Of a stretch of DNA of 32,000 nt, positions 1 through 32,000 are shown piece by piece. Numbering within the stretch: the stretch's first letter is position 1; the number at the start of each line of letters is the position of its first letter. The notes under the pieces were generated by a model that had not been told where the DNA came from, ran no database searches, and saw nothing but the letters and a program-made list of their open reading frames with translations. The DNA is from Novosphingobium aureum. GTDB lineage: Bacteria > Pseudomonadota > Alphaproteobacteria > Sphingomonadales > Sphingomonadaceae. A program made the translations under genes and the position numbers. Location of the stretch: the NCBI RefSeq assembly GCF_015865035.1, contig NZ_JADZGI010000001.1:88593-120592 (forward strand), read 5' to 3'.

Positions 1-620
1 GGCTTCCACCATAGCAGCACCGCGATCAGCCCGAGGTAGCTCGCGGCATTGATGGCGAAGGCGAAGGAGACATCCCAGATCGAGATGAGCAGGCCACCCA
101 GCGCAGGCCCTACCGAACGCGCGATGTTGAACGAGATCGAGTTGAGCGCGATTGCCTGCGGAAGCTCGGAAGGGGCTACCTGTTGTCGTACCGAGGCCTG
201 CCAGGCGGGCGAGTTGAGCGCTGTGCCGATGCCCACCGTGAGCGTGAAGGCAAGCAACAGGTAAGGAGAGATCAACCCGGCATAGGTCAGCGCGGCAAGC
301 GCACTGGAGACTACCAGCATGCCCAGCTGCGCGACGAGCATGACCACGCGCCTGTCGTAATTGTCGGCGATGGCCCCGGCGAAGACGCCGAAGAGCATGA
401 TCGGCACCGTGGCGGAGGCCTGAACCAGCGCGACCAGCTGGTGCGAGGGGGTGAGCTCGGTCATCAGCCAGGCGGCTGCGACCCCCTGCATCGTCGCGCC
501 AAGGTTCGAAAACAGGTTGGCGATCCAGATCGCGCGGAATACGGGATAGCGGAACGGCGAAAATGCGCCGCTCGACGCCGTCGGCCCACGCTGACCTGCC
601 TGCCCCATTTCGGACTTCAT
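1..620 (-). CDS. MFS transporter (EntS/DUF894-like), N-terminal part only; gene runs off the left edge
   Basis: Absent from the ORF track because it has no stop inside the window. My minus-strand translation from the ATG at 620-618 reads MKSEMGQAGQRGPTASSGAFSPFRYPVFRAIWIANLFSNLGATMQGVAAAWLMTELT...FAGAIADNYDRRVVML...SVGPALGGLLIS. This is a typical MFS TM1-TM5 region with the D-R-R loop. Confidence 0.75.
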   Translation of the reverse strand, partial: MKSEMGQAGQRGPTASSGAFSPFRYPVFRAIWIANLFSNLGATMQGVAAAWLMTELTPSHQLVALVQASATVPIMLFGVFAGAIADNYDRRVVMLVAQLGMLVVSSALAALTYAGLISPYLLLAFTLTVGIGTALNSPAWQASVRQQVAPSELPQAIALNSISFNIARSVGPALGGLLISIWDVSFAFAINAASYLGLIAVLLWWK

Positions 621-762
621 CGCCCGACATCCTTTCCTGCTCGCCCAATTTCCTGTCGCCGAGGCGGTTACGTCGGCCACAGCGCCCCGGCAAGCGTGTC
701 CTTGCAGGACTTCCGCCTGCAGAAGCCTGCGCCCCAGGGCTTCATCCCCTATGGTCCTGACC

Positions 763-1260
763 CTAGAGCAGGTAGCGCATCCTGATCGTCTGCCGTTCGT
801 GACGCGCGGCGACGTCGAAGGCCGCCTTCTCGAAGGCGGGCGGCCCCATGCGCACCGGCGCATCGCGCGAGAAGCCGAAGCCCTCACGCGGGATCATCAA
901 CGCCTTGTCGAGCTTTCCGTTGCCGTTCTCGTCGTGGATGAGCGCGATCGCATAGCGACCGCCGGGGATCGCGGCGAACGTGAAATCGACTTCGGGCGCG
1001 GCGGGAACGGTGAGATGGCGCGCGTCGGGATCGTGCTCGCAATCGGGGAAGCGATCGGCCTTTGCTGTGATGCAGGCGATCACCTGCCCCTTGTCCGAAC
1101 GCAGGTCGGTAACGTGAACGCTGACCTGCGATGTCGCAGGCTTCACCTTCACAGGCCCGCCAGGCGCCGGAGCGGGCGGAAGGACGGGCGTGGCCACCTG
1201 CGACGGCGCGCTCGCGCTGGCGGCGCTTGCAGCCACCCCTGCGAGAAGCGCCGCGATCAC
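763..1260 (-). CDS. DUF2141-domain secreted protein
   Basis: C-terminal part of the 763..1716 ORF: ...VSVHVTDLRSDKGQVIACI...GRYAIALIHDENGNGKLDKALMIPREGFGFSRDA. The start is placed at GTG 1260-1258, which overlaps the upstream TGA stop (GTGA) and gives a signal-like N-terminus (IAALLAGVAASAASASA). The longer ORF would overlap the hydroxylase gene. Confidence 0.65.
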   Translation of the reverse strand: MIAALLAGVAASAASASAPSQVATPVLPPAPAPGGPVKVKPATSQVSVHVTDLRSDKGQVIACITAKADRFPDCEHDPDARHLTVPAAPEVDFTFAAIPGGRYAIALIHDENGNGKLDKALMIPREGFGFSRDAPVRMGPPAFEKAAFDVAARHERQTIRMRYLL

Positions 1261-1991
1261 GGGCGCGAGATGCCGCGGTCGGTCCCGCAAAGGTGGTCCC
1301 AGACGCGAAAGTAGAGACCGTAGTTGCATCGATAGTTCTCGTGGTGCCGGTGGTGGTGGCTGGCGGTGATCAGCCAGTTGCCGAAACGCGACTCGACGAG
1401 CCGGCGCGGAAATATTTCCCAGCCCATGTGATTGGTGATGCCCATCACGGTCATGATCGTGAGCAGCATGGCGAGCACCGCGACGTGGATCGGCACGAGG
1501 AAGGCGAGCGCGGGGATCACCACCGCGCCGGTAACCGCCTCGAGCGGATGAAAGCTCATCGCCGCCCAGGCGGTCGGCGGCCGGCTCGCATGGTGCACCG
1601 CGTGAAAGACGCGGAACACGCGCGGGCGATGCATCCAACGATGGGTCCAGTAGAACCAAGTATCGTGGAGGAAGAGGCACAGGACCAGCGAGACGGGCAT
1701 CCACCACAAGGGCCATGCAGCCGGGTCACTGTAGATACGTGTCCAGCCGTGCGCCTGCCAGCCCCAGGCGACCACCCCCGCAGGCACGCCATAGATCCCG
1801 GCAGAGAGCAGCGAATAGCCGATTTCGGCGCGGATCTGCTTGTCGAGCCCTTCGTAGAGTCCGGGACGGCGACGATGCGTGACCCAGGCGAAGAGGCCCG
1901 AGGTCGCAAGATAGCGCACCCCCACGATCGCCGTCATGGCGAGCATCGAGCCCACTAGGGCAACCAGACCGGGACCGGAAAGCGATGGCAT
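1257..1991 (-). CDS. fatty acid hydroxylase / sterol desaturase family membrane protein
   Basis: 244-aa ORF with histidine boxes HDTWFYWTHRWMH, HAVHH and HHHRHHENYRCNYG, plus several hydrophobic segments. Confidence 0.85.
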   Translation of the reverse strand: MPSLSGPGLVALVGSMLAMTAIVGVRYLATSGLFAWVTHRRRPGLYEGLDKQIRAEIGYSLLSAGIYGVPAGVVAWGWQAHGWTRIYSDPAAWPLWWMPVSLVLCLFLHDTWFYWTHRWMHRPRVFRVFHAVHHASRPPTAWAAMSFHPLEAVTGAVVIPALAFLVPIHVAVLAMLLTIMTVMGITNHMGWEIFPRRLVESRFGNWLITASHHHRHHENYRCNYGLYFRVWDHLCGTDRGISRP

Positions 1992-2202
1992 TGTCCGGGC
2001 TTATGCCTGCAAGCCCGATGCATGAAAAGCCGCGCGACACGGCTCGGCGAAAATCTCCGGGCATATGCCCGGCGCGCGGAGGGATACCGTCCTCCCGCAT
2101 GGGCCGGATACGAAGAGGCGGCGTGAACGCCTTGACGTCACGCCGCCTCGTCAGGCTCGATCGCCCGCTTCTGTCCGGCTCGCAGCCGGGCCGGTACGGG
2201 CA

Positions 2203-3696
2203 TCAGCCGGTGCGGCGCACCGCACCCTTGTGCGAGCCCATGCCCTTGGGGCCGCGCGAGCGGAACCGGCGCTGGCCCTGGCCCTGCTCGTCGCCAGCGT
2301 GCTCGCGACGCTGCTCGCTGCCGCCCTGACGCGAGCCGCCATCACCCCGGCCGCCTTCACGACGCCCGCCTTCGCGGCGACCACCGTCGCGGCCACCGTT
2401 CTCACTGCGGGGCTTGCCCTCGCCGCGCGGCTTGCCGCCGCCCTGACCGCCACGACCGCGACCGCCGCCCTGCTGGCCACCGCCCGAGGGCTTGCGGGCA
2501 GGTGCGGGCAGGCGACGGGCCTCGACCACGAAGTCCTCGGGCAGGCCGAGCGCGGTCAGCTTGACGCGCGTCAGACGCTCGATGTCGCGGATGTAGGGCT
2601 TCTCGTCCGGCGCGACGAAGCTCACTGCCACGCCGTCGGCGCCCGCACGCGCGGTGCGGCCGATACGGTGGACGTACTGCTCGGGCACGTTCGGGATCTC
2701 GAAGTTGTAGACGTGGGAAACGCCCGAGACGTCGATGCCGCGTGCGGCGATGTCGGTCGCGACGAGGACGCGGATCGTGCCCTGGCGGAAACCGCCGAGC
2801 GCCGCGGTGCGCTGCGCCTGGCTCTTGTTGCCGTGAATCGCGGCCGCCGGAATGCCGGCTGCGGTTAGGTGGCGCACCACGCGGTCCGCACCGTGCTTGG
2901 TGCGGGTGAAGACGAGCGCGCGGTCGATCGCGCCGTGCTCGGCCTTCTCGGCTGCGTCCTCGGCAAGACCCTCGCGCAGGCGAATGGTCAGCAGCGCCTG
3001 CTTCTCGGCCTGGTTGATGAAGGTCGCATACTGCTCGACACGCTCGGCAGTGGTCGACTGGGGAGCGACCTCGACCTTGACCGGGTTGTTGATGAACTGC
3101 TTGCCCAGCTCGGCGATCGCCTGGGGCATGGTCGCCGAGAAGAACAGGCTCTGGCGCTGCTTGGGGAGCAGCGCAGCAACGCGCTTGAGCGGAACGATGA
3201 AGCCCAGGTCCATCATCTGGTCGGCCTCGTCGAGCACGAAGATCTCGACGTGCTTGAGCGTCAGCGCGCGGCTGTCGATGAGGTCGAGCAGGCGGCCCGG
3301 CGTCGCGACGAGGACATCGCAGCCACGCTCGAGCGCGCGGGCCTGCTTGCCCGCCGGAACGCCACCGAAGATGCACTGGATCGAGAGATTGAGGAACTTG
3401 GCATAGCCGCGCATGTTGTCGGCGATCTGCGCTGCCAGCTCACGCGTGGGCGAGAGCACCAGCATGCGGCAGCCCGCGTTCTGGCGCGGCTTGGGGTCGG
3501 CGGCGAGGCGGTGCAGCGAGGGCAGCGAGAAGGCTGCGGTCTTGCCGGTACCGGTCTGCGCGATGCCGAGCAGGTCGCGGCCCTCGAGCAGCGAGGGGAT
3601 CGACTTGCGCTGGATCGGCGAGGGATCGGTGTAGCCCTTGGCTTCGAGCGCGCGGAGAATGGGCTCGGCCAGACCAAGGTCGGAGAAATAGGACAT
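2203..3696 (-). CDS. rhlE: ATP-dependent DEAD-box RNA helicase (RhlE-type) with Arg/Gly-rich C-terminal tail
   Basis: 497 aa. Q-motif region GYTDPSPIQ, Walker A AQTGTGKT, DEAD box VLDEAD, SAT, HRIGRTARAG. The last ~100 aa are an RGG/RGE low-complexity tail. Confidence 0.95.
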   Translation of the reverse strand: MSYFSDLGLAEPILRALEAKGYTDPSPIQRKSIPSLLEGRDLLGIAQTGTGKTAAFSLPSLHRLAADPKPRQNAGCRMLVLSPTRELAAQIADNMRGYAKFLNLSIQCIFGGVPAGKQARALERGCDVLVATPGRLLDLIDSRALTLKHVEIFVLDEADQMMDLGFIVPLKRVAALLPKQRQSLFFSATMPQAIAELGKQFINNPVKVEVAPQSTTAERVEQYATFINQAEKQALLTIRLREGLAEDAAEKAEHGAIDRALVFTRTKHGADRVVRHLTAAGIPAAAIHGNKSQAQRTAALGGFRQGTIRVLVATDIAARGIDVSGVSHVYNFEIPNVPEQYVHRIGRTARAGADGVAVSFVAPDEKPYIRDIERLTRVKLTALGLPEDFVVEARRLPAPARKPSGGGQQGGGRGRGGQGGGKPRGEGKPRSENGGRDGGRREGGRREGGRGDGGSRQGGSEQRREHAGDEQGQGQRRFRSRGPKGMGSHKGAVRRTG

Positions 3697-4001
3697 TACG
3701 TCACTTTCGAATTTTCATGCTGGGGCGCGCCGGGAAATTGAACGAAGCGCGCGCACGGCAAGGTGTCGTTACGGGCGACCCTGCGTGAAGAAGGAAGCTT
3801 GGTTCAATGACAACCGCTCGTCCGGGCCGGTTACGGGATTTTCCGGCTTCTCGCCGGCCCCGAGACCTCACGCCGCTCGCGGACTGCGGCACAGAATCAG
3901 ACTGCGCGCGCCGGTTGCTGGGGGCCAGATAGTCGCTGCGCCGCACAAAAGCAAGATAATTGCGCTTGCCCGTCCGATCCGAACCTGCTGACCATGGCGC
4001 G

Positions 4002-4193
4002 ATGAGCAAGGTCCCCTCTCCCTGCCGCAACGCCTGCGCGCTCGATTCTGCACAGCGCGTGTGCCGCAGTTGCCACCGCACGATCGAGGAAATCGTCGCC
4101 TGGCCCCGGCTCGATGACGATGCCAAGCGTGCGGTCTGGGCCCGGCTGGAGAGGAATGCACAAGAGCAAGCCGCGAATGGTTCGATGCGATGA
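4002..4193 (+). CDS. DUF1289-family small Cys-rich protein
   Basis: MSKVPSPCRNACALDSAQRVCRSCHRTIEEIVAWPRLDDDAKRAVWARL, the SPC...C.GC.RT..EI..W pattern. The internal ATG at 4002 is chosen over the ORF-track start at 3960. Confidence 0.7.
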   Translation: MSKVPSPCRNACALDSAQRVCRSCHRTIEEIVAWPRLDDDAKRAVWARLERNAQEQAANGSMR

Positions 4194-4200
4194 AGCCAGG

Positions 4201-4992
4201 ATGAAGCAGTTGGGTCGACGTGATCGTAGGCTTCTTGCCGGGCTGATCCTGCTCGCCGCAGGATCGGTCTGCGCGCTCGCACAGGCGATCATCGTGCGGG
4301 CCTATATCACGTTTGCGGTCATGGGACATTGGGACTGGTTCGGGCGAACGTTTGCAGTCCGCGTCCCCGCAAAAGGACCCGAGACTTTCTGCTTTGACTG
4401 GTGTGCCCCGAAAATGCCTTTTATGGCCGGGTCCCTCGCGATGGCATGCCTCTTCGTCGCCACTGCGCTCTTGCTACAGGCCTGGCGCAAGCCATTTGCC
4501 GGGCAGCGAGACCCCAATCATGGACAAGTGCCAGAACACGCGGACGAAGCCGAGAGGGGACTGACCTTGGGGTCGGCAACATTCGAAGCCCGCATGCCGG
4601 TTTGGTGCGTGCTAGCCGAACTCTTCCTCGACACTTCCTCTGAGGAGGAAGACTACGACCGGATGGCGCAAATCCTGTGCCGCTCACCCTACACCACCGC
4701 CGAGCTTGAACAGATCCTGAGAAACGAAGTCTCGCCAGTATCCGCGTGGAACCTGTTCGATATCGCCGGCGAATGGGCGGGATGGAGCGAAGAAGACGTG
4801 CGCAGACTGATGTCGCAATGGTTTGAGAAGGCAGCTTCGAAAAACCCGACGGCCCGGCTCAAGGTCAGGGCTGCGCCACGCATGGTGCCCGATGACTGGT
4901 GGCCCCTCGCCGAGCGCCTCGAAGCTTTACGCGTTACCCCTCCCGGTCCCACTTCTGCGTCTCGGGATCGGACCCCACCACCAGCCGCCTGA
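4201..4992 (+). CDS. hypothetical membrane protein; C-terminal part resembles a small conserved family with the LAELFLDT...AGEWAGW motif (DUF7079-like, from memory)
   Basis: ATG at 4201 lies just after the DUF1289 stop. There are two hydrophobic segments, then VWCVLAELFLDTSSEEEDYDRMAQILCRSPYTTAELEQILRNEVSPVSAWNLFDIAGEWAGWSEEDV. Third-position GC is visibly lower than in neighbouring genes. Confidence 0.45.
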   Translation: MKQLGRRDRRLLAGLILLAAGSVCALAQAIIVRAYITFAVMGHWDWFGRTFAVRVPAKGPETFCFDWCAPKMPFMAGSLAMACLFVATALLLQAWRKPFAGQRDPNHGQVPEHADEAERGLTLGSATFEARMPVWCVLAELFLDTSSEEEDYDRMAQILCRSPYTTAELEQILRNEVSPVSAWNLFDIAGEWAGWSEEDVRRLMSQWFEKAASKNPTARLKVRAAPRMVPDDWWPLAERLEALRVTPPGPTSASRDRTPPPAA

Positions 4993-5467
4993 GCGCGGTG
5001 CGCGCAAGGCGCTCGACTTCGACCTTGCGGCGCGCGGCGGCCATCTGGCGCAAGGGCGCGGGGCGCAGGATTTCGGCGTCATAGCCGTCGGCGACGATCA
5101 CCCCGCAACTCTCGGGCAGAAAGGCCTCGGTCTCGAGCGGGGCACGGTCGAGCGAGGGCGGCAGCGCCCAGTAGAACCGGTCGCAGTAGTCGAGATAATC
5201 GGTCCACTTTCCATCGCCGAGTAAGTCTGCCCGGCTGACCTTGATCTCGACCAGAATGACCTGCCCGCGCGCGTCGATCCCCATCAGGTCGGCGCGTCGG
5301 CCATTGCGCAACATCATCTCGGGCGTGCACCAGATGTCGTTGCGCGCAAAAAGGCGCGAGACCCCGCGCACGACGTCGGCCGCAGTGGACGAACCAGTCT
5401 GGCCGACATCGCCGCCATGCCCCTGCAAGGAGTCATTCGCGGCATTGCGGGCGAGGGGGGAGGTCAT
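4934..5467 (-). CDS. mmcB: MmcB-family DNA repair protein (PD-(D/E)XK nuclease fold)
   Basis: GRRADLMGIDARGQVILVEIKVSRADLLGDGKWTDYLDYCDRFYWALP has the D...E-x-K core. The start is uncertain: ATG at 5467, 5488 or 5512. Confidence 0.7.
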   Translation of the reverse strand: MTSPLARNAANDSLQGHGGDVGQTGSSTAADVVRGVSRLFARNDIWCTPEMMLRNGRRADLMGIDARGQVILVEIKVSRADLLGDGKWTDYLDYCDRFYWALPPSLDRAPLETEAFLPESCGVIVADGYDAEILRPAPLRQMAAARRKVEVERLARTALRRLVVGSDPETQKWDREG

Positions 5468-5548
5468 TGTCGATTCGTCCTGCGGCATGCCCACATGATA
5501 AGAACATACCAAGAACTTGCAACCCGTTTCGCGGATCGGCTAGGCCTC

Positions 5549-5983
5549 TCAGCCCATCCGGCGCATCGCCGTATCCTGCGGCGGCGCAAGGGCCAGCAGC
5601 GCATCGCGCGCACGGCAAAACTCGTCCCACAATGCCAGCGCCGCCGCACGCGGATGTGCGCCGCGTGCCATTGCGGCAGCCAGCGCGGCCAGCCCGGGCT
5701 CCATGATTGCGGTCAGGTCCTCGATGCCCTGCGCAGCCAGCGCACGGTGCGCCTCGCCTGCATCGCGCATCATGGCCGGATAGGCGCGCACCAGCTGCGA
5801 GAGCGGCGGGCAAGGCATACCGCATATCGCGGCCACCGCCTCTGCGGCGTCGTGGAGCGCCGACCACTTCATGCTCAGTGCGCTCGCCGAGCCGAGACCG
5901 AAACCGGCACGACCGGACCGCGGCATCTCTGCCTCGCCGCCTTGCTGGCCGATTCGATGGTTAGCTGTCGCACGCATGATCAT
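5549..5983 (-). CDS. hypothetical protein
   Basis: 144-aa ORF with host-like GC3 bias and no domain I recognise. The start is uncertain. Confidence 0.35.
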   Translation of the reverse strand: MIMRATANHRIGQQGGEAEMPRSGRAGFGLGSASALSMKWSALHDAAEAVAAICGMPCPPLSQLVRAYPAMMRDAGEAHRALAAQGIEDLTAIMEPGLAALAAAMARGAHPRAAALALWDEFCRARDALLALAPPQDTAMRRMG

Positions 5984-6152
5984 GGTCCTACATTCGACAG
6001 CATTGCCGAATTGCTAATACGCCGTGGCGCCTGCAGGACGCTTATCTGACAAGGCCTCGATACGATCTTGCGACTCGCGCGATGGCACGCCTTGGCCCCA
6101 CGCATTTTGTCGCTGGCCACCATGCCCGCGCTCTGCTAGTCGCCCATCGACT

Positions 6153-6229
<77 letters not shown>

Positions 6230-6399
6230 GCTTTTCTGGGATTTTTGCACCCTCGGAGCTGGGGCAGTCTTGGCCGGGGAAACGGCTAGGGAAAACATTT
6301 CTAGGCTGAAGTGATTCCTATGGGGACTCAGAGTCGCTATCCAGTTGCTCTACTCGCCTTGAGCCGATAGAACAAAACGGCAATGCGAAGGGAGCGGCT

Positions 6400-8046
6400 G
6401 TGAAATTCATCGAGGACCAGACGGCCCAAAAGCTGCGCGGCGGGTACTACACGCCTCTGGATCTCGCCTCGTTCATCGCGCGCTGGGTCGGAGAGATCAA
6501 TCCCGACAAGGTCCTCGAGCCGAGTTGCGGTGATGGTGCATTCTTTCAGGCCATGTCCGATGTTGGCGGCTTCGAGAAGTCGGCCCTGACTGGCTTCGAG
6601 CTTGACAGCGACGAGGCGGGCAAGGCCACCCGTCGAGCGAAGCAGCTCAACCTTTCGAAGGCCGCCGTCCGCTCCGAGGACTTCCTCGGCTGGGCAATCG
6701 AGAACAGGGCGAAGGGCGGTGAGCGATTCGACGCCGTGGTGGGCAATCCCCCATTCGTTCGATACCAGTTCCTGCCTCCGCAATTTCAGGTCCGGGCCGC
6801 CACGATCTTTGACGAGCTCGGGCTCAAGTTCACGAAGCACACCAACGCCTGGGTGCCGTTCATACTCGCCTCAATGTCGCTGCTGCGCCCCGGGGGGCGT
6901 TTGGCGATGGTGGTCCCGGCCGAGATCATTCACGTCACTCACGCCCAATCGCTCCGCAGCTATCTCGGCAAGGAGTGCCGGCGGCTTGTCATCATCGACC
7001 CGGAAGAGCTCTGGTTCGACGGTACGCTGCAAGGCGCTGTTATCCTCATGGCAGAGAAGCGCAGCAGCCCGAGGCAGAAGGCCGAAGGGCTCGGCATGGT
7101 GCCCGTCCGTGGACGAGAGTTCATCCGGCGTTCACCATCCGAAGTCTTCGCAGAGCCGCAGTCGATCAACGGCAAGACGGTCGCTGGCAAATGGACCCGG
7201 GCGCTGCTCGACCTCGAGACCCGTGACCTCTTCGACGAGCTCGAGGCTCATGCCGAAGTACATCGCTTTGATGACATCGCGCGCGTGGACGTGGGCATCG
7301 TCACTGGCGCGAACAAGTTCTTCCTCGTCCCTGACGCGACCGTCGAAGCCTACGGCTTAAGCAAGTACGCGCACCCGATGTTCGGGCGCAGCGAACACTG
7401 CCCGGGCGTGATTTATGACGAACAACAGCACGCAGCGAACGCCGAGAAGGGAAGCCCAACCAATTTCCTCTGGTTCGATGACGCGCCCAACAAGATGGCT
7501 AAGAGAGCGCGGCAGTACATCGAGCGCGGCGAAGCCGAGAAGCTGCACACTCGCTACAAGTGCCGCATTCGCGCCCCTTGGTACAAGGTCCCCTCGGTTT
7601 ATTCGACCGAAGTGGGAATGCTCAAGCGTTGCCACGACACACCCCGCCTAATCCTCAATAAGATTGGCGCGTACACAACCGACACGGCTTACCGCATTCG
7701 CACCAAAGAAGCGGACGGTAAGCGGCTGGTCGGTTGCTTCATCAATCCGCTCACGGCCCTCAGTGCCGAGCTCGAGGGCAGGCACTATGGCGGCGGTGTC
7801 CTCGAACTCATTCCATCCGAAATTGAGCGTCTGGTCATTCCGATGCCCGAGAAGGTCGAGCTCGACTTAGCCGAGCTCGATAACTCCATACGGAACCGGC
7901 CCACGCACGAGACGCTCGAGCGACAGGGCGAGGTAGTCCTCGGGGCACTTGGCATCTCGAAGGCGAAGCAAGCTAGCGCACTCGAGGGTTGGCGAAAGCT
8001 TCGCAACCGGCGGCATAGGACTTCGACGGAAGCGGTTCCGGCCTAG
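6400..8046 (+). CDS. gamma-class N6-adenine DNA methyltransferase (Eco57I/TaqI-like MTase domain + C-terminal target-recognition domain)
   Basis: GTG start with AAGGGAG RBS. GGYYTP (aa 14-19), motif I EPSCGDGAF (aa 40-48), motif IV NPPF (aa 116-119, nt 6745-6756), and the C-terminal HYGGGVLELIPSEIERLVIP typical of TaqI-like TRDs. Confidence 0.85.
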   Translation: MKFIEDQTAQKLRGGYYTPLDLASFIARWVGEINPDKVLEPSCGDGAFFQAMSDVGGFEKSALTGFELDSDEAGKATRRAKQLNLSKAAVRSEDFLGWAIENRAKGGERFDAVVGNPPFVRYQFLPPQFQVRAATIFDELGLKFTKHTNAWVPFILASMSLLRPGGRLAMVVPAEIIHVTHAQSLRSYLGKECRRLVIIDPEELWFDGTLQGAVILMAEKRSSPRQKAEGLGMVPVRGREFIRRSPSEVFAEPQSINGKTVAGKWTRALLDLETRDLFDELEAHAEVHRFDDIARVDVGIVTGANKFFLVPDATVEAYGLSKYAHPMFGRSEHCPGVIYDEQQHAANAEKGSPTNFLWFDDAPNKMAKRARQYIERGEAEKLHTRYKCRIRAPWYKVPSVYSTEVGMLKRCHDTPRLILNKIGAYTTDTAYRIRTKEADGKRLVGCFINPLTALSAELEGRHYGGGVLELIPSEIERLVIPMPEKVELDLAELDNSIRNRPTHETLERQGEVVLGALGISKAKQASALEGWRKLRNRRHRTSTEAVPA

Positions 8047-9203
8047 TTGATCTCTATGACGAAACGCGATTGCGGGTTGGCTGGCTCGTAGAGTCTTAGG
8101 TCGCGTCCGCGCAAACCCTGTTGCTTTATGTGACCGGTAGCGCCTCCCCAATGGAGGCCCGTAGTATAGTTGCCCTGCCCAGCAGCCCAAGCGGGTTTGT
8201 GGCTCAGCGATAGGTCGAAGTCGCCAACGTATACGCCCGCTATCACTAGCGAGATGGGAACATCAGCGACATCCTTCTGCTTGGCAGCATCGTAGGTCCA
8301 ATTCAGTTGCGCGAAGACCTGATTGCGGAAGTAGGTCTTTTGGTCGATCGTCTGCCCATTCACTTGATATCCCGCTTGAGTCAGGCGGAGAACCCCGGGT
8401 ACGTTGCTTCCCTGATTCAGTTGCAGGTCTGACGAGGGGAGGTTGGGCTTTACCCAGACCAACTGACCGAAAGTTGGAGGGGCCGAAACGGTGGTTTGAC
8501 CGCCGCCCGCAACCGGGGGCTTCGGCTTTCGAGCCTTTTTCTTTGGCGGTGCAGTTAGGGGAAGCGCGATGGGCGACTTGCTTGTTTGTGCCCCCTGCTT
8601 CCCAGCGCCGTAGGCGGTTTGCGTCTTGGGGTTTCGCTCGTCCTCGAGCAATCCCTGCTTGAGCAGATCGACAATCTGGCGGCCGGAGGTAATCGGAAAA
8701 CAGTGTAGCGGATGATTGGCAACTAGGTCCGCGAAGCCGTCGAGAAAACCGTCAACGAACGCTTTGTCGGAAGCATCGGCGTGATCGAGCTCGAGATCGG
8801 CTCCTGCTTCGATGTTATTGTACAATCCCGGATGAGTCAGGTTCGCGCTGCCGATAATTGCGCGTGAGCGATTGGCGGTAGAAGCGAGATACACCTTGGG
8901 ATGGAAGATGCGACTGCGAGTAGCCGTGTCCACACCGTACAGTTGAATGCCGAGTTTTAGGAGGGCAGCCGCCGCTTGAGCAGTTGTCGAGCCGTTGCGG
9001 ACACCGATGAAGGCTCGAGTATTGCCCGCCACAGGAACAAGAGCCGCCGACACAGCGCTAACACCGGCCGAATTGGCGAACGCCGAAGAGATGAGCAGGT
9101 CCGTCATCCACGGCTCGCCAGCGAGCGAAATTAGTTGGTCTGCGTGTTTATGCCCTGCCACAATGGGCTGAAAGATCGGTCGAACTTGCGCCATGAATTC
9201 CAC
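8043..9203 (-). CDS. phospholipase-D (HKD) family nuclease with Lys/Pro-rich linker and C-terminal putative DNA-binding barrel; candidate restriction endonuclease
   Basis: Single HKD-type motif IFHPKVYLASTANRSRAIIGSANLT (H101 at nt 8903-8901). Linker APPKKKARKPKPPVAGGG. The C-terminal ~140 aa are beta-rich. The start is GTG 9203 or, more likely, ATG 9194. Confidence 0.75.
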   Translation of the reverse strand: MEFMAQVRPIFQPIVAGHKHADQLISLAGEPWMTDLLISSAFANSAGVSAVSAALVPVAGNTRAFIGVRNGSTTAQAAAALLKLGIQLYGVDTATRSRIFHPKVYLASTANRSRAIIGSANLTHPGLYNNIEAGADLELDHADASDKAFVDGFLDGFADLVANHPLHCFPITSGRQIVDLLKQGLLEDERNPKTQTAYGAGKQGAQTSKSPIALPLTAPPKKKARKPKPPVAGGGQTTVSAPPTFGQLVWVKPNLPSSDLQLNQGSNVPGVLRLTQAGYQVNGQTIDQKTYFRNQVFAQLNWTYDAAKQKDVADVPISLVIAGVYVGDFDLSLSHKPAWAAGQGNYTTGLHWGGATGHIKQQGLRGRDLRLYEPANPQSRFVIEIN

Positions 9204-9258
9204 TCTGTTGCGAGTGGTATGGCTAACCTCGAAGTCACTTATTTGCCAGCCCCTTAGG

Positions 9259-9441
9259 CTATACAGCGTAGGGGCTCGTCTCGCTTACTCGATTGGCGCA
9301 GGGGACACACAGTCGATGGTGCAAGCCTTCGCTCTCGAAGGGCTTGCGGCACCGGAGGCAAGGCCGGGTCTCGGTCGGCATGGGCTCGCCATGCACGTCC
9401 CGGCGCTTGCGCCCCATATGCGTCAGGCCCGCGTTGCTCAC
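9259..9441 (-). CDS. small zinc-ribbon-like protein (CxxC...CxxC)
   Basis: PCLRCRKPFESEGLHHRLCVPCANR. The GTG start overlaps the upstream stop (GTGA at 9438-9441). Confidence 0.5.
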   Translation of the reverse strand: MSNAGLTHMGRKRRDVHGEPMPTETRPCLRCRKPFESEGLHHRLCVPCANRVSETSPYAV

Positions 9442-9770
9442 GCGACCTCAAGCATCGCCAGCATTGTGCCGTAGGCCCGGCGCTGGCCTGCGTCCATCGT
9501 GTCGCGGACGAGGTGCTGGTTGTCGGGCGAGCGGAAAACGTCCACCCACACTTCCCGCTCCCCGGGCTGGCGGATTAGCCCGAAGAAGGCACCGAGCTCC
9601 TCGACCGCCACGCCGTAGATGTTCGAGACGCGCCGGACGAGCTCGAGGGTGGGCCAGCGGTCCTTCGCTGTCGCGATGGCCCCGGCGAGCGCCACGGTGT
9701 GCGCCCTCCGGGTCCGTTCATCGAAGCGGGTCATGTAGTGGTCGAGGACCGCCTCCTCGGTCAGCTCCAT
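9438..9770 (-). CDS. hypothetical island protein
   Basis: 110-aa ORF, translationally coupled on both sides, with no domain I recognise. Confidence 0.5.
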   Translation of the reverse strand: MELTEEAVLDHYMTRFDERTRRAHTVALAGAIATAKDRWPTLELVRRVSNIYGVAVEELGAFFGLIRQPGEREVWVDVFRSPDNQHLVRDTMDAGQRRAYGTMLAMLEVA

Positions 9771-10135
9771 TGTGCGCTCTTCTCGAACACGGCGGATTGC
9801 TTCGAGCGCATCGCCGCCATCTCGGCAGCGCGCTCGCCCTTCGCCAGCTCGATCATCACCGGGTCGATGCCGGAATGGTCGAGGAGGGCCTTGCTCACGC
9901 TCACACCGGTCTGCTGCGCGATCTCGCCCGCACGCACCATAATCGCATCGGCGTAGTCTGCGGCCTTATAGAGCGGCTCAGCTTGTCCTGCGGCGATCTC
10001 GGCTGCGTTCTTGCGGATGGCGACCGAGCCGCCCTTCAGGATCACTGCGGTTGCGCCCTTCACGGCGGGCACGTCCACGGTCGAAATCTCGTTCACCGTC
10101 ATATCGCGGACGATCATCTTCTTGGGCAGGGTCAT
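9761..10135 (-). CDS. hypothetical island protein
   Basis: 124-aa ORF. Its start overlaps the upstream stop (ATGA at 10132-10135). Confidence 0.5.
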   Translation of the reverse strand: MTLPKKMIVRDMTVNEISTVDVPAVKGATAVILKGGSVAIRKNAAEIAAGQAEPLYKAADYADAIMVRAGEIAQQTGVSVSKALLDHSGIDPVMIELAKGERAAEMAAMRSKQSAVFEKSAQWS

Positions 10136-10398
10136 TGTGCGGGTTCCTTTTCGGTAGGCAGGGAGGACAGGTCATTATCGACCTGCCGGGCTATCAGGGA
10201 TGCGACCGTCTGGGCCTTCGCCCGGGATTGGCGCGGCTGGTTCAGGTAGCGGAGGAGCTCCGGCGCATTCAGCTCAAGGTCGAGCAAGAGCGTGGTGCGG
10301 AATTGGTGCATCAGCCGGGATGCCGGGTGGGCCTCGGCCCCGTACCTCTGCCGATGCGCAGCGAGGAATGCCCGGTCGGCATCGAAGAGGGCGGTCAT
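10132..10398 (-). CDS. hypothetical island protein
   Basis: 88-aa ORF. ATGA overlap with the upstream small ORF at 10395-10398. Confidence 0.5.
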   Translation of the reverse strand: MTALFDADRAFLAAHRQRYGAEAHPASRLMHQFRTTLLLDLELNAPELLRYLNQPRQSRAKAQTVASLIARQVDNDLSSLPTEKEPAQ

Positions 10399-10520
10399 GC
10401 CTCCCCGGCGGCCGCGAGGGCAGCGGAGAAGCGCTCCGCTGCCTCGACCTTCGCCTTGGCCGCGTCCCGGATTGCGTCTGGCTCCGGCCCGTCAGGCCGC
10501 TGCTGCTTGAAAATTCCCAT
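10395..10520 (-). CDS. hypothetical 41-aa protein (below the ORF-track cutoff)
   Basis: My translation: MGIFKQQRPDGPEPDAIRDAAKAKVEAAERFSAALAAAGEA. It is preceded by a strong RBS (ggAAGGAGacgacaATG), and its stop overlaps the next start. Confidence 0.5.
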   Translation of the reverse strand: MGIFKQQRPDGPEPDAIRDAAKAKVEAAERFSAALAAAGEA

Positions 10521-10896
10521 TGTCGTCTCCTTCCGTTCCGGTGGGGTTGCCCAAGGACGCGCGCACCGACGCGATCACGTCCCTTGCCTCGTTCGGCTCG
10601 AAGCCCGCGCCCTCGAGGTCGCTGCGGCGCAGTCGCCAGAATTGTTCGTCGAAGGCGGGCCGCTCGGCCTCGTCCCGGGCCTTCATCAGCACCCAGCGAT
10701 CATAGACGCTGGCGGGCTCGCGCTCCCCGCGTATCAGGCGGTCCTCGTCCCATAGGACGGCAAGCTCGGGGCTGGCGGGGGCCTTCTCGCCCAGCTCGAA
10801 CAAGGCCGCGATGCGCAGCGCGCGCCGCTCGTCCGGGGTCATCAACCGATAGCCCCCGGCGAAGGCGAGGAGGTCGAGGGCGCTGTCCCTATTCAT
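10492..10896 (-). CDS. hypothetical island protein
   Basis: 134-aa ORF. Its ATG overlaps the terS-like stop (ATGAATAG). Confidence 0.5.
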   Translation of the reverse strand: MNRDSALDLLAFAGGYRLMTPDERRALRIAALFELGEKAPASPELAVLWDEDRLIRGEREPASVYDRWVLMKARDEAERPAFDEQFWRLRRSDLEGAGFEPNEARDVIASVRASLGNPTGTEGDDNGNFQAAAA

Positions 10897-11386
10897 TGTC
10901 GATCACCCGGGCCGGAGCCGGAAGCTGCGGGCGGAGATTGCTGGCCATCTGGAGAGCGACCTTCGCCACGGCATCGCCAAGCACCCCGGCATCGACCGTG
11001 TGCGTCACCTGCTTGTTCACCGCTATGCCGTGCGTCTCCCGATAGGCGGGGAGCATCGCCCGGGCTCGGAGCTCGAGCAGGCGGTCGCTATACTTGCGGA
11101 CCGTGCCGACGATCTTTTCCTTGTGGCGGCCGCCGTAGATGGGCTCCTCCCAGCCCTCCTGCGCGCGTCGGTAAATCTCCGCCTCGATGCTGGCCTCTGC
11201 GGCTTCGACCGCTTCCTGCCATTGCGCCGCAAACTCGGGGTCCCGTTCGCGCTCGTCCTTGAAGGTCTGCACCGCACCGTACCGGCTGCTGGCGCGCGGA
11301 CTGGCAGCGCGGGCGGCCCGGACGAGGATGCCGTGGCGGGACAGCTCGAGGAGGAAGAGGCGCTTGCGGCGATCGGTCAGCTTCAT
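10889..11386 (-). CDS. terminase small subunit-like HTH protein
   Basis: N-terminal HTH region (LTDRRKRLFLLELSRHGILVRAARAAS), then DPEFAAQWQEAVEAAEASIEAEIYRRAQEGWEEPIYGG...VRKYSDRLLELRARAMLP. I recall this pattern from phage small-terminase/HTH proteins. Not verified by search. Confidence 0.55.
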   Translation of the reverse strand: MKLTDRRKRLFLLELSRHGILVRAARAASPRASSRYGAVQTFKDERERDPEFAAQWQEAVEAAEASIEAEIYRRAQEGWEEPIYGGRHKEKIVGTVRKYSDRLLELRARAMLPAYRETHGIAVNKQVTHTVDAGVLGDAVAKVALQMASNLRPQLPAPARVIDNE

Positions 11387-11434
11387 GGCGAAACGATAGC
11401 TGGCGACCGTTGGCGAACGAACGGCGGAGCATTG

Positions 11435-11481
11435 ATAGCACCAAATAGCACCATAGTCGCTATTCTTGCTATTTGTACTAT
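11435..11481. promoter_or_regulatory. imperfect ~47-bp palindromic operator (3x ATAG(CA) facing 3x (G)CTAT) in the divergent intergenic region
   Basis: ATAGCAccaaATAGCAccATAGtcGCTATtcttGCTATttgtACTAT, centred near 11458. It lies 49 nt from the terS-like start and 32 nt from the RHH-RAMA start. Confidence 0.55.
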
Positions 11482-11512
11482 TAGGTGATTCGACAGGCGA
11501 TAGGAGGCCGAT

Positions 11513-11905
11513 ATGGCGACAGTGGAAATCGACTTCGATGTGTACAAGGAGCTCACCGCCCGGCGGGCGAGCGAGACGACAACCTACAATGATGTGATTC
11601 GAGAGCTCCTCGGCATGGATGCGGAGCCGGAACCGGCGAATGCGGACGAAGCTTCCTCCGGCGGTCTCGAAATGAAGGGCGTGTTCCTGCCCAACGGGAC
11701 GCAGCTCCGCGTCACCTACAAGGGCCGGACCTACTCAGCAGAGATCAAGGATGGCGCTTGGATCGGCAGCGACGGGAAACAGCGGAAGACCCCTTCCGAG
11801 GCCGCATGCGCTATCACTGACACGAACGTCAACGGCTGGCGCTTCTGGAAGGTGAAGCGGCCCAGCGATACGAGCTGGAAGGTCCTCAATTCCCTCCGGC
11901 CGTAA
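11513..11905 (+). CDS. SeqA-N-terminal-like ribbon-helix-helix + RAMA/DUF4357-like domain protein (candidate island regulator)
   Basis: RBS TAGGAGG. The N-terminus MATVEIDFDVYKELTARRASETTTYNDVIRELLG parallels the SeqA N-terminus (IEVDDELYSYI...SDILRRML). The C-terminus YKGRTYSAEIKDGAWIGSDGKQRKTPSEAACAITDTNVNGWRFWKV fits the RAMA-type pattern (SPS.AA....NGW.FW). Confidence 0.7.
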   Translation: MATVEIDFDVYKELTARRASETTTYNDVIRELLGMDAEPEPANADEASSGGLEMKGVFLPNGTQLRVTYKGRTYSAEIKDGAWIGSDGKQRKTPSEAACAITDTNVNGWRFWKVKRPSDTSWKVLNSLRP

Positions 11906-12120
11906 TGGTGTCGCGTTTCCCCTCGGCTTCCTTGAATTAACTGGCATCGCGTGGAAGCCCACGAAATGCGATAGTCTCGGCGGAGGGGGCTGGGCCTCGG
12001 AGAGGAAGAGCTCTGGCAGCCGGTCCAGCGATCTCGCGCCCGCGCGCGCGTAGGCCGAACGGCGGCAACGGCAGGCGGCGGGAAGCCCAATCAGGTGGAA
12101 GCCGCACAACAACCTCGGCA

Positions 12121-12391
12121 AGCGACTATCCGACTGGAAATCCGACTGCGCTAACTCCCTCTCTCTATTGTTCTTTTCTTCTATCCAGTCGACTAATCGG
12201 ATTAGTCGGATATTTTCGACAAAGGCCCGATCAGTTGATGGAGGCCCTATTTGGGCTTTGCGCATCTCCGAACCAAAAGTGTCCGACTACCCCGAATATC
12301 CGACTGAGATGGGCCTAAGGCCATGAAACCAGAGGATTTCTGCACAGTCGGATACAAAATGAAATCCGACTGTGCGCTGCGAAGCGACTAT
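12121..12391. repeat. iteron array / putative island replication origin
   Basis: ATCCGACTG occurs at 12128, 12140, 12298 and 12364 (direct) and at 12345-12353 (inverted). ATCCGACT is inverted at 12204-12211 and GTCCGACTA occurs at 12281. A perfect palindrome cgactaatc-g-gattagtcg lies at 12190-12208, next to the pyrimidine/AT-rich tract 12156-12185. AGCGACTAT brackets the array at both ends (12121, 12383). Confidence 0.7.
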
Positions 12392-14865
12392 TCGTCTGGC
12401 TTGACCCACTCAGAACGGCCATCGAAACCCCAGTCACCGCCGCCATACCGCTTCATCCATTCTGATCGCGCATCTGCCAAGTCAGGTGGAAATATCCACC
12501 CCCGGTTGGTCGTTGCGCCCGGTTGGATGAATCCCGATTGGAAGCCCTGCTTTCGCAAGAAGCGGCCCAGCGACGCATCAGACACCCTCATAGTCGGTGC
12601 CGCAAGCCGCATCAGATCGAACAGGCCGGGCCGTTCAAAGGTGCCGTTGGAACGTCGAAACCTGTCCAGCTCCTCCGCTTCCTCATCGCTGCCGTCGATC
12701 TTTACCTTCCACGGCTCGACCGTTCCCGGCATCACCCCGCTTCTGAGAACATCGAGCCACCATTCTTCCTGCGGCTTCAGGCTTTGCTCTTTCTGGTCAC
12801 GCAGGGCGTCGGTCTGCGGTATCTCCCGAACCTCGTAATCGGATAGGTCCATCGTCATCAGGTAGTGAAGCAGCGCCTCCCGGCCGCCCTCATCCATCGC
12901 CTGATGCAGAGCGCGAAAGTAGGCCTTGTCCTGTTTCTTCCCTTCGCCAACGTCGAGAATGAAGTAGCGCCGTTCGTCTGCCCCGGCCGGCACCACCCAG
13001 TCATCGTTCGATGCCATAATCAGGTGGACATAATTCGGCGCAACCTCAGCATCTATGCCCTTCCCCTCGACAATGAGTGTATCCTCGGTCACGAGGGTTT
13101 TCAGGGTGCTCTCGTGCTGCTTGTCGCCCGCATAAAAGGCCTCGTCAGCGAATAGGGCGACACAATCGCGCAGGTGTGCGTTGAATTGGCCCACCAGATG
13201 CTTCGCGCTGCTGATGTGCAAAAAATGCCGACCCCATAGCGAACCGAATATCTGCGCCACCGAGCCCTTGCCCGTACCGCGCCCGCCACGCAGCACAACA
13301 GCGACATGCCCCTGCTCGCCCGGGTTTTGAACTGCGCGCGCCATCCATCGAATGAGGTACTGGAAATGGTCATTGTCACCCTGACAGACGTTGTCTCGCA
13401 GGTGCTCGAGAAAAGGCTCGTGCTCATCACCCGGCAAGGCCTCACAAGCGAAGCCCTGCCACAGATTATACGCCTCTGGAACTTCCCTGCCAGGCGCGAA
13501 GACAATGGTCTCGTACTGACGACGCATGGGGTGTTCGAGCCACCACTTGCCAGCGGGCGTGTAAGTCGGGTTGCCGTCCTTCGTCTCACCGCTCTGGACC
13601 TTGATATTCATGTAGCGATTTCGGAAGTCCTCGAAGCTCTGCTTCGAGATACGCGTTCGCGGCCGGGCAAGATTGCGATCTAATACCTCGCCAACCACGC
13701 GGCACTTGCCGCCGATGTCGCTGATCACCGCGTGACGCTCATTGAGCTTGCGCAACATCGGTTCGGAGACCTCCTCCCGAGCACGCTGAATCTGCCTTGC
13801 GGCATAGGCGGTCGAACGCTTCTGATTCAAAGTGTGGGCGGAGATACCGAAGTCTGGATCCAGCAACACAGCAGCGATGGTGTCGTCATCGCACCCCGCC
13901 CGGACGAGCTCGCAACATACGGCAAAAGTGACCTCAGACCGCGAATCATAGCGCAACTGGTCATCTGGATCGTCGCCCTGCACAATGAGCATCTTTGTGC
14001 CCGCCGTCACCGCTTCCGGCAGCTCGTCGAGGTCCTTCAGCCGGGGGAGGTTGCCGCTGATCTTGACAGTCGGCGCGACCAATCCACCGTCATCGCTCTG
14101 TACTCGGGGGGCCGGAGTGAAGATGCCGAGACCATAGATGTGCTCCTCGTCATCGTGGCGCTGGACGACCGATGCGAGGGCCGGAACTCGTCCAGCCTTT
14201 CGCTTCTTCTCATTGGGCCAATTTATGGTGCCGGGCAGGCGGAGGATGCGATCGCAATTGTGGCAACTATCCCCGCCCAGCAGGATTTCGAGCTGCTGGT
14301 TGTAGGCTTCCGCTTCCTCGGCCGCCGGAATGTTGCCGCCGATATACAGCGGGTCATCGAGGCGCCACAGAGCTTGAAAGCCTCCGCCACTGTCGATGAT
14401 GAGTGTGGGCTCAGGTTTGAATTCGCGCAGCAACGGCAAGATGCGGGCTCGCTGCGCCTCAATATGCCTGACCTTCTTTTCATCGGGCAGGTCCGCTAGC
14501 TTCTTCGGGTCCACGTCCACATGAAGCCAAGCGAGGTCCTCCACGTCCTCCTTCTTCGCCTTCGAGCGCAGCTTTGTGCGCGCCGGGTTGACCATGAAGT
14601 ACAGGTTCATCTTGTCGGCTGACTGCTCATGGAGCCAGTCCAAGCACTCGGTCGCGGTCTTGGGGCCGAAGGTCTCGGTCTTTGTCGGTCCGCCGTCCGG
14701 CGGGATAGCCGTGAGCGTCCACGGACCTTCGGGCCTGAACCACTCTAAGTGATCGAGAGCATCCTCGAGCTTGGCCTCGGGCAGGTTCGGCTCAACGCTT
14801 CGCTCTTCGTCCCCGGTGGGGGAGACAGTAAGGTCATTCACGGAAAGTCTCCCTTTCCAAGCCAA
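12388..14865 (-). CDS. primase-helicase fusion (AEP/RepB-type primase N-terminus + D5/P4-alpha-like SF3 helicase C-terminus)
   Basis: N-terminal NLYFMVNP...WLHVDVD...IIDSGGGFQALW (AEP motifs). C-terminal Walker A VVLRGGRGTGKGS and Walker B-like LFADEA. The ORF-track start is TTG 14865; GTG 14841 has a better RBS (AAGGGAGA). Confidence 0.9.
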   Translation of the reverse strand: MAWKGRLSVNDLTVSPTGDEERSVEPNLPEAKLEDALDHLEWFRPEGPWTLTAIPPDGGPTKTETFGPKTATECLDWLHEQSADKMNLYFMVNPARTKLRSKAKKEDVEDLAWLHVDVDPKKLADLPDEKKVRHIEAQRARILPLLREFKPEPTLIIDSGGGFQALWRLDDPLYIGGNIPAAEEAEAYNQQLEILLGGDSCHNCDRILRLPGTINWPNEKKRKAGRVPALASVVQRHDDEEHIYGLGIFTPAPRVQSDDGGLVAPTVKISGNLPRLKDLDELPEAVTAGTKMLIVQGDDPDDQLRYDSRSEVTFAVCCELVRAGCDDDTIAAVLLDPDFGISAHTLNQKRSTAYAARQIQRAREEVSEPMLRKLNERHAVISDIGGKCRVVGEVLDRNLARPRTRISKQSFEDFRNRYMNIKVQSGETKDGNPTYTPAGKWWLEHPMRRQYETIVFAPGREVPEAYNLWQGFACEALPGDEHEPFLEHLRDNVCQGDNDHFQYLIRWMARAVQNPGEQGHVAVVLRGGRGTGKGSVAQIFGSLWGRHFLHISSAKHLVGQFNAHLRDCVALFADEAFYAGDKQHESTLKTLVTEDTLIVEGKGIDAEVAPNYVHLIMASNDDWVVPAGADERRYFILDVGEGKKQDKAYFRALHQAMDEGGREALLHYLMTMDLSDYEVREIPQTDALRDQKEQSLKPQEEWWLDVLRSGVMPGTVEPWKVKIDGSDEEAEELDRFRRSNGTFERPGLFDLMRLAAPTMRVSDASLGRFLRKQGFQSGFIQPGATTNRGWIFPPDLADARSEWMKRYGGGDWGFDGRSEWVKPDE

Positions 14866-14917
14866 GGTGATGGTTAGGGCCGTCCGACTTGCGTCTTCAG
14901 GCCGGGCGGCCCGTCAC

Positions 14918-15133
14918 TCAGGCGGCTTGAGGCTCTTCGTGGCGAGCATCGCGGCGGCTCTTCAACCAGCGGTCGATCTCACTCTTGACCCAGACAACAC
15001 GGTTCGGCCCGAGGCGTACCTGCTTCGGGAAGTCGTGCGTTTCGTCTCGGATGTAATTGTAGATCGTCGGCCTACTCAGCCGGGTCAGTTCGGAGACCTC
15101 GGAAATCGTGAGCAGTATTTGTCGCTGGGCCAC
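14918..15133 (-). CDS. alpA: AlpA-family HTH regulator / excisionase-like protein
   Basis: ILLTISEVSELTRLSRPTIYNYIRDETHDFPKQVRLGPNRVVWVKSEIDRWL. GTG start with GAGGAGGG RBS. Confidence 0.85.
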   Translation of the reverse strand: MAQRQILLTISEVSELTRLSRPTIYNYIRDETHDFPKQVRLGPNRVVWVKSEIDRWLKSRRDARHEEPQAA

Positions 15134-15137
15134 AATG

Positions 15138-15174
15138 CCCTCCTCTAAAGGCGGATATTCGCATCTGAGGAGGG
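15138..15174 (-). promoter_or_regulatory. RBS-sequestering hairpin between int stop and alpA start
   Basis: On the mRNA, CCCUCCUC (15174-15167) can pair perfectly with the alpA Shine-Dalgarno GAGGAGGG (15145-15138) across a 21-nt loop. The anti-SD starts 1 nt after the int TAG stop. Confidence 0.5.
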
Positions 15175-15175
15175 C

Positions 15176-16294
15176 CTAAGGAGTTTCGACCGGGGATAGG
15201 GAAAATTGTATTGCGCTATCCCCGGTCAGCGCGTGCTTTTTCTCTCTAGAGCCCTGTTTGTTCAGCAGTTTCTTAGCCCATAAATCGACCGCATCGCGCT
15301 TCTCTCTCATATAATCGTGCGTGTCGTAGATGCCGCCCACGCCGGGGATGAGGTGACCGAGCAGTTGCTCCGAATGGAGGTGGGGTATGCCCAACTCCGA
15401 CATTCCAGATTTCACCGAGCGGCGAATGTCGTGGACTGTCCATGGCTCGAGCGGCGGCAAACCGTCCTTCTCGCCTAGCTCAGCGATCTTGACATCAAGC
15501 TGCAATTTCGCCTTCGAGAAACCGCTTATCGGTCTGTCCCCTTTGTCGGTGGGGAACAGATGGTGGGTCTTTTCGATCTTCTCGGGGAGGGCCTTGTAGC
15601 TGGGCAAATCTTTGATGATCGCCACGGCCGGGTCCGAAAGAGGATAGGTGTGCGTCTTGTCGGTCTTGTAATGCCATGCGGGGACCGTCACGCATCGCTT
15701 CTTCATATCGAGCCAGTCGGTGTTGAGATTTGCGACCTCGGAACGGCGCTGCCCGGTCAGGATAAGTAGCTGAATCACGCGACCGTACCGATAGCCGAGT
15801 TCCTCGGCTGCATCCCAAACGCGCCGGAGTTCATCAACCGATAGCGACCGAGTGCGGGCCTTGTAGGCGAATGCCTTCTGCGCCTTCTTAGTCTTGATGC
15901 TGACCACCGGATTGACCGCGATCATCTCCTCTTCGATTGCCCAAAAGAAGAGAGTGCGGAGACGCTTGCGGACCTCCCGCGCGGCCGAAAGGCCGCTGAG
16001 TTCATACCTCTCTTCTGCCCTCAGCTTCTTTGCCTTCTCGGCTCGCTCCCGTGCGCGTTCGATGCCCTGCTCGCGGACCTTCGACAGGAGGGCGGAAACG
16101 TCGGCGCGGCCGATTTCGTCTATGACCCTCCCTGTCCAGCGAGGTAGCACATAGTTGTCGAAGTACGCCTTTGTGGACTTCCATTCCTTCTGCTCGAGCT
16201 TGGCGTATTCGTCGATGAACCGCTCGACGATGGCCTCGAAGGTGCGAGCATTTCGCTCAATCGCCTCGGTCTTACGCTGCTGGGCCGGGTTCAC
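15176..16294 (-). CDS. int: tyrosine integrase (P4-type core), apparently lacking the N-terminal arm-binding domain
   Basis: Catalytic region HDIRRSVKSGMSELG...LLGHLIPGVGGIYDTHDY. The only available start is GTG 16294, with the SD-like GAAGGGG directly abutting it. See the finding on truncation. Confidence 0.8.
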   Translation of the reverse strand: MNPAQQRKTEAIERNARTFEAIVERFIDEYAKLEQKEWKSTKAYFDNYVLPRWTGRVIDEIGRADVSALLSKVREQGIERARERAEKAKKLRAEERYELSGLSAAREVRKRLRTLFFWAIEEEMIAVNPVVSIKTKKAQKAFAYKARTRSLSVDELRRVWDAAEELGYRYGRVIQLLILTGQRRSEVANLNTDWLDMKKRCVTVPAWHYKTDKTHTYPLSDPAVAIIKDLPSYKALPEKIEKTHHLFPTDKGDRPISGFSKAKLQLDVKIAELGEKDGLPPLEPWTVHDIRRSVKSGMSELGIPHLHSEQLLGHLIPGVGGIYDTHDYMREKRDAVDLWAKKLLNKQGSREKKHALTGDSAIQFSLSPVETP

Positions 16295-16418
16295 CCCCTT
16301 CTCTGCAAGATCGAGGGCATCACGCGCTGCATCTCGGGCCTTTGTAAATCCTCAGAAAGTCGAGCTTTTCCTATCGTGGCTAGACTTCGAGAAACCCGGC
16401 TAGATTGGGTAGCTCAGA

Positions 16419-16464
16419 CCTCCGAAGGCAGAGGCCACAGGTTCGAATCCTGTCGGGTGCGCCA
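16419..16464. repeat. attR: 46-bp direct repeat (displaced 3' part of tRNA-Arg)
   Basis: Identical to 6184-6229. It is preceded by gggtagctcag, which matches the tRNA D-arm segment 6160-6168. Confidence 0.9.
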
Positions 16465-16527
16465 TTTCTCAACAACTTGCCTCGACCGCAGCGTCGCTAC
16501 TTGAGCGATGCAGAGCAGCGCGCGTCG

Positions 16528-19146
16528 TCAGAAGTCGTGGGTGAAGTCCAGCGAGATCGTGCGCGGGATCGCGCCGTAGATCTGGCGTTCGTCGAAGGCA
16601 TTGCGCTGGACCTGTGCCGCTGCTGACGAATCGAGCACGTTGCGCAAGGTCAGCGTCAGGTCCCAGCCCTTGCCGCCAAGTCCCATGGTGAGGTCGAGCG
16701 TGGCGCGCGCCGGTGTGCGTACGTAGCCGGTGATGTCCGGGTTGAATTGCGAGGCGAACGAGTCTGCCGTGGCCAGATCGAGCCGGGCACGCCAGGTCAG
16801 GTCAGTGCGCAGGCGTCCCTCCCATGCGATCGCGGCATTGCCAGCCAGCGGCGGCACCATCGGTACCCGATCTCCCGCAAGCCCCTGCCCGACCGGACTG
16901 GGCCAGCGCTAATTCTCCGCAAGCCGGGAATCGGTCCATGTGGCGTTGAGGCTGAAAGTCCCGCCCGGGACCGGTTTCCACTCGAGCCCCAGTTCGACCC
17001 CGTCGATATCCACGTCGCCGACATTGGTGTTGTAGGTAAAGGCGCTGTTGGCGCTGTTCGCCGAATAGATCATGTCCGACCAGTCGATGTGATAGGCAGC
17101 CAGTTGCAGATCAAGCGCCGGGCCGGGCAGATGCGCGCGCAGGCCCGCTTCGTAGCTGCGCAGCGAGTCGGCATGGTAGGTACGCTCGGTCTCGGTGAGG
17201 GCAGGCGTGATGTTGACCCCGCCGGGACGGAAGCCGTCGGCAATCTGGATATAGCCAAGCAGGCCGCGTGCCGGTCGCCAGGCGAGCTGCGCCTTGTAGT
17301 TCGAACCGTTCTCGCGCGTGGTGAACTGGCCCGGTGCAATATCGGCGGTACCGGTGATGAGGTTGGGAATGACGATTTCGCCTCCCGCCTCGCGAAAATA
17401 ATGGAAGAAGCGAAAGCCACCGGTCACGGTGAGCGACGACGTGAGACTGCGGCTCGCCTCGCCGAACACCGCGAACTGGTCGAGACCGGTATGGATCGTG
17501 CGAAATCCGGTCACGTCCAGCGGCTTGAGCACCAGTCCGCTGGCGGTATCGCCGAGCGCGGTAATGCTGTCCACGCGGCTGCGACGGCGCTCGGCGAAGA
17601 GGCCCAGCGTGACGGCCATGTCCGCCAGCGCCTCGGAATGGAACCGCAGTTCGCCATTGGCGCTGGTCACGTGCATCGGCTGGTAGAGCAAGGCTGGCAG
17701 GCGCGAGCTTGCATATGCCTCGTAGGCTGCCCACTGCGCGGCGTCGCACGTGCCGCCGGCTGGCAGCGCGTTGTAGCGGCTGCAGGCCGCCGGGCTGTCC
17801 ACCTGACCCGCGATGACGTCGCTGAAATCGCTCTGGCGGGTCACGTTCCAGCGGTAGAGCGTACCCGAGGCGGTCAGCATTCCCCAGTCGGTCATGACCT
17901 CGAGCACGGCATTGCCCAGGGTCAGGGTGTTCTCGTTTGGCATACGCACCGGGACGTCGCTGAGGTAGAGACCGGCCTCGTCGTTCCAGAACCTGCCGGC
18001 ATCGATCCGGCTCGCCTGGCGCAGCCCCGATACGCGCAGCGTGACGTCGGGACCCGGTTTCCACTCGAGCGCCAACCGGCCGCCGATGCGATCGGTTGCG
18101 CCCAGATTCTCCTGCGCGACAAGCGGTTGGTCGATATAACCGCCAATGCGGCGCGTGTAGCCCACCGCGCGCACGGCCAGGCGGTCCTTGGCCAGTGGCA
18201 GGTTCAGCATCGCCGAGGCATTGTAGCCCGCACCGCCGCCGCGGGTCGTTGCCAGCCCGGTATGGACCTGTGCGGCGGCAGCGGCAGGATCGGGCCGGTT
18301 GAAATGGATGCGCAAGGTCCCGCCCATCGAACTGGCGCCGTAGAGCGTGCCTTGCGGACCGCGCAGCAGTTCGATGCGATCGATGTCGACCAGTTCCTGG
18401 TCCGGCGTGATCCAGCCCGGATCGAAGGTCGTGCCCGAAGGGCCGGTCACCGGGGCATCGCCGTAGTAGACCCCGACGGTAGCCTCGCCCCGGCCATAGA
18501 CCCCGCGGATGGTAAGACGCTGGGCGCCGCTGCTCGCCTCGGACATGGCCAGCGAGGGCGTGGCGCTGGCCAGTTCGCGCAAGTCGCGGATTTCGCGCCG
18601 CGCCAGCGATGCGCCCGGCATGACCGAGAGGTCAGCGGCGCTTTCGGCCAGGATCGTGGGATACTTGAAGGCGGTCACCATGATGTCGCGCTTCGGCTCG
18701 CCCTGTACGGCAGTAGCCGTTTCGCGAGCCTTTGCCGCATGCCGCGAGCCCGCGACGATCATCACCGCATCGGGACCAAGCCGACGCACCGCGAACCCGG
18801 ACCCTGCGAGAATGCGTTCGAGCGCGACCTGCCGGCCGCAACTGGCGTGTAGCCCAGGGCCGGTACGGTTGGCGACGAGTTCGGGTGCGAAGAGTATCTG
18901 CATTCCGCTCTGGCGCGCGAAAGTGAGCAGGGCCAGCCGCAATGGCCCGGCCGGGATGTCGAAGCGCTGCTCCGCCTCGTTCGTCGTGTCCGCAAGCGCG
19001 GCCTCGGGCATGGACAATGCAAGCAAAGGCGTACCGGCAAGAGCAGCAACAAGCCGCAAGCTACCAGCCCGGTGGAACGCCATGCGCCCCCGCCATGCCC
19101 CCTTGCCTAGGATCATCGAACCCTCTGTTGCGGCCGTCCCTGTCAC
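16528..19146 (-). pseudogene. FecA-like TonB-dependent transducer (STN domain + plug + barrel) interrupted by an in-frame TAG
   Basis: ORFs 16909..19146 and 16528..16860 are in the same frame, separated by a single TAG at 16911-16909 (...TWTDSRLAEN*RWPSPVGQGLAGDRVPMVPP...). STN domain: SGMQILFAPELV...ALERILAGSGF. The C-terminus is ...ISLDFTHDF. The likely true start is ATG 19083 (signal peptide). Confidence 0.8.
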
Positions 19147-19270
19147 GGCCTTGCAATCGTTTATCCGAAGGGAGCTTCCACCCTTGACCCCCCAGAATCA
19201 ATATGATCTTCTCGTGACAGAACAAAAATCTGGGTGAGGTTGCCTGCACAAGACAACAGCGGGGGCAATC

Positions 19271-19783
19271 ATGGGGTTACGTTCGGGAGTCGGACGCGTT
19301 CAGGACGCGGAAGACGACTCCGGGGTACTTAGACTGGTGCACAATTTCTTCGTCCGGCGACTTGGTTCGCAGGACGCGGAGGACATGGTGCAGGAAGTCG
19401 CCTTGCGGCTCCACCAGCGTCGCTCGAACGAGCAGATCGAGTCTCGCGAAGGCTATGCCGTCCAGGTTGCCCGCAGCGTGCTGACCGATCGCTGGCGGCG
19501 AGAAAGCGTGCGGCAACGCGATCGGCACGTGACGCTCGAAGACTATCACCATCCGGTTGAGGACATCTCTCCCGCGCGCGTCCTGGAAGGAAAGGAAAGA
19601 CTGACGCAAGTGCTGCGTTCGCTCGAGGAATTACCCGATCGTACGCGGCAGGTCTTTGTCCTTCATCGCTTCGAGGAATTGAGCTATGCGGCCATCGCAT
19701 CCCACATGGAGATATCGGTCAGCGCGGTTGAAAAGCACATCATGAAGGCAATCAAGCACCTTGCAAAGCGGATGGGCGACTGA
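19271..19783 (+). CDS. ECF sigma factor (FecI-like)
   Basis: Region 2 AEDMVQEVALRLHQ, and region 4 LPDRTRQVFVLHRFEELSYAAIASHMEISVSAVEKHI. Confidence 0.85.
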   Translation: MGLRSGVGRVQDAEDDSGVLRLVHNFFVRRLGSQDAEDMVQEVALRLHQRRSNEQIESREGYAVQVARSVLTDRWRRESVRQRDRHVTLEDYHHPVEDISPARVLEGKERLTQVLRSLEELPDRTRQVFVLHRFEELSYAAIASHMEISVSAVEKHIMKAIKHLAKRMGD

Positions 19784-19787
19784 CCCG

Positions 19788-20780
19788 ATGACCGCCCAAA
19801 CCACCGCGGACGACACCGCGGCCTTCTGGTATGCCCGGCTCGGCGCCGACGACCTGCACGCCGCCGACCGCGAAGCCTTCGAAACCTGGCTCGAGTCCGA
19901 CACGGAAAATCGCCGCGCCTGGCTCCGGGTCGAGCGCGCTGCGCTTGCTGCCGACACTCTGGCCGTCTCGCCCGAAGCGCGCGCCCTCGTCGCCGACGCA
20001 CTGGCCAGTCCGGCACGCGATCGCGCGCCCTTGCGCAAGAAGCGCGCGCCGGTTCTGGCCATGGCCGCCGCTGCCGTGCTGACTTTGGGTATAGGGTCGA
20101 TCACCTGGCTCAACTACGCCACTGGCGAGGACACTCCGGCTGCGGCGACGCAGACTTTCGCCAGCGCTGCAGGCGAGAAGCGCGAATTCATGCTCGAGGA
20201 CGGCTCCAAGGTCGTGCTCGATGCCGCATCCGAAGTGAAGGTCGCGGCGAACAGCGGCGGACGCACGCTCGAGCTCACCCGCGGCGAGGCCTACTTCACC
20301 GTTGCTAAGGACCGCGAACACCCCTTCACCGTCACCGCCGCCGGCTACACCGTCACCGCGCTCGGCACGCAGTTCGACGTCGATCTCGCCGGACACGGTA
20401 GCGGCCTCAAGGTGGCCCTGATCGAAGGCAAGGTGGGCATCACGCGCGAACAGGACGAGGAAAGCTGGATCCTCACCCCGGGCATGGTGCTCTCGGTCGC
20501 AGGCGACGAGGTCAGGCTGAGCGAGAAGAGCGCTGCGCAGGCAGTGGGCTGGATGAGCGGGACGATCACCTTCGACAATGCCCCGCTCGGCGAAGTTGTG
20601 GCGCGGATGAACCGCTATCTGCCGCATCGCCTGACCATCGATCCACGGCTCGAGAAGCGCAGCTTCAGCGGCCTCGTGCGCACTGACGACGATGCCGCGC
20701 TGATTGAGGCGCTCGAAGCCTACGGCATCGCCCGCGCCCGCAAGCGCGACGACGGCGTGGTGGAACTGGTCCCCTACTGA
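19788..20780 (+). CDS. FecR-family anti-sigma / signal transducer
   Basis: The N-terminus AAFWYARLGADDL...REAFETWLESDTENRRAW, a single TM segment (VLAMAAAAVLTLGIG) and a FecR periplasmic domain. ATG 19788 lies just after the sigma factor stop. Confidence 0.85.
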   Translation: MTAQTTADDTAAFWYARLGADDLHAADREAFETWLESDTENRRAWLRVERAALAADTLAVSPEARALVADALASPARDRAPLRKKRAPVLAMAAAAVLTLGIGSITWLNYATGEDTPAAATQTFASAAGEKREFMLEDGSKVVLDAASEVKVAANSGGRTLELTRGEAYFTVAKDREHPFTVTAAGYTVTALGTQFDVDLAGHGSGLKVALIEGKVGITREQDEESWILTPGMVLSVAGDEVRLSEKSAAQAVGWMSGTITFDNAPLGEVVARMNRYLPHRLTIDPRLEKRSFSGLVRTDDDAALIEALEAYGIARARKRDDGVVELVPY

Positions 20781-20819
20781 GCCCCTGCCTGCCGAAAGCT
20801 CTGCGCATCACCGGACGAG

Positions 20820-20856
20820 AAAAGGGCGAAGCCGCAGACCGCGACTTCGCCCTTTT
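20820..20856. terminator. bidirectional rho-independent terminator between convergent genes
   Basis: aaaagggcgaag-13 nt loop-cttcgccctttt, with an A-tract on one side and a T-tract on the other. Confidence 0.7.
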
Positions 20857-20879
20857 GCATGAATACGCCGGTTGCCCGC

Positions 20880-22349
20880 TCAGTCGGTCGGCGCAACGCC
20901 CTTGCGGTAGTCGAGCGGCGGCGCGCGGTCGCCGATCATGGCCTCGTAGACGAAATCCTCGCCGCGCCGCTCCTTGAACTCGGCTGTTGCTGCGGTGATT
21001 TCCTCGGGGCTCGCGAAAAGTTCGGCAGCGGTCAGCGCAAGCGTCTTGGAGGCGACCATCGCCCCCTTGAGGCCGATCGTCGAACCGGCGGCCGCGACGT
21101 TCTGCCAGCTGTGCCCGGCAGAGCCCGGAACGAAGGTCGCGGTCGAAAGGCCGACGGTGGGCGTCACCCAGCTCACGTCGGAGACGTCGGTCGAGCCCGA
21201 CATGCCCTTCTCGAAGACAGCGGCAGGCTCGATCTCTCCGACACGCTCGATCGGAGGGGCCTTGCCGGTGAAGCTCTCCTGGATCTTGCGTCCGAAGGCC
21301 TTCTCCTCCTCGGTCCAGGTGATGCCGCCGACCTTGTGCAGCGAGCGGTCCATGACCTTCATCAGCACTTCGTTGGGCAGGAGGCTGTAGACGCCGCCGG
21401 TCTGCTCGAAGTCGACCTTGGTCTGCGTGCCCATCGCCGCGCCGTTGGCGGCTTCCTTCACCCAGTCCATCACGCGGCGCACGACCTGCGGATCGACGTG
21501 GCGCACGTAGTAGTAGACCTCGGCCTCGTCGGGCACGACGTTGGGGGCCTTGCCGCCATCGGTGATGACGTAGTGGATGCGCGTTGATTCGGGGATGTGC
21601 TCGCGCATCATGTTGACCATCGCGTCCATCGCCTCGACCCCGTCGAGTGCGGAACGGCCCTTGTCGGGAGCGCCGGCGGCATGGGCGGACTTGCCATGGA
21701 AGCGGAACTTGCCCGAGATGTTGGCGAGGCTGGGCCCCTGCGCGGCCGAATTGGTGTCGCCCGGGTGCCAGTGCAGCGCGATGTCGACATCGTCGAACAG
21801 CCCGTCGCGCACCATGTAGGCCTTGGCCGAGCCGCCTTCTTCGGCAGGCGTTCCGTAGACGCGGATCTCGCCCTTGATGTTGTTCGCGGCCATCCACTGC
21901 TTAACCGCGATGCCGGCGTAAGTCGACGCAGTGCCGAACAGGTTGTGGCCGCAGCCGTGGCCTGCGTTGCCACCAAGCGAATGGCGCGTGGGCTCGGCAG
22001 CCTGCGAGAGGCCGGGCAGGGCGTCGAACTCGGCGAGAACGGCGACCACCGGACCTTCGCCGTTACGGTAGCTGGCGACGAAGGCGGTCGGCTGACCGGC
22101 GATCCCCGGCTTGACGGTAAAGCCGGCCTTGGAGAGGCGCGATTGCAGCAGCGCCGAGCTCTGCGTCTCGAGATAGCCCAGTTCAGCGTAGTTCCAGATC
22201 TTGAGCGCGGTATCGTCGAAGGTCGTCTTGTCGCCTTCGAGCGAGGCGAGAATCTGGTCCTGCTGCGCCTCGGGCAGGGGCTGGGCAAGTGCCGGGCCTG
22301 CCAGCACCGCGGCGAGAGCGCCGAGCGCGGCGAATGTCATGGTCTTCAT
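20880..22349 (-). CDS. secreted M20-family amidohydrolase/peptidase (AbgB-like)
   Basis: Starts at MKTMTFAALGALAAVLAGPALAQ (signal peptide) within the 725-aa ORF. Contains HGCGHNLFG and GTPAEEGGSAKAYM. The longer ORF runs through terminator hairpins. Confidence 0.85.
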   Translation of the reverse strand: MKTMTFAALGALAAVLAGPALAQPLPEAQQDQILASLEGDKTTFDDTALKIWNYAELGYLETQSSALLQSRLSKAGFTVKPGIAGQPTAFVASYRNGEGPVVAVLAEFDALPGLSQAAEPTRHSLGGNAGHGCGHNLFGTASTYAGIAVKQWMAANNIKGEIRVYGTPAEEGGSAKAYMVRDGLFDDVDIALHWHPGDTNSAAQGPSLANISGKFRFHGKSAHAAGAPDKGRSALDGVEAMDAMVNMMREHIPESTRIHYVITDGGKAPNVVPDEAEVYYYVRHVDPQVVRRVMDWVKEAANGAAMGTQTKVDFEQTGGVYSLLPNEVLMKVMDRSLHKVGGITWTEEEKAFGRKIQESFTGKAPPIERVGEIEPAAVFEKGMSGSTDVSDVSWVTPTVGLSTATFVPGSAGHSWQNVAAAGSTIGLKGAMVASKTLALTAAELFASPEEITAATAEFKERRGEDFVYEAMIGDRAPPLDYRKGVAPTD

Positions 22350-22371
22350 GCGTATTCCTCGAAAGTGTCGC

Positions 22372-22417
22372 AAAAACGCGGCGCCTGCCCGGCCTTGGAG
22401 AGTACCGGGCAGGCGCC
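22372..22417 (-). terminator. rho-independent terminator downstream of the TonB-dependent receptor
   Basis: On the minus strand: ggcgcctgcccgg-12 nt loop-ccgggcaggcgcc, followed by gcgttttt. Confidence 0.7.
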
Positions 22418-22456
22418 TCGACCGGTCGGACCGGCGCGCGGTCCGACCGGTCGCGA

Positions 22457-25400
22457 TCAGAACTTCTTGGTAATGGCGGCGTTGAAGTAGCGGCCGATCA
22501 CATCGTAGTTCTGGGCATCGTAGGTGCCGCGGATATCGCCCACCTGGGGCGGCTTGCGGTTGAACATGTTGGTCACGCTGATGCGCAGCTCGGTATCGCC
22601 GGGCATGATTGCGCGGGCGTTGAGATCGAACACGTCGTAGGCGCTGACGCCGCGGGTGGTGCTCGAGGGGCTGACGACGCGCGCCGAGGCGATCATCGAG
22701 TCGAGGTGGCGCCAGCGCAGGCCGAAACCGTACCCGTCCTTCGACCAGCCCAGCGAGGTGATCGTCTTCCACTCTGGGTGCGCCGTGCCCGCGCCCGATT
22801 CGATGCCGGTGCCGATCGAGCCCGCATAGTCGTAGGTACTCGCGCCGGGCAGGGCCTGGATCTCGAACTTGTCGAGGTAGCTTGCCGCCACGTTGAGCGA
22901 GATCTGGCCGGGATCGCCGCCGAAGATCTGGTCGAGGCCGAAGCGCCAGTCGAACTGGACGTCGATACCGCGCACGTTGAACGTGCCCAGGTTGAGCAGG
23001 GGCTGGACCGGGTTGACCGGAACGCCGCTGTCGGTGCTGCGCTCGATCAGCGAGCAATAGTAGTTGTCCGGGTCGTAGCTCGGGTTGTTACCGCCCGAGT
23101 TGTAGCAGAACTGAATCCCCTGAGCGATCGAGAGCGGCCCGATCGCGTCCTTGATCTTGATCTGGTACCAGTCGACCGAGAGCGACATGTTCGACAGCAT
23201 CGGCGTCATGAACGGCGAGGTGAGGACCGCACCGAGCGAGAGGGTGTCGGCCTTTTCTTCCTGCAGGTCGGGGTTGCCGCCGGTGAGCGCAAAGACCTGC
23301 GCGGTGCCCAGCTGGTAGCTGTCGATGATCGCCTCGGGGATGCCCTGGGCGAGACACAGCTCGCGCACCGCATCACCGTTTGCGCCCTGACGATAGGACG
23401 AGCGCACGTCGCACGGGTCGCCGTTGGTATTGCTGGCGCTCGGCGTGCCGATACCGACCGAACCGGTCGAGACCGGGGCGAACAGCTCGCCCACGCTCGG
23501 TGCGCGGATGGCGCGGTTGTACCCGCCGCGCAGACGGATCGAGTCGATAACGCGCCAGTCGAAGTCGGCCTTGTAGGTGTGCACCCCGCCGACCGAGCTG
23601 TAGTCCGAATAGCGATAACCGAGGTCGAGGTTGAATTCCTGGATCGCGGGCAGGTCGTGCAGCACCGGCACGAAGAGCTCGGCGAAGACTTCCTTGGTCG
23701 AGACCGAGCCCGAAGCCGGACGCAATACCGAATAGCCCAGAATGTCGCTCGTGCCATTGGCCTGCGCGAGCTGGTTGTCGGGCTCGAAGCCGTAGCCGTT
23801 GTAGCGATAGTCCGCGCCGAGCGCGAAGCGGACCTCGCCGGCGGGCGCATCGAACAGTCCGCCCTGGATCGAGCCCTCCACCGTGCGCTGGCGCAAGGTG
23901 TTGGTGTTGAGCGTGCGGCGGGTGATGTAGTCGATGCACTCCTGCGACGGGGTCAGGTTGCCGAAGGGGTTGAAGCCGCCCTCGCACAGTTCGCTGCCCC
24001 CGGTCGGGCTGTTGAGCAGCTCGGCGAGCGCCGAGGCGCTGGCACCGCCGACCTGCTCGTTCTCGAACTTGGCGCGGCTGACCGAGCCGTAGAGTTCCCA
24101 GGTCCAGTCCTTGACGCCCAGGTTGCCGTCGAAGCCGAAGGTGCCCTGCCACACGTTGTAGCGGTAGGCCTGGAGGCGCTGGCCCAGGACGTTGAAGGCC
24201 TTGTAGAAAGTGAAGTTTGCGTCGGGATCGGCGCGCGAGGCAAGGATCGAGGCGAACTCGTCGGTAATGTAGGGATTGGTCACCGGAACCGAGAGGCCGT
24301 AGACGTTCGAGGCCAGCGTCGGGTTGGCCACGCCTACCGAGCTGTAGTCGGTCATGGTGAACTGGCCAAAGGCGCGGATACTGTCGGTCAGCTCGTAATC
24401 GACCTTGGCAAAGACCGAGTAGCGGTTGAGGTCCGACTGGAGCGAGGAGCCGGTATAGCCGAAATTGAGCTGCTGGTTGGTCGGGCTGGTCGAGACGAGA
24501 TAGGCAGAATCGCTCTCGGGGTCGCGCAGGTTGTAGACCGGTACGCCGACCTCGCTGAACAGCGTCTGGTCGGTGTTGAAGCCGAACCAGCCGGTGTACT
24601 GGCCGGCCGCGTTGCCGGGCAGGGCAGGGGTCCCGTAGATGCCCTCGAACACCGCGTTGACCGCATCGAGGCTCGGCGTGTTGGCACCGAACAGCACCGT
24701 ACCCTGCCGGATCGTCGCGAGGCCGGCACGATCGGAGCGATAGCGGTAGTAATCACGCCGGTACTGCAGCGCGCGTTCGCGCTTGGTGTAGTCGAACGAG
24801 ATCACCGCCGAACCGCGCCCGTCGGCGAATTCGCCGCCGGCCACGGCGCCCAGACGATAGCTCTCGCCGTCGCCGTATTCGCTGGTACCGGCCTCTCCGT
24901 GCACTTCGAGGCCCTCGAAATTGCGCTTGAGGCGGAAGTTGACGACGCCGGCGGTAGCGTCCGAACCATAGGTGGTCGAAGCACCGCCGGTGATCACCTC
25001 GACGCTCTCGATCAGCGCCTCGGGAATGGTGTTGAGGTCGACCGAACCGTCGGGGTTGGAGGGCTGCAGGCGGCGCCCGTCGAGCAGGATCAGGGTACGC
25101 TTGGCACCGAGGCCGCGAAGGCTGGCATAGGCCTGGCCGCCGTTGAGGCCGGTGCTGGTGCTGCCGCCGTTCGATTCACCGAAGGCACCGGCGAACTGCG
25201 GCATCTGTGCGAGCGACTTCTCGACCGTCAGGCGCCCGCTGTCCTCGAGCGCATCGTTGCCGATCGAGACGATCGGGCTGTTGGCGACGTAGTCGGGCCG
25301 GGCAATGCGCGAGCCGGTGACGACGATGCTGCCGACATCCTCGGGCTCGGCCGCGGGCGGCGCGTCGGGCAGGCTCTGAGCCATGGCGCCACTGGCGAGG

Positions 25401-25459
25401 AGGGCGCAGGGTGCGCAGGTTCCGGCCAGAAACAGCCGCAAGGACGTTCTCGAATTCAT
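22457..25459 (-). CDS. large TonB-dependent receptor (1000 aa)
   Basis: Signal peptide, plug region VVTGSRIARPDYVANSPIVSI, repeated barrel strands, and a C-terminal ...NAAITKKF. Confidence 0.9.
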   Translation of the reverse strand: MNSRTSLRLFLAGTCAPCALLASGAMAQSLPDAPPAAEPEDVGSIVVTGSRIARPDYVANSPIVSIGNDALEDSGRLTVEKSLAQMPQFAGAFGESNGGSTSTGLNGGQAYASLRGLGAKRTLILLDGRRLQPSNPDGSVDLNTIPEALIESVEVITGGASTTYGSDATAGVVNFRLKRNFEGLEVHGEAGTSEYGDGESYRLGAVAGGEFADGRGSAVISFDYTKRERALQYRRDYYRYRSDRAGLATIRQGTVLFGANTPSLDAVNAVFEGIYGTPALPGNAAGQYTGWFGFNTDQTLFSEVGVPVYNLRDPESDSAYLVSTSPTNQQLNFGYTGSSLQSDLNRYSVFAKVDYELTDSIRAFGQFTMTDYSSVGVANPTLASNVYGLSVPVTNPYITDEFASILASRADPDANFTFYKAFNVLGQRLQAYRYNVWQGTFGFDGNLGVKDWTWELYGSVSRAKFENEQVGGASASALAELLNSPTGGSELCEGGFNPFGNLTPSQECIDYITRRTLNTNTLRQRTVEGSIQGGLFDAPAGEVRFALGADYRYNGYGFEPDNQLAQANGTSDILGYSVLRPASGSVSTKEVFAELFVPVLHDLPAIQEFNLDLGYRYSDYSSVGGVHTYKADFDWRVIDSIRLRGGYNRAIRAPSVGELFAPVSTGSVGIGTPSASNTNGDPCDVRSSYRQGANGDAVRELCLAQGIPEAIIDSYQLGTAQVFALTGGNPDLQEEKADTLSLGAVLTSPFMTPMLSNMSLSVDWYQIKIKDAIGPLSIAQGIQFCYNSGGNNPSYDPDNYYCSLIERSTDSGVPVNPVQPLLNLGTFNVRGIDVQFDWRFGLDQIFGGDPGQISLNVAASYLDKFEIQALPGASTYDYAGSIGTGIESGAGTAHPEWKTITSLGWSKDGYGFGLRWRHLDSMIASARVVSPSSTTRGVSAYDVFDLNARAIMPGDTELRISVTNMFNRKPPQVGDIRGTYDAQNYDVIGRYFNAAITKKF

Positions 25460-25609
25460 TTAGTACCCCTCATGTACGAAGAAAAATTATCCACGTGACA
25501 GTGAGGACGCAGCGAAGTTTCAATACCTCAGCAAATTTTCGAAATGTTTCAAAAAAAATGCGCCGAACACGGATTCCCATGTTCGACGCATATAGTTCAG
25601 GGTGGATTC

Positions 25610-28390
25610 TTACTTCTCGGCGCTTGCCGGTCCGTACAGAATTCCGTTGAAGAGGAACTTGAAGGTTGGATAGGGCTGCCCGCGCTGCGTCACTTCGGGA
25701 CCCATCACGAAGAGCTTGCCCTTGCCCAGGTCGACGTCGGCGATCGCGGTCGTACCGTTGAGCTTCTCCTGCCCCAGTGCCCAGCCGCTGCGCAGCGGGC
25801 TTGCACTGTCGTACCAGGAGATGCGCTTAACCTGCGAACCGTCGCCGGTGAGGTTGAACGACTGGCTGTGGTCGAAGAACATGTTGACCTCGGCCGGCAC
25901 GCCATAGGCGAGCGGTGCGGTGGGATCGACCTTGGCATCGAGGATCGCGCCGGGGATGTAGAACTCCTTGGAGTCCAGCGGGGCGAGCTTGCCGTCGACG
26001 GTCTTGGCGAGCGCGGGCTGAAGCGGGGCGCCCAGCATCGTCGCGAGCTGGGCCGCACTGCCCACCGCGATGATCGTGCCGCCGGCCTTGGCGAAGCGGT
26101 CGAGCTGCGGGACGGTCTTTTCCTCGCTGACCTTGCCCAGCCAGGGGCGGTACTGCGCCGGGATCTCCTGCGGATCGGGCATCGTCACCGGACGACCGCG
26201 CCAGGGCCCGCCGTTGACCGGCACCGTGCCGTTCGCGAAGAGCAGGACGTCGTAGCTGGCCTTGAGGTTACCCTTGTCGAGCTCGCCCGGGTAGACGACC
26301 TTGAAGGGGAACTCGTACTGTTCGAGCAGGAACCGGGTCCAGCCGGCCGGCATGACGCCGCCGTACTGGTCGACGAGGCCAACACGCACCGGCTTGATCG
26401 CCATGGTCTCGCCGGTCGGTGCCGCATCGGCGGCATAGGCGTTGATGCCCAGTTCCTTGACCGCTGCGGCAACAATTGCGCGCGACTTGGCCGATGCCGG
26501 GACCCACACCGCACCGGGAGCGAAGTCCACACCCTGCGCGCTGGTCTGCTGCTTGATCCACGAGACCGGCAGCTTCTGCTTGAGCAGGCGGTTGGTCAGG
26601 ATGAAGCTGTTGTTGGTCTCGTGACGCAGCAGCCACCCGGCCTTGCCCTCGCCCACGATCTGCCCCTCGGGCACGCCCAGCAGGCCCGAAACCTTGGTGA
26701 AGGGACCATCGACGCTCTCGAACACGCGGTCATAGGTCACGCCCATCTGCTCGGAGAGGGTGTAGCCGGTGATGTCGTAGGGTGCCTTGGGCGGGCCGCC
26801 GGGATATTCCTCGTCGTGCGGGTGATCCTGCGGCTCGAACATGTCGAGCACGTGCGGGCGATAGGCCTGCCCGGTCTGAACCACGAACGAGCCTGCCGGG
26901 TACTGCTTGCCTGCAGCAGTGAAGGGCTGGCTGGCCTGAAGCACGTCGACGCCGTTCTTCAGCAGCGCGTTGAGGAAGGCGATCGTGGTCGGTGCGTCGC
27001 GCTGGGCGGGCGGCAGGATGTAGGCGCGCGGATCGCGACGCTCGGGCGCCTGCAGGACCTCGTCGTAGAGCCCGGGATCGACGCGCTTGGCGCTACGGAA
27101 ATAGCCGGTGGCCTCGGGTGCGGGCCGACCCTTTGCCGCCTCTTCCAGCGCATCGATGTCGCCCGGGGTCGTGGTCCAGCTGTCACGCTGGCCAGCCTCG
27201 ATACCGTTCCGGCCCATCTTGTAGATGTTGTAGAGCAGGCGGTCGCGGTTGCGCGAGGCATAGTCGAGCACCGCGCGGTCGAGCGACCACTGGTACTCGA
27301 GACTGTCGGCAAGGTGCCATTCCTGCGGGCGGATCGGCAGAGGCTCGTCATTGCGCGCAAGCTGGTTGTCGGGAACCAGCGGGATCGTCTCGGGGGTAGG
27401 CCCGCCGATGATCTCTGTGAGCAGGCCGATCGAGTTGTGGAAGTAGGCGACCGAGCGCTCCATGCCGTTGTGCCAGGTCGAGTAGGGGGCGGCAGAGCGC
27501 ATGCCCGAACCACCCTTGCCCTCGGCGACGAGGCGGCTGTGCATGGTCGAGCCCACTTCCTGCAGCTCGGTCATGAGCAGGGGTTCGTAGTTATAGTTGA
27601 ACGGGTCGCGGAAGGGCGGAACGAAGACCACCATGCCCGCCGGTCCGGTCTGGTGCTGGTTGAAGATGATCTGCGGGAACCATTCGCGGAACAGCACCCG
27701 GTTGACGTTCTCCGTCTCGGGCATGTGCGCCATGAAGCTGTCGCGGTTGTTATCGTGACCGACGTACTTCTGATAGAGCCGCGGGATCGTGCGGAACTCG
27801 CGCTTGGTCTTGTCCTCGTTGCGCATGTACCAGTCGGCGACGAGCTGGAGGCCGTCGGGATTGTCATGGCCGAACAGGATGATGACGTCGTCGAGAATGC
27901 GCTTGGTCTCGGCATCGTCGCCGGTCAGCATGCGGTAGAGAACGTGGATCTGCGACTGCGTCGTCACCGTTTCGGTGGCGTGCATGCCCGCATCGATCCA
28001 GACCACCGCCTTGCCTTCGGCGGCAAGCGCCTGGGCCTGCTCGTCGGAAATTCCGTCAGCCTTGGCGAGCTGCTGCGCGATGCCGCGATAGTGCTCGAGC
28101 CTGGCGATGTTGGCAGGCGAGGAAACCGCCGCGACCCACATCGTGCGCCCTTCCGCGCTCTTGCCGATGTCGATCAGCTTGATCTTGTCGGACTGGCTGG
28201 CGAGCTTCTTGAGATAGGCCTCGTACTGGTCGTAGTTGGCGAGGAAGTAATCGCTGCCCGGCTCCTGCGGGAAGCTTTCGGCAGGGGTCGCGATGCCCTT
28301 GTCGTTGGGACCGGAGATCTGGGCAAGGCCCGGTGATGTCATCAAGAGGGCGACCGCCGCCAGGCTGGCCGTCCCGCGCCAATTACGCAT
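25610..28390 (-). CDS. secreted M14-family zinc carboxypeptidase-like protein (large, multidomain)
   Basis: HxxE zinc motif GMHATE, plus GRTMWVAAVSS and FGHDNPDG. The start is moved to ATG 28390 (RBS AGGAGA; signal peptide MRNWRGTASLAAVALLMTSPGLAQ). Confidence 0.8.
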   Translation of the reverse strand: MRNWRGTASLAAVALLMTSPGLAQISGPNDKGIATPAESFPQEPGSDYFLANYDQYEAYLKKLASQSDKIKLIDIGKSAEGRTMWVAAVSSPANIARLEHYRGIAQQLAKADGISDEQAQALAAEGKAVVWIDAGMHATETVTTQSQIHVLYRMLTGDDAETKRILDDVIILFGHDNPDGLQLVADWYMRNEDKTKREFRTIPRLYQKYVGHDNNRDSFMAHMPETENVNRVLFREWFPQIIFNQHQTGPAGMVVFVPPFRDPFNYNYEPLLMTELQEVGSTMHSRLVAEGKGGSGMRSAAPYSTWHNGMERSVAYFHNSIGLLTEIIGGPTPETIPLVPDNQLARNDEPLPIRPQEWHLADSLEYQWSLDRAVLDYASRNRDRLLYNIYKMGRNGIEAGQRDSWTTTPGDIDALEEAAKGRPAPEATGYFRSAKRVDPGLYDEVLQAPERRDPRAYILPPAQRDAPTTIAFLNALLKNGVDVLQASQPFTAAGKQYPAGSFVVQTGQAYRPHVLDMFEPQDHPHDEEYPGGPPKAPYDITGYTLSEQMGVTYDRVFESVDGPFTKVSGLLGVPEGQIVGEGKAGWLLRHETNNSFILTNRLLKQKLPVSWIKQQTSAQGVDFAPGAVWVPASAKSRAIVAAAVKELGINAYAADAAPTGETMAIKPVRVGLVDQYGGVMPAGWTRFLLEQYEFPFKVVYPGELDKGNLKASYDVLLFANGTVPVNGGPWRGRPVTMPDPQEIPAQYRPWLGKVSEEKTVPQLDRFAKAGGTIIAVGSAAQLATMLGAPLQPALAKTVDGKLAPLDSKEFYIPGAILDAKVDPTAPLAYGVPAEVNMFFDHSQSFNLTGDGSQVKRISWYDSASPLRSGWALGQEKLNGTTAIADVDLGKGKLFVMGPEVTQRGQPYPTFKFLFNGILYGPASAEK

Positions 28391-28513
28391 ATATGATCTC
28401 CTGTCCCGCCAAGAATTGGCCCTGGTTATGGAGAGAGACGCAGGGCTCTTGCGTTCCCTCATGACTTTTTTGGAACTTTTTCGAAATTTTCGACTTGGGC
28501 CGGATCGCCCGGT

Positions 28514-29929
28514 TCAGATGGGCACCACATCGAAGGCAAGGCTGAGCCGGTCCTCTTCACCCCGGAAATGCTCGGTTCCATGCCAGCAGTAGCTGGGGAA
28601 CAGTACGAGGTTGCCCGCCTTGGGCCGGATGCGGTGGAGCGGTGCCATCTCGGGCCTCGTCGCGATCCCCGGGCGGCCGAAGGCAAGCCAGCCCTGCGGC
28701 GGCTCCGCGCTCGCGGCAGGAGTCTCGACGTGGAGCGCGCTCGATATCCAGCCTTCGGGATGGACGTGGTCGACGTGATAGCCGCCCGCTCGCAACAACA
28801 CCGACCAGGCCCCGGTAAAGCGCCAGCGTTCAGGGGAGGGGGCCCGCGCGCGCGTCGGGTCGCTGCCGGGGCCGAGTTCGGCGATATAGCGCGAGACGGT
28901 GCGGCGAATTTCGAGGAAGAGCCCGGCGATGACCGGGTCGTTGCTGCGCGAGAGGTCCTCCTGCGTCTGGCTGCCGAAGCGCAGCGACTGGCCGAGCGGG
29001 TGCATCGAGAAACCGTGGCGCGCACGCAGCACTCCGGCTACCGCACCGAGCCACTCCTCGCGCGATGCCCAGCCTTCGGGCGTCGCCACCTCGAGCGAGC
29101 GGATCAGCCCGGTATCCTCGTAATCGGCGAGCCCGCGCGGATCGCCCAGCGCGCGCCAGGCAGTGAGCAGCAGCGCACGCACGCCCTGATGGCGCGGATC
29201 GTGTGCGAGGATGCGCTCGGCAAGGTCGCGCGCCTCCTCGGCGCGTCCCTCGGCCAGCAGCGCCTCGACTGCGCCGCTGGCGGCAAGCGTAGAGGAGGGC
29301 GCGAGCCGCAGCGCCTCGACCACGTGGGAAAGCTGCGCCCCGCTGCGCCCGGCTGCGGCGCAGGCCTGTGCGGTCGCAAGACGCAGCGCGGGGTCGGCCG
29401 GGGCACTGCGCAAGGCGTGTTCGAGCCGCGCCACCGCCGCATCGGGCTCGCCCGCGGCAATATCCATGCGGCTGCGCAGGATCACGAGCGGCTGCGCCTC
29501 GTGCGTCGCGACAATCGCCGCATCGAGTGCGCGGGTCGCACCGGCAAGCTCGCCGCCGCGCATCCAGCGCAGCTGCGCGAGGTCGTGGTGCGCATCGTAA
29601 TAGTCCGCGCGCAACGCGATCGCCTGCGCGAAGGCCTGCTCGGCCTCGTCGAGATGCCCCAGACCTTGCCGGGCGCGGGCAAGCACGAGCCAGGTCTCGG
29701 GGACTGCGCGGCTCAGCGATAGCGCGCGCTCAGCCTCGGCGGCAGCCTCCTCGAAAAGCGAGAGATCGCCGGCGGTCGAGGCGAGGTTGTGTGCCGCGAC
29801 ACTGCTCTGCGTCCGCAAACAGGCATCGAGACGATAGTGCTCCAGCGCCTCCTCGAGACGCCCTTGCGCCTTGAGCGCACGCGCGCGTCCCGCATGATCC
29901 TGCGGCGAAGTTTGCCCGGCACCATTCAT
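28514..29929 (-). CDS. TPR-repeat protein with C-terminal 2OG-Fe(II) oxygenase-like domain (PF13759-type)
   Basis: Multiple Ala/Leu-rich TPR-like repeats, then HVDHVHPEGWISSALHV...RPKAGNLVLFPSYCWHGTEHFRGEEDRLSLAFDV. The start is taken at MNGAGQ (29929). Confidence 0.7.
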   Translation of the reverse strand: MNGAGQTSPQDHAGRARALKAQGRLEEALEHYRLDACLRTQSSVAAHNLASTAGDLSLFEEAAAEAERALSLSRAVPETWLVLARARQGLGHLDEAEQAFAQAIALRADYYDAHHDLAQLRWMRGGELAGATRALDAAIVATHEAQPLVILRSRMDIAAGEPDAAVARLEHALRSAPADPALRLATAQACAAAGRSGAQLSHVVEALRLAPSSTLAASGAVEALLAEGRAEEARDLAERILAHDPRHQGVRALLLTAWRALGDPRGLADYEDTGLIRSLEVATPEGWASREEWLGAVAGVLRARHGFSMHPLGQSLRFGSQTQEDLSRSNDPVIAGLFLEIRRTVSRYIAELGPGSDPTRARAPSPERWRFTGAWSVLLRAGGYHVDHVHPEGWISSALHVETPAASAEPPQGWLAFGRPGIATRPEMAPLHRIRPKAGNLVLFPSYCWHGTEHFRGEEDRLSLAFDVVPI

Positions 29930-30205
29930 GGTAAGAAGCTGCGACCCCCTGTAATCCCGTCCGATAATCCCGTCGATCCCGGCGGCTCGTCGGCGCAACC
30001 TGCCCGAGTCTTGCCGCATGTTCCACAACAGTGACGCAGCCCGCGAGATTGCCCTCAAGGACGAGTGCGTAAGTGCCATTCACCAGGCCTTCGCATGCCG
30101 CGCGTGAAGTGGCGCGCGGTCCGGCCCTGTGATACCATGGTCTCTGCCGGTCCAACGAGTCCGGCCCGGTCTCCGGCAACGGGGCGCAAAAAGGGAGAAC
30201 CAAGG

Positions 30206-30631
30206 ATGACGATTGAGCGGATCATCGAACACCGTCACGACATCGTGACCTGTTCGGTAAACAACACCATGCGTGAGGCCGCGACAATCCTGGCCGACCG
30301 CCGCATCGGTGCGCTGCCGGTGATGGACGGCACCATGATTGCCGGGATCTTTTCCGAACGCGACGTGATCTACCGCCTGCGCGAATTCGGCGCCGACGTG
30401 CTCGATCGCCCGGTTGCCGAGGTGATGACCGCACCCGCAGTGACAGTCTCGCCCGACACTGCCGCGATGACCGCATTGGCGATGATGACAAAGCGGCGCA
30501 TCCGACACCTGCCGGTCGTCTCGGGCGGACAGATGATCGGCTTCGTCTCGATCGGCGACATCGTCAAGTATCGCCTCGACAAGGTCGAGGGCGAGGCGGC
30601 GGCCCTGCGCGACTATATCCAGATGGCCTGA
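30206..30631 (+). CDS. CBS-domain pair protein
   Basis: RBS AAGGGAGA. Two CBS repeats (IGALPVMDG..IAGIFSERDV and IRHLPVVSGGQMIGFVSIGDIV). Confidence 0.85.
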   Translation: MTIERIIEHRHDIVTCSVNNTMREAATILADRRIGALPVMDGTMIAGIFSERDVIYRLREFGADVLDRPVAEVMTAPAVTVSPDTAAMTALAMMTKRRIRHLPVVSGGQMIGFVSIGDIVKYRLDKVEGEAAALRDYIQMA

Positions 30632-30712
30632 GAGGGCTGGCCTGCCCCCGGTCTGCATTCTGCGGGCCCGGGGGAACTTGTCGCAAGGGCTCGGCAGGCC
30701 TACATTCAGGAC

Positions 30713-31045
30713 ATGGAACAGTCCTCGCTCATTCTCAGCCCCTCCGCCGCCGCCCGCGTTGCCGCCATCGCGCAGAAGCAGGACAAGCCGGCGATCCTGC
30801 GCCTTTCGGTCGAAGGCGGTGGCTGTTCGGGCTTCCAGTACAAGTTCGGTCTCGCCGATGCTGCGCTCGATGACGACAGCGTGGCCGAGACCGACGGCGT
30901 CAGGCTGGTGGTCGATCCGGTCAGCCTCGATCTCGTCGGCGGCGCACTGGTCGACTACGTCGAATCGCTCGGCGGCTCGGCCTTCAAGGTCGAGAATCCC
31001 AATGCCGCCGCCGGCTGTGGCTGCGGCTCCAGCTTCAGCATCTGA
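30713..31045 (+). CDS. erpA: HesB/IscA-family iron-sulfur cluster insertion protein (ErpA-like)
   Basis: LRLSVEGGGCSGFQYKF and C-terminal CGCGSSFSI. Confidence 0.9.
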   Translation: MEQSSLILSPSAAARVAAIAQKQDKPAILRLSVEGGGCSGFQYKFGLADAALDDDSVAETDGVRLVVDPVSLDLVGGALVDYVESLGGSAFKVENPNAAAGCGCGSSFSI

Positions 31046-31124
31046 GGCCAGCCCCCGGCAAAGACCCCGCGCAGAGCCCGATTTGGCTTGACGCGAGGCA
31101 GGGCGCCTGCCGAGAAGGCGCGCC

Positions 31125-31898
31125 ATGAAGATTGCCACTTTCAACATCAACGGCGTCAAGGCGCGCCTGCCCCGTCTGCTCGAATGGCTCGAGGAGACCC
31201 GTCCCGCGGTTGCCTGCCTGCAGGAGATCAAGTCGCAGGACGAGGGCTTTCCCATCAGCGAGTTCGAGAAGCTCGGCTACAAGGGCCTGTGGCACGGCCA
31301 GAAGAGCTTCAACGGCGTCGCCATCCTCGCCGATGGGGAAATGCCCGTCGAGGTGCAGCGCGGGCTCGAGGGCGAGCCCGAGGACGACCATTCGCGCTAT
31401 CTCGAGGCCGATGTCTTCGGGCTGCGCGTCGCGTGCATCTACCTGCCCAACGGCAATCCGGTGCCCGGGCCCAAGTTCGACTACAAGCTGCGCTGGATGA
31501 AGCGGCTGCGCGCACGCATGGCGCAGATCCGCAGCGAGGAAGTGCCCGCGATCGTCACCGGTGATTTCAACGTCATCCCGCATGACCGCGACGTATGGTC
31601 GCCACCCGCGATGGCCGCCGATGCGCTGATGCAGCCGGAATCGCGCAATGCCTATTTCCGCCTGCTCGGCGATGGCTGGACCGACGCGATCGCGACGCAC
31701 AACCCCAAGGGCGGCGTGTGGACCTACTGGGACTACCAGGCCGGCGCCTGGCCGCGCGATCACGGTTTCCGCATCGACCACGCGCTGCTTTCGCCCGAAC
31801 TGGCCGACCGGCTCGTCGCCTGCGGCGTCGACAAGGACCATCGCGGGCGGGAGAAGGCGAGCGACCATGCTCCGGTCTGGGTGAGCTTGCGTGCCTGA
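31125..31898 (+). CDS. xthA: exodeoxyribonuclease III
   Basis: MKIATFNINGVKARLPRLLEWL...CLQEIK...GDFNVIPHDRDV...RIDHALLSP...SDHAPVWV. Confidence 0.95.
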   Translation: MKIATFNINGVKARLPRLLEWLEETRPAVACLQEIKSQDEGFPISEFEKLGYKGLWHGQKSFNGVAILADGEMPVEVQRGLEGEPEDDHSRYLEADVFGLRVACIYLPNGNPVPGPKFDYKLRWMKRLRARMAQIRSEEVPAIVTGDFNVIPHDRDVWSPPAMAADALMQPESRNAYFRLLGDGWTDAIATHNPKGGVWTYWDYQAGAWPRDHGFRIDHALLSPELADRLVACGVDKDHRGREKASDHAPVWVSLRA

Positions 31899-31935
31899 CG
31901 CGCGCAACCACTCCTGACAGCCCCGAAAATGCGAA

Positions 31936-31965
31936 GCGGCCGGATCCTCACAGGGATCCGGCCGC
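31936..31965. terminator. 12-bp perfect stem-loop downstream of xthA
   Basis: gcggccggatcc-tcacag-ggatccggccgc. There is no clear U-tract, so intrinsic terminator function is uncertain. Confidence 0.45.
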
Positions 31966-32000
31966 GTCATTTGCCTTCCAAGCCTCGTTCAGGCCCGATG

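Follow-up and report, generated by a model that had tools for sequence, protein, structure and literature searches.

The two convergent genes that we analyzed, in a 32,000-nucleotide stretch of Novosphingobium aureum DNA (the window), most probably form a two-gene Type II restriction-modification (R-M) module with the architecture of BfiI, carried as cargo by a phage satellite. We put the probability of this reading at about 80%. One gene encodes a putative adenine methyltransferase (MTase), and the other encodes a nuclease that joins a phospholipase D (PLD) domain to a B3-like domain. Judged from sequence, the pair belongs to an abundant family of BfiI-architecture Type II R-M systems and adds a new member to a type of system that is already known.

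Both open reading frames were located where the first-pass annotation had placed them (Table 1), the nuclease in its longer, 386-aa form at 8043-9203. The ATG at 9194 is the likely start of the nuclease, because most homologues have a length of 383 aa. The ends of the two genes overlap by 4 bp. All motifs quoted beforehand were found: GGYYTP, EPSCGDGAF, and NPPF in the MTase and, in the nuclease, HPK (residues 98 to 100), GSAN (residues 115 to 118), PPKKKARKPKPP (residues 216 to 227), and the C terminus (...RFVIEIN).

Table 1. Features of the R-M pair and of the surrounding island (positions are those of the window)
Feature	Position	Strand	Details
tRNA-Arg(CCG), integration target	6153..6229	+	3′ part (6176-6229) serves as first att copy
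MTase gene	6400..8046	+	548 aa, GTG start; ORF, Pfam, and PADLOC
MTase motif X, GGYYTP	6439..6456	+	Residues 14-19
MTase motif I, EPSCGDGAF, AdoMet-binding	6517..6543	+	Residues 40-48; LEPSCG.G invariant in family alignment
MTase catalytic motif IV, NPPF	6745..6756	+	Residues 116-119; G115-N-P-P118 invariant in family alignment
MTase target-recognition domain, M.Eco57I type	7177..7986	+	Residues 260-529, PF22837 positions 1-271/283
Nuclease gene	8043..9194	-	383 aa from ATG at 9194; GTG at 9203 gives 386 aa
C-terminal B3-like pseudobarrel domain	8046..8477	-	Domain-only AF2 model, pLDDT 90.4
Inter-domain linker	8478..8639	-	Residues 186-239; variable, Lys/Pro-rich, predicted disordered
N-terminal PLD/HKD nuclease domain	8640..9194	-	Residues 1 to ~185; family profile and fold matches
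GSAN...NNIE segment with N118, E129	8808..8852	-	Correspond to BfiI N125, E136; alignment
HxK catalytic motif, H98-P-K100	8895..8903	-	Correspond to BfiI H105, K107; alignment, invariant
Small terminase subunit, 165 aa	10889..11386	-	PHROG 4044, E=4.6e-30
Primase with DUF5906 helicase-like region, 825 aa	12388..14865	-	Pfam DUF5906, RepB_primase; PHROG 1829, E=1.9e-92
Tyrosine integrase, 372 aa	15176..16294	-	Pfam Phage_integrase, E=1.8e-17
Second att copy, 54-nt repeat of tRNA 3′ part	16411..16464	+	94% identity, last 25 nt exact; far island end

The MTase carries motifs X, I, and IV followed by a C-terminal recognition domain, which is the gamma-class order. It matched the Pfam families N6_Mtase, Eco57I, and M_Eco57I_C; the last of these (PF22837) scored 320.7 bits (cutoff 27; E=1.1e-95, far beyond chance), and the PADLOC MTase_II model PDLC03267 matched over the full length (E=3.6e-199). 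The protein is thus predicted to belong to the M.Eco57I family of gamma-class N6-adenine DNA methyltransferases. Its earlier description as TaqI-like applies to the catalytic half, for which the TaqI and BseCI structures match residues 8 to 228 only, but not to the recognition domain, which is an M.Eco57I-type C-terminal domain. An annotated protein of Novosphingobium sp. YJ-S2-02 is 100% identical to it. Protein searches that started from this MTase, or from its counterpart in an Eco57I-like Pseudomonas locus, yielded generic names only and no homologue of named specificity. M.Eco57I alone has been reported to methylate both strands, with a degenerate CTNNAG specificity (PMC3874165). If the window MTase acts likewise, this would account for the sufficiency of a single MTase in the pair.

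The nuclease contains a single HKD motif, and its residues H98, K100, N118, and E129 align one-to-one with the catalytic residues of BfiI (H105, K107, N125, and E136; PMC4081073). These four residues are invariant across the 42 homologues of the family alignment. The single sequence gave weak matches: PLDc_2 at E=3.8e-5, short of the Pfam cutoff, and BfiI (2c1l) at E=7.5e-4. A family profile searched against the PDB matched BfiI with an E value of 3.2e-11 and SauUSI with 6.7e-9; the BfiI match was confined to the HKD core (residues 35 to 144), and PADLOC REase models likewise matched the core only (PDLC03425, residues 40 to 142, E=1.9e-5). The full-length AF2 model reached a pLDDT of 85.9 and a pTM of 0.81, with a pLDDT above 90 over residues 1 to 180. 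Its best Foldseek match in the PDB was BfiI (2c1l), aligned over both domains (E=4e-12, 410 columns). PLD-fold matches of the model comprised BfiI, SauUSI, Nuc, and NucT, with E values between 4e-12 and 1e-5, and also Zucchini.

An acidic LEDER stretch (residues 182 to 186) is conserved just before the linker, with D185 and E186 nearly invariant, and the pLDDT fell below 50 at linker residues 192 to 201 and 223 to 236. When the C-terminal domain was folded alone, the top Foldseek matches were solely B3, EcoRII-N, and BfiI-C folds: EcoRII-N (3hqf and 1na6; TM 0.50 to 0.56) was best, with TEM1-B3, BfiI, ARF, At1g16640, VRN1, and RAV1 also matched. The fold check against BfiI-C, EcoRII-N, and plant B3 domains that had been proposed for this region hence put B3/EcoRII-N pseudobarrels on top; in statistical terms, the agreement is modest (E no better than 8.5e-3, TM 0.45 to 0.56). 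Pfam and family-profile searches gave no Pfam match for the domain and no sequence similarity to BfiI-C or EcoRII-N. Profile and fold matches together bear out the anticipated order of single-HKD PLD domain, linker, and B3-like pseudobarrel, but sequence-level membership in the BfiI/BmrI family across both domains was not found, the C-terminal domain being without a sequence match. The nuclease is a separate family with BfiI architecture. A search with the C-terminal domain returned 738 clusters at an E value of at most 0.001, counted as 50%-identity cluster representatives of the searched library. Fusions of the same B3-like domain to GmrSD Type IV enzymes also occur. Proteins of ~230 to 260 aa that had seemed to be new fusions with the domain were rejected: Pfam returned nothing for them, and their N termini resemble those of PLD genes that are truncated or have a wrong start.

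Two data sets were used to follow the pair across hosts: 80 metagenome loci holding the window MTase family, and genome loci scanned with closer sequences of the nuclease family. A PLD-B3 nuclease adjoins the MTase in at least 52 of the 80 metagenome loci, an Eco57I-like Type IIG enzyme (~1,000 aa) takes its place in 7, and all genome loci that encode a full-length nuclease have a same-family MTase next to it. The expected genetic coupling of the nuclease to a gamma-class m6A MTase is therefore seen as adjacency and coinheritance across hosts. The arrangement had been called unusual; it is instead the commonest one for this MTase family. Nor does the suggestion of an undescribed R-M or defense subtype hold, because the pairing is common and the BfiI architecture is known; a change of MTase class leaves the kind of system unchanged.

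Related pairs are usually convergent with a 4-bp overlap, which is kept down to ~35% nuclease identity, and the genes that neighbor the pair are unrelated among the compared genome loci. One lineage of the family has an operon of R, C (HTH_3), and M genes, a gene order typical of Type II R-M control. The same small ORF lies upstream of the MTase in related Type IIG and PLD-B3 loci and is absent in the window. Free-standing B3-like proteins of 136 to 157 aa occur in two settings: in Eco57I-like loci, their genes separate M from R, and in others, they lie upstream of one nuclease class (class B). Decayed nuclease genes were also found: in locus L093, the nuclease gene carries a frameshift and its MTase neighbor is intact, and in locus L024, a nuclease fragment has no MTase in its vicinity. 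The pair was predicted to work without an NTPase, and gene neighborhoods, taken as a genomic proxy, agree: neither an NTPase nor any other third gene is conserved, with no other ORF of at least 120 aa recurring in more than 5 of the 80 loci, and none was conserved in the genome neighborhoods either.

A 10.2-kb island (6230-16464) carries the pair at its end next to tRNA-Arg. The island shows the features of a PICI-like phage satellite: a size of ~10 kb, tRNA att repeats, an integrase, a primase, and a small terminase subunit, without structural genes. It is, by its gene content, a predicted phage satellite integrated at tRNA-Arg with the R-M pair as cargo, in line with the position at the cargo end that the first-pass annotation had proposed. 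In relatives, a small plasmid carries the pair beside parAG, and in many loci the pair sits in an ordinary chromosomal context without mobile-element genes.

The covariation of the nuclease C-terminal domain with the MTase recognition domain that coupled specificity would lead one to expect was not seen, since the divergences of the two domains correlated only weakly (Spearman 0.28). MTases that are 90% identical occur with C-terminal domains that are just 33% identical, and near-identical MTases (~90%) were found with two divergent nuclease classes: class A, to which the window nuclease belongs, and class B, one locus of which has an MTase 90% identical to that of the window. We read this as an apparent swapping of nucleases around a constant MTase and do not take the weak correlation to mean absent coupling. 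Word avoidance in 137 kb from hosts with an MTase recognition domain at least 86% identical to that of the window revealed general palindrome and GANTC depletion only; the values for CTGAAG (0.73), CTGGAG (0.75), and CTGCAG (0.68) were unremarkable. A wider joint reading, which we regard as rather doubtful, would make the MTase a universal protective hub with exchangeable nucleases and would add the free-standing B3-like proteins as a new accessory component. The M.Eco57I-type MTase would then methylate both strands of a degenerate site and so protect against divergent nucleases, which may cut different subsequences of the same methylated site. Class A and class B PLD-B3 nucleases, A/B chimeras, and Type IIG Eco57I-like enzymes would be the exchangeable partners, and the free-standing proteins might serve as a regulator or as a site-occluding or targeting factor.

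For the R-M module itself, we infer dimerization, metal independence, a recognition sequence, a cleavage position, and phage defense by analogy with characterized enzymes. The MTase would act as a monomer and place N6-methyl groups on adenines of both target strands; its target is probably quasi-symmetric and possibly degenerate and CTNNAG-like, a family-level guess drawn from M.Eco57I. The single HKD motif, together with the BfiI literature, suggests a homodimer in which two N-terminal PLD domains form one composite active site, to which each subunit contributes H98, K100, N118, and E129. Cleavage would be metal free, would proceed via a phosphohistidine intermediate, and would not need an NTPase. 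Each C-terminal pseudobarrel, acting as a monomer, should bind a single unmethylated copy of the site, and the m6A mark set by the partner would block cleavage. Because the B3-like domain would bind the site and the PLD dimer would cut, the cut would probably lie outside the site, at a short and fixed distance from it, as in Type IIS enzymes.

Three other explanations were weighed against this module. The nuclease might act unrestrained by the MTase, as a Type IV-like or nonspecific defense or DNA-degrading effector, with an orphan or regulatory MTase that is merely linked. Type IV enzymes with a PLD domain do exist, among them SauUSI, the second-best fold match, and both the GmrSD fusions and the weak correlation of the two domains fit such an effector; the correlation, however, is equally explained by an MTase of one constant, possibly degenerate, specificity. 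The tail-to-tail overlap retained to ~35% identity, the C-protein operon, and the pairing of the MTase family with either a PLD-B3 nuclease or a classical Type IIG enzyme speak against mere linkage, and an m6A-dependent nuclease beside an m6A MTase would be self-toxic. We thus consider an unrestrained effector quite improbable. An ATP-dependent enzyme of the NgoAVII/CglI type, in which the PLD-B3 protein is only the R subunit and a helicase-like N/H subunit is encoded elsewhere in the genome, would share the PLD-B3 architecture; R.NgoAVII was among the fold matches, and the nuclease gave a weak RE_NgoFVII match. That Pfam score (18.4 bits) is below the cutoff of 23.8 bits, however, and BfiI matched better by both profile and fold. 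Moreover, the surroundings of the pair in the 80 loci, which represent very different hosts, show no conserved NTPase or helicase ORF, and the two genes travel together as one unit, onto a small plasmid as well. We regard an ATP-dependent enzyme as extremely improbable.

Type II R-M systems can act as addiction modules. The pair might accordingly be a selfish module that stabilizes the satellite island by postsegregational killing rather than an antiphage barrier, and its place on a mobile island, or beside parAG on a small plasmid, is compatible with that role. Such a role would nevertheless be compatible with restriction and would use the identical molecular mechanism, and the many chromosomal loci without mobile-element genes argue against it; we hold addiction as the primary role to be very improbable.

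The Type II R-M reading is of use for enzyme discovery and annotation; the understanding of restriction-modification stays unchanged. Current defense finders and NCBI names label the nuclease just "phospholipase D family protein," and because of this generic label the partner MTases probably look like orphans. If confirmed biochemically, the family would be a large, environmentally widespread addition to the very small set of characterized metal-independent PLD restriction enzymes and would, if the reading is true, bring new specificities and an N6-methyladenine readout by a B3-like domain. The apparent exchange of nuclease classes beside an MTase that hardly varies would be a clear natural case of modular R-M evolution. 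Our literature searches, which covered PLD-B3 nucleases with adenine MTases as well as CTNNAG methylomes, turned up no account of this family and neither biochemistry nor methylomes for any of its members.

Among known systems, the nuclease most resembles the Type IIS enzyme BfiI/BmrI (2c1l). The two are similar in size (383 versus 358 aa) and share the order of single-HKD PLD domain, flexible linker, and C-terminal B3-like pseudobarrel, four catalytic residues at almost the same positions, and the lack of a linked NTPase gene. In contrast, overall identity in the structure match is only ~16%, even though BfiI is still the best match by sequence and fold, and the variable part of the window linker is basic, whereas BfiI and NgoAVII have acidic autoinhibitory linkers, so regulation may differ. 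The earlier statement that known PLD enzymes pair with cytosine MTases is borne out for BfiI, whose own MTases make N4-methylcytosine (PMC3973309). The partner here is one gamma-class m6A MTase, and the DNA-binding domain would therefore have to sense N6-methyladenine. R.NgoAVII and R.CglI share the PLD-B3 architecture (4rct, E=3.9e-6), but the window pair has no linked N/H NTPase gene; NgoAVII requires an ATPase subunit (PMC4267654), as the first-pass annotation had stated. By family profile, the nuclease is closer to BfiI (3.2e-11) than to NgoAVII (4.5e-3), and the fold comparison agrees. EcoRII-N and plant B3 domains, the best structural matches of the C-terminal domain despite absent sequence similarity, are fused to a PD-(D/E)XK domain or to transcription factor modules, whereas the window domain is fused to a PLD nuclease. 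With the Eco57I system, the pair shares an MTase of the same family (M_Eco57I_C) and of ~545 aa; RM.Eco57I is a nuclease-MTase-specificity fusion, while the window nuclease is a PLD-B3 protein without MTase activity.

The methyltransferase (MTase) and nuclease genes are convergent with 4 bp in common, and both open reading frames (ORFs) were recovered exactly where the first-pass annotation had placed them, each peptide motif it quoted being found at its position in the window proteins. The ATG at 9194 is the likelier start of the nuclease, since most homologues comprise 383 aa. The annotated MTase of Novosphingobium sp. YJ-S2-02 is 100% identical to that of the window. Pfam searches matched N6_Mtase, Eco57I and the M.Eco57I C-terminal domain (the last with E=1.1e-95, residues 260-529), and the PADLOC Type II MTase model PDLC03267 covered the protein end to end (E=3.6e-199). 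Its motifs follow the order X, I, IV, with the recognition domain after them, which assigns the enzyme to the gamma class. The solved TaqI and BseCI MTases aligned with the catalytic half alone (residues 8-228); the earlier label "TaqI/Eco57I-type" held for the catalytic domain, and the recognition domain is specifically of the M.Eco57I type. M.Eco57I has been reviewed as a monomeric gamma-MTase that, owing to its degenerate CTNNAG specificity, can methylate the asymmetric Eco57I site on both strands (PMC3874165).

As a single sequence, the nuclease gave weak matches to Pfam PLDc_2 (E=3.8e-5, under the cutoff) and to BfiI (2c1l, E=7.5e-4); DISARM DrmC and other phospholipase D (PLD) models matched only around the HKD motif, and the PADLOC restriction endonuclease models detected the HKD core alone. 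The family profile matched BfiI (E=3.2e-11), SauUSI (6.7e-9) and R.NgoAVII (4.5e-3). Residues H98, K100, N118 and E129, invariant across 42 homologues with identity as low as 30%, aligned with H105, K107, N125 and E136 of BfiI, which have been named as catalytic (PMC4081073). An AlphaFold model with the 42-homologue alignment as input was confident (pLDDT 85.9, pTM 0.81), with disorder confined to the linker; compared with the PDB, it retrieved BfiI first (E=4e-12, 410 aligned columns), followed by SauUSI, Nuc and R.NgoAVII. Family profile and predicted fold therefore both bore out the BfiI-like PLD architecture proposed from the sequence. The B3-like C-domain matched no Pfam family and, with the family profile against the PDB, no solved structure at the sequence level. 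When it alone served as the query against the representatives of 1.84 billion clusters formed at 50% identity, 738 matched with E no higher than 0.001 and 273 with E no higher than 1e-10. Most matches were PLD fusions of 380 to 420 aa; some were free-standing and a few were fused to GmrSD (DUF262/DUF1524) Type IV enzymes, as at the C-termini of P0305 (723 aa) and P0330 (555 aa). The domain thus constitutes a mobile DNA-binding module common to restriction nucleases. On an Erythrobacter contig (L003), a GmrSD enzyme lies immediately upstream of a PLD-B3 nuclease, in defence-island-like surroundings that include an HTH/M78-peptidase pair as well as RHS-repeat genes. Public records name the nuclease only "hypothetical protein", "HKD family nuclease" or "phospholipase D family protein", and a description of this family was not found in a literature search.

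An MTase of the same family adjoins nuclease homologues from Rhodobacterales, Sphingomonadales, Verrucomicrobia, an unassigned 609-kb metagenome contig and a small Roseobacter plasmid, mostly with the identical 4-bp tail-to-tail overlap and amid unrelated genes. One lineage is rearranged into an operon of R, HTH_3 controller and M, which is a classic Type II control layout. When genomes were scanned with each species represented once, 16 loci were found in which the nuclease was complete or almost complete, and all of them contained the MTase. An MTase-seeded metagenome scan yielded at least 554 relatives among 600 candidates; in the best 80 of these, the MTase adjoined a PLD-B3 nuclease in at least 52 loci, a nuclease frameshifted or interrupted by a contig end in 5, and an Eco57I-like Type IIG enzyme of ~1000 aa in 7, the flank being too short or no partner being found in 16. 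When neighbouring ORFs of at least 120 aa within 4 kb of the pair were clustered, no family occurred in more than 5 of the 80 loci; hence neither an NTPase nor any other third component is conserved, in agreement with the earlier reading of the window. In one metagenome locus the nuclease is frameshifted and the adjacent MTase intact, and Roseovarius marisflavi retains a nuclease fragment (residues 113-342) without an MTase nearby. Co-occurrence, overlap, the absent third gene and these decay forms together are the signature of a two-gene restriction-modification (R-M) module.

The pair lies directly downstream of tRNA-Arg(CCG), the 3′ 54 nt of which are repeated (the last 25 nt exactly) at the far end of a 10.2-kb element. 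The element encodes an integrase, a primase and a small terminase subunit, which make up a phage-satellite gene set, and several small ORFs without assigned function. With the att repeat at the tRNA gene, these genes substantiated its description as a satellite-like island. The same island and R-M pair are present in Tsuneonella suprasediminis (L020; island protein identity of 71-97%), and part of the island is found in a Sphingomonadaceae MAG (L012). Since the pair occurs elsewhere in unrelated contexts, it moves independently of the island. A 60-aa zinc-ribbon-like ORF (CxxC...CxxC) terminates 55 bp before the nuclease gene begins. In Oceaniradius stylonematis, a 20-codon remnant of this ORF adjoins the nuclease, which suggests that its R-M pair derived from an island of the window's type.

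Coordinates of the features (window positions unless a locus is named)
Feature	Position	Strand	Remark
MTase	6400-8046	+	548-aa ORF
Nuclease	8043-9203	-	386-aa ORF
tRNA-Arg(CCG)	6153-6229
Repeat of tRNA 3′ 54 nt	16411-16464
Island	6230-16464		delimited by att repeats
Tyrosine integrase	15176-16294		island gene
Primase with DUF5906	12388-14865		island gene
Small terminase subunit	10889-11386		PHROG 4044, E=4.6e-30
Zinc-ribbon-like ORF	9259-9441	-	PHROG 13335, E=1e-9
Remnant of zinc-ribbon-like ORF	L036:6863-6922, L037:3090-3149		O. stylonematis
GmrSD Type IV enzyme	L003:3696-5936
Frameshifted nuclease	L093:1850-2964		metagenome
Nuclease fragment	L024:6001-6693		R. marisflavi
Small ORF 5′ of MTase	L043:166-354, L005:8813-9088, L010:8767-8979
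Free-standing B3 protein	L026:5989-6399, L043:2050-2460, L079:2730-3200		between M.Eco57I-like MTase and ~1000-aa Eco57I-like Type IIG enzyme
Free-standing B3 protein	L107:7249-7698		just past Type IIG gene
Free-standing B3 protein	L025:5974-6414, L080:7889-8344		directly 5′ of class B PLD-B3 nucleases

By their C-domains, the nucleases split into class A, to which the window nuclease belongs (motifs GVLRLTQA and GQGNYTTGLHW; 32 of 80 loci), and class B (TGS... and Q.N.MTQIHWG; 41 of 80), and MTase similarity did not follow this division. The MTase of locus L066 is 90% identical to that of the window, whereas its class B nuclease shows 38% identity in the N-domain and 33% in the C-domain; in L003, a chimera, the corresponding values are 85% for the MTase, 69% for the N-domain and 31% for the C-domain. 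In L066 and L003/L004, MTases 85-90% identical to that of the window are paired with very different nucleases. Over all locus pairs, MTase identity correlated far more weakly with C-domain identity (Spearman 0.28) than with N-domain identity (0.62), and 74 pairs combined MTases at least 75% identical with C-domains at most 45% identical. We read this as an exchange of nucleases around a near-constant MTase. Two ORF families near L066 also occur in the window island and in L012 and L020, which are related to it, so that one satellite family may carry either class. A 90%-identical MTase would almost certainly keep its specificity, and both classes would therefore be restrained by the same methylation. 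We infer that they recognise either one common site or separate subsets of a degenerate one; the latter reading fits the degeneracy reported for M.Eco57I.

A small conserved ORF of 60-113 aa (MA[KR]G[EK]SGR[IV]VLE[IV]DP...), which may be a regulator, lies directly 5′ of the MTase, often overlapping its start, in PLD-B3 as well as Type IIG loci, including many from metagenomes (e.g., L052, L053, L057, L074 and L079); it is absent 5′ of the window MTase (6230-6399). Free-standing class A-like B3 proteins of 136-157 aa adjoin Type IIG enzymes at L026, L043, L079 and L107. Two that were compared begin exactly at the domain boundary, contain GVLRLTQA and are ~50% identical to the window C-domain. 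The orientation of the free-standing proteins is at odds with simple gene remnants. Together, the small ORF and the free-standing proteins link PLD-B3 systems to Eco57I-type systems. That a degenerate MTase serves as a hub for exchangeable nucleases and accessory B3 proteins is a tentative and rather unlikely extension.

GANTC is the site of CcrM, a methyltransferase widespread in Alphaproteobacteria. In 137 kb pooled from the window and 9 related loci, GANTC words were strongly under-represented (GACTC 0.45 and GAATC 0.58 of expectation), as were CCAGG (0.54) and many 6-bp palindromes (GTCGAC 0.48, GGGCCC 0.33, ATGCAT 0.25); no link between these words and the R-M pair was seen in this pool.

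The arrangement of the genes, the catalytic residues, both folds, the co-inheritance and the lack of a third conserved gene are established; a mode of action can be added by analogy with BfiI: the PLD domains would dimerise to form one active site, cleavage would be metal-free via a phosphohistidine intermediate, and each B3-like domain would bind one site as a monomer, with cutting a short fixed distance outside it. By analogy with M.Eco57I, one MTase would suffice to protect both strands, at a site that may resemble CTNNAG. An NgoAVII/CglI-type enzyme, to which the R.NgoAVII matches might point, was rejected because no NTPase gene is conserved beside the pair in the 80 loci and the score lies below the Pfam cutoff. 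The first-pass annotation had envisaged an undescribed R-M or defence subtype; however, the m6A partner represents a change of partner and not of kind, and we classify the pair as an uncharacterised R-M system of a known kind. The window nuclease shares the architecture of BfiI and would work in the same way, but the sequence similarity between them is limited to the HKD core, which makes the window nuclease a separate family. The linker is acidic in BfiI and NgoAVII (PMC4267654), whereas in the homologue alignment a conserved acidic LEDER stretch closes the PLD domain and a variable Lys/Pro-rich segment follows. Finally, the partner MTases of BfiI are N4-cytosine enzymes, while that of the window nuclease is an m6A MTase.
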